The notes under the pieces were generated by a model. It made no database searches. It had not been told where the DNA came from and saw only the letters and a program-made list of their open reading frames with translations. The position numbers were made by a program, and so were the translations under genes. A stretch of 64,000 nucleotides of DNA from Rhina ancylostomus. Its lineage: Eukaryota. Positions 1-64,000 of this stretch are shown piece after piece (the first letter of the stretch is position 1; the number at the start of each line of letters is the position of its first letter). The stretch lies in NCBI GenBank assembly GCA_030265395.1, contig JARFYF010000056.1:19859636-19923635 (forward strand), given 5' to 3'.

Positions 1-3000
1 TAGTATAACTGTGCAGGTCCTTCCCCCCCCCCCCCACATGGTTGCCATCATCAACAAACAATGCCTGCCTGAAGCTGAACACCAAATCCTCCTCCTGAAC
101 AGTTCTTTAAGATCCACTCTTACATATTCAGTCACAGTTACCTCATATATTTCTATTGAAAGACAAAGCTGGATGAGGCCTGACGCCCTGTACTCACTAG
201 CTCCTTATTCAGATGGAACAGCTTTGCAATTTCAAATTCTTACTTCCACTTCCTCTAAACATCTCACTTGAAACTACTGGAAAAGGAATCTGGATGGAGA
301 TGGGTAGGACAGGACGACGCCAGTCAGAGGCAATTAGTACAGTTCAGTGTTTATCAGCTGTCACCTATCCCGCTCTGCATCAAAATACAATAATTGCAAC
401 TAATCTAGTCCAATTCATTCTGCATACTCCAAAGTATGGAACAATAATTAAATTAGTCATAACTTTATGTCTAATCTGAAAGTACCTCAAATGTGTTCAT
501 TACATTTGTTAAGTAAAACAAGCTTTTTAAAGGCTTATGGATATTACATTCTGTTCGAAGATCAGATCTTTTTATGAAACACTGTTATTTGAAGAGCAAA
601 GATTGAGATTCAAATGACCTATTGTCTTGACATTTCTTCATGTAAGGGTTCAGAAGTACGTGAAGGTGCAGAAAATATTCCAAACACTCAGTGCATTCCA
701 CATTAGATAAAAAGTCAAATCCAAAGATCTGTGAACAAAAATTCCATTTGAATGCTCCATTTTGCCGCATTATCAATTCATAGTATTTCCCATTGATCAC
801 CATGACACTTGGGTTAAGTGAGGGCTTAAATTATAAACACTTAAAGCATTTGCTATGAATGTGAAAGGTGCATTAGTTTGTTTAGGCATTGTGTCAACAT
901 CTCCCATCTTAAAATCACTGCATATAAATTCCTTTCAAAACCTTTGACTGATATATCCTAAGGTTTTCAAAAGCAAAGGTATAAAGAGAATAAAATTGAA
1001 AAGTTACCCGGTTTCATCATCAGAAGTGACAAGCCAAGGTCTGTGGAAGTAATATGACTTGCCATGAGAATTTTCAGGGGTCCGTATTATATTTATGATG
1101 CTTGGTCATAAACTGGATGGACTTGAATCCAATACTTCTCTTCCTTCAAATGCTTATTTAAAAATAAAAATGTGTCAATTCACACATAGTGAGTTTCAGC
1201 TGTGGTTACATGCTTGATTACTTAGGACCTGTGGTAGGTTTGATGGCAACCATTATAAAAAGCAAAACATGCATGTAATGGTCACCATTGGGATCAGGAT
1301 CAGGAACATCTTCCAAAGTAAACATGAGCAGCACTTTGAATAAACAGTGTAGCATTTATTGGAGATTAGTCTCAAGAAAGATATAAGGGCCTTCAGTTGT
1401 GAAATATAAGGGTTATTTGTCCCTATACACTATCCGCCTTTTTGCATTAATTTATTGCCTTAAGATGGATTTATCTTTTACTTTTGTGCAAGGAAATATC
1501 AAGTGTTCAAAATAAATTATTATCATAGTTAAATAAGAGAAACAGCTGTCAGGATGGGTTTTTTGCCGACTCAGAAATGCTTGGCTCAGTGTAAGGGTTC
1601 TGTATTTTGGCTGAAAATGGCCACTATAACCTGTATCTGGGGATGTAACTGAAACTGACAATAAAGCTAAACATCAGAGGGAATGTGCTCCAGGTTATAG
1701 CTGGCATGTCTGTGTTTATGTCTGCGCACTGAATTCCTCAAAAAATGAATGTATGAGAAACACTGAGATTGTTTTAATCTTTGGAACCATGATGTGAGAC
1801 CCAGCCTGACACATTTGCTCACTTTTGTAGAATTCCATCCCTTTTGATAGTTTGTTAAAACAGTTTTCCAGTAAAGTCACTGAGTCTTGCTAAGCATATT
1901 GGATTATGAAGCAAAAGCAAAAAAAAAAACAGCAATTGACATTTTGAAATGATTTTAATGTTATCCAATTGAAAATATTTCCTATGAATCAGCGATGACA
2001 TTGACTTGACTCTATTCTGTACAGATGCGCACTGAATTTCTTTAACAAGGACTAAGTGCTGGTTGATTGAACAGTTACAATCTGATACAGTAAATTTTCA
2101 TATTTCTTATTTCCTTATCACATAGAAAGAGGTCTATACTAGCTCACAAAGCCATCCCATCCCCCCATTAATTTTCACTGTAAATTATTCATCCCACATC
2201 CCCATGAATTCTACTACCCACCTACATGAGGGTCAATAAATTTTCCAATCTGCATGCCATTGAGATGTAGGAGGAAACCAGAATACCTAGAAGAAACCCA
2301 CGCAGTAACAGGAAGAACGCTCAAGTCCACAGAGATAGACAGGATCAAAGCTAGGTCGCTGGAGATGCACCACACTACCATTCCATCTGACATTAAGGCT
2401 ATGTTGAAGATTCAAATCCCAATCAAATACTGCAAATGATTTCCACTGGGTGCTCAAGTTGTTCACCATAAGTACAGAGTTAAAGTAGAGATGTTTGAAG
2501 CACTTACTGTAAATGTGAAAGGTATATTAATATGTGTAGGTATCATGTCTGTATCTTTCATCTTCCTCGAAGTCATTGCTTTATTGCTTTGCACAAACAT
2601 AAGAGTTCTTCCAGAAACCTGTTTTGTCTTTTGCTAACCAGAGAACAACCCTTTGGATTGTAGAAAATTGGATTTCTCTTTCTAGGAAACTTGCCTTTAG
2701 CTTGTGTGAACTGACTATGTTCAAATAAAATATATGATATTGTGGAACCCTTACGACTGTAAGTACATGAACAATGAAGGGTTTTGCAGTACAACTTCAT
2801 GATTGTTCATAGCTCCAAGGTGGTGAAAATTTTGCTGCCAGTACTATTCTCTGCTTACTGTACAGGCACCACTAGTCCTGTAACATTAGCAAAAGTTCAG
2901 AGTGAAGATGGACATAATCTTTGCTTCACTATTACATTTGCTTCACTATTCCATTCTCAGTCCTCTGGTCAGATTTTTTTATTATTAAGGAACCTTCACC

Positions 3001-4479
3001 TGTTTGGTCAAGAAACAGCTGTCAGTACATAGTGTGACCAGTGATTTTTTAGTTACAAGTTATCACAACCATTTAAGAGCATTGCTCAGTAAACTACTTG
3101 ATGACAGAGCCAATTTTTGTCTTGATAGCTAAAGTCATAAGAAAGTATAAGTGACAGACTTAAAGCTCCATTAAGGAGAGGAAAGTGAATACAATGTTAC
3201 AAATTTAACACCACAAATATCCTTTTATATTCAGCAATATCAATCTCTTCTGTAACAGTGAGAATAAATAAAGTCAGATTTTAGTAGGCAGTTGAGAAAG
3301 CTACAAAGCACTGTGGCTGTACTTTATTATAGCAGGTCAGACGTATGGACTGAGTGACCTGGAAGAAGTTGCACGGATTGATGAATTGCACACCATTCAT
3401 GTCACAGAGACCCAGTGGAATCATTCCAATCAGTGGGACGCAGTCTGAAAGAATGTAAGTTGTGTTGCAGAGATTGCACCAGGAGAAAAGGGGCTGCGTA
3501 CTAATATATTGGCACAAGGGAGAGAAGTTATAAAAAGGAAAGGTCAGAATTAACCCCTTGTGATAGGAGACCCTGATAGGTTTGGGGATGTATGTGGGGG
3601 ATAAATGAAAAATTGTGAAACAGGACCCAAGTTTTCTCTACAAACACATTTGATGCCGGTGGCTTATGAATGTCCAAGTATGGAGAAGCAGTGCAGACCA
3701 TTAACATTATTAAATTTAGCTTTCATGGGATATTGGGAGACTAATCTAAAATTACCAGTTCCTGTTTCCCACAGAAAGGAAATTAGGAGCTGCTGGCTTC
3801 ACATTGTGGATGTTCTTCCCACCATNNNNNNNNNNNNNNNNNNNNNNNNNNNNNNNNNNNNNNNNNNNNNNNNNNNNNNNNNNNNNNNNNNNNNNNNNNN
3901 NNNNNNNNNNNNNNNNNNNNNNNNNCATTCCTTGTGAACCAGAAGGAACCTGACCCCCCTTTCTACTCCTCAGTGCACCTCAGTTATCATTCCCCTACTA
4001 CCCCATGGTGTCTAGCATCCCCACCACTGGAGAATATCCTCAAGGTTCACTGACTCACAGCAGCTTCCAGAGGCAAGTTCGTACAGCTATTAAAGTGAGC
4101 AACACATCTGTGTCCCAGGCTTTACCTGATTTCCCTGCACTCCTGGTCCCCATGTAGATATCAGGACAAATGACATTTTAAGGATTGGATGTTACTAAAA
4201 CCCATTAAAAATTGCCAACTTTATATGATATATTCAAATAGATTGGTTAATGGACAGAAAGGAGAGAGCAGGAATAAAAACATATTCTGTTTGATAGACT
4301 GTTAATAATGAGGTACAGGGTTAGAGAAAGATTGACAAGGAGGTGCCAAGAGGCTGTTTCCTGCAGCTGGAGGGTCAAGGACTGCAGGGCATGGTCTCAG
4401 ATTTAGCATCTATCACATTTTCACTGAACACTCAGATCCCGAAAACGGAGTGTAAAAGGTCTCCTCATCCCCACTCTAT

Positions 4480-4960
4480 AGATCTGTCACAAGAGATTTT
4501 GAATCAATGACCTCTGGTTATTGCAAGAGGAAATAGTTTTTCTCCGTCAACACCATCAAAATTTATTATGTTGCAAAATATTTATTAAGTCACCACATCA
4601 GCTTCCATTGCTCGAGCATGATCTTCTTCCAACATTCCTTAAGTAAAAACCCTCATTGCTGGTAACTTGGAAAATCTTTTCTATATCTTCCTAAGGCCTC
4701 TGGCACTCCTGAAGTGTGGTGTCCGGTACCTCCAGCTGAAGTTTATCAATTGATTTTAAAAATANNNNNNNNNNNNNNNNNNNNNNNNNNNNNNNNNNNN
4801 NNNNNNNNNNNNNNNNNNNNNNNNNNNNNNNNNNNNNNNNNNNNNNNNNNNNNNNNNNNNNNNNAGCATAACGTCCCTGCTGTTATATTCTGTAGTTTTA
4901 TCTATAAATCCAAGTAACCTTTGGGCTTTCTTAACCAACATCAGCCTTGATACATTTAAA
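4480..4960 (-). mobile_element. Degenerate CR1-type LINE fragment
   Basis: Minus ORF VKKAQRLLGFIDKTTEYNSRDVM resembles CR1 'KKAN.MLGFI.R.IEYKS.EV'. Confidence 0.65.
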
Positions 4961-5229
4961 AATTTGTGTGTTTACAATCCAAAGATGTTCTGTTTTACAT
5001 TCTGTTCTTCTGATTTTCTATACCCTTCAAAACTCCACCTGCCATGATCCTGCTCTTTCACCATAGTGTCAATGAAATCCTGAAGTCTGCATTGATCCTT
5101 CATTTGGGATATTCCAGCAATGTTTTAATATGCTAAAAAAGTCTACATTGAGACAAATTAGTGAGGTGATACTGCCTCTTGAAAATAATTTGTTTTACTT
5201 TATCAAACTTATGCTGTAATTGACCTGTT

Positions 5230-5625
5230 ATTGTTTGGTGGAACAGTGTACACTGAGTTTGAAGCTGCATCTAATTCATTCTCTAGGTGCCTGGCTAAAT
5301 ATAGAGGGAATTCTGTCGAACCCATCCATGCTCCCCATGGAATGTTTAATAGGACAGTACAGAGGGACTGTACTCTGTATTGAATTCATGTTGTGCCTAT
5401 CTATGAGTGCCTCTGGAAGAGTGTGGATGGAGCATTATAAATATCTAATCTATGCTGGCGTTTGGTAGGACAGTGTGTAGGGGCCTTAGTTCTGATCTGC
5501 CTTTGTCTGCCCTTTTAGTGGAACGGTGCAGAGGAAGCTTTACTCTGCAGCTAACCTGTGCATTACCTGCCCTGAGAGAATTTGATTTGTGAAATGCAAT
5601 GATTTAGATGTTTGATGAGGAAGTG
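5230..5625 (+). repeat. Degenerate tandem repeat, unit about 65 bp (ggacagtgtagagggagctttactctgtatctaac...tgccctgggagtgtttgat)
   Basis: About 6 diverged copies of the ggaacagtgt/aggacagtac...tactctg...gtttgat motif. Confidence 0.65.
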
Positions 5626-6379
5626 AAAAAGTGTTCCATTGTCAGAAGATATTAAGCATGGTAGATAGTTCATTTAAATCCATCTCAATGACTGTGGATA
5701 CTGTTTCTGCCAACAAATCCACACTATTTTCTTTGGAACATTCCAACTCTTGTTATTGATATTATTACATTGACAAATTCTGGGAAACAAAAACACCAGT
5801 GAGTTCTAGAAACCTGACAATAGGACAGTCTGTCACTCTGCACTGTAACCAATAATTTGTGCCAGTGATCAAATACTTTATTGTTCATGCAAGTTCCCTA
5901 AAATATTTTGACAGTTTTTAATAACCAATAAATTGTTATTGGATGAACATTGACTAGATTTATTTGTAACATCTGATCTTGAATGTTTATTGGAACAAAA
6001 TTTATCACTGAGACACTGTTTAACTTCTAACTTCACCAACTTCTTTATGGGTTTGTTCAGTACTTTAATCTATTTACATTCACTTTTAAAATATATGGCA
6101 TCTTGAGTAATAACAATTAGTTATATAACATCAACTAAAGTAAATAGATCAAATTGTGGGTTACTGCTGGGGAAGCCCCTCAGTTCACTGTTAGTGCTTC
6201 AGGGAGTCTATTCGGTTTACTATTCATTAGTGCTGGGGAGACCATCACCTTGCCACCAGTTAATGCTAGGGATTACATTTAGCTTCCCACTGATGTGGTA
6301 GCCCAAAACTAATTTGTCAAGAGGATAGTCACAAGAGTGCAGTATTAAGGGGTCGTAAAAGAGTGTATAGAGGACAGGA

Positions 6380-8720
6380 GAGGCAAGTGGCACCAGAATA
6401 AAGGAATAGGAGGGATGCAATGGGCAAATGCAAGTTTGATGAGCTATGTCCACAAGGCTCCATCTGAAATTATAATCTAATGGTAATAAGAGAGATGAAG
6501 GGGGCGAAGTGGAATTTAACATTCTTGGCTTCAAAGGATTCTGGAATGTTGGGAAGGGAAAAAAGCAGAGACAGCAATATTAATTGAATAAACTATTATA
6601 AAAGTGAAGAGGATTATTGTAGTCATGTTCCCAAAGATAGAGTTTATTTGGTTCATATTAAGGATCAATAATACACTGGATGTATACAATACCTGCTAAA
6701 CAATGGGAAAGAGAAAGATGCACAAACTACTATTGAGTGGTAATGGGACACTTCAATTATCATAATATAGATCAAGATAGTCATTCTACAGAGGGCAAAA
6801 AGATTCCCGAAATGTGCAGAACTATCTTGATTGTTATGTTTCCAACCAGAAAGGAAATAAGCAATGCCAGATCCAGCATTAGTGAATGACTAGGGTGAGT
6901 GGGGAAAACGATCATAATATCAAAATGCAAAAAAATCCTGCAAATGATGGAAATCCAAAATAAAACAGAAAATGCAAGAAATACTCAGGAAGTCAGGGAC
7001 CATACTTGGGTTGATGATTTTTCAACAGAACTAGAAAAAATTGTAATGTCAACATGTTTTCATTTGCAGAGAAGAGGCATTTGTGGAAAGAACAAAATAA
7101 TGTCTTTGATAGATTAAAGACCAAGAGAAACTGAGTGACACATATGGTGTTAGTGCTAACAGAGAGAGGGCAGTGAAGTCTTGTTACCCAATGCTGGAAC
7201 AATGAAATAAAAACACTGCTGTTACGGGAAACTTAGCAGGTCAGTCAACATCTGCGCATGAAGAAAAATGGAGTTAATATAGCTGGTTGATGACCTTTCG
7301 TCAGAACTGGCTGGGCTGGTTGTCTGGCATTGTTGAATTCATTGTTAGTCCAAAGAGTTGTAACATGCCAAGACAGCAAATGAGACGCTAATCCTCAAGT
7401 TTATGTTGGGCATTGTTGGAACAATGGCAGAGGCCAAAGAGAGAGAGGTCAGTGGGGTGGAGAATTAAAGTGACCGGTAACTGGAAGCTCAAAGTTACCC
7501 TTGAAAATAGAAGGGAGGTGTTCTGCAGAGCATTTGCCCAACCTGTGTATGGTTTCTCAGCGGTGAAGACCATATTATTAGCACTGAATGTAGTAAACTC
7601 AATTGGAAGAAGTACAAATAAATTTAAAAATTAGAAAAATTACAGAAATAGAATACATCCTAAAGTGAAAGTATATTGAGTTGAAACAAGTTCTGGATAA
7701 GGTGGGCTGGAGTCAAAATATTGTTAGGCTGCCTTGGGAAGCATGCAAAGGAATGATGGTGTGAATATAAGGTAGACAGGACAACTAAAGGTAAAGGATA
7801 AAATGAGTTGTAGTGAAGGGGCTCATTAACTATTGTGAGGTTCATACCAAGTACCAAGATGAAAGTGGAAAGTACAGGTGAAATCCAAAAGAAATTGACA
7901 AGGGGGGAAAGGTGGCAAGGAGAGAGTAAAGAGAAAAGATTCATTATTAATAAATTCATTATTAAATGAAAAGGGAACTCCAACCTCTTCAATAAACCTA
8001 AACAGTGAAAGGAAAGTCAAAGAAAAAGTGAGACNNNNNNNNNNNNNNNNNNNNNNNNNNNNNNNNNNNNNNNNNNNNNNNNNNNTGAAGTACTAAATGT
8101 GTCGTTCGCATCTGCTTACACTAGAGAATAGAATGCTGGCAACATAACAACATGAGGAGGCAGCAGTGAAATTGGAGAATATAATAACACAGGTAGTATT
8201 TAAGAGACTGGCAATCCTCAAAGTAAAAAATGTCACCTCATCCGGATAGGATGCATCCTGGTTTACTCTGGGAAATTGCGGAGGATCTGGAACAATTGTC
8301 CCATCTTCCTTAAATGTGGGAAAGTGCCAAGGTACTGGGGGATTGCAAATTATCTTTTTGCTTTAACATAAAAGGAGATAAAACAAAACCTTTGCAACCA
8401 CAAGTCATTCAGCCTAAACTGTATAGACAATAATCTGGGACAAAATTAATTAAAAATTAATGGGTTAGTACACGAAAACCAATGCAGATATATCAAAGCT
8501 GAATAACAGTTAGCTAACTTGACTGATTTGTTAATGAAGTATCAGAGGGGATGATGAGGATAGGATGATATACAATAAAAGCAGAAGAAAGTAACGTATA
8601 ATGGGCTTCTTGGCAGAGTTGAAACCCCTTAGATTAAAGTGGGTTTGGCAGTCCGAATATAAATTGGCTATGAAACAGAAGGAGACAGTGGATCTGACAG
8701 GCTTTTTCGAATAGATGGAA
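6380..8720 (+). mobile_element. Highly degenerate CR1-type ORF2 (endonuclease to RT), interrupted by Penelope-like remnants at about 6925-7625
   Basis: Nucleotide motifs such as gaagtactaaatg..gcatctg, ggataggatgcatcc, gtgccaaggtactgggggattgcaaat and ttcagcctaa are typical of the CR1 RT N-terminus. No open frame. Confidence 0.5.
7195..7625 (-). mobile_element. Penelope-like element 3' remnant (GIY-YIG C-terminus and terminal repeat)
   Basis: Minus translation LSLFGLCHCSNNAQHKLED*RLICCLGMLQ resembles PLE 'GLLHC..EA.RKLEEQHLIFRLG.LQP'. Confidence 0.6.
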
Positions 8721-9729
8721 AGATACAGAGCTACTTTTCTCACCATTATACAAATAAAATGTGATTTTGCCACAAATGACGCATGAACAACTATTTCAGG
8801 GATTTGTTTTGTGTCATTTGGACAATTCATTCCAGTTCGGGATGATCCTTGGGACTGTTACTTGACTTCCATGTTAAGGATCCACAGATTGACTTCATTG
8901 ATTATGCAACATTGTTTTTGGAAAATTGCAGGGGAACTTGGATCATCTTTGGGTGCCCATCATTGAACACTCCTGGGGCAATATTGTCATACTCTAGCAC
9001 CACTGGAGAACTAATAAATTATTTACCTACTTCCTTAGGTGCCCACCCTATTCCTGGCAGTGCACTGATCCCCTATCATCCTGATCTTCAACCTGCCTGC
9101 AACTCCCAGATCCCATAGTTCCCAAGCAGGATACTTCTCTCTCTTCTTATCCTCAACAGGAATCCCAGTTCCTTCTCCCCGTATTGATCCCCATCTGGAG
9201 TGCCTTCCTTAATTTTCCAAGAAGAATTGTTTTCCTTCCCCAAATGCCCCTCTCCCAACCTCCCCAACATCCCTTCTTCCTGCTTCTATACCCTGACCTT
9301 AGCCTGGGAGAAGAAGACTGGGTAGCACATTTTTCCCAATCAAAACGTGCGGTGCTCAATCACTTGAGACTCCATTGCAACTGAATTTAGATATAGTGTG
9401 CCAACAACTAAAACATTTGCTGTACCATTGCATCCATGCCATTCTGGCACACCCTCTAGGGTGCAGTAAATTTTCAAAGCATTCATCTTTTTTTGTTTTA
9501 ACTACAGTTAAATAGATCTCCATAGAAATGCAGCCCACATTGCCTTACTGAACTGGTACACAGCTCCTGTCCATGGTATTACCACTGGCACCAACCACAC
9601 ATCTCTGGCTCACAATTCTTGGGCAAGAGCAGGGTCTGTGATCACCCAGAAAACATGAAGCCAGTGGAATTTCAGCAGCAGTTGAATTTATGAAGAAATC
9701 CACCTATTATTTGAACAATATACTGTATG

Positions 9730-9905
9730 TGTGGAAGCACACGTTATGCTTGTGCATATCTGTACATGTGTGTGAGTGCGCATGTATGTGTATGCATCTA
9801 TATCAATCTGTGTATGCACCTATATCAATTTGTGTGTGTATGTGTGCATGTGTGCATGTGTGTGTGTGTGTGCGTGCGTGCATGTGTGTACCAATGTGCA
9901 TGAGT
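9730..9905 (+). repeat. Imperfect (GT)n/(GTGCAT)n microsatellite
   Basis: Directly visible. Confidence 0.9.
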
Positions 9906-11299
9906 GTCCATTTTTAGCGCGTATTGCAGCCAAACTGCTTCCACAAACTTTGAATTGCTTTGAATGTCTACTCAGTTATTCCTTAATTTTTTCTTTAAAC
10001 ATAATTTTTTCCAAAGAATGACAGAGGATCTCTTACAGAAATTTCGAACATACTCCATATTACATCTGTCTTGAGAAATGTTTTTAAAAAGAATTAATTC
10101 AAAAGAATGACATTTTCCATTGGCAATACTACACACTTCTTTGAAGAAAGCTGAATGAATTTGACAAGAGTGCAGTGCTCTGATGGACACCAGCTCTTCT
10201 GAGAAATGCACACCACAGGTGCATAAAGCTGTCCTCAGCAGCTGTGCTGAATGTTTTATTGCTCTCTGATAACTGATAGCTCTGATGGGACATTCTGAAT
10301 ACACATTTATCACAACAATCATGGAAGCATGGTTGATATTGATGTAATAGTGAAAGAAATTGCATGCAATCCAAGACTAGCTTACACATACTGCTGTCTG
10401 GTACTGGACAGCTCACGTCTCAACATTAATTCCTGTTTATAAACTGTAAAGTGGAATAAAAAGGAGGATTAAGTCTCTGCAAAAGCAATTCATGCAATGT
10501 TAATTCATTCTTCTGAAAGGAACAAAATGGATAAGTTGAAATGAGGGCAATGTCAAGCACACCGCCAGTCCACACAAGTCAGTCTCATGTGTGCTCTTTT
10601 CAGAACAAGTCTTGCCTTTGTGAGTGGTATCAGAAGTTTGGATGTGTGTGAAATTCCAATTATTAATGTAAATGGTCAGGAAGTTTTAAAAGCATCATCT
10701 CTCCACATTCTGAATGCGTACTCTTTCTGAGTGGAATGATGAATGAGAAAAGGAGCTCTTCAGTAGGAAATGCTTTTCTTGGGGTTACCTGTGTTAACAA
10801 AACTTCCTCTTTGAAATTATGTTCTTTTATGGCGAGAATTGTCTGGGATTTGTAAAGTGCCCCTCTCCTTGTACCATCTTGTCTTGGACATATTTTTGGC
10901 CATTCCTTCATTGTCAGAATTCTGAAATGTCCTCTCTCAGAATGTGAGACCACCTTGACCATGTGAACTGCCCTCATTCAAGAAGGCAGCTCATTACCAC
11001 CTACTTAAGGATAACTGGGGCTGGACAGTGGTGACCAATGGGCTAAGTTGGCTCTTCACACGGCCACTTTCTTGTGGATAAGTTAGTTCATATCTAATTA
11101 TGAATATATGCAGCATGTGTATAGGTTTGTTGTTGTATACATCAAGGATGTTTATTGGCACAATATTTCTGTACAGTGCAGTTTTACTCACAATGCAAGG
11201 GCTTCAATGAAGAAATTATATCGTGGTGAGTTGGTCCCATTGTCACAGGGAAAGAAAAGAGGGGATAAAAATTGAGTCAGATGAAAAAATAAAGGGGAA

Positions 11300-11571
11300 T
11301 GTTGAGGGTTGCCGGCCCTCAAAGTTGAAAAGGAACTCAGTTTGTAAAGAATACAAGTTTAATTGCTGAAGGAGCTAAAGGTGGAAATTGCAAAGTTCCA
11401 TCCACAATCTTCCAGTACTGCTTGGATGTGAAGATAGTGCCAGAGAGCTGGATGATTGCAAATGTTATACCACTGATCAACAAAGAGAGTGGGATAAGCC
11501 CAGTAAATCCATTTTAGGTAGTGGAGAAAACTTTAGAGACAGCAGTCTGGGGCAAAATTAGTTGCACTTAG

Positions 11572-11575
<4 letters not shown>
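11300..11575 (+). mobile_element. Degenerate CR1-type RT fragment
   Basis: gtgccagagagctggatgattgcaaatgttataccactgatcaa...gataagcccagtaa, the nucleotide motif for 'VPEDW.IANV.PLFKK..KP'. Confidence 0.55.

Positions 11576-11618
<43 letters not shown>
11576..11618 (+). repeat. (CA)n microsatellite, about 21 units
   Basis: Directly visible. Confidence 0.97.
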
Positions 11619-11620
<2 letters not shown>

Positions 11621-12139
11621 TTGTTGCCTGACATACAGTTCCTTGACTGAATAAAACAACTTTTCTTCCCAAAAGAAGATTGAAGTTACAAATACAACAT
11701 TTTTGCAGACATTGAAACAAATTCCACTTTTAGAATCTTCTCAGTGTCACACATAGGCTCTGAACAGAGGGAGTTAACCACAGACCCAGCCCCACAGCAT
11801 TGGAGAATGCCTCACACATCAGCTGCTTGCTGGCTGCTACAATCTGAAAACTTTTGCTTGGGGTGAGGAAATGTTCTTGGGCAACAGCTGCCATTACTTT
11901 GGGACGTTGTCATTGCTCTCTAAATGCACACTGTACTTCGTGTCCCCTTCAGCTGCACTTAAAGACAAATGGGTAAAGCGGGAAGGTCAAACGAAACCAT
12001 TAAGGACTTCACCACAGCAACGGAGATAATTTTTAACAACCTCCTTTGAAAGTTAGTTCCATATATGATCATTCATTTGCTGTTTCATTGAGAATTGACA
12101 GTGCTGCGCAGTGGTTCAAGATGCTGGTCAAAGGGTACT

Positions 12140-12670
12140 ATGTGTGTGAGAAGGAACTGGAATAATATCAAGATAGATATAGTGCACAGTGTAAGGTGTT
12201 GGGGCTGGATTACTAAATTACAGTGTAAACCAGTTGGATAAACATCAGTGGAGACATAATCAGTGACACAAGATGCTGGGCAAAGGGGTTACTGACTGAC
12301 AGTGAAAAGAACTGGATTAACATCAGTAAAGACACAACTAGTGATACAGGCTAGGCTAGTTACTGAGTAATGGTGTGAGGGAGCGGGATTAACATCAGTA
12401 GTATTATGATGTACTGGGAGTAGAACCAGTGAGTGATTGTGTAAAAAAGCTGGATAACTGGCAAAGATACAATCAGTGGCACTAGGTGATGGGAGGAGAA
12501 ATCAGCAATTATCAGTGTGAAAGCTGGATTCACGTCAGTGACATGGGGTGCTGGGGGAAAGGTTGCTGTGTCAGTGTGAGAGAGTTGGACTATCAGTAGA
12601 GATATAGACAGTGAGTGCTGGTGGTGGAATTACTGAGTGACAATATGAGGAACCTGCATTAACCTCAGGA
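12140..12670 (+). repeat. Degenerate tandem repeat, unit about 70-80 bp
   Basis: Recurring gtgtga..gagctggattaacatcagt.gaga.ac..tcagtgac...gtgctggg...ttactga motif, about 7 copies. Confidence 0.7.
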
Positions 12671-15289
12671 AATAAACAGGGATAGCTGTTGGGCACAGTT
12701 ATCAATTCTGCTTCATTTTGCACCCAAAATTATACCCTTTCTGTAAAGTGTCAATTCCATATGTTTCTACTCAAATACATTTGCTCATCTCCGTGTACAA
12801 AATCTACCATTTAGCTCAAGTCCTTGGACTCTTTAAACCACCGCTGTGCCAAATGGCTTGCAGGAGCTGAGGGGAGATGTCCAGGTGACCCTGTTGGAGA
12901 GCTACTGAATGGCAGTAAATGAATCTTATCAGCTCCCCTAAAAATTGTATCGATAGTTAATATTTAAAACAATTAAATTGTAGCAGTAGTGGTAGAAAGT
13001 GTTATGTTAGTGCATGTGGAAGAAACAAGAAAAGACTGACAGATGAAAATATAGGCAAAAGATGAATAAAGTGATTTAAGATTTTAAAAAATCCTTTCAC
13101 ATTGTTTCCAGCAATATCAGTCAGTTTAGAAATTATGATTTCTACAAAGGTTAAGTAGTTTCTGATGTCTTTAAAAAATATCCTTAATATTGTTCACTTG
13201 TGCCTATTTCTCCAGCATTCATCTAGAAGAAACAAGAAATGCATAAAATGTCAGGATGTTCAAAATACAATCACTGCTAATGCTATGTGGTCTATTAAAT
13301 AGGGAGTAATAGTCAAATCTAACATTGATGTACATTCAATTATAATCTGCAAAGATCTGTATAAGTCTGTAAAGTTTAATCTCTCAACCAACTTGGTGTT
13401 TCTGAATTGATTGTGCACTACTTGGCTGGGGAAAGGTTTGGATATAATCCAACAGGTTTCGTGGTAAACTTGGTGGAATTTTTTGTCAGACCATCTTCAT
13501 AATACAATAAATGAAAGTATGCAGCAACATCAACAGCAAAATTACACAAAAAAGAAATCAAATTCACTTAATATGTGTTTGTGTATCACAGACAAGGGAG
13601 AAATGAAAGTTAAATATCTGCTCGCCTCTTGGCTGTTCCAAGCACACTCCAAGCTGCTTCAGGCTGACAGGCAGTAACAGGCGTCTGGCACGGAACATGT
13701 GCCGAGGTCCACAGACAGTCAGTCAGACCAAAACAAAAGGGGGTTTGTAATTACCATTCCTGCTAAATTACTCCAGAGAGCTGAAGCTGTCTGGAAGCTG
13801 GATTGCACAAACTGTTCTTAATGCAGTCTAGCCGCAGACACCCTCTCATCCAGTGCAGTGCAAACATTCTTCATGTCACAGGCAATGCTTAGTCCTCAGC
13901 TGCTAACATTTATTGGACCTGATTACTGAACTGTAAGTTTGCATTGTTACTCTATACCCCTGCTCCATACACTATCTCCATAATGTGTGGTCAGCCTTCC
14001 ATTAGAAGCAGGAATTCGGTGTTTATATTTGGAATTGTGTCTACATTGTTACTGTGCCTACTTGTCAGCAAGGATGTAAAAGTCTGTTTTTGATTAAGTC
14101 AAGCAGACTGTTAGTAACTGAGCCATTAAAGTGTCGAGACAGGTATTCAGATCCTATTTTTAAAAATCAGATAGAAACAGTTCTGTGCAGACACCTCATA
14201 ATCAAACTTCCGACAGATATTATAAGACCAACGTGAAAACATCGGACAGGAGAATGTTCATGGCATTGACCCTGCTCCATTCCTGCTTAATGAGACACTA
14301 ATGAGACAAAGCAAGGCTTTCTCTGGAATAATTCTAAACCTCATCAGGTATGTTAAAAACGACAACGTTTTTTAGCTTGCTGTACTGTGGTGTAAAGAGA
14401 AGTCACAGGAAATCTGATTTCTGAGACACTGGGGACCACAGACTTCAATTACCTGAGGCACTAAATGATTAATATCATTTGGTGTATCTTACCAGAGTTT
14501 TGATAATAATAATACAACGCACTGATGGAATTATACAAAAGACAACATATTATGATGTATGCTAAATAATCTCTTCTGTATCCTTGGACAAGGATGGGGA
14601 AAATCAGCCAGGAATCCTGCTCTTGATCATAAGCCAGTGACCCCTGCTGGTAAGTGTGTGTGGGTGGGTGTCAGGTACTTGTGACCCACAGTCAAACATC
14701 CTGCTGACATACACTGTCTAAATTCATACTATAAAGCTCAGTTTGAACAAGCAATTGGAGCGTGCCCAGCAAACTTCAGCACTTTCAGAGAAGGGCTGCA
14801 AACTGATGTGAAAATAAAAAAATAAAGTGATTTTAAAGACAAAAGAACATTAAAGTCATTCTAATGTTTGGGGTGATGGGAGAACCAAGATGGCTAGAAT
14901 TTGCTTATTGTCAATTTTCTGCTAGACTGCTGCATGGTCAATGGTCACCTGAAATATAGGGAGAGATTTGGTGGTTTGACTGCAGTAACAGCTGGGTCAC
15001 AATTCCTCAGCACTGGCTAAATTCATGGTAACCTCTTCCAAATATTTGTCTGGAGTTTTCATGCTGGAAACTGATGTATTGAGAGCACCCAGGGTCAAGG
15101 TCAAGAGTCAAAGATCGGAATGCTCCAGAGACGGATGTCAGCAGCGATTAGGTAATCGCTCAAAATGTCACTATTTAAAAAAAAAATTTGGATGCAACAA
15201 TCCTTTTGAATGTTTGGAGGGCACTGTGAGGTCATGAGCACAGAGAGTCTCTTGTGAGGCAGAAATAGACATGGCTTCCCCTGTGATGC

Positions 15290-15755
15290 CTATTCCAAAC
15301 AATACTAACACATTTGCCTCAATGTTTAGTATGGAAGCAGATTTCCCCAAAGCAATGATAAATAAATCTGAGACAAGCAGGAATAAAGATACAGATAAGA
15401 AGTGATGAGGAAGGATTTATAAAGTTGACGGTACTGGAAGTGGATGGGTTATCCATTCAGCTTGGATACTGTTAAGTTGCTGGGCAAAAGAACAGTAGAA
15501 ATAGTAGAGGGGCTCCTGACATTCTTCCAATTCTGCTGCATCGAGGTTGCTCCACAGAACACAGGGACTGTAACTGTTACAATTTTGTTCAAAAATGGGG
15601 TGAGGTATAAGTCAGGTGGTCCATTAGTTTAATGACCATGTTTATGAACCTTGTAGATACAATAATCCAGGAGAAAATTAACAGCCACTTGTAAGTTCAT
15701 GGGTTGATGAAAGGGAATGAGTACTGATTTGTTAATGGCATCTGTTGTCGGACTT
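15290..15755 (+). mobile_element. Degenerate CR1-type LINE RT fragment
   Basis: Recognisable CR1 RT N-terminal nucleotide tract (atactaacacatttgcctcaatgttt...gactgtaactgttacaattttgttcaaaa...gatttgttaatggc). Abuts the RTE piece. Confidence 0.5.
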
Positions 15756-15759
15756 TTTG

Positions 15760-16592
15760 GAGGAAGCCAGGTTAAGTGGTTTGCTCTGGGATGGAATGAA
15801 GGGCTTTTGGATCAATGAGAGAGCCACAGTTGAGGAGTCATTCGAGGTGTTCCTTCACCAGGTGCTGCCTACCTTTCTATCCTTGATAAGCTCTCTTCCA
15901 TTCTTGCTTCTCAGCGGTGTGGACTCTTAGTTGTTTGGGGCTTAGGTTGTCTTGACAGTGCTGATGAATCTTTGTATGTTGTGGTTATCAGTAAGTTACT
16001 GGCTCTCCTGCAGTCTTTCCGTCTACCATCTGTTCTTTAGGACACGGGACTTTTGTTGGGCCATTGTTTTCAGTAACCTTTTTCTTTTCTTTTGAGCTAT
16101 GGAGGAGATTCCAATCCAGAAGTGTGCTGATAATTGTCTCCTGGATCTCCTCATCATTTTCATCAAATTACCTTTGGTGTCTTCTGGCAGAAATGGTAAG
16201 AGTCTCTTCATAGGTTTTAACTGTGGTTGCCTTCAGGACGATCTAGATGCTGTGGACACTCTGTGGCTTCTGCTGGTTAATGGTCATTAGGTTTGCCTGT
16301 AAGCTGGGATCCAAGAAAAGGTTTCCTCACAGGGTTCTTGAGACGTTTAACATTGATTTTTTTTGCCACAGTGTCTTTGTTCCTTCCTTTGTTTTAGGTT
16401 GATGGAGATAACAGAGAGAATAGGATAGTCAGTCCAACAGTCATCAATAGTTCTCATGGTGTGGTTGATATGGACATCCTTGCCAACTCTCACTCGCATG
16501 ATGGTGTAATCTTACAGGTGCCAGTGCCTGGATCAGAGATGTTGCCTTGGCGTCTTGTGGTTGCTAATGATAAGCCCTTGTTCCAAGCAATT
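15760..16592 (-). mobile_element. RTE-clade LINE fragment: endonuclease end and linker, inverted
   Basis: Minus-strand translation ...CLEQGLIISN...HL*SRHWHL*DYTIMR...DCWTD resembles RTE 'HPRSKHWHLIDY...CWTDH'. Contains stops. Confidence 0.7.
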
Positions 16593-16596
16593 NNNN

Positions 16597-17050
16597 GGAG
16601 GCCAGGTGTCATAAGTCATTGAGAAATGACAAGATCTTGGGAGTAGATATTATTGCTGAACTTGGCAGAGAGGAACTTCATGCACAAATTTACAGCTCCA
16701 TCTCCCACACCTTGAAAGAAAGATATACCAGACAACCGAGAGACATCATAATCATAATCATCTTCAAGAAAGGAGACAAATCCAATCAGAGTAACTACAG
16801 AGGAGTCATCTTGCCATCTGCCACAGGGCAACTCATTGCAAGGGTTCTCCTCAACTGCTTTTTACCACTAACTGAAAAGTTGCTCTCCGAATCAAAGTGT
16901 GGATTCCATATGACTTCCAAGAAAATTCCAGAGAGCAATATCAACCACTGTACATGGCTGTTGTAAAAGCCACTGACTCTGTAAATGGAGAGGGCCTGTG
17001 GAGCATCCTTCTCAAATGTGGATACCCTCAGAATAGTATTTCCATTTAGA
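16597..17050 (+). mobile_element. RTE-clade LINE fragment: start of reverse transcriptase
   Basis: IFKKGDKSNQSNYRGVILPSATGQLIARVLLN...LLSESKCGF is a degenerate 'KKGD...NYRGISLLS..GK..ARILLNR...LPESQCGFR'. Confidence 0.8.
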
Positions 17051-18314
17051 TCTGCTACATTACGATATCCCTAATGAAAGATGCTAGTTAGAATCTATGG
17101 GAATGTGGGGAGAATAAAAATGGCAATTAGTGCAGGATCAATGTAATGGGTGCTTGATAGTCATCATGGACTCAGTGGGCTAAAGGACTATTCCCATGAT
17201 GTGTGCCCCTATGCCTCCAAGAAATGAGATTCCAGATGTCATAACATTTTCTGCACTGGGGAGTTTGTTTGCTGATAATTTTCTTCTGAGATGATCTTTT
17301 AACTATTGTGCAAATGCAGAAATGTCGCACCATTCCATGTGGGATGGGGAGGCAAATGGCAAGATGCTGTTCTGGTGTTGCTTATGATGAGTGGGTCGTC
17401 ATGAAGAGCAATTCTTGCTTTGCTGCATTCAACTGCATTCCTGCTACTTACCTACAGTGGCTGAGGCACTTGCACTTAAAGAACTGTGGCTTCACTGTTA
17501 TTTCAACAGAAAATTCAAGCCCCAAATCACTTTAATCCTGAAAACAGAAGAAAAATCTCACCCAAATATTGTGGTATTTTCATTACTAGCTCCTCAATAG
17601 TTTGGTAGCATTCAGTGCTGAATAAGGAATGTTATGTTATGAACTTCTAGAGTGAGTTATGACTGACCTAAACCCAACTGTTACTGTCTGGTTCACATCT
17701 GGATCATCATCCAATCAGCCCATTTCCTTTACAGCAGTTTATCAGGCTTTCTGTTTTATTCTTAACCAGTGTTCATTGAACAGCCAAGCTTTAGTTTTAA
17801 AGTATATGAAATGTTCATAACTTTTAATGGTGCATTCCTCCCAAAATACCCAACGTTTTATTATTCATTATGGAGTTGTCCTAAATTAGATCTTAAATCC
17901 TCCATTGAAAGCTGGCTTTGTTTCCATCCTTCAATCCAGTTCCTTCTCGGTTAATTCTCAAACTGTGCCTTAGCTGTTGTGAAGCTTAATGCTGGGTGTC
18001 TTCCAGGATGTCTAGTATTGCTAGATTTTGCACCACTATCTCCAGCCCTAACCAGCCTCCTGGGATAATAGCTGTCTCTCTCAGTCTTCACCACTATAAA
18101 TTTTTCCATGCTGTAGTTACATAACAGCATCAGGTGCAAAACTTAGAGCTTGTCCAGCTTGTCTGTCCTGAAACTTTCATCTCTCGATTTATTGACTGCT
18201 ACAAAGCATTCTTCCACCATCCTCAGCTTTTTATTCTCATTTTAAGGTTTAGCAGTTGGAATAGTGTTCACTGTGAAAACACTGACTTGACTGAAAGGCA
18301 AAAGACAGATGCTT

Positions 18315-18765
18315 GTCTGGACATCGGCAATTCCCCACTGTTAGGCCTCTGCCTGGACATTAGCAAATCTCCAACGTCAATGTCCAGACAGCACATTAGA
18401 AACTCCTGAACTGAGGACACCTGCTTGGATATTAGCAACTCCCCACTGTAGGCGTTTGTCTGGACATTAGCAGCTCCCCATGGAAAGACAGTTTTCTGGA
18501 CATTGGCAGCTCCCCATGGAAAGACAGTTTTCTGGACATTAGCAAACCTTAATGACAGATACCAGCCTGGATATTAGCAACTCCGCATTTATACTTTCCT
18601 GACTGAGCATTAGAAATTCCACATGGACAGACACCAGTCTGGACATTAGCAATTCTCCAATGAAATACACCATTCTGGACATCAGCAACTCCCCACAGAC
18701 AGCAGCCTAGACATTCGCAACTCCCCCAAGTAGTTGCCTAACTCAGTATTAGTAGCTCCCCACTG
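18315..18765 (+). repeat. Minisatellite, unit about 36 bp, with conserved core CTGGACATTAGCAACTCCCCA
   Basis: About 12 copies; two adjacent near-identical units ctggacatt(a/g)gcagctccccatggaaagacagtttt. Confidence 0.85.
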
Positions 18766-20814
18766 ACCATCCCTTTGTAAACAGTAAAAGCCCTATAGCC
18801 CAGCAAGATTATGTCCTTCCTATCACCCAATACTAAAGCTGCATATTTATATTGGTGTTTTGTTTAATCCCTGTGATATATTCTTTGCACAATTGTCATT
18901 CAAATGCAGACTAGGTAGTCTTTTGGTAGATTAGTCCTGCTGCTGCTTCTGGTCACAAAAACAGACACATCACATACTGTTAAAGGTGGCATTACAGAGA
19001 GAAAACTGCCTTGTGACGAAAGGTCTTGTAAAATCATTCAAAAATCAAACTGCTGAAGGAACTCAGCGGGTCAGGCAGCATCTGTGCAGGCAGAGGGACA
19101 GGCAATATTTTGGGTTGAGGCTCTGCAGTTTGTTTTTTGCTCCAGATTACAGCATCTGCAGTCTCTTGTGTCTCCATCTTGCAAACTTGTTCCTTGGTCT
19201 TTGAAAAGCACATCAAGTCATTGTTTCAATTTGCTCCAGCAGCTCTTCAATTTTCTTAAATCTTTATTGCCACAGAAATGGTGAAAACAAAATCAGGACA
19301 CTAAATTTGATTCAGGAAGTGCTGGAGGGAAAGTTGGTTTTATTTGAACAAAAGATCATAGGTTTCTGATGACCAATTTAGATAGACTTGACAACTGCAC
19401 ACACACTCTCCTCAAAGCTGGTCCAAGGAGTAGATGAGGAAGAAATTTTCTGATTCCCAAAAAGTTGCCAAGGTTCTTGCTCACATTTTGCTTTAATTTG
19501 CCCTTTGCTGTACGACTGACAAAGTGTGACAGAGAAGAGGCTGGCATGGGGGCTCAAAGTACCACAAGTATTTCCACAATGCAATATACTGAGTGGAGCG
19601 CAACAGGCACAGCATGGTTTAGGGGCTGAGAGATTGAACCATCTGTACCCAATCCCCAGGAACATGATTCCAGCCTGAAATACCCAATCTATGAATAGCT
19701 TTGTTGGTACTAACCACATACTGATGTGATAGTCTCAACAGATGGCCGATAAAGTCTTCCTTAGCTCCTAATGGGCAGTACCTCATTGCTCTTATGTGTT
19801 CCATGTTCTGAAGTACAATCTTCCTATCTTTTAAATTCCACCACCATACCTTTGCTGCGTTATTGAATTAATCCCTTTTGATGCTACCCTTCTCTTTCAT
19901 TCAAACCATACGCGGTTTCATGAAATGTTAACGTAGCACTAAAACACATATCAAACCTTAAGGATTGAGGGATTCAAGCACTCATCACTCCCAGCAAAAT
20001 ATCCCTTTCTTGTCACTTTATTGCTTTGTAATTCCCAACTAGCTTTCAGACCAACTTACTAACACATAGGTAGCTTCCCCAAATTTGAAGAGATTTTTAT
20101 AAAGTAATATATCCTTATCCACCTTATGATACTTTCTGAAAACTTAAGTAGAATTATATACACTTGGTTACATGAATAACTTAGTTCCATTTTCAAAGAA
20201 TTGCTATCAGTTTATGGGCATAGTCCCCTCTTTCTACGTCCATGATATTATTACTCTAAGCATGTGAATTTTTAAAAAAATCATCAATACTATTGCTGTC
20301 GCCCCAGTGACTTCATAATCAAGCTCATCTCTTACTCGTATATTCCGTTTTGATCAAATAATTGCATACAATTAACACTGTGGTGTTAAAACAAGAACTG
20401 CAACAATATAGTTAAAATATCAACTCAGAGACCTTAGAGTTAAGTCTATGAACATCTGTTTAACTGCAGCTGGAAGCATGAAATGCTTAGGCAGCCAATG
20501 CCTTTCCTGAGACAGTGTTATTTAACTCACAGATTTAGATCAGGTGCTTCACATTTTTTCAGAGAAACATTACATATTTATAAAGGAAATTCATAAACTG
20601 GCTCTGCATTGAGGCACAAGGAAACAGGTGGAGATCTGTCTGAGAGAAGTCACAGCCATTCTCTCTGAGTTGGACCGAATTATGTCCTTACTTCATAACC
20701 CCTACAATTTAAACACTTAGACCAGACTGAGCACCTACTAAATAGACTTGAATTTCAAAATATTGTAAACTACAGAAAATACAACCCTAGAGGAACTTCC
20801 ATGATTTCAAGTTC

Positions 20815-21135
20815 TCCCAAGGTACCTTATAGCCAATGAACATTTGAAATACGTTGACTGTTGTCGTGTAGCAGATGCTGCAGCAATGTTCCACAAACTA
20901 TTATAAATGTTCAGCACAATTATTCTTGATGAGGTTGGTTGAGGGATAAATATTGGTCAGGATGTTGGGGAAACCTCCACAGCTTTTCTTTAAATATTGC
21001 CATGGATCATTTGCAGCTGATGTGGCCTTGGTTTTACATCTCCTCTCAAAGGTGGCACCATGAACAATGCAGGACTCTGCAGAACTGACCCTCCAACAGT
21101 TCACTCTTTCCCCAATACTACACTGACTCAGAATG
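20815..21135 (-). mobile_element. Deu-domain-like SINE (SacSINE1/AmnSINE-related); copies at about 32620-33320, 48420-48670 and 60480-60870
   Basis: Shared motif set on +: agccaatgaa..tttgaa...gttggttgagggataaatattggtcagga...ctttcttt.aaata.tgccatggatc...ggtggcacc. Family name is from recalled consensus. Confidence 0.55.
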
Positions 21136-21554
21136 AAAGGTTTGGATTTATAAAGCCATCTTGCAAACTCAGATTGTCTCAAATGACTCTATAAACGTTG
21201 ATATGCTTCTGAAGTAATGTTAGAAATGCATTAGCCAGTTTTGTGCCCACAAACTCCATTCCATCAATGCTGCATGGGCATGTCAATGTAGATTTTGAAT
21301 TCAGACCCTTGAAGTAATGCTTGAATTCATGGATGGCATTTATTGGTTAGATGGTGAGTTACAGTGGAAGGTTAGCACAACTGTCGATATTGCTGGGTCC
21401 AATAAGCTACATCACAAACACTGTTTCTCTCTTCCCTCACTGGAATTTCCCAGGGCAGTATCTTCATAAAGCCTCTTCTGCAAGTCTTCAGTTGTGCAAT
21501 CACAATATTGTCAATGGCTGATAATCGGCCTGCACACACCATCCCAATGGTAGA

Positions 21555-22250
21555 ACACAACAGAAGGCATAAGAGCAGGAGTAGGTCCTCTGGTCCCTCA
21601 AGCCTGCTCTGCCATTCGAAATGATTATGGCTGAACTCAAATGTTCAGGCCCAAATGTTCTTCTATGCCAGCTCCCCAATACCCCATCTTTCAGAAGTTT
21701 ATAGAATATAGAACAGTTCAGCACAGGAACAGGCCCTTCGGCTCATGATGTTGTGCCAAACTAATTAAACTAGCAATTAAACACATAACTAAACTAATCC
21801 CTTCTAGCTACGTAATGTCCTTATCCCTTCATTCTGTGCACATTCATGTGCCTATCTAAGAGCCTCTTGGACATCTCTATTGTATCTGCCTCTACCACCA
21901 CCCCTGGCAGCACATTCCAGGCACCCATCACTCTCTGTGTAAAAATTTTACCCCACACATCTCCTCTGAACTACCCCCCCTCACCTTAAATGCATGCCTT
22001 CTGGTATTAGATATTTTGACCCTGGGAAAAAGATACCAGCTGTGTCTGTGCCTCTCACAATCTTATAAAACTCTATCAATCTTCCCCCAGCCTCTGCCGA
22101 CCCAAGCTTGTCCAACCTCTCCCCATAGCACATGCCCAGTAATCCAGGCAGCATCCTGGTAAACTTCTTCTGCACCCTCTCCAAAGCCTCCACATCCATC
22201 CTGTAAACGGACTACCAGCGTTGAATGCAAGACTCTAGATGGGGCCTAAC
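21555..22250 (-). mobile_element. CR1-type LINE 3' end(s)
   Basis: Minus ORF DVEALERVQKKFTRMLPGL...YGERLDKLG...LIEFYKIVRG, followed by a typical CR1 3'UTR (gggcctgttcctgtgctg...ttctatattcta). Confidence 0.85.
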
Positions 22251-22939
22251 TGTGTACTGTCCCTTTACATTTGATCTCCCAAAGTGCAACACTACCACTT
22301 TTATTCACCACCTTTTCAAATACCTCCAGTGATCCAGACTCTACAACCCTCTGGGATAGAGAATTTGAGATACTCAGTATCTTCTGTGAGAAGAAACTCC
22401 TACACACCTCACTTTAAATGTGCACCCCCTTATCTTGGATCTATGTCTTTTCATTCAAGAATCACAGTTAGTGGAAACGTTTCAATGTCTTCCCTGTCAT
22501 GCACAACGCTCAATCCTCTGGTCTTTTGAAAATGTATCTACCTATACTTTAAATATTTCTAAATGAGTTGGCCTTTCCCACTCTCTGGGAACTGGGAGCT
22601 GACACTTCACACAAGCAGTGAGCGTGAGCAGCTGTGGCACTGACTTATTGAACTAAGACTTGCAGGAACCTGATTTAAGAACCACAACTTCTACTTATAT
22701 AGAACCTTTAACATGATAAAACATCCCAAGGCAGCATTATCAAAACTTCTCCTTGAGCCACATAATGACTCAGTGGCAGGACAAGTGGGCAAGGTCAGAG
22801 AGATCAGTTTTAGCGCCATCTGGGAAGGGGGAAGATCGGCAGCGAGGCAAAGATTTAGGAATGTAGGGTCCGAGCAGCTGAAAGCCACTACTGGTGGAAA
22901 GATGGAAATTAGGCTGGGACAACCATTGTAACCATTGAT

Positions 22940-23230
22940 GGTTACAGAGGCAGAGAGAGGGTTGTGGGCTTGAGGAGATTACAGAGGTAGGGAGAGTTGT
23001 AGAGCTGGAGGAAGTTGTAGTGATAGGGAGGTTTATGGAGTTGTAGGAGATACCACAGAGAGGTTTTAGGGCTGAGGGGGTTGTAGAAATAAGTAGCATT
23101 GTGGGGTTGGAGGAGGTTACAGAGATAGAAAGGGCTGTAAGGCTGGATAAGATGATAGAGATTGGAAGGATTATAGAAGCAGAGGCCATGAGAGGTACAG
23201 AGGTGCTGTAGAGCTGAAGAAGGCCACAGA
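22940..23230 (+). repeat. Degenerate purine-rich tandem repeat (gggttgtagggctggaggaggttacagagatagg, about 36 bp)
   Basis: Recurring gttacagag/gttgtag motifs. Explains the Ser/Thr-rich minus ORF 22770-23189. Confidence 0.7.
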
Positions 23231-23919
23231 TTTAGGGGGTCAAATGTCCTTTACTACAGGCTGTAAGTTAGCCAAGGTGGATGTGTTGCAGTGAGAGAAC
23301 GTGTAGGCAATAGAAGCAGCAGTGAGGGGCACACCCAGGAATGTGTCAGTCTTGCTGTATACATTTTTCACAAATTAAGTTTGGTCCCAATTCACATCGT
23401 ATTTTAGTACTCAGAACAGGGAGGAAACGACTGACAGTAACAGACAGAAGACAGGTATCAGGCTGGAAATAAATTCTTTGTTTCTTGTTGGCACATCACG
23501 CTGTACTTGGCGTGGATCTTGACACTGCTGACATTTGTCAGGGCTTTCATTACATCACTGCAATCATTCATGTGTCCAGCTCCACTCTTTCTAGGTACCA
23601 CAATTACTTTTCCAACTTTATCTGTTAACCAGAAAAATGATCTTGAGTAGTTTTCTCAAAGTGGACACTAACCTTTTGTCTGTGGAACCTGGATCACACC
23701 TTTCAATGACTGGCTTTAATCCTTTTGTTGAACATTACCTGGCTGAGAAAAGCAGAAACTTTGAACAATTTCCACAAGTTGGCAAAATCAACCATTCCAC
23801 AGATAAATCACCTCTATTGCAGATTCCATTACTTTTAACAAATCCCAGGTTGAGAACAGAACTTTAGCATTTGAAGATAAAATTGTCGAAGTGTTCCAAA
23901 AACACATTATAGAGATTGA

Positions 23920-24370
23920 TTTAAAGACGTGGGCAGCGCTGGCAAGTCCTGCAAGTCCCTTCCCTGTTTGTCCTGGAGTGGTGGTGGTGTTGAGCTGCTT
24001 TCTTAAACTGCTGCAGTTCTCCTGGTGGAGGCACTCCCACTGAGCCCTCAGGCAGGGAGTTCCAGGGCTCAGTGACAGCGAAGGACCAGCAATAGTTCCC
24101 AGAGAGGATGGTGCATGGTGATGATGTTGGCAGGTGTGTCCACTTTGCCCTGCTGTGATGTGGAGTTGTAAGGTGGTCGGTGTGGTCTGGGCAAAAACTT
24201 GCTCCGTGATTTGAAGATGGTATACTCTGTGCCATAGTGATGGAGGGTGTGAGTGTTCAAGGTGGCGCATAGAGTGCCAGTCACATGAGCTGCTGTGTCA
24301 AGGATGGCATACCCTTGAACAAGTGCCTTGAAGAAGGAGGAAAGATTCTGTAGAGTAAGAAGGGGAGTCA
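23920..24370 (-). mobile_element. LINE 3' end (CR1/L2-like family); related copy at about 50155-50720
   Basis: Shared tract gtggtggtg..gagctgctttcttaaactgctgcag...gggagttccagg in both copies. Minus translation PWNSLPEGSVGVPPPGELQQFKKAAQHH resembles a LINE ORF2 C-terminus. Confidence 0.6.
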
Positions 24371-25216
24371 CTCAGTGCAGGGTTCCTGGCCTCAAGTTTG
24401 CCTTGTAGCATATTTATTGGTTTATTATTGTCACTTGTACCGAGGTCCAGTGAAAAACTTGTCTTGCAAACCGATCGTACAGGTCAATTCATTACACAGT
24501 GCAGTTACATTGGGTNNNNNNNNNNNNNNNNNNNNNNNNNNNNNNNNNNNNNNNNNNNNNNNNNNNNNNNNNNNNNNNNNNNNNNNNNNNNNNNNNNNNN
24601 NNNNNNNNNNNNNNNNNNNNNNNNNNNNNNNNNNNNNNNNNNNNNNNNNNNNNNNNNNNNNNNNNNNNNNNNNNNNNNNNNNNNNNNNNNNNNNNNNNNN
24701 NNNNNNNNNNNNNNNNNNNNNNNNNNNNNNNNNNNNNNNNNNNNNNNNNNNNNNNNNNNNNNNNNNNNNNNNNNNNNNNNNNNNNNNNNNNNNNNNNNNN
24801 NNNNNNNNNNNNNNNNNNNNNNNNNNNNNNNNNNNNNNNNNNNNNNNNNNNNNNNNNNNNNNNNNNNNNNNNNNNNNNNNNNNNNNNNNNNNNNNNNNNN
24901 NNNNNNNNNNNNNNNNNNNNNNNNNNNNNNNNNNNNNNNNNNNNNNNNNNNNNNNNNNNNNNNNNNNNNNNNNNNNNNNNNNNNNNNNNNNNNNNNNNNN
25001 NNNNNNNNNNNNNNNNNNNNNNNNNNNNNNNNNNNNNNNNNNNNNNNNNNNNNNNNNNNNNNNNNNNNNNNNNNNNNNNNNNNNNNNNNNNNNNNNNNNN
25101 NNNNNNNNNNNNNNNNNNNNNNNNNNNNNNNNNNNNNNNNNNNNNNNNNNNNNNNNNNNNNNNNNNNNNNNNNNNNNNNNNNNNNNNNNNNNNNNNNNNN
25201 NNNNNNNNNNNNNNNN

Positions 25217-25455
25217 ATCTACCTATCACCACCCTGTGCCCACCCCACCTCCCCTCTTTTGTCCACCTATCACTGCTCTGCTTTTCCCTCCTAAATGTTG
25301 GGCTTCCCCTTTTCCTATCTTCAGTCCCGAAGAAGAGTGCTGACCCGAAACGTTGACCGCCTGCTTTTCTCCACGGATGCTGCCTGGCCTGCTGGGTTCC
25401 TCCAGCATCATCGTGTTTTTCATCTAGACTCCAGCATCTGCAGTCCTTTGTTTGT
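25217..25455 (+). mobile_element. Penelope-like terminal repeat copy
   Basis: gaagagtgctgacccgaaacgttgacc...gatgctgcctggcctgctgggttcctccagcatc...ccagcatctgcagtc. Related copies at about 19040-19180, 39270-39390, 40340-40435 and 52140-52265. Confidence 0.6.
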
Positions 25456-26696
25456 CTAACCCTTTTTCCATTGGGTGTGACACAGGAGAAGGCCATTTGA
25501 CCCATTGGGACCACTGCACCAGGACTTATTTTCTCACATCCCCATCAACTTCCCTTTGATTCTTTTGCAAGTTAAGGAGGGAAGGTCGTTGATGAAGCTA
25601 AGGAGTCAATTAACCAATCAGCGTGTCCTTGGAATGTGGTGGGAAACAAACACCCAGAGGAAACCCAAGTGATCACAGGGGAACATGCGAACACCACATG
25701 GAATACACCCCAGGTAAGAAGCAAAGCTGGGTCCCTGGAGCTGTGAAGCAGCAACACTAACTGCTGCACCACCATGCCATAATTATCCAGCTTCCTGCTG
25801 ATCCATGGACCCACTCAGGAATAAAAGAGATTCCTATTAATGGGGTAGAATGCCATTTCCAGTACATTATGCTAAGAAATTCCTAGCAAGTCGGGCAGCA
25901 TCAATGGAGAGAGGAGGAGTTAGCAGTTTAGGCTGATGAACTCTCATCAGAAGAGATTTTCTGTGTCTGTTTTTCAACATAAAATGTATCCTTCTCTACT
26001 TTGAAATGGATTGACCTATAAAGGTAGAATAGGCACAAATCTAGAACTACTGGTAATCAGCCGATGCCTGTGATTTAAATATTGCTTTGCATTTCGAGCT
26101 ATTTGTATGTGTTTTTAATGTATTCATGTGTATTGGGCATCCCATGTGTATTGGGTCCTACCTACTTTGACTGATGTCTTTGCAGTTTTCTCTTTTGATG
26201 CTCAAGTCATGGTCTTACTTGTGCTCACAAGAATGTATGAAGCAATGTCTTTGGATTTCATCAGTCTGTGGTTCGTGAAAAACATAACGCACAGTGCATA
26301 AAGCTGAGAGTAATGTTTCCCCTTCAACTGACCGTAAATAATCTGTCACAGTTTCAGCGCGCTGTCTGAACATTCCTATCTGTGCCTGTCGTATACAATC
26401 TTACACCAGGGAAAGAGGCTCTTCAGCCCATCATTTCCTTTCCTTACTGTGAAAGAGCCAATCAGTTCCATTGCTCCTCTCTGCTACAATATTTCCCTTT
26501 CAAGTATTGATTCGTTTTCAAAGTTGATGTTGAATCTGCCCCCACCGCCTTACTGCCGAGGGATACCAGATTCCCCTTATTTCTCCACTGGATCATTCCC
26601 TTTGTTATATATTTTTGGAGAAAAAAGTAGATGGATGTGAACAACCTGGATCCATCACGTCTGGTCTTGTCTCTGGTGAATCATATGAAGGCCAGG

Positions 26697-26713
26697 TGCG
26701 CCCTCTGGTGGAT
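26697..26713 (-). promoter_or_regulatory. CTCF motif (CCACCAGAGGGCGC on -)
   Basis: TGCGCCCTCTGGTGGAT on + is a close match to the reverse CTCF core consensus and lies in non-repetitive sequence. Confidence 0.6.
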
Positions 26714-29700
26714 CTTTCTGGGAAGAACTCCAGGTTGATTAATTTTCTTCCCCCAAATCAGGTCTGTTAATGCTTGTCCGTGAAGGGTGATAGCGGGATA
26801 TGAACTGCATTCTATTACAGAACTGAATGAAATGGATGCCTGTATTCTGCCATATAATCGAACTCACTTTCCCAATTCTGACATTTCATTTCTCAGCTAA
26901 TAGATGTGAAAACATTTACTTACTATCAATGAGACTTACACTTGCCTCTTGCCTTAACTCCTTTCATGACCTCGACACTAGACCGTACAGGAGAAACAAA
27001 TTAAGATTAGAAAATAAGAAACTAAAGAGCAGGTTAAATGTAAGTGGCGCACACCAAATCAACTCATTGGCATGGTCACGGCCCCAGGATATGTTCAAAA
27101 TCCTCTCTTTGAATAAGTTATTCAAGGTTTGGTTGGCTGGGATGAGAACGGAAAGCTCCACATAGGTTCTTCCTTTAATCAGACCCTGAATATAAAACAG
27201 GTCACTTCAACTGTTCGACTGAGGAAACAACAGTATTTTCCAACAACCTGGGTTCTGCACACAGCCTGATGCAGCCACATGCAAAGGTGGCCATCACGAT
27301 CAGGGCTATATTGGGTACATATTCTTCCCTTTCTCTGGATGTACAGGTCTCCATGGAAAGTAAGGGAAAATATAACCAACATTGTCCTTACCCTGATGCC
27401 TTTTTGTGTGTGGCTGCATTAAGCCGTCTGAAGAGCCCGGTTGTGGAACACCAGGTGTTACTGTGTGCTGAGGCTCCATCTGTCATTGGCGCTGGGAAGG
27501 ATGGGCCTGAACCTTCCATTCAGTTGGACTGCGCCCCACCACCCATCCCTTGTGAAAGCTTCTGCAGAAAAACACCTTTGACTGCAAGTCAGTCAAGCAG
27601 TGGTCTGCACAGATATTCTCAAAGGCCTATGGGAGAAGGACACAGTGATTCCCCCCGTGAACCTTCTGGGTCATCCAGCAGAATGTTTCATCGCCAGGAC
27701 TCTCAAATAACCACCAAGATCTTGCTTCACTAGCTGTGAGAAGGGCCTTCCCATCGGTTCCTTCATGCACAGCCGGAGTCTCACTCCCACCACACATAGC
27801 CCTTGAAGAGGTTGTCATGGTTCTGAGTTCTGGCCCTCATTTGGCTCCATTCATGCCTTGTTGTCCAGCACATGGATTCCATGCTGGACNNNNNNNNNNN
27901 NNNNNNNNNNNNNNNNNNNNNNNNNNNNNNNNNNNNNNNNNNNNNNNNNNNNNNNNNNNNNNNNNNNNNNNNNNNNNNNNNNNNNNNNNTGTTTGTCCTG
28001 AGGAAGTATCCTGACTCCAGTCTTGTATCAGTGTGCCACATTTGGGTTCTCTGTGAGTTTGCTCTCAATCAACATTGTGACAGAGGTTGTGTTGGTGAGA
28101 CTGTCACCATCCCAACCCCCCCCAGCCCCCATCCCTGTGTGTCTGCCAAGATCTGGAAAGGGATGCAGCAGTCTTTGTTAAGGTTCAGTCTGAGCAGCTG
28201 CAAAACACAGGACTCTGTGGGCTGTTCCCTGGGATACACATCGAGACAAACATTGACTGCTGTTGGAAAATCCACTCATGGAAAGGCACATTTTGCTTTG
28301 CCCAAGCTGGTTGGTCTTCCAATGTAAAGAGTGTATGGAACTGAAGACAGATAACTGGTACATTGCAAGGTGCAGGAGCATGTGCTGGAGGATGCACTGA
28401 AGCTCAGTGCATTCACTGCATAGACCGTGGTGTAGGTTCCTTCTGAGGGCCAGGAGCAGCTCCTGTGTGAAAACCTCTCAAATGTTTCACCAGTGGAATG
28501 TCGGGGGATGAAACATCTGTAACAAGTTAACATATTGTAATTATTCTCACTGAATGTTATGAGATGCTTGATACACTGAATAAAGATAATGCATGTCCTA
28601 ATTAAAAAAAATTGGCAAATTGCTTTATTATTGTCACATGAACCAGGCTACAGTTTGCCAATTTACCAATTTAATTGTATTATTGGCCACTTGTACATTA
28701 CCTGTACCTCACTGTACTTATGCACATGACAATAAACTTGATTTTATAAATGAAGTATATTTTTGGATAGTGGAAAATGCAAGTACCTGTAATCCTACAA
28801 AGGCTCTGGCATCATTTGAAGATCAAAGTGAAGCAACAAGCAGTGTTGCTCACCCACAGGACTCTGCTGCATGCTTGGTTCTGATTCACTGGCTGTGAAC
28901 AATATCAGACACAAGCCCTGCAGCAAGCATTAAGTGTGATCTGTGTGTACACGGAACCCCTGTAATCCCAGCCACAGGGTTATCTCACACCCAGTGGTTC
29001 CCCTGAGGTGAATTATCAGAATCCAGAATTATAGTTTCAGCAAAGCAACATGTTTATTTTTGTAAAAGAATAAAGTAGAATTTCATTACATTATTTTACA
29101 TTTATATTCAGGAAAAATGATATGGAACTCTGCCGTCAAACCTCACTCCAACCCTAATCCCTGTCTCACTCTGAACTCCAGCACTTCATTGCCCACAATT
29201 TGGAGAACTCATGTACCAACTCTTCTTACATCCACTGCCAACCCAACTTTTGCCCTTGTTGCCATCCCCAGACCGACTCTACACCACCCTGCCTTGCCCT
29301 ATCTCCAATCCTACTGGACCCAACCCCATGGCAATGTCTCACTCAACTCTCCAGCCCCAACACAACTACTAAGCCCTACCAGTTTCTGCCCCATAATATA
29401 CACAGCTATACCCATCCTTCATATCCCATCATAACAACCAACCTGACCTTAAACCCATCCTCCAACCTTCTTCCTCCATCCCACCTTTCAACCTGAACTC
29501 AGCCCACCCTAGTCCCTCCGCTGGACTCAGCTCCAGCTTAACCTCCCTTCCAACCCACCCTCCAATCACACCTTCCAGACCCGAAGCCCAGCTCACCCTC
29601 CAACCTGACCCAACACACCGGAATCTCCAAACCCAAAGGACACAACACCTCAGTGTCCCACAGACTTCACCCAACATTTATCAAATCCTTGCTGGAAATC

Positions 29701-29829
29701 CATGTGCACCGCAGTACTTTGCCTCAGGCAGACCCCATGAGACCCCATGATGTGCACCATCAGATACATATACTTTAGAATAGTGTGCCAAGAGCTAATC
29801 AAGGTGGGGCAGGACTATCAGATCTTCAT

Positions 29830-30275
29830 GATGTGGGCCAAGACCCCTGGGTCCCATAACAAAAGGACAGAACCCCCGATTCCTACAGCTCGGGACAATA
29901 TCCCCAGATCCAGAATGTCAGAGTACCCTCAGATCCCTATTGTGAAGGACAGTGCTCCCAGATACCTAGAGCATGGGATAGTGCCTCCAGTCTCAGTAGT
30001 GTGGGATTGTACCTCTAGATCCTCATGCTGTTGGACAGTATCCCCAAATCCCACAGCATGGGGCAATGCTCGAAGATCTCCACGACGTGAGGCAAGGTAC
30101 CCAGATCCCCATGGTGGGGTTAGTACCCTCAAATCCACGTGATGTGGTACAGAACTTCAGATTCACAACCCTCAGATCCCTGTGTACCAGGACACGACCC
30201 ACATCGCCAAGGTGTGGGACACGAACCCTCGATTCACATAGCAATGAACAGGAACCCCAGCCCATAGTGGCGTGA
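29830..30275 (+). repeat. Degenerate minisatellite, about 28 bp (cccagatcccacagtgtgggacagtac)
   Basis: Repeated cccagatcc...gggacagta motifs, about 15 copies. Confidence 0.7.
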
Positions 30276-30819
30276 GGCAGGATCCTTCCTGGTGTCTTGG
30301 ATCTGCAGTAGTCACCTCACGCTGCTCTGTAAAGTGCGGAGAGCCTGAAGCAATAGGCTTTTCTACCCTCTGTTGCAACTACTAATTGAAAGTAGTTGAG
30401 GATGCAGACACAGAGGCAGATGGTGTGGGGTCCAGATGTTGTGCAGCCTAGGTTAGTAAAGGGGGAATGACAAAAAGAGGGAACAGTGAGAAGGGACAAT
30501 AAACAAGAGGCAAGCAGACTGTGTGTGGAGGGGGGTGTGACAGAGGGTGCAGAGCGACAGACACATGTTATCAGGGATAGTAAGATGGTGTGTTGTTAGC
30601 ATGTTAATTAGGTCTCATCTGGGGTTTGAATCCCCATTGGGTGTATAACTCAGCTAGGAGTTAAGTTGGATTGCGGTTGCAGTGGTTTTGGGATCTGGAT
30701 TGAGTTGGGATTGAGAATGACATAAAAGTCAGTGTTAGGATGGTGTCAGGTTGGGTGTGAGAGTAAGACCAGCTAAGAAGTGGGAGTGAAGTCAGGAATG
30801 GAGTCAGGTTGCGAATGAA

Positions 30820-31690
30820 CTTAGGAATGCAGGAACATCAGACACAGGAGCAGGCGCAGCTCACTTGATCCATCGAGCCAGCTCCACCATCCAATAATGC
30901 CATGGCTGATNNNNNNNNNNNNNNNNNNNNNNNNNNNNNNNNNNNNNNNNNNNNNNNNNNNNNNNNNNNNNNNNNNNNNNNNNNNNNNNNNNNNNNNNNN
31001 NNNNNNNNNNNNNNNNNNNNNNNNNNNNNNNNNNNNNNNNNNNNNNNTAACCCTTTGGGACCAGAGATTCCACCTCACCCCCATGTGAAGTGGGCAATCC
31101 CTTATTATTCCCCCTAGTGCCAGATAGCCTCACCAGGTGAAACTTCCCCTCAGCAGCCACCTTGTCAATCCCCAACAGGATCAGCTATCTTTCAATAAGA
31201 TCACAACTCATTCTTCTGAACTCCAATGAGCATGGGCCCAACCTACTCAATCTGCCCAATCTGTTCAACCTCTCTTGATACACCAGCTCTCCATCCCAGG
31301 AATCAGCTTGGTGAACCTTCTCTGCAGTTCCTCCCGAGTAAGCACATCTTTCACTAAAAATGGAGACTCTGTGCAGTGTTACAGGCTAGGTCTCACTAAC
31401 AGCCAGTAAAGACACAGAAATTTCCATATTTTTATATGCTACTTCCCTCGTAATAAAGGGCAACATTCCATTTGCCCTCCCATAACTTGCTGTATCTGCC
31501 TGCTAATTTTTGGGGTTTCTGTACTAGGAACCCAAGGTCTCTTCACGCAAAACATTTTGTAGTCTTGATGCATGTTAGTAACTTTTTTTTCATTTTTCCT
31601 TCCAAAGTGGATAATCTTACATTTCATCACTTCGCTTACCTACTTACCCATTCACTTAACCTTTTGACAACTTGTCAATCCACCTACAGT
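30820..31690 (-). mobile_element. CR1-type LINE 3' portion (gapped)
   Basis: Minus translations GIDKVAAEGKFHLVRLSGTRG and KCKIIHFGRKN are CR1 ORF2 motifs. Confidence 0.75.
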
Positions 31691-32914
31691 ATGTTTGTGC
31701 CTGGCCATGTGGCTTTGCGTCTGGTATAGAGTTGAGTTATGATCAGGAAATATGAGAGTAATTCAGTCTGATAGGATCAAGGATGAGATCAGCAATGGAA
31801 TTGTGTAAGGTTCTACAGTTCCTTCATTTTACTACTACTAAAAATTTTCTTCAGATTAAGTCTCTCCTTCTCCAGCCTTGACAAATTCTTTACTTGGGAT
31901 CCTGGGAATTATCCAGTGGCACTTTAACTTGAATAACCAGTCGAATATTTATCTGTTATCCTCCTTAATATTATTCACCCCATTCCTATCTACTTAGGGA
32001 TTCTCCTGATTTTGTTCTCTTTAGTTAAGACAGATGCAAAATATTTATTGATATGTTTTGATTGTTTTATCTTTCCACTGTGTTTTAGCTTTTCTTACTT
32101 CACTCCCTCCCTCATGTCTTGATATGCACCTCTAGTTTTTGACACGGATGGCAATGAGATTTACAAAAAAAAGTGATTATCACCCAGAGATATCTCTTGC
32201 CGAACCAGTTCTGTGAGCTGGATTTACTTTAACAAGTTGAAGTTTCCTTTAAACAGCAGTGGGTAACCTGTCAATCACTTCCTAGTCACTGGTAGTACTT
32301 CACATTGTTAGAATTTTGGCTGTAGGGTACAGACGTGCATCAAGGTCACTTTTTTTCCACTTGATGAGTATGATCATTGTAGGAGCCACAGAAGGGGTAA
32401 CAGATAAACCTGTCTCATGAACAGAAGTCGAACTCTTCTCAGAGAAATGAAACCTAATATGCTTCATTTTAACCACCGGATAAAGCATCTGTGAAATTTC
32501 ATTTGTCACTCCCTTGAGATAAGATTTCTCGGAGTAAACCTTCTGGCACACGTACATTCGTATGGGTAAGACAAGCCTGAGAAAGATGATTGAGGTGGGA
32601 GGAAGAAGAAAGACATGCATTTATAAAGCATCTTTCTCATCCATCTTGGAAATTCCCAACTACTTTTACAACCTTTTTGAAGTATTGTCGATATAATGTA
32701 GCAAAGATGACAACCATTTCTCACCCAATCTATCTCTCTAAAATATTACTGACTGGATAAGCTCTTCAAGAATGTTGTTCAAGAGATGAATATTGAACGG
32801 GGCAGAAGGCGCGTCTCTCCTTCTCTGCTTCAAAAGTGGAGCCACAGGAACTTTTATGTGACCTGAGCAATCAGACTGTGCCTCACCTTTGACAGCATGT
32901 GCTCCCTCAATGGG

Positions 32915-33235
32915 CAGCACTGTGGTGCAGCAGTTAGCACCATGACCTCACAACTCCAGGGATGTGGGTTCAATCCTGACCTCAGTTGCTAAGGGACTGA
33001 AGTCTGAATGTCCTCCCCATGACAGTGTGGGCTTCCCCCAGATGCTCTGGTTTCCTCCCACATCCCAAAGGTGAACTGGCTGCTTTAAATAATCCTATGG
33101 TGTGGTTAAAATTGCACGGAGAGCGAAAGGGGAGTTGAGAGGGAATAAGTTGCAGGTCTGCAGGGAAAGGGGAATGAGGCTATGAGGAATGGGATTATTC
33201 TGTCATGAATCCAATAAGCCGAATGGTCTCCTTAA
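32915..33235 (+). mobile_element. tRNA-derived SINE (HE1-like) with Pol III A/B boxes
   Basis: A-box-like tggtgcagcagttag and B-box gggttcaatcct, then a CR1-like tail. Other copies at about 2100-2380(-), 25480-25780(-), 33350-33640(-), 37485-37750(+) and 49100-49410(-). Confidence 0.7.
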
Positions 33236-34059
33236 GTAATTCTGAACGGGATCTCCTTACCTAGGTTGAGGTGCGCAGATCTCTGGAATGGGATTTGAAC
33301 GGACAACCTTCTGACCCTGCTGTCAAATGAATCATTGAGTCATAGTCATTGAGAGATTCAGCACCGCAACAGGCCCTTTGGCCCAGTGAGTCTGTTCTGA
33401 CCATCAGCCACCCATTTACACTCACCCCATATCAATCTCACATCAACACCCGCTCAGAGTCACCACTGAAGGGCAATTTACAGCAGCCAATTAACCTACC
33501 GACCCCCCAAACCTTTGGGATGTGGAGGGAAACTGGAGCTCCCAGAGGAAACCCACGTGGTCACAGGGAGAATGTGCAAAGTCCACAGAGACAGCACCCG
33601 AGGTCAGGATTGATCCTGTGTCTCTGGTGAGGGAGACAGTGGTTCCACTAACTAGGAGGATGCATAAGTACATGTCTATGAAAGCAGACATTCTACTTGG
33701 AAGGTGGACGGCCTTTGAACTGAAGCTAAAGGAGCCACAGCCCACAGAAATGCTGCTTGAGAGCTCCTGTGACCAAGGTTCGATTCCCATCCTTGGGTGT
33801 CCATGTGGAGTTTCCACATCCTCTGTGTTACCATGAATACTCCAGCTTCCTCCCACATCCACAGACAGAGATGTGCTGGTAGCTTAATTGTTACTGTAGT
33901 GCTGATGGGTAGTGGAAGAACTGGAGAGTTAAAAGGCACGTGAGGGAGAACAGATTAGAGGGAATCAGTTGGTGGAGGGGATTTGGTTGGAGAACCAGTA
34001 TAGATGTTGTAAGGAAATAATAATCTGTAGGAGATCATCGAAGATTCAGAAAGTAAGTT

Positions 34060-34900
34060 ATTGAATTTAATGCTTGTGGGAGGGGAGGTTCTGATTAAGT
34101 GAAGCCTGGCACCAGGGTGGAGTTTGTGCACGGTCTAGATGATGATGGAAGCTAAAGTACCGAAGATATGGACATGAGCTTCTGTAGGTGTGTGGGAGAG
34201 GTGAAGTGACACTGCAACGTAACTTGGCAATGGATGGAACCCGGGGCCTGAAATTCATAGTCAAACACTGCACTGAAGTTGCACAACATGCTGAGTTTCA
34301 AGGCAGGAAGAAGGGTGGACTGAAGGAAGGACAAGGAGATTGAAGGTGAGTGAAATCAGACTGAAGGTCTTGAGAAAAAGTATGTGCTGAGCAGGAGACA
34401 GGGTCGTCAGCCATCAAAAAGTCATAAAGGAGGCGAGCGTGTGTGTGTGGAAAGCAGGGGAGCAGGGCACGAGGAACAAAGATGAACAAGGGTCTGAGAT
34501 GGACACATATTGGAGGTCAAAGATAGAAGAGACACTTGTTAGGTTTTGATTTCTGACGTGGAGAGTGATGGATTGAACTCAAGATAAAGTTGTGATATTT
34601 GTTTGTTGAATATCTCCGATTAGTCCAACACTCCAGTTCAGACCACGATCATTCTTGAAAATGTCCCTCATGGTATGGGCAACTTTTGGACAGAGTTAAA
34701 GGGAGTTACAAGACATCCAATGGCAGAAAGGAAATTGTTATTCTTGGGGCAGCTTTAGCAAAGGAGATGTGGTGCTCCCATCTGCTCAGAACAACTACTG
34801 AGGCTGAGACCATGAAGAAGGGATGGTGACCAAGTGATCTGAGGGCAGAAGCCAACTACCTGAGGAGCTGTGAAAGGTTGAAGATGTTTTGTCAATGTCA
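34060..34900 (-). mobile_element. Degenerate L2-type LINE fragment
   Basis: Purine-rich + strand (ggtgtgtgggagagg, acttggcaatgg, ggcaggaagaagggtggactgaagg), typical of L2 endonuclease/linker on the reverse strand. No ORF. Confidence 0.35.
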
Positions 34901-35045
34901 GAACAAAAGCTTTACTGAGAAATGTTTACTACAATTCAATATTGGTATCCATCTCAAAAATGCACATATACATATCCAAATATAAAATTTATATAACAAT
35001 CACTGTTTACAGAAAATACATAGTTTTTCTTAGGAGTGGCAGCTT

Positions 35046-35074
35046 TTTATTTCATGGTTGATGGGAAATTTATT
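35046..35074 (-). terminator. Candidate AATAAA polyadenylation signals of the TOR1AIP-like gene
   Basis: tttatt on + at 35046-35051 and 35069-35074, about 550 nt downstream of the stop. Confidence 0.4.
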
Positions 35075-35619
35075 GTCGCCTTGAACAGATGTTTGATGCA
35101 GCTGCAAGAAATGGACAGGGGTGGAGTAGGGTTGAAGGAGGGTTGGGTAATGTGGCAATATTGGATATCATAAAGTTAAAGATGTGTGTTAGAATTGTCA
35201 TTTAGTGATAACATTCCTTATCTTTGAATGTGCTTTTACTATCCTTCTTGTGTTCACTGAGATTCAATTCAAATTGGTAAGGTAAGACAATATAAATTTT
35301 AAAATACACTCCAGGCAGCACAGATATCTGTCAATTCAGATATTCAGGGTCAGTATGAATGACAGATTCAGTTAACTGCAAGGAATGGCAAGGTTACAGT
35401 CCAACTTTAGTACAAGTGCTGCTCCACCAGATACTATTAACCCAGAGATCCTCCCTGCTCACAGTGCTGATCTTCACACCTTCTCTACACATTTGCTTGT
35501 CAACTGTTATCTGTTCACAATTTTGATTTTTGCCACATACTTCTTTCATTGTAATTTTCTTTCCCGTGTTCAATTATTGAGTAAAGCAAAAATGAAATCA
35601 ATCAGCAAGGTGACCGGCC

Positions 35620-36488
35620 TCAGCACAGAAAGCCACTTTCCAAGTGGTCCTCGGGATTCACTGTTACAACAGCGGTGTTTGGGATGTCTGTATTAATGGG
35701 TACTGTTTGGTTGAGATGATGTAAGACCTTGGCCATAATTCTCTGAGTGAAATTAGAAGGGAAAATCTCTTGCTTGGGCTCCACATTAACGGACCACACT
35801 GAGACGAGGGATGTTGGCACAGCTGTTGGCTCAGTGACTGGTTGCAGGCTCAGGGTCACAGTACAGGAGAGGTTCTTCACAATTTCTGCAATTATAATCT
35901 GAGAAGTGCCTGGTCTGGGAAAGGAACCAGCTTGTGACCAAAGAACCTGGCTGTAATCTCGCACTTCACTCATTCCATCTGGACTCAGATCACTGCCACT
36001 GATGAGCAATAAACTGGCAATAGTCTTGGAGAGGCAAAGCATTGTGTTCCATGAAACACCATATCCAACTCCAACTAACCGAGCTTGGAGAATCTCAGCA
36101 GGGTTAGTGGGAAGCTGATTGAAAATATTTTCCAGCGCTGCCCAGAAACTTTCTGATTGTCTTGGGAACAACAGCCTTAGCTTATGAAGCTTTTGGTTCA
36201 GTGAATATTGATGACTGAACTTTGGTGAGTCAGGGTGGAGGAGAAGAGGCCCATTCTGCTTGGAGCAAACCAATAAGATTGTGACAGCAACAAAAATAAA
36301 AGTTAAAACGGCAGCAAGTTTTAACGAAACAAAGAAGTCCGATTCCAGAGAGACTGCAGCAGTCGTCTCCTCTCTTGGTTCCAATTCGTACCCACGGGAA
36401 TTGTGATCAGCCCCAGGAAAACTATACCACTGAGCTGTGTCAGTATTTGCCATCTGTTCATTCAACGCATCCCTGATCGTGGTCTCAT
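35620..36488 (-). CDS. Terminal exon of a divergent Torsin-1A-interacting protein (LAP1/LULL1)-like type II membrane protein
   Basis: 869 nt uninterrupted frame after acceptor tttgtcacag|. Hydrophobic segment LAAVLTFIFVAVTILLVC at about 36318-36265. Luminal motifs LRLLFPRQSESFW (LULL1 LEDKFPGQSSFLW), TMLCLSKTIA (LULL1 TLKCLSHHVA, LAP1 ALRCLSEQIA) and C-terminal VVTVNPEDHLESGFLC (LAP1 VLPVQPENALKRGICL). Reference motifs are recalled, not searched. Confidence 0.75.
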
Positions 36489-36879
36489 CTGTGACAAACA
36501 TTAAAAAGAGTGTTTCATTTATTTAGCACTTTTTCTCGTAAAAAAAATCTCAAATCACTTCACATAAAATAAATACTGAAATTTAAACGAAGTGACAGAT
36601 CCACAGGGAAGGGTTTAGTTAGAGATACATTGTGCAGTACAGTAAAAAGACAACTTTAGTAACAGAGACAGGGGGCAGATACATTGTGTAGATGGAGTGA
36701 CATTCCAGTCACTGATACATGAAGCAGATATAGTAGATGCACAGCATCGCGTTTGGTTCATGATATGTGGGGCAGACGAGGAGAAAGAGCAGGCAAACAT
36801 GCGGAGGGATAAACAGGATCCTCTCTCCAACAAGAGTAAAAAACATTTGGCAGTTTACATGGCAAGCTTCATTAGAAAC

Positions 36880-37262
36880 TTATTAACTGATAGATTCCCC
36901 CGCAATATCTTTGGTGGAAGAGTAAACAAGCTTCCACCCTGGATGTTCTCTCTTCTCCTCCCTCCCATCGGGTAGAAGATACAAAAGCCTGAAAGCACAT
37001 AGCACTTGGCTCAAGGACAGTTTCTATCCCGCTGTTATAAGACTGGTACGATAAGATGGACTCTTGACCTCATAATCTATCTCGTCATGACCTTACAGCT
37101 TATTGTTTGCCTGCACTTTCTCTGTAACTGTAATACCTTATTCTGCATTCTGTTATGGTTTTACCTTGTACTACCTCAATGCAGTGTGTTATGAATTGAT
37201 CTGTACGAACGGTGTGCAAAACAAGGCTTTCACTGTTCCTCAGTGACAATACTAAACCAATT
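36880..37262 (+). mobile_element. LINE 3' tail (Rex1/Babar-like); copies at about 38905-39195 (+) and 24415-24515 (-)
   Basis: FSLLLPPIG*KIQKPESH..AQGQFLSR-like tail resembles Rex/Babar 'LLPSGRRYRS....T.RL..SF.P'. The 3'UTR gatggactcttgacctc...tttcactgtacctc.gtacaag.gacaataataaacc recurs three times in the window. Confidence 0.6.
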
Positions 37263-39608
37263 CCCATAACCATCAGGAACACCAACTCAAGCTGAAGGAT
37301 CACAATTCCACCTCCCCCCCCCCCACCCCAGCTGCACTCCTGAATGGCAGCACATTGGCACAGCTGATAGTCGCTGCCTCGCTGCTCCTGGTTATCCATC
37401 TGTATATTTACCTGCTCTGTTTGTCTCCTCATCCACCCCACATATCATGAACCAAACGCAATGCTGTGCATCTACTATACCTGCTTCAGGTGCTGACTGT
37501 GTGGAGTTTGCATGTTCTTCCTGTGACCGCGTGGTTTTCCATCAGGTGCTTCAGTTTCCTCCCGCATGACATGAGGGCTGGTTGGTTCATTGGCCACTAT
37601 AAGTTGCCCCTTGTGTGCAGATGAGTGGACAGTTGATGAGAATGTGGGAGAATAATAATGGGATTAATGCAGGATTAGTGTAAGTGGGTGGCTGATGGTT
37701 GTCATGGACCCGGTGGGCTGAAGGGCCTTTTTCTGTGATGTCTTTCTCTATAAACAATCATTATCATCAAACTCTGCTTCCTGAAGAGGTGTCTTCATCT
37801 CTTTCTGGAGAATCTACTGAGATCGGGGAATGTGGATAAAGCTGGTCACTTCTCATCAGGGGTGGCACAGTGCGTGTCGNNNNNNNNNNNNNNNNNNNNN
37901 NNNNNNNNNNNNNNNACCTTTGCATTTCTTGCCACTTTTCACATTCACATCATTTGCCTTCATTTAAAGAGGTTAGGTCACACAGTGACACCTAGTCAGC
38001 AGCCCGACACCAGCCTGTCCTCTGTGACCACATAATCTTCAGGCTGGATTTAATGTGGCTGCTCCCAAACCGACATCTCCACGATTTTACACCAGCCGGT
38101 TCAGCTGGTTATTGGTCAACTGCTGGATCTGGGTCAACTATCAGGAAAGGACTGCAGTCTGCGCTCCTCACCCTCTGGACATTGAAGAGCTGCATCCAGT
38201 GTGGAAACCCCTCAACCACCCAAAGTTTGTATCACCCCAGGAGGCATGAGTGTTGCTCTGAACACAAAAAGGTGCAGACACTACTGAGGCATAGAACTGC
38301 AAATGTGTAGATTGAACAACACAACCAACATAAAGAGCCATGTACTGTGATTTTTCTTTTGTATGTATACAGTTATTATGAATAACATTTGATTTTGAGG
38401 TAAATAAAACTATCAGCGACTCAGATTCGTAATGTGGAGCAAGGCAGTAAACGAGCTAAGTTTCCCCAGACGATTTTAATTCACCAATGGTGTCCATGGA
38501 AGTTTGGTAACTGTGACAGAGGTTTACAAACCAGAGGTCACAATCAATATACTGCAGGTTCCAGAAATCTGAACCAAAGATCGGAAACTCTGGGAATATC
38601 AGGCAATAACTGTGGAGGGAGAAACCAAATAGATATTTCAGCATTTTCCATGACTGTGATTGAGATGGAGAGTTTGCTAATTGTGATCACTGGTTTGCTT
38701 CTACTACCCATCAGCACTACAGTAACAATAAATGTACCAGCACATCTCTTTCTGTGGACGTGGGAGGAAGCTGAAGTACTGATGGTGACACGGAGGGTGT
38801 GGAAACTCCACATGGACACCCAAGGATGGGATCAAACCTTGGTCACGGGAACGCTGGTTTGGCCTCTGTGATCAGCTAATACAGTGGAGTTGTCATGTCA
38901 AGCTTATTGTCTTCTACCCCACTGTGATAAGACTATTGAATGGTTCTCTTATACAATGAGATGGACTCTGACCTCACTATCTACCTTGTTGTGACCTCGC
39001 ACCTTATTGCACTGCACTTTCTCTGTAGCTGCGACACTTTACTCTGTACTGTTATTGTTTTTACCTGTACTACATCAATGCACTCTGTACTAACCCGATG
39101 TAATTGCATCGTGAAATGAATTGACCTGTACGATCGGTATGCACGACAAATTTTTCACTGTACCTCAGTACAAGAGACAATAATAAACCAATACCAGTTA
39201 TGTCCACAAGAATGGTGAGGTACAGGTACAAAGACAAACTTGCTTGCAGCAGCATTACAGGCAAGTAGATTCAGACAACACACAGAACATAAATTATGCA
39301 GGAATCCCTTTGCCTCCACACATGCTGCTTGACCTGCTGAGTTCTTCCGGCAGCTTTTGTTTTGCTCCAGATTTCCAGCACCCACAGTCTCCACCGCAGA
39401 GAATCGTTGCGTTCAGCTTTGCCAAAGGTGAAAGTAAAACTGCGGCTGTGGAGCACGATGGTTTGGGGAGCGCAGAGGGCAGCACACAGCCGCCGTCCAC
39501 CCTCATTCCCAGCAGATTTTTGTCAAGCTTGTGCACTCGTCACAGCCTCCCGATCCAGGGCTGGGACCCTCCCTGCCCCGGCCGCCTCCCCGCCCTCTCT
39601 CCGCTCAC

Positions 39609-39771
39609 CTGGGTTACGGGACGCCGCCGGCGCCACTGGGCTGCGGTTAGCTGGTTGGGGCAACGGTCTGGCGTCGGCCACTCGCCCGCCGGTGCTCCCG
39701 GGCTCTGAGAATCGGGGCTTGAAGCCTCCGCCCGGGACAGGGCTCTGGGACTCGCCTCCGCTCTCCTCCAT
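39609..39771 (-). CDS. Putative exon 1 of TOR1AIP (LAP1/LULL1)-like gene (MEESGGESQSPVPGGGFKPRFSEPGS...ASRNP)
   Basis: gcgATGg Kozak context at 39771 in the CpG island, strong donor CCAG|GTGAGC at 39609/39608. 163 nt, phase 1, in frame with the acceptor at 36488. Confidence 0.65.
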
Positions 39772-39904
39772 CGCTGGAGCCGAACCAGTCGGTCCGGTTC
39801 CCGGGTGGGAGGGATCTGGCGGCGGGCGGTAACCCGGGAGATATCGGGCTTGGCTGCAGCTCAGCCAGTCCAGCCCGGTCCGGGAACACCCATCAATGTC
39901 CCCC

Positions 39905-40165
39905 AGCTGGGGAAGGAGGGGTCCCGGCGCCCACAGCCCGGTCCCCCGGGGTTCCTGGCGCCCACTGCTTGGTCCCGCAGGGGAGGGGTGGTCCCGGCGC
40001 CCACAACCCGGTCCCCGGGGTGGGGGGGGGGGAACGCAGCGGCAGCAAACAGCCCGGTCCCCCGGGGGGGGGGGGGACCTGGCGGCAGCCCACAGCCCGG
40101 TCCCCGGGGGGGGCACCCGGCAGCCCACAGCCCGGTCCGGGGGGGGGGCACCCGGCAGCCCACCG
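39905..40165 (+). repeat. GC-rich tandem repeat (ggcagcccacagcccggtcccc + G-run), about 6 copies
   Basis: Directly visible; G-runs of up to about 14 nt. Confidence 0.85.
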
Positions 40166-40244
40166 GCGCCGCGAAACGCGCTCCGGGTTTGCGTTGGGAA
40201 CAGAATCAACTCCCCAGCGGCGGGACCGACATCCGCGGCTAACC

Positions 40245-40254
40245 GCGCATGCGC
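40245..40254. promoter_or_regulatory. NRF1 binding motif GCGCATGCGC
   Basis: Perfect palindromic NRF1 consensus in the promoter of a nuclear-encoded mitochondrial gene. Confidence 0.7.
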
Positions 40255-40500
40255 CGCGCTGAAGCTCGGCCGGCACTGTCTGGGGCGCCCTGATGTTGAG
40301 GGCACCAATGCGCGGCGCCGTCATATCGAGATCAACCACACGCAAAACTGCTGGAGAAACTCAGCGGATCAGGTAGCCTCTACGGAGGGAAATGGACCGT
40401 CCACGTTTCGGGTCCGAGACCTTTCATCAGGACTGGGTTCAGCTCACCGAGATTGCGCTTGCGGCGCCATGATGGTGAGGACTAGAAGGCGTCCCCACCA

Positions 40501-40508
40501 TGACGTCA
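40501..40508. promoter_or_regulatory. CRE (CREB/ATF) palindrome TGACGTCA
   Basis: Perfect CRE about 65 nt upstream of the MRPS2 ATG. Confidence 0.65.
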
Positions 40509-40569
40509 GACAGAAACAACGTGTTTGTTCCGCTGATGTTCATAAAGTTTGTTGAAATTCAGGAGCTCC

Positions 40570-40594
40570 ATGGCGATGAGGTTTCTGCGGGGCG
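40570..40594 (+). CDS. MRPS2: Mitochondrial ribosomal protein S2 (uS2m), coding exon 1 (MAMRFLRG)
   Basis: ATG at 40570 (tccATGg) inside a CpG island, followed by a strong donor G|GTGAGT at 40594/40595. Phase 1 matches exon 2. Arg-rich start fits a mitochondrial presequence. Confidence 0.8.
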
Positions 40595-41254
40595 GTGAGT
40601 GGGAACCGAGCGGCGGGGAACCGGGGATTGGGGGGGGGGGTCAGGGAGTCGCTCGCCACCCATTGCCCCTGTTGTGCCGAGGCTCCCAGGGACTCGGTGC
40701 ACCGGTTGATCGAAGGTTCCCTCGGCCAAGCACCAGAAGGGCCAAACCCTGTCCTCGGACTTGCCGCAACTTAGGCCCAGCTCCGCCTCCCTCCCTGCCC
40801 GGGACCCGGCCCATCTGTCACCAGGGCCGGCCGTGTCCATGCAGCAGAAAATCTGCTGGTGGAACTGGAGGTCGAGCAGCCTCTGGGGGGGGGGGAATGG
40901 TCAACGTTTCGGGTCGAGACCCTGCACCAGACGCTGCTCGGCCTCCAGTTCCCCCAGCAGAGTGTTTGCTGCTCCACATTCCAGCATCTGCAGCCTTTGG
41001 CCATTGCCATTTCCCTCCTGTGTTCCCTGGGGTCACTGCCCTGGCCATGTCCCACCAGTCCTCTCCCCATGAGAGATCATCGACCTGACACAACTGTTTC
41101 TCTCTGACTTGCCGAGTATTTCAGCAATTTTTTTAATTTCAGATCTCCAGCACTAACATTAATTTTTGTTATTTTGCCTCGCTCTCACCTGATTATGGTT
41201 GAATGTCTCTTGTTTCACCTTATAATCTATGTATCTTCTCTCTGATTCTCTCAG

Positions 41255-41374
41255 CACTGCCACGATTGGGCCTCGTAACCCGTTCTGTCCTCTCTTCCAA
41301 CCACCAGCTGAAAAGCCAACCATATGGGCATGCTGCAGGGCCCCTCCCAGCCATACAGGAGCCAGCACAGACAG
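41255..41374 (+). CDS. MRPS2: MRPS2 coding exon 2 (ALPRLGLVTRSVLSSNHQLKSQPYGHAAGPLPAIQEPAQT)
   Basis: Pyrimidine tract and tctcag| acceptor, donor ACAG|GTCAGT, 120 nt, phase 1-1, open frame. 'ALPR' resembles the human MRPS2 N-terminus. Confidence 0.8.
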
Positions 41375-44272
41375 GTCAGTGATGAGCTTACCACTTGAGA
41401 ACATTTGGGCACATGGACATTGGAACCTGCTTCACCAATGCAATATGTAGGAAATTATAAGGAGGGCCTTGTGGACAAGATGAGCTTGCAGAGGGGAGAG
41501 CGGACTGGAATGAGAAAGCATTGTAAGTCTATATCTAGGTCAGGGAGGACATTTTAAAAGTAGTTCATTTTGGCAGTCTGGGAGAATGGAAGCTGTCAAG
41601 CAAGTGGTTATGATCTTTGTTACTTATTGCATAAGCTCATTATACTTGATGAAGGACAAAGTGAACAGTGCGTTGGGGTTTTTGTAATTGATAAAGGAAG
41701 TTGGAAGTCACTTTTAGTATGTTGTGTCATCTTGGAGTTGTTTGACTGGAGATGAGATGAACCTGAGAAAATTTGATCAGATCCCACTTGAATGGCAAGT
41801 TCAAGTTTATTGTTGTCATAGGCTTACATGCACANNNNNNNNNNNNNNNNNNNNNNNNNNNNNNNNNNNNNNNNNNNNNNNNNNNNNNNNNNNNNNNNNN
41901 NNNNNNNNNNNNNNNNNNNNNNNNNNNNNNNNNNCACAGGGTATAAATGCCATGAAAAATAGCTTTTTGAAGCAGTGTAATACAATACAAACACGAGTTA
42001 ACATAATATATAAATTATGCATGTATCTGGCATAAATTATATTTCTATTTTTCTGCCAGTTACACTAAAGATACATATGGGCATATGGTAGTACAGATGA
42101 ATGCAGTACAAATGAAAATATGAGAGAAAATATAGTTATTTATAGGGAGAGGGGCATTTAATGGTGTTGATGGGTATCTGCAGAAATGCCATGGTGCCAA
42201 CTTGTAAGTTTTGAATGTGAAGGTGCAGTTGTACATGTCTTGGAGAGAGTTTTTTTTCTTTAGAGGTAGGAAGGAAGTAGGGTTGAGAAGAGAAAAGGAA
42301 ATGTGGTTAAAGATGGACATGAAAAAATGGTCCTCTCTGTGATCAACACAGGAGGTAGTAATCTTGAGGAAGCTTTGCCATCCACTGGCATGGAGGGCAG
42401 TGAGAAAGGGAGTTGCAATAAACGTTTAAGTCACTGAAAATGAGAAGCTATTTGGTGCAGAAGGAGAGGGTGGGAGGAAGGTTATAGTTTAATGTGTTCA
42501 GCTTGTGGGCGTGGGGGTATGGATGTTGATTAGACAGTGAGGGATTTAAGTGAGTGGGGACAGATGAGAGTGAGATAGGGTGTCACACTCCCACTGTCCT
42601 TGTCCACTTCCTATTTCTTATCTACTGTGGTAAAATCAATCTGAAAATGCAGTGTCACTTTCCACATGTATGCTAGTTACAGCGGTCTATACTTCACTGG
42701 GATCTGTCTTGATCATTTCTACTCCCTCTAAATTATCAGACTGCTTTTTTAGTGTATGTTAGTGGCTAGGTGGAAATTTATTGTAACTAAATATTGTGAA
42801 GACTGAAGGAACTGATTTTGGTCTCCACCACAAACTACATTTCCAAGTCAGTGAGTCCGTCCCTCTTCCTGCAGTGGGCTGAGACTGAAGCCGACTGTTT
42901 GTAACCTTGTGGTCATATTTGACCCCAGAATTCAATCGCACATCTGGTTCTTCACTAAAACTGCTAATTTCCACTCAATAACATTGTTGATTCTGGTCCT
43001 TCCTTCACCCATCTGCTGCTGAAATCTTCATCCTCGACTTTATCACTAAATTTGATCATTCAAATTCACTCCTGGTAACTCTCCCATTTTCATCCCTCTG
43101 TAAACCTGATGTGAATCTCTGCTGTCTAATGTGCATTAAGTAATTTTCTCTCAAAACCCATGTTCCCTATTGAATTATGTTGGTTTCTGGTTAGACTGGT
43201 CTTTTTGAATCCTTTGCTGGGCTCCCTTCTCTATTTCTGTTGTCTCTAACATTGTGCGGGACATGGTTGTGCAGTGTGAAGTTACTGGGCTTACATTTTG
43301 GACCTGAGTTTGAATCCTGCCAATGCAGCTCAGGATTTTTAAATTTGTCAAATTAAATAAATCTAGGTTCCATGAAAGAAAGAAAAGCATCAGTAATGAT
43401 AATTGTAAACTATTGAATTGTTCATAAAACAAGCATCCTTGTCAAGGAAGGAAATCTGCCAGGTTACTCTGGCCTCTTCATGAGTCCAAACTCTCAAAAG
43501 GGGTTGACTCCTAACTATCTCTTCAGAGTAGTGTGGGTTGACAGTAACTGTTGCTGCTATCAGTGTCCGTGTCTTATGAATAAATGAAACAATCCTCTCT
43601 CTGTACTCGTCCAATTCTGGCCCACTGAGCTGTCTGATTCTGGATTTTCCCCCACTGTTTGCCATGGTCATGTCATGGTCCTAAGTTCTGAAATTCCCTC
43701 CCTGAAGGTTATCCTTTAAGGTTTTTTAAACCTACCTGTTTGACCAGCCTTTTGATCATTGTTTTTTATATTTCTTTATATGGCTCACTATTGAAATTTA
43801 TTGGTAATGCTCTTGTGAAAGGACTTTCAATGTTTTTACTCTATTATAGTTGCTGTGGAAATCGAACTTGTTGTTGTGGTAGGTTGAGATAGGATGGTAT
43901 ATCCAGGCGGGAAGCTTCAGTTGAGGTTGAGGTGTCACTACTCATCATTTCTAGTGTTGGTTAAAGTTGATAGATTGTAGATGTCGAGGATTTTGTGTGA
44001 TGTGAGGGATCTGTCTGGAAGAGAGTATGATTGTATGAAGTATAAGCAAAAGTTGGCACTCAGCCCCTTGAGCTGGCTCCACTGTTCAATAAGGTCATGG
44101 CTGGTTTGATTGTAACTTCAACTTCACATTCCTGCCTATCCCACTAACCATTCACCGCCTTGCAGGAGGGGATGGCAGGTATTGTAGGATGGAGGTACAG
44201 TGGGTTTGTGTTGTCAACTCAATGTAAAGTCTGAACTGTGAACATTAACTCTCTGCTGTGTAACTGTTATAG

Positions 44273-44399
44273 TGGATGACAGAGTGTTGAACGACCCCCT
44301 GAAACATCCTGATTTCTTCCATGTCAGTGAGCTCTTCACTGTAAAAGACCTCTTCGATGCCAGGGTGCACTATGGTCACAAGAGAGGCTGTCGGCACAG
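44273..44399 (+). CDS. MRPS2: MRPS2 coding exon 3 ([43 protein letters not shown])
   Basis: Acceptor ttatag|, donor CAG|GTAGGT. Matches the recalled MRPS2 motif '[29 protein letters not shown]'. Confidence 0.95.
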
Positions 44400-45882
44400 G
44401 TAGGTGTTTGATGTTCATGGGCTTAAACTGCATAAACCAATGTGGCTGGTAAACCAGGAGTTGCTGAAGTGGGGATTGGTGGTAGGTTGGGAGAGTGGAA
44501 TAGGATGGTGTGAGAGGGACAGAGGCCAGTGTGAGGAAGGCGTTGGGGGACTAAGGTGAGCGACTCTCTGTGACCTTATCACATCAGAGCAATAAAACAC
44601 TTCAATAAGTGTGTTTCATATTGAAAGGCAGGTCAGTGCAGCCTGTTACTTAGGAACAGAAGGAGGAGTAATCAGCTGCTAGAGCCTATTATCCCCCCCT
44701 CGTTAGATTGTGGCTTATCTATACCTTAACTTCTTGAACCTACCTTGGTTTTATTAACTGTAATGCCTTTTGTCCAACAAAAATCTATCATTCGGTTTTG
44801 AAATTCTTGAGTGACTTCCTGCCATTCACCCACAATGCTTTTTGGGATAGAATTCCAGATTTCTGTCATCCTTTGTGTTGTGAAATGTTTCTGATCTTAG
44901 TATCTGAACACACTAGCTCTTAATTTCAAGGTCAGACTTCTGTCCTGGACTTGATCACTAGAGGAAATGGGTTTTCTCTCTCTCCATCTGCACAATTCCT
45001 TTTAATCATATTAAACTTGATTCAATCAAACCTTAATCTTTTATATTCAGCTAAGTACATCCCTCTGCAACTTCTCTCCATTACTTAATCCCTTTAGCCA
45101 GGATACTATTCTGATCAATCTGCACAGCATTCCTTCCAAAGGGAATGCATCTGTCTTGAGATGTAGTAATGAACTCTCTACTCTAAAAGGAGTATGTCCA
45201 GAGCTTTGTTACCTGTAATACAACTCATTTCTCCCCCTTTATTTTCCATTCTGCTTGAGGTGAAGCCTGAACATAGAAATCTAGCCAGCTGAGAGAAGTT
45301 GTCATATATCTAGGCCACATCAGAGGTAGTGTGTGGATTGCATTGAAATGTGTTGTTAAATAAATTGATTTTAAGCAAGGCCTTCAAGTGGAATTATGGA
45401 GAAGGAAAGCTTTCGGAAGGGAATTCCAGCATCTGAAACATGGCTCCCAGCGTGGGGTGATACTGTTCAGATGTTGGAACTTGTCCAGAGAGAGGAGGAA
45501 GTTTGCAAGATCACATGGCCTTGCATCTAGAGCTTATTAGGGAACCTATGGGATGCTGCACTTTTACACACAGCTGCTAATTTAGTTTTGTATGCTCAGA
45601 GTTTCTGGTTGGCACCCTGGTGTCAATAGCTGGAATGGAGAACGGTGAGGGTGCATGGACACAAATATTCTGTCCTCACTTGCTAAGGGAAGGTGTCTGG
45701 ACATGTATGCCATGTAGCCTCAGTGGGTGAGGTTATCTGGCCTCAACTTTCTAGGTGGGAGTGTTTGATGTCTGGATGATGGACTTGGCATTACTTATCA
45801 GCTGTGCCTTGGAGGGAGGCCACTCCAAGAGATGTGTCTTTGAAAAGAATGGGGATAATGGAAACACTTCCTCTCTCTTTAG

Positions 45883-46414
45883 GCTGATGGAACCATATCT
45901 TTTTGGCTGCCGTTTGGAGCAAGACATTATTGACTTGGACCAGTCTGTTCTTCACCTTCAGCAGGCGCTGAACTTCACTGCCCATTGTGCATATCGGAAA
46001 GGGATCATCCTGTTTGTAAGTCGAGCCCGTCAGTTTTCTCATCTGATAGAGAAAACGGCACAGGAGAGTGGAGAGTACACACACACCAGGTATTGGCAAG
46101 GTGGCCTACTGACCAATGCGCACATCCAATATGGCACTGGTGTTCGTCTGCCTGACCTCATCATCTTTGTCAACACCTTAAGCAATGTATTTGAACAGCA
46201 TATTGCTGTGCGAGATGCTGCCAAGATGAACATTCCAACGGTGGGGATAGTAGATAGTAACTGTAATCCAAGTCTCATCACTTACCCCATTCCAGGGAAT
46301 GATGACTCTCCCTCGGCCATTAAACTTTATTGTAAACTTTTTAAAATGACCATTCTCCGGGCAAAGGACAAAAGACGTCAAATGGACCTTCTGCATGGAC
46401 TCCAGAAAGAATGA
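45883..46414 (+). CDS. MRPS2: MRPS2 terminal coding exon (uS2 domain)
   Basis: Acceptor ctctctttag|G CTG ATG. Contains uS2 signatures [32 protein letters not shown] and YPIPGNDDS. Stop at 46412-46414. Spliced CDS is 804 nt = 267 aa. Confidence 0.97.
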
Positions 46415-46496
46415 ACCAGTGAAGCACTTAATATTCTGAGATAGAACTGCCATCAGGCGTAGGAATCTGTAAAAGCAGGATGAACTCTCCTTTGTA

Positions 46497-46502
46497 ATTA
46501 AA
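46497..46502 (+). terminator. Candidate polyadenylation signal (ATTAAA cluster) of MRPS2
   Basis: ATTAAA about 80 nt after the stop, repeated twice more within 30 nt and followed by a GT-rich stretch. Confidence 0.45.
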
Positions 46503-49500
46503 AAAATTAAAACAATACATTAAATTAGTCTGTGGTTAGCAGCCCAGATTTTCTCGCAGGTTTCTTCTCACTGCTATGGGACAGAGGCAGAGAGAAATGG
46601 TTAAGAGAAGAGTGGAAGACAACGGGAAAAGCTTGAAATAGTTATTTGAAGTAGATATGAAAAAAATGTCACTACTTCTGAGAAGTCCAAAAATATAAGG
46701 TGGGCACTACTGCTTCCAGTAGGGACAACGCATTCAGCAGCAGGGAGAACCACCCAAACTCATCCCTTTGGTTCTATGGAAAAGAATCATCAACTACTTT
46801 TATGTTACTTGCTGATTGATTTCTGTTAGCTATTGCATTTACAGTACTTGAGTTCATAATATTTTTAAAGTTCTTCGAGGATGATAAAATCTGTTTGGCA
46901 GATGCTGAAGGACCTTGGAACAAAACAGAATGCTGAAAATACCCAGTAGGCCAGGTAGCATGGATAGAGAAATGGTCATACCACAGGTAGACCAGTGCTC
47001 ATCAGAATTCAGCTGAGGAACTTTGACCTAACTTTGAGCTTTCAACACAAACCAGTTGCACCTAGAGATTTGAAAATAAGTAGGAGCAAGATTAGGTCAT
47101 TTGGCTCCTTGTGTGTGCTCCCCAATTCGTGGTCGATCTTCTGCCTTGGTGCTATTTTGCAGCATTTAGCCCATACCCATTAATATCCAACAGTCTCTCT
47201 GTCTCATGGAGTGTGGGAGATTGAACTTGTTTCTTTGGTCTGGGTAATTCCTGTGTGGCTGTGCCAATCCTTGGGGAAATTGCAGTGGCTTATGGATGAA
47301 ATTAGCTGAGCCTACTGGCAGGTTTGTATCCTGGACCAAATGAACCTCCATTTCCGTGAAGCATAGGGAGTGCTTTGGTAGATGTGCTAACTTTTGTGGT
47401 TAATAAGACACCTTGTGCTCAAGATATCTTGATTTTGACTTAACATTGGATTTAAATGTTTAGTTGATGGTGGGAGGGGCAGGCAGATTTCCCTAATAAC
47501 ACAATCTCATCCAAGTGCCATTCACATTGTTATTTATATCAAGTGCGATTTAAATTTATGGCTGTTGCCAAAGAACAGTTACATGTGGTGCGGTTGCCAC
47601 TGCTTGTTCTTTCAAATGATTACCATTAAAATTCAAATAGCACTTGCCTTTAGTTCTATTCCCATTTTAATAGTAATGGTAAACTAAAAATAGCAGTTTT
47701 TGATGTAAAGGCATTGCTATTATCGGCAGTGATAATTCAGTGTTTTTGACTCATTCTACACCAATGATTCAGCCACTGTTATTACTGATGATTCAGCTTT
47801 AAGAGAGCTGCTCCGCAATCTGGAAAATGCAGTGCCACACTGTGTGGTGGGAAGAGAAGGTGTGGGAATTGTTGGGGGGGTGTGTGTGGGAGAGAGGAGA
47901 GATCACACTTCCCACTGAAGGAGCACTGCACAATCTGAAGGGCAGTGCTAAAGGACCACTGCATTATCGGGTGACGATATTGAGGGAGCAGAGCATTGTT
48001 AAAGAGAGGACAGGCCAGTAACTGAAGACACAAAATTTGCAGCTGTTGTAACCCAGCATGGATCTGTTTTTGCAAGGCAAGATGCAGGCGCATCTGATGA
48101 GACCCCAGCTTTGGTCATTTACTTGTAATGTATTGAGGAGGTTAATGCCCCAGAGTAGGCTGAATGATGTTATTGGTCAAAACCTATTTTAAAGTAGAAA
48201 TGTGGTTTTGATTGCATACTTGGCAATTTTTGGATTTAGCTGATCAGTGGGAGTTGGTGCTCACACTGAAATCCCAAGCGGTGGCTATGGTATCATAAGG
48301 AAAATCAGTGGCTGTGAATGAGGGAAACATAACCGATATAAGTGACTGAAGATTCTGGGAATAGTCTGAGGAATAACATGCACAGTTTCTCTTAACATGT
48401 AGGAATTCTGTCAGCTAATGTATGTACAGCAAAACCTGTGACCTTGCAAAATAAATGACCAGGTGATCTGTAGCGACATTGATTGAGGGATAGGTGTTGG
48501 CTGGAGACTGGTGTGATCTTCCTATTCTGAATAGCATCCTGAGATCTTCTGCCTTCACTGATGGGCTGGTGGGATCTTCACATTAAAAGGATGATACAAC
48601 TGAGAGCTGAACTCCCATTGGATGGTAGCCCTTCCATAATGCAGCACTAGCCTCAATATTGCTTTTTCTGGCAGGCTAGATCTCTCTGGATGTGCAGTGG
48701 TCAATCCATACTGTTTCTTTGGGTATGCAACAGTTACTTGGTGCACACCCCTCCGTGCAGCATTCTGTCAATATTGCCCCTTTTGTTTCTTGAGCTACCC
48801 TGGCACTGCTCCTCTGGCTTTGCTGGGAACATCAACCTTGATTTTACATTCCAGTCTCTGGTCCAGAAAATTAACCACGACCTCCTGACTTGGTTTCTCA
48901 CTAAACCTGGGAAAGCGGTAATGAGTGTGGACCCACCCTTTGGTGTCGGCAATGGGATGGAATTAACAACTTTGACGATCCCTTTTAAAAGAAAATTGAA
49001 ATGAGTCCAAATGATTGAATGGTGTTGAAACATGAAGAAAGCATCTTGCTGGCAGGACCCACAAGGAGAGAGAAGCAGAGATAAAATAGAGAGAGATTCA
49101 GTACCAAAATAGGGCCTTCAGTGCACCAAGTCCTCACCAACTGTCAGCCACCTATTTTCACTAATCCTACATTCATCCTGTTTTTTAAATTCTCCATGTG
49201 TTCCCATCAACTCTTCCCAGAACCTACATTGGCAATTTACAGTGGCCAATTAACCTACTAACCTGCACATTTTTTTGAGATGTGGGAAGAAACTGGAGCA
49301 TCCGGAGGAAGCCTAGGCAGTCAAATGGACAATGTGCAAACTCCACACTGAGGTCATGACTGAAGCTTGGTCTCTAGTGCTGTGAGGCAGTGGCTCTACC
49401 AGCTGCCTTAGAACTAAGTCGAGAAGGTGGGCAGTTGATGAAGGGTTGTTGATCTGGGGGGGCCAGTTTTGTTTCCAGGCCCACAGGCAGTCTGGTTTTC

Positions 49501-52500
49501 CAGACATGCATGGTCAACCCTTGGGAGTTCAGTGTGGGTCTAGGATTTCACATGGTTTGCAACTTCACTGTGGACTGTATTACAATATCATTCATATAGC
49601 GTTGCTCAAAGCCAGACTCCAGGATGCTCTTGCTCCAAGAGTCTTAAATCCCAGTGTTATGAAATGGGGAAATGTTTTGGGTCCCACAGGAAATAAGGGA
49701 GTAATGATTAAATTGCAGCTCTTTCAGTATTTCATATTATCCATTTTGCTGCTTTTAAATTTTATTTTATACAATCCTCTACCTATAGTAATAAACTGCA
49801 TCTGAACATTTTAGTTTGGAGTGAGAGGATTTGAAAGGCTCTGTTTACTTTCTAGGTCATGCTATGATGGCATCTAGATTGATGCCATTATGGCCTGTAG
49901 CCCCGACCTCCCCAAATGAGAGGGAATCCAGTTTTGATTCCTGCTCTGGAATATTCAAGGACACCTGGGAGGAAGCTTTCTGGGCCATTCTCTGTCTGGG
50001 TTCACTTGAAGGGTTGGTCGCTGAGACTCTGTGGTAAGTAGGGAGGGGGATGAGTTAGGGGTGAGGCAATAAAACATTACATTCAGATCGCTGAGAAAAC
50101 AAATGTATGTCAACACAATTAATGATCCACCCATTTCTTTCCTATTGATAAATTTTTATTTATTAATGTACAGGATATTCTTGGCACAGCAGTTATTTAC
50201 TACCTACCATTGACTGGCTTTAAGAGGGTGCTGGTGAGTCACCTTGAACAGCTGTAGGCCATCTGGTGAGGGTACTCCTAGTGTCATTAGTTAGAGAGTT
50301 CCAGAATGTATACTCGTGCTGAAGTAACTATATTTCTGGCAAGATGATGGGCCATTTGAAGATGACTTTGCAGATAGTGGCATTTCCCCTATGCATATTA
50401 TCCTTGCCTTGCAGATGGTAAAAGTTGTAGTTTTGTGTAAAAAAAATATATTGAAGAAGCCTTGATGAGTTACAGCAGTGAATTTTGTAACTGGTACACA
50501 CTGCAGTCCACATGTGCTGTGGTGGAGAGATTGAATGTTTAGGGTGAAAGTTGGGATGTCAGTCAAGTGGCTTCTTTGTCCTGGATATGTTAAACTGAGT
50601 TTTCTTGGTCCTGCAATTGTCCAGGCAAGTGGATGGTATTCCATCACACTCCTGGCATGTGACTTGTAGAGGTTAGAAAGGCATTGTGGAGTCAGGTAAG
50701 CTGTCTACCTTGGGATTGTTGACCAGAATTTTGAACTAGTCAATGGTTTTCAAGCAGTTTGTATGAAGAGTGACGGAGATGGAATGGACACAACTGTCAG
50801 CCCTGCCTGATAATGACTTTTCCTGCATTTGGCCTGAAAGGGTTGTGGGTTTTCTTGGGTCTTTTACTTGAAGTCAAGACTGCAACTCCAACATCTCATT
50901 TTAAAACAAAAGGGGAAACNNNNNNNNNNNNNNNNNNNNNNNNNNNNNNNNNNNNNNNNNNNNNNNNNNNNNNNNNNNNNNNNNNNNNNNNNNNNNNNNN
51001 NNNNNNNNNNNNNNNNNNNGTAAATCTGCTTCGCTATTTACTGCAGCTAATATCATAAGTATCGTGAGTGGAATATTTCATAAAAGAAAGCTGTGAACTT
51101 TACGTCTGACAAGTGTTTGAACGTGTTCATCATATACTTGTAAACGAGAATTCTTGCGAATACCTTTGTCTTTTTCCTGGTTTACAACCTTTGTCGGTTG
51201 CTGGTTTTCCTTTTCTTTACGAACAGAATACACTATTCTTTTGCCACAACCAAGCGCTTTACTAGATTCCTCCACTGCTCCCGAAACATTCATATTTATA
51301 GCTAAATATCTAAAGCAAATTTGCCCTAGGTTGGGATATAAAGTTCTGCACTTCAGTGACGTTGATCTGGTACACCATCACCACATACAACCTGGCAAAG
51401 GAATCTATGTCTTCAGGATCATCTGGGATGAAGGATGTTAAAGGAAAGCATGAAGTTAGTGACTGATGCTGTTGTAGGGATGAGTGATGCTTTGATGGAA
51501 CAGCAACAGCAACTCACCAATTGCACGTGATCCAGCACCCAGTATATGTAACAGTAGTGTACAAAAACTGTTTCCCTTGGCACTGAATAGTAGTCTAACT
51601 AATGGAAATATGGGGTGGAGGGAACCAAACAGAATATTAAAAACAAAATCCTTTTGAAGAATTCAGGGAAAAGCTGGCATGATCTGCTTGGATCATTCAC
51701 ATGTAAAGGAGAATTGTTGGATAGAACTGGAATTGTATTTAGTGTTCACATTTCCCTCCTAACCCTCTAAGATCCTGAAGGTATATTATGAAGCATTCAA
51801 CACCCCACCCCCTTGCATGAAACCCAGACTTGGATCAAACATTGAGCAATGCAGGTGAGAGTTTCAATGCAACTACTTCAGTTAGTGGCAAAAGTTTGGA
51901 ACGGACAGTTCAGGGAGTCCAAAGTGGCACATCTCTCTTGCTCTCTCCCGCATATGGTGCAGGTGAGGTTAGAGAATCTGAGTGAAGCTTGGGTGAAGGA
52001 AAGTAGGGGGTGGTGTGCAGGAGATGTTGCTTAGAGCAAAGGTGGCAGGAGGTGGGGGTTCTGGTGATGAGAACAAGGTCATAAGCAAAGTTGAGGACTG
52101 AAAGTGATTGGAGATGTAAGTGTTTATGTGCAGAAGGTGAATGGAATTGTTGGTGTTTTGGTTGAAACCCTGCATCAATTCCTTTCCTCCCAGAGATGCT
52201 GCTTGACTGAATTCCTCCAGCAGATTGTTTGTTACTCCAGATCCCAGTAACTGCGGTGTCTTGCATCTACAGAAGGTGAATATTCAAATTCTGTCATTTT
52301 TCAGGGGACTGATGATTTTACTAGTCACTTACATTCTGACGTGCTCAATGTACATTCACCATGGGTTAAAAGAGATAAAAGACAAAGGAGATAGCAGGAT
52401 GAAGGTATTATTAATGGATCTCATTTTGTTGGTAAAGTTCTACTCAATGATTGAGACTGTGACCAGTGGGACAATTTCCTAACACTCAGCAAAAACTCAC

Positions 52501-52733
52501 AACCCAATGAATGCTTCTTGTTATACAACTATTATATTTCATCTTTAATAACATTTTCATCCCTCACACCATTAACAGGCTTAAGATTTGACAATGTAAA
52601 AGTTATTTAAATTGTCTTACTAGGACCTACAGCTATTTGCCTAGAACTTTACAAAGTTGTTGACACCAATGATACTAATTTATAAATTATGTTAAAGACC
52701 ACCAGATAGAATGTTTAGAGTGTCTCTGACCCT

Positions 52734-53546
52734 TTAAGAATATTTGGTGTTAGAGATTTTTTTCCAAAGTAGTGTTTTGATGTTGTTTAACAGCAGTGAA
52801 TGATGTACCTCCATCTGGCTTGCTAAGCCATTCAGTGTCATGCAGGTTTGTAAGTGTTTCTGTAGTTCATCTCTGAAATCAGTGGGTGCCCCATACAGCA
52901 GATATTCCTGCAGTAAACCACAAATTTTGGCCAGATTTGGCTGTATCAGTTCAGTATTGCATTGCTTCACGAGTTTGTCACAAGTTGCCATGCAGTCCTT
53001 CCCGTGTGTGCAGTCTGTGTTGTGTTCACAATGACGCCCTTTATAGAAATCTTTAAGAGTCATTTCTGTTACCACCTTTCTGAGGTTAACCATTTTAAAA
53101 TCATATTTCTCATTGTAGCCAATGTTACCTGGGTCGGTGTCACAGATGTAAAAACTACCGTAAGTGCCGTGAAAAATCTCCTCCACAAATTCTAGGAGTC
53201 CAATGGTGATTTCTGCTCGCCTGGGCCATGCAGGAGCAAACCATCTGTTCAGACTTTTGTGCACCACTGAGGGCAAAACTGCCTCAAGGAAACGTGGCAT
53301 CTTGATGCTATAGAGGGAGTGGTATGGAATCTTCTCAGTGATGTACAAGTCCCCACAGAAGCCCAGCAACTGTGCTGTGTGTTCTTTCTCATGCAGAGAA
53401 ACTATCAATAAAAACTCATTGAGCTGAAGCAAAGCCCAGATAGACTTGGCTTCTGCTAAGGACACCTTCTTGTCCTGGTTAATATCAGCCATGCTGATTA
53501 TTCTGGTGACAAGGTTTCCAAGTGATTGTTGATCTCCAAGACTAGC
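52734..53546 (-). CDS. DIPK1B: DIPK1B terminal exon (EF-hand and kinase-like domain)
   Basis: Acceptor tttatttcag|. EF-hand-like ADINQDKKVSLAEAKS, LLGFCGDLY, PAWPRRA, and C-terminus LLWKKISNTKYS as in DIPK1B. Spliced total is 1296 nt = 431 aa. Confidence 0.97.
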   Translation of the reverse strand, partial: ASLGDQQSLGNLVTRIISMADINQDKKVSLAEAKSIWALLQLNEFLLIVSLHEKEHTAQLLGFCGDLYITEKIPYHSLYSIKMPRFLEAVLPSVVHKSLNRWFAPAWPRRAEITIGLLEFVEEIFHGTYGSFYICDTDPGNIGYNEKYDFKMVNLRKVVTEMTLKDFYKGRHCEHNTDCTHGKDCMATCDKLVKQCNTELIQPNLAKICGLLQEYLLYGAPTDFRDELQKHLQTCMTLNGLASQMEVHHSLLLNNIKTLLWKKISNTKYS

Positions 53547-54380
53547 CTGAAATAAAGTGAAAGCATTGTGATTGACAGCACTGCAGGAATACTAAATACA
53601 GTCTCAAAGTAAGAACAAGAACACTATAAGCACAGGTTTGTGTGAATCTTCTACACTAAGTGTCAGTTGGAGTTCAGTGAGGAGGAAATGTGGTGTAGAG
53701 GAGGAGAAAGGTGAAAAATAAACCAAGAGGTAATAGTGGATTGATAAGGGATTCTGGGGGAAGAGGTTCATAAGCTGTCTGTGGTTTAGAGCTGGTGAGT
53801 TGAAAGATGATGAATGAATTATGGTGTGAGTAGTGTTACCTGAAGGTCAGGTGTGAATGTATGTTATAGAAACCTTTTTCAGTCCTTGAATAAACTGTTT
53901 TTAAAATCATGGTTCTAGTATTTACAGTTGGGTATCAAGTAAAGGAAACATGGCACGTTTATGCTATAGGGGGAATGGTACGGGATCTTCTTAGTTATGT
54001 ACAAGTCTCCACAGAAACCCAGGATGGGTTTCAAGGATGCTGCAGAGGCAAGTGAGTGTTCCTGAAGCTCCCTCTTCACCTCCATTATTATTCAGGATCT
54101 GGTAAATGCCCCCCCCCCCCCATGACTGGCAGAGTGGCTAAAGATCCTGCCATTTATAAGAGGTGATATTCACTTCTGAGGAATTCCTTACAACTGAGAA
54201 GGATTCCAACAGGTGTGTCTTTCATAATCTACTGTTATCAAGTGGAGGGAATCTTTGGGCTTAAAATTTGATTTGTCTGAAACCAATTTGACTATCATGA
54301 CAGATCCAGAACCTGATTCAATCTGTCAGATTAGAGTTTCAGAATCAGAGACACTTGATGGGAAATTCTGTTAAACCAAC

Positions 54381-54557
54381 CTTAAGGAATGTTAGCAGCA
54401 TCTCCTTGAACTCATCCATTGAGGTCCCTCTGGTTGGTTTGTCAAACAGCACAAGGTCTCTCCGAGGCAGAGTCTCTGGGTTTAGATCTGCTCTGAAGGC
54501 ATCTTCTATCCCACACTTAATAATGACTTCCTTCCCTCTCCAGACACCACCATAAAC
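54381..54557 (-). CDS. DIPK1B: DIPK1B exon 4 (VYGGVWRGKEVIIKCG...FDKPTRGTSMDEFKEMLLTFLK)
   Basis: Acceptor cccccag|, donor AAG|GTTGGT, 177 nt. Conserved LVLFDKPTRGTS motif. Confidence 0.95.
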
Positions 54558-55259
54558 CTGGGGGAGGTTAAAAGATAGCAACATTACAGGAAGTAATACA
54601 GGGTATTACCGACCCCCCAGCCCCTCAACTTACCTTCACCACACCTTCCTTTTCATTTGTACCTCTTGTATTTCTCCTGACCAGTAGTCTTTTAGAGTGT
54701 ATTGGTGCTGTGCATGGTGGATTATTGTGTGTCTCAACACCAATTTGTGTGATCAGAGAAGCTTTTGTATGGGGGGAAAAAATGAAAATTCATCAAGTTG
54801 ACCTTCTACCAAAGAGGTGATAATGGAGTTGACTAATCATGGCAATCAATCCCAATCAATTAGTTTGAAACAGGCCCAGATATAAAGCAAGTTAAGAGGT
54901 TTGAAAATCCTAGGTCACCCATGCCTCTAAGGTACGTTACAGTTAGCACTATCCACTCTTATACACTGTACCTTAAAATGTAATTTTCCAAAAGTTGTAT
55001 TCAAGCTATGGTCCACGTATATACCTCTGTCAAGAAATGTCCATTAGATTCATTCATGCTCAACCACCACATTAAACAATACAATCTCATAAAAGTACTC
55101 TCCCAAACCTCAAATACAGCTGGTATCCTTTGCTCTGAGTTGCACTTCATTTCACAATGCAGGCTCAGAATCTGAGCTGCATTTGCCAGAAGCAATATCT
55201 GAAGCAATGATAAGAGCCCTTTGTCAATCTGGTGGATGAGTAGTGTCTTTCTCATAAAG

Positions 55260-55880
55260 TCATACAGCATGGTAACAGGCTATGTGGCCCATCCGATCCA
55301 TGGGCACTGATATGTATCAATCCATCTTCCAGCACCTGCTCCATAGACTTCTATGCTTTGGTGATTCAAATGCTCATCTAGATGCTTGTTAAATGCTAGC
55401 AATGATTCTGTTTCCACCACACTCTCAGGCAGTGCATTCCAGGGACTCACCACTCACTCAGTGAAAAAGATCCCCTCTACATCTCTTACCCCTTGCCCTG
55501 CATCTATATCGCCTAGTGTTATCTACCTTTGATATGGGGAAATATTTCCTGCAGTCTCCCCTAGCAATACCCCTCAAACTTTATATNNNNNNNNNNNNNN
55601 NNNNNNNNNNNNNNNNNNNNNNNNNNNNNNNNNNNNNNNNNNNNNNNNNNNNNNNNNNNNNNNNNNNNNNNNNNNNNNNNNNNNNNTATATACCTGAATC
55701 ATGTCCCCTCTTAACATCCTCCACTCTGGGGAAAACAGATCTAGCCTCTCCAGTTTGTCCTCATTACTGAAACCCTTCATCCCAGGTAACATCCTGGTGA
55801 ATCTCCTCTGCACCCTCTCCAGCACTATCACATCTTTTCTAAAGTGTCGTGACCAGAACTGAATCCAATACTCCAGACTT
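55260..55880 (-). mobile_element. CR1-type LINE 3' end
   Basis: Minus ORF LEYWIQFWSRHFRKDVIVLERVQRRFTRMLPGMKGFSNEDKLERLDLFSPEWRMLRGDMIQVY, the CR1 ORF2 C-terminus. Confidence 0.9.
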
Positions 55881-57239
55881 CTGAAGTCCTTTAACCAAAC
55901 AAGTTCTTTAAACACACATTATTCTTGATCTTAGCTGTTTATGAGATCTTTCATTGCACAAATTGGCTGTTTTATTTGTCAATTGAGCAACATTGACTGT
56001 ATGTCAAAATAATTCATTGATTGTGAAGTCTTTTAACGTATGTTGAAGATGTAAAGTGGTGTGTTGGTGTAAGTTCCTTCATATTAATCTTTCATCTAGT
56101 CTCAATTATTGCATGATGTCCTGGATGACTCTGAATGTTGAGTGTTTAATAATGGGGTTCACTCAAAGTTCTGCTGTCTTAACTCACACCAAATCCCATT
56201 CACCCATATTAGTTCTCAATTCTAGTGATGCTACAATTATTGTTCAAATATCACCACAGATTCTGATGCCACCCTTGGTGACTTGGAGCCATATTTTTGT
56301 CTGTTAATGCTTCTGAGAAATGCCTTGATTGTTAAAATATACGTGAACTATAAATACAAGTTGTTGTATTTATATATTCTCAAAAAGTCTCTACGTATTC
56401 CCCTCTGCCTCCTGAAGGCAAAGCCATGTTTCCACATGATGTATCTCTGGATTCATTCAACTAACTCGCATTTGGCTTGGCTTAATATCTTGCGAAACAC
56501 AGGATCATAAATACCATATTCCAGATTTACCTCCAATATTATTTATTATAATTTGACACTAGCTTAAAATAAAGATTTCTTTGATTGTTTCCTGTAATTT
56601 GTTACCTTTTGTGAAGGAGGAAATGAGCTGGATTAAGCCTGGAGCTGGACTGTGCTGAGAATGTCTTTATGACAGGCCCTCAATGAGTGATACACAAACT
56701 ATCTCCTGTGTTTTTGTGTGATTACCAACTCCGTCTCTTGGGCAGTGCAGATTAGTAATAAGGATAACAGCTGCTGTCAACAGCTTCAGTTCATAGGAAC
56801 ACCCTCCAAAATCCCATATGGCACAAATGCAATAACATCCTCTTTACGTGTAGAATTTCCTTAGCACTCTTGACACTAGTGAGTGATGTGCTCATTGACC
56901 TCCGAATGAAGAAATAATATCTTAAATGTTTACCCTTTTTTTTTAAACTAGAGTCCATGTCCCAGAATTTCAGGTGGCCATTTTTACTCCAAAGCAGTTT
57001 GGGGGCAGGGCAGCTTTGGATCTGAGCTGTAGAAAACCCAAGTTCAAAGCATGGAGGTGAATTGTTTAAATTTGCCTTTTATATTTCAGAGGAACTAGAA
57101 TTCTGATAAGTGTTGGCCTGGCTATTTCTTGTTCCTTTGCATAAACATGTCTCCCAGTCCCCATTGAGCCTGGCTGTCAACCACAATGTGGCGACCATTG
57201 TATAAGCACTGGTACTGGTTTCATCAATAAATCGAGTAC

Positions 57240-57347
57240 CTGATTCACGGGGTTTGATGACAGGCATTGCTGAAAGAGCAGTTTATTTTCTTCACACAGG
57301 TCCTTGCATGCAGATCCAGAAATAATTCCTTTCTTATAACGATCGCA
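57240..57347 (-). CDS. DIPK1B: DIPK1B exon 3 (CDRYKKGIISGSACKDLC...NPVNQ)
   Basis: Acceptor ttttcccag|, donor CAG|GTACT, 108 nt. Cys-rich FAM69 N-terminal motif. Confidence 0.95.
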
Positions 57348-57649
57348 CTGGGAAAAATATATCATACTGTAGGTCAGAGTGCTTTTAATAATTATTACCT
57401 AAAACAAGAACAACATTCCAATTTCCTGATATGTGAAACATCCTATTCACAGTTCAGTGAACAATGACAGAGCTCAGGGCCTAAAACTTGGTCAGTTTCT
57501 CCTCTGATGTTGTTAAGGGTTCCCTCTTGTCTTCATTGCCTTCGTTTATCTGAGGTCCTGCTTTCGAGTTTAGTGGCCTGAATGGAAGCTTAGGTCTAGA
57601 ATAAGTTGCATGAAATTAAAGAATTCAATAACCACCCTTTTTCTCAATT

Positions 57650-57930
57650 ATAGAATGTAGAACAGTCCAGCGCTGGAACAGGCCTTCAGCCTGCCATCTT
57701 GTGTTGAACTAATTAAGCTAGTAACACCTAATTAAATTAATCCCTTCTGCCTGCACATGGTCCATAATACTTCATTCTCTGCATATTAATGTCTTAAATA
57801 CCTCTTATCATAAATGCCTCTACCACCACCCCTGGCAGTCACATTCCAGGCACCTAACAGTCTGTGTAAAAAAAACTTGTGCCACACATCTGCTTTGAAC
57901 CTCCCCTCACCTTAAATGCATGTCCTTTTG
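57650..57930 (-). mobile_element. CR1-type LINE 3' tail, same subfamily as 21700-22000
   Basis: High similarity to 21705-21995 (aactaattaa...aatcccttct...cctctaccaccacccctggcag...tcaccttaaatgcatg). Confidence 0.8.
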
Positions 57931-58169
57931 TATTGCACATGTGATTTTGTTAAATTACAGATATTGTATAAACCAGATGTAGGCTATGGTATTTACTATG
58001 TGGCATCGCATTTTACTATGATGATACTGAATAACATTATGAACACAACCCCTTTTAAATCAGCTTTGCTTATTTTGCTTTTGGTGTTTCACTTATTGAT
58101 TTTTTAAAAATTAAATGATTTCTTTAATAACTCAGCATTGACTATGGAACTAGTTTTTCAGTCTTATCA

Positions 58170-58352
<183 letters not shown>

Positions 58353-59859
58353 CTACAAAAAGAAACACAAATAGTTCAAGTCCCAAGTAGGATGTACTAT
58401 AGCTCAACACACAGCTTCACTGCCACAAGTTGCATTAATCACCAAGGGGATAACAAATATGTGGGATCACCAACCAGTGAGACAATGGAGAATGACAACA
58501 TTGTCAGTTTCAAGATTGTATTGGGGAAAAAAAAATCAGGATCCTACAGCTGCCATAAGTTACCAAGGAGGGTGGACACTTGGGAACACGTGTAGTCCAG
58601 TGGATGGATATGCTCCGTGTTGTTAAAGAAAATCGGTGGTGGTAGCTACATTCATCCAGTGATGGTGAATGGATTTGTGACATGCAGCCAATGGAAGTGA
58701 GAGGGATGTTACTTGCAACCACTGGAGTGCATTCATTTGCTATGGCTGAAGTGATTTACATGCATCCATTGGAGAAGGATGCAAGCTGAATCTATGGGTG
58801 AGAGGTGAGTTGTGTTCATCCAGCAGACGGGCACTCACAAATAACCTGATCAGAAAGAAAATACTTTTCTTCAAATAAAGCAGATTGGGAGAAGAGGTAA
58901 AACCCAGGCTGATCTGACAAGACAGAGCAGACTGAACCACAGAGCAAAGAAGGGTGGATTATAAAATGCAGAAATGGGGACAGGAATCGATAGTGAGAGG
59001 ATTAAATAAAGACTAGTGTCGCTGACGTGGCCTTTAGCCTGGTGTTGAACTGGGGTTTGGCCTATGCTCTGTGCTGGACTGTAATTGGACAGGTAAAGTC
59101 TGAGAGTTAATGCAATTTAATTGTACATTTTGTTTTAAAGAGGAAAAAAGTAAAAATATTCAATTCCATGTCTCACCAAGCAATTTCCTGAAATTTACAG
59201 GAATCTTTGAGTGTACAAACCTCACTCACCACAGAACTAAATCTGAATCCATCTTGTACTTGTTGTGGCTTTAAACTCTGCTTCAGAAAATTGAGCAAAT
59301 GGTCCAGGCTGTGACTTTGAGATGAGGGCAGCTTCCTTTGAACTGAGGCCCATTCACGCTCTCCGTTGGACATAAAAGGTCCCATAGCACCATTTCCAGA
59401 ACAGGAGAATTCATAAAAACAAGCAGTAAAATCAGAAGCACTTGGTTCTGTAAAGAGCTATCCATTCCCTGGAACATTCTCCAGAGCTCTGCAAATGGTT
59501 CCTTTTTAAGTACTTGTCAATGTCCTTTTTGAAAGTTACTATTGAATTAATTTCCAAAGTCCTTTCAGATAGAACATTCAACTTCTCCCAGTATTCTGGA
59601 CAATGTGTACCTTTAAACAAATATCATCAAAGTATCATCTACTGCTGTTGGGATTTGGCTTTGTTGAAAGAGGCTGCTGTGTTTGACTATATTATTATAG
59701 CTTCCAGTGTTGAGTATGAATCATTTTTGGGGTTGAAACTTATTGTGTAAATTGATTTAGAATCACAGAATGAAACTGCACAGGAGAAGCCCAGTGACCT
59801 ATTGCTGATCAAACTGTCTCTTCAGTAAAGCAACCTCATTACTGTGACTGAAAATAAAA

Positions 59860-60245
59860 GAGACTTAAGATGCTGGAATCTGGAACAAAAAAAATCAGAA
59901 AGCTGGAAGAACTCAGCAGGTCAAATGGCATCTGTGGAGGCAAAAGGTTGTATATCGATGTTTTGGGTTAAGACCCTGCATCAGGGCTGAGAGAGAAGAG
60001 GAAAGATTTCCAGTACATAGCAGTCCAAGGGAGGGTGGGCCAGAGGCTGGTAGCTGATCAGTGGAACCAAATGGGGAGGGGATGATGGGCAGATGGAACC
60101 TGCAGGGGAGAGGGAGGAGATGGGAAAGGGAGAAGACAATTGGGTGGACAGGTGAGTGTGAGTGGGGGTGTGGGTTACCTGAAACTGGAAAATTCAATGT
60201 TCATACCAAGGGGTTGTACCACCCAAGCAGAATACAAGATGTTGG
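59860..60245 (-). mobile_element. Penelope-like element 3' remnant
   Basis: Minus translation ...QPLGMNIEFSSFR* plus terminal repeat (gatgctggaatctggaacaaaa...gaactcagcaggtc...catctgtggagg on +). Confidence 0.65.
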
Positions 60246-61484
60246 AGTCATGTGAAAAGTCATTCCTAATACTGCTGTGTATTTTCTTTCAAATCGTATA
60301 TCTAGTTATGTTTTGAATCTTACTATTGAATCTGCCTTTCAAACAAATTTCAACTCACTACGTGAAAAATGTTTTTTCATATCACTTCTGCTTCTTTCAC
60401 TGACAATGCTATTGTGACCTTGTCCTTATAAACTGCACACCATCCGACACCTTGCCTGCAATGTCACAGGTGCCCACGTGCTCCACAATGAGCTAAGTAC
60501 TTTTGAAGTCTGGTTACTGTTGAAGTGTGGGAAATGCACAAACCAATTTGTACACAATGGGTTCCAACAAAAGAATTAGGTAAATGACAACATCATCGGT
60601 TTTATATGTTGCTTAAGCGATAAATACAGGTTAGGGCATTCAGGTAAACTTTGGGCTTTTTATTGAATAGTATTGCAGCAGTTTAACATCACATTTGTAA
60701 TACTGGTACATTCAACATTCACTTATGGCACATCTTTTAATGAAGTGCTCCTGTCACAGCACAGCACGCCTTCAGGTCTGATATTTCAACAGTTGGCAGT
60801 CCTCAGTCCTGTCCCTCTATCAGTGCCTATAGTGCAGCACTTCTACAATACTGCAGAGTTAACCTAGATTAAGGGTTGATTATTCAAAAGGTTGCGTATC
60901 AAGTGTCCCTCCAGCCATGGCAGCAGTATACAATGGGCTGAGTAATTATCTGGTACCATGTTTTACATAAGCAACTGCATTCATGGCTATCCTCTGCAAT
61001 CGCACACCACACAAAAGATGCATTTCACTGTGTGTTTCGATGTACATTGACTAATAAAGTTATCTTAATCTTATCCAGGGGCCAAGTAATAGCAAATCCT
61101 TTGATACTTGAAACTTGATACTTTGAAACGGAAGAATCATCACTGTCCAGTCATGAGGCAGTTGAGGGCACACCAGCAACAAATGTCTGGAAACCTCAGC
61201 CTTCTTGTTCAGATGAGAGGTTTTGATTACAGGGGTTAGTACAGAGTGCACAATGGCAAGGAAATACATAAAACTAGAGGAAACTGATTGGATGATATAG
61301 AGAAACAATGGGTGCAGACTAGAAGTATAGAGAACAGTGATACACCGGATGCCACATAAATAACTGACATTTAGAATAACTGGCCCAACTGTCAGAGAAA
61401 TCTGTGTGAAAATTAGAAGATGATTCCCTAATATTCCCAGTAATCCATCTAAAGTATAAAAGATGTTTGATATTACAGTCAAGA

Positions 61485-61676
61485 GATTGAGGAAGTGGTT
61501 GAGGCAGGTACAATAACAACATTTAAAAGACATTTGGATAAGTACATGGATAGGAAATGTTTAGAGGGATAAGGGACAAACATGGACAAGTGGGACTGGC
61601 TTGGTGGGCACGATGGTCGGCATGGATAAGTTGGGCCGAAGGGCCTGTTTCCGTCCTGCATTATTCTATGACTCCT
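61485..61676 (+). mobile_element. CR1-type LINE 3' tail (relatively young)
   Basis: gtggttgaggcaggtacaataacaacatttaaaagacatttggataagtacatggatagg...gggccgaagggcctgtttcc...ttctatgactc. Confidence 0.8.
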
Positions 61677-62099
61677 CAGTAAGAGAAAGTGACGCCGGGG
61701 AAGAGATGTGGGCCCAGGGAATGAGATGGCATGGGGCAGTTTCAACCCCTGCCCCATCTCAACGAAGCGGGCTTTATAAACTCGGTGCCTTGTTTACAAA
61801 CGTGCCCGTGACCTCAGCTCTCCCAGCTTGTGAAACCTGCCAGATCTCTGATCGTCACTGAACCGTGTCTCTCCACCTTTGGCATGGGTGCCCTCAGCTG
61901 CTCGACCCATGAGCTCTGGAATCCCCTTCCTTAAACCCCTCTTATCCTTTAAAACCCCTCTTATCCACTTTTAAAACCGACCCCTTTTGCAAAGCTTATG
62001 GTCACCTGTCTTAACATCTTATTTGGCTGCATGACAATTTTCACTGGATAAAGCTCTGCTGTGTAAAATGGGGTTGCATAAACGCAACTTATTAGTTGC

Positions 62100-62770
62100 T
62101 GAGTCGCCCGGGGTAACGCTATTGATGCTGGATTTTGGGGGAAGAGGGGGTCGGCGATTCCCCAGCACCCCTCCCCGTCCCTTCCATCCCCTCCCCCGCG
62201 TTAAAAGCCCCGGGCTCCCGGGTACCTGCAGAGCCCTGGAGAACGGGCAGAAGACGACCAGATGGACCAACCTCCGGGCGCGTCTCATCCTCGGACCGGC
62301 CTCGCTGTCCGCACAACCCGGCACGGAACGACCACCCCCCCCCCCCGGACCTAGGAGCCGGGCGAAGCCACCGACCCCCCTCGCTGCAGCCCCGGACCTA
62401 GGCTGGCATCACCGCCTACCCTCGGGCAGCTATATGGCAGCGGCGNNNNNNNNNNNNNNNNNNNNNNNNNNNNNNNNNNNNNNNNNNNNNNNNNNNNNNN
62501 NNNNNNNNNNNNNNNNNNNNNNNNNNNNNNNNNNNNNNNNNNNNNNNNNNNNNNNNNNNNNNNNNNNNNNNNNNNNNNNNNNNNNNNNNNNNNNNNNNNN
62601 GGGGAGGAGGCGCGAATCCCGCCAGGGACCCGACCCACGGGGGACGGGAGCGGGAGGGTCCCGGCCACTGGGGATGCCGCCGACGGGAGTCTGGTCGGAT
62701 GGAGCAGCACCCGAGGGAATCGACCCGAGGGAATAGCAAGCACATCAGGAGCGAACTCGCCATGGAAAAT
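62100..62770 (-). promoter_or_regulatory. CpG island / promoter of DIPK1B (partly in a gap)
   Basis: GC- and CpG-rich sequence around the first coding exon; N-gap at 62446-62600. Confidence 0.8.
62226..62288 (-). CDS. DIPK1B: Divergent protein kinase domain 1B (FAM69B), coding exon 1 (MRRARRLVHLVVFCPFSRALQ)
   Basis: ATG at 62288 in a CpG island, donor CAG|GTACC. Nearly identical to the recalled human N-terminus [21 protein letters not shown]. Confidence 0.93.
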
Positions 62771-62799
62771 AGCACCAAAGGAATCTCCAAAGAATTCTA

Positions 62800-64000
62800 C
62801 CAGCAGGGATTCTCCTCAACAGGGAATCCTCTTTTTTTTATAATTCTCCCCAACAGGAATTCCGTCAGTATCAATATTATTAATCGGAATCCCATCATCA
62901 GCAGTTCCATTAGCAGAAATCCAATCATTAGGAATCTCCCCAACAGTAATCCCATTAATATGAATTCCATCAACAGGAATCTGATCAACAGGATTCCCAT
63001 CAGCAGGAATATCTCCAATAGGAATCCCATGAATACTGTTTTCATCAATCAGAATCCCATCAACCTGAGTTTCCTCAACAGAAATTCTAGCAACAGGAAT
63101 CCCACCAACAAGAATTGCCACAACAGGAATCTTATCAATAGGATTCTCATCAACAGGAATCATCTCCGTAACAGGAATCCCATCAACAGGATCCCTGTCA
63201 ACAGGAATTCCATCAACGCTGATCTCCCACTAGGAATACCACCAGCGGGAATCCCATGAATAGGAATCCCATTGGAATACATGTCTCCAGTAGGAATCTT
63301 AGAAACAGAAATCTGTCCAACAGGAATCCAATCAACATGAATCCCATTAGCACAATGCTCCCTAACAGGAATCTCACCAACAGGAATTACTCCAAGAGGA
63401 ATCCCATTGACAGAAATCTCAACAAAAGGAATCTTCCCAAGAGGAATCCTATCATCAGGAACCTCCATTCAGGAATACCATCAATAGGACTTTCATAAAC
63501 ATAAAAATCCCATCAACATCAATCCCATTCAGAAGAATGATGCCAACAGGAATCTCATCAACAGAAGTCTCTCCATCAAGAATTCCATAAACAGGAATCT
63601 CCCCAATAGGAATAAAATCAACAGGAATGGCACAATCAGGAACCACATCAACAAAAATATCCCCAAAAGGAAACCCACAAACAAGAATCACATCAACAGG
63701 AAACTCCACAACAGGTTTTTCATCAAAAGAAATCTCATCAATAGGCATCTCCCCACCAGGAATCCTATCAACAGGAATCTCCCCAACAGGAATACCAGCA
63801 GCAGGAATCTCATCAACAAGATCTCCCCTCTTGTTGGGGAGCAGGACTCTAATCAACATTGATCCTAATAACAGGAATCCTATTGGCAGGAATTCCATCT
63901 GTAGAAATCTCCCTAACAGGAATACCATCAACAGCAATCTTCTGAATTGCAATCCCAACAACAAGGGTCCCATTATCAAGAATCCCATTAAAAGTAATCT
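62800..64000 (+). repeat. 15-bp minisatellite AACAGGAATCCCATC, running to the window end
   Basis: Dozens of diverged units. Translates as NRNPI repeats on + and as DGIPV or MGFLL repeats on -. Confidence 0.92.

Follow-up and report, generated by a model that had tools for sequence, protein, structure and literature searches.

The 64,000-nucleotide stretch of Rhina ancylostomus DNA analysed here (the window) carries, on its minus strand, an intact gene for an undescribed third vertebrate paralogue of LAP1 and LULL1, a derived variant of that kind. The publications consulted recognize two Torsin cofactors in vertebrates, LAP1 and LULL1, and the main-text literature searched, mostly open-access papers, held no third paralogue. 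We give an even chance to the reading that this intact paralogue is a Torsin-independent, single-pass glycoprotein of the secretory pathway that acts through its membrane helix.

An open frame occupies 35620-36522 on the minus strand. The full product is 343 amino acids long and ends at a single stop codon; it is encoded by two coding exons, 39771-39609 and 36488-35620. The parts of the gene are as follows.

39609-39771, minus strand: coding part of exon 1 (163 nt), with the ATG at 39771 and a phase-1 GT donor
36489-39608, minus strand: single phase-1 intron, GT...AG, with donor and acceptor both read in the sequence
35620-36488, minus strand: coding part of exon 2, comprising the rest of the tail, the membrane helix, the entire luminal domain and the stop codon
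34898-35619, minus strand: 3′ untranslated region, with AATAAA at 35074 and 35051

Exon 1 sits in a CpG island and encodes residues 1-54, the start of an acidic and poorly conserved N-terminal tail. A first-pass annotation of this DNA had placed a LAP1/LULL1-like frame at 35620-36080. That frame is real, but the gene is larger, since those coordinates begin at residue 191.

Contigs from two sequencing runs of the same study, X1 and X2, reproduce the predicted gene structure. One 1,857-nt contig from X1 spans 39609-39886 and then joins straight to 36488-34898; X2 contains the identical join, and the contigs end on the 3′ side at 34898 and 34949, respectively. The exact skipping of the intron indicates a spliced transcript. 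Both runs derive from a related organism about 95% alike and can only be guessed to be RNA, so that the evidence for splicing is the structure of the contigs. The gene is intact, and in a related species the predicted intron is removed by splicing. Four of the eight listed runs were compared with the gene; among the pieces listed for the other two, X5 and X7, there was no intron-skipping contig, and no run confirmed as RNA by its record was listed as containing the gene.

Homology to LAP1 and LULL1

A word-based search identified seven proteins among 910 candidates, all from rays or sharks and 51 to 91% identical to the window protein. The closest, from Pristis (P0002), is 91% identical and likewise 343 amino acids long. 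An exhaustive search returned 13 proteins at E values up to 0.001, and two further searches yielded only turtles and a gecko as additions. Named members come from chimaera, bichir, sturgeon, lungfish, axolotl, caecilian, turtles, crocodilians, lizards and one snake; the window protein is 21 to 36% identical to the members from bony vertebrates. Bird, mammal, frog and teleost members were not listed by these searches, which were word based or limited by E value. Most members are labelled uncharacterized or hypothetical in the databases, and some bear the name of a neighbour or an unrelated name. One candidate, P0019, is a sugar transporter that matched through its hydrophobic repeats and was rejected.

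Alignment A5 (38 rows) comprises the window protein and 37 of 70 proteins; near-duplicates, short isoforms, fused gene models, RNF183-only proteins and the sugar transporter were left out. A thinned set of 19 rows was used to limit the weight of turtles and rays. In a 22-row tree, elasmobranchs, chondrichthyans, bichir with sturgeon, reptiles and squamates were strongly supported. Where it is supported the tree follows species groups and thus fits one orthologous gene. Alignment and tree together indicate a single orthologous family that extends from sharks to reptiles, and the cartilaginous-fish frame within which the gene was originally considered is too narrow, as the family reaches well beyond chondrichthyans.

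The relationship to LAP1 and LULL1 emerged at the level of the family. On its own, the window protein matched no Pfam family, no PDB sequence and nothing in the ESM Atlas, and an eight-row profile matched no PDB chain. A 19-row profile matched LAP1 at an E value of 3.4e-5 and LULL1 at 7e-4. With 37 rows, the profile matched LAP1 (4TVS_A) at 3.5e-7, aligning profile positions 102-304 with chain positions 9-230, which is the entire luminal domain, and LULL1 (5J1S_B) at 2e-4. The Pfam family LAP1_C (PF05609) was matched at E values up to 10 by 5 of 19 members, the best at 19.5 bits; none of them reached the gathering cut-off of 26.8 bits, and the window protein was unmatched.

Structural comparison gave the same first match. 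Two AlphaFold models were made, one of the ray luminal domain (moderate confidence, pLDDT 63, pTM 0.65) and one of a full-length turtle protein (blocks of ten residues in the luminal part mostly at 70-91); they were built on 25 and 38 rows, most of them common to both. Among 48,161 chains, LULL1 ranked first for the ray model (Z 7.6, rmsd 4.8, 150 residues aligned) and for the turtle model (Z 6.5, rmsd 5.3, 149 aligned). Z values this low, below 8 in both cases, could mean a mere common arrangement, and the claim of homology is therefore carried by the sequence match. Neither LAP1 nor LULL1 was among the matches listed by Foldseek against the PDB; its strand-rich matches, and matches in a viral library, were rejected as relatives (TM-scores of about 0.3 or less). 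These results show that the luminal domain is homologous to the LAP1/LULL1 activator domain. The description of the product as LAP1/LULL1-like, made from the ray sequence, thus holds for the family.

Like LULL1 (TOR1AIP2; PDB 5J1S chain B), the window protein has a single membrane helix, an acidic N-terminal tail, the disulfide cysteines and a luminal AAA+-like domain without a Walker A motif, and LULL1 is the best structural match of both models. It differs from LULL1 in that the R449 equivalent and the R276, R412, E415, E416 and R419 sites are lost; the structural match covers about 150 of 235 residues, with an rmsd of 4.8-5.3, and helices alpha2, alpha3 and alpha5 are predicted to be absent. 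With LAP1 (TOR1AIP1; PDB 4TVS; PF05609) it shares a collinear profile match over the luminal domain and the equivalents of C424 and C582, but it lacks those of R563 and C496 and has a short acidic tail where LAP1 has a long basic nucleoplasmic domain. AAA+ domains of the ClpA/ClpB D2 type were the next structural matches of the ray model (Z 5.2 and 5.0), because they share their core with LAP1 and LULL1; the window protein differs from them in having neither Walker A nor the C-terminal small domain, and in being membrane anchored and luminal. The Walker A consensus is GxxxxGKT/S. In the window protein the loop that follows the first strand is GVGYGVSW, and GK occurs there in 0 of 38 rows, unlike in an active ATPase.

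Arginine finger, Torsin-contact sites and predicted luminal fold

The features of the protein discussed below are the following.

36268-36342, minus strand: S104-D105 and the single predicted membrane helix (about residues 109-128)
35623-36228, minus strand: luminal domain derived from LAP1/LULL1 (residues 142-343), predicted to be remodelled
36142-36168, minus strand: FPxQxxxxW at the junction of alpha(-1) and alpha0, invariant
36034-36036, minus strand: C206, the 'CLS' cysteine, equivalent to LAP1 C424 and LULL1 C310; Cys in 35 of 38 rows
35827-35868, minus strand: site of LAP1 alpha3 and YCDHEN (residues 262-275), a predicted strand plus QPVTEP
35710-35757, minus strand: helix alpha4 (residues 299-314), with the sequon N300-F-T at the R412 site and R304 at the E416 site
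35677-35712, minus strand: site of the finger helix (residues 314-325), a short loop with the sequon N314
35623-35625, minus strand: C343, the terminal cysteine, equivalent to LAP1 C582; Cys in 37 of 38 rows

The first-pass annotation had proposed that the disulfide cysteines are kept while the arginine finger and the CDHENA motif are missing, and all of this was borne out. C206 and C343 are both present, and both cysteines occur in 34 of 38 rows, the alpha1 cysteine (C206) being missing in bichir and sturgeon (3 of 38); the C206-C343 bond itself is predicted. The profile places LAP1 R563 opposite I323/P324 in the window protein. The segment HHLNQTVPINTDIPNTAVVTVNPE corresponds to residues 311-334 (35721-35650, minus strand), and residues 305-343 contain no arginine. 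At the YCDHEN position the window protein has QPVTEP (270-275), the C496 equivalent is absent, and Cys is found at the C496 column in 3 of 38 rows.

The last arginine of the protein is R304, in FTQRI (35742-35740). The shark RILHHL resembles the LAP1 finger segment, and the FTQRI arginine was considered as a shifted finger and rejected. R304 lies inside the model helix 299-314, which the profile aligns with LAP1 alpha4; by this alignment it maps one helix earlier than the finger. Turtles have the alpha4 helix plus a finger relic downstream of it, which fixes the register of alpha4 and finger. R304 stands at the LULL1 E416 site, so it represents a charge reversal on alpha4 and not a finger.

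Loss of the finger is not family-wide. An arginine near the finger site was found in 0 of 16 chondrichthyan rows and in 11 of 22 other rows (11 of 38 overall; 4 of 19 in the thinned set). The 11 comprise eight turtle rows, two crocodilian rows and one squamate-like row, and the arginine lies 10 residues before the final Glu. In turtles, PDKLWATARS, past alpha4 and just before the last strand, matches the LAP1 finger-helix segment and is a relic of that helix. Green turtle rows have Lys in place of the arginine, and amphibians, lungfish, most squamates and all fishes lack it; in true activators R563 is strictly conserved (PMC4358337). Axolotl has YCSHDG at the YCDHEN site. Given the turtle relic and this axolotl motif, the ancestor probably had both motifs, and lineages lost them separately.

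In LULL1, the TorsinA interface is formed by helices alpha0, 2, 4 and 5, with contact residues R276, K283, E385, R412, E415, E416 and R419 (PMC4999309). LULL1 numbering was derived from the LAP1 chain (R563 - R449 = 114 residues). Since the fold tools yield ranges and not residue pairs, the mapping of the contact sites rests on sequence alignment; anchored on the conserved L310, residues N300, Q303, R304 and A307 occupy the LULL1 R412, E415, E416 and R419 sites. The R276 site, two residues after the W of FPxQxxxxW, is Ala in the window protein and Arg in 0 of 38 rows. The K283 site is Lys in one row and Arg in six. The E385 site is still acidic in 27 of 38 rows. At the R412 site, Arg or Lys occurs in 1 of 38 rows and an N-x-S/T sequon in 24 (10 of the 19 thinned rows); in four shark rows a four-residue shortening of alpha4 leaves the register of the sequon unsure. 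The E415 site is acidic in 0 rows and the E416 site in 3, and the R419 site is Arg or Lys in 1 of 38. Three of the four named interface helices are recharged or, like alpha2 and the finger helix, missing from both models. Removal of the salt bridge between TorsinA E303 and LULL1 R276 still allows binding (PMC4999309), so single lost charges are weak evidence. Taken together, the alignments suggest that Torsin binding has been lost.

Five parallel strands surrounded by ten helices make up LAP1 (PMC4358337). Both models of the new family retain alpha(-1), alpha0, beta1, alpha1, beta2, beta3, beta4, alpha4, the last strand and the terminal helix; both are without alpha2 and the finger helix (alpha5) and have a strand at the alpha3 site. 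In the turtle model, the retained arginine begins the last strand and there is no finger helix. The sequences are in keeping with these predictions. The alpha2 site spans 15-21 residues, with at least two Pro or Gly in 17 of 19 rows, and at the alpha3 site the hydrophobic moment of the family is 1.23 at 170 degrees versus 0.49 at 100, an alternation typical of a strand; for alpha0, alpha1 and alpha4 the moment peaks at 100 degrees. The luminal fold is therefore predicted to lack alpha2 and the finger helix and to have alpha3 turned into a strand. The first-pass view that the fold is kept is not supported by the models, in which three LAP1 helices are missing and the match to LULL1 covers about 150 residues at rmsd 4.8-5.3.

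The membrane helix and competing explanations

Hydropathy analysis gave a lone hydrophobic helix at about residues 109-128; the turtle model has a helix at 68-92. Type II topology is predicted from homology and from the sequons and cysteines C-terminal of the helix. Three luminal sequons (N260, N300 and N314) predict N-glycans in the window protein. The tail had a pI of 4.1-5.2 in all 19 proteins examined, unlike the basic nucleoplasmic domain that characterizes LAP1. The LAP1 domain has a pI of about 8.5-10, and LULL1 is more acidic (PMC4999309). Because the tail is acidic, as in LULL1, the protein would reside in the ER rather than in the inner nuclear membrane.

Thirteen columns are invariant among the 19 thinned rows, and nine of them (S104, D105, S109, L112, A113, L116, F120, V123 and L127) fall in the juxtamembrane segment and membrane helix. 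Within the helix, S109, L112, A113, L116, F120, V123 and L127 form a stripe with a 4-3 repeat on one face, and the conservation moment peaks at 100 degrees (permutation p 2.5e-4). Mean pairwise column identity over the 19 rows is 0.59 for the juxtamembrane segment and 0.50 for the membrane helix, whose conservation may be inflated because the homologue search scores it. The corresponding values are 0.39-0.44 for alpha(-1)/alpha0, beta1-alpha1 and the C-terminal end, and 0.14-0.24 elsewhere, with 0.23 for alpha4 and 0.14 for the finger site. In a single-pass protein, a one-sided invariant stripe usually indicates that the helix packs against that of a conserved partner.

In our preferred reading, the membrane helix would be the working part of the protein and the luminal domain a stable, glycosylated module. 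The invariant face of the helix would pack against a conserved membrane partner or against a second copy of the protein itself. Torsins would not be needed, the arginine finger and most contact residues being lost. A Torsin-independent membrane protein had been the last alternative offered by the first-pass annotation, and it is favoured by the lost contact charges and the invariant membrane helix. Because the protein departs from the activator family in three of its defining tests and would work unlike an activator, we file it as a derived paralogue.

The main proposal of that annotation, a competitive inhibitor or scaffold for Torsins, is weakened: the finger is indeed lost, but the contact residues are mostly gone and one of their sites carries a sequon. 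Such a pseudo-activator would dock on the activator face of Torsin without the arginine, cap the ATP-bound enzyme and compete with LAP1 and LULL1. The absence of the finger from all 16 chondrichthyan rows fits this idea, as does retention of the alpha0 motif FPxQxxxxW, of both cysteines (34 of 38 rows) and of the acidic E385 site (27 of 38). LAP1 R563A and LULL1 R449A were assayed in complex with TorsinA, with reduced activity (PMC4358337), and Torsin oligomers are controlled by cofactor binding (PMC5638581), so that a non-activating cap would have an effect. However, a competitor should conserve its binding face, and alpha4 (0.23) and the finger site (0.14) are among the least conserved parts; the charges of alpha4 are lost or reversed, 24 of 38 rows have a sequon at its R412 site, and neither model contains alpha2. 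We regard this explanation as distinctly unlikely. A more elaborate version is a long shot: a third jawed-vertebrate cofactor would brake Torsin by capping its ATP-bound form without hydrolysis, with a finger tuned by lineage (present in turtles and crocodilians, deleted in sharks and rays), a specific ER partner tied through the invariant helix and an AAA+-derived domain in which a strand has taken the place of helices. Weak or paralogue-specific activation, in which a co-evolved surface serves one Torsin and turtles and crocodilians use the arginine while others act weakly without it, would account for the turtle PDKLWATARS and the axolotl YCSHDG. It is very unlikely, given that an arginine strictly conserved in true activators (PMC4358337) is Lys in green turtle and absent from amphibians, lungfish, most squamates and all fishes, and that in the turtle model it stands at the start of the last strand without a finger helix.

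Two further explanations leave Torsins aside. If the luminal domain were the working part, its strand-rich surface might bind a luminal or extracellular ligand, and the stripe would serve location or dimerisation only. The predicted antiparallel meander, the three luminal sequons of the window protein and the preference of Foldseek for strand-rich folds such as DcrB (E 6e-4, TM 0.17-0.28) over LAP1 all point this way, but the remodelled region is poorly conserved (0.18-0.24), and the Foldseek matches, whose TM-scores are low and whose rmsd is at least about 7, do not name a ligand. We consider a luminal role of this kind unlikely. The gene might also be a redundant duplicate under relaxed selection and heading for loss, which would suit its fast evolution (21-36% identity to bony-vertebrate members), the lack of bird, mammal, frog and teleost members among those listed, and the loss of the alpha1 cysteine from the bichir and sturgeon rows (3 of 38). 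Gecko models (Eublepharis P0041 and P0054) stop before alpha4, without the last strand and terminal cysteine, through either truncation or model error, and of the 8 coding differences among the rows listed for X1, 5 alter an amino acid. Against decay, the gene has an open, spliced frame, and 12 alignment columns are identical in all 38 rows, from sharks to reptiles. In run X7, moreover, exon 2 and the 3′ region differ at 25 of 1,248 bases versus 82 of 1,828 in five intron pieces (Fisher p 1.8e-4); the X7 piece, 34800-36047, is mostly 3′ region plus 428 coding bases, and two exon 1/promoter pieces were left out. Decay is highly improbable, and the choice between selection and decay that had been raised for this gene falls on the side of an open, spliced frame whose exon 2 and 3′ region diverge less than the intron.

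The family has been hidden below the Pfam threshold and labelled uncharacterized, or mislabelled, in databases. It provides a natural series from a retained finger relic (turtles) to deletion (rays) with which an activator domain without catalysis can be probed. If the models hold, an AAA+-derived fold with a helix-to-strand conversion is traceable within vertebrates. Should the protein bind Torsin, the enzyme that is mutated in DYT1 dystonia would have an endogenous antagonist; because no mammalian member was found, direct medical relevance is limited.

Genomic neighbourhood and origin

A CpG island covers the start of the gene; about 800 bases away lies a probable first exon of MRPS2, in head-to-head orientation. 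The island (39609-40600) is common to the gene and to this putative exon (ATG at 40570, plus strand), and is likely a bidirectional promoter. GC-rich tandem units of 31-43 bases occur at 39918-40163. Two last exons mark the neighbouring genes, which converge.

45755-46411, plus strand: last exon of the ribosomal S2 gene (MRPS2)
52737-53591, minus strand: last exon of a FAM69/DIPK1 kinase-like gene

Fused gene models point to further neighbours in other species. In Acipenser sinensis, model P0036 places a TPR-GoLoco protein ahead of the frame of the sturgeon orthologue. In Podarcis, the lizard orthologues P0024, P0025 and P0026 are annotated as isoforms of the E3 ligase RNF183, and one model fuses both frames; this is probably an annotation merge of adjacent genes, a read-through product being the lesser possibility. 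The TPR-GoLoco gene in sturgeon and RNF183 in lizard therefore adjoin the orthologue there. We take the FAM69 gene to be DIPK1B and the TPR-GoLoco gene to be GPSM1; MRPS2, DIPK1B, GPSM1 and RNF183 presumably all lie at human 9q32-34. TOR1AIP1 and TOR1AIP2 lie at 1q25.2-25.3 (PMC6168733), and 9q33-q34 is paralogous to 1q21-q25 (PMC1309616). These positions fit an origin of the gene in an early vertebrate genome duplication.

Among 145 stop-to-stop frames of at least 62 amino acids in window positions 1-34800, none matched Pfam; short exons would escape such a search. A frame fragment at 16574-16966 (plus strand) resembles, as judged by eye, a LINE reverse transcriptase remnant. The intron of the gene contains high-copy interspersed repeats at 36900-37750 and 38900-39400, two of them related to one another. 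At 62886-63818, a 15-base unit repeated about 62 times in degenerate form creates long open frames on both strands; two minus-strand frames tested there had no Pfam match. This repeat is probably a satellite, adjoining a CpG island at about 62100-62750.
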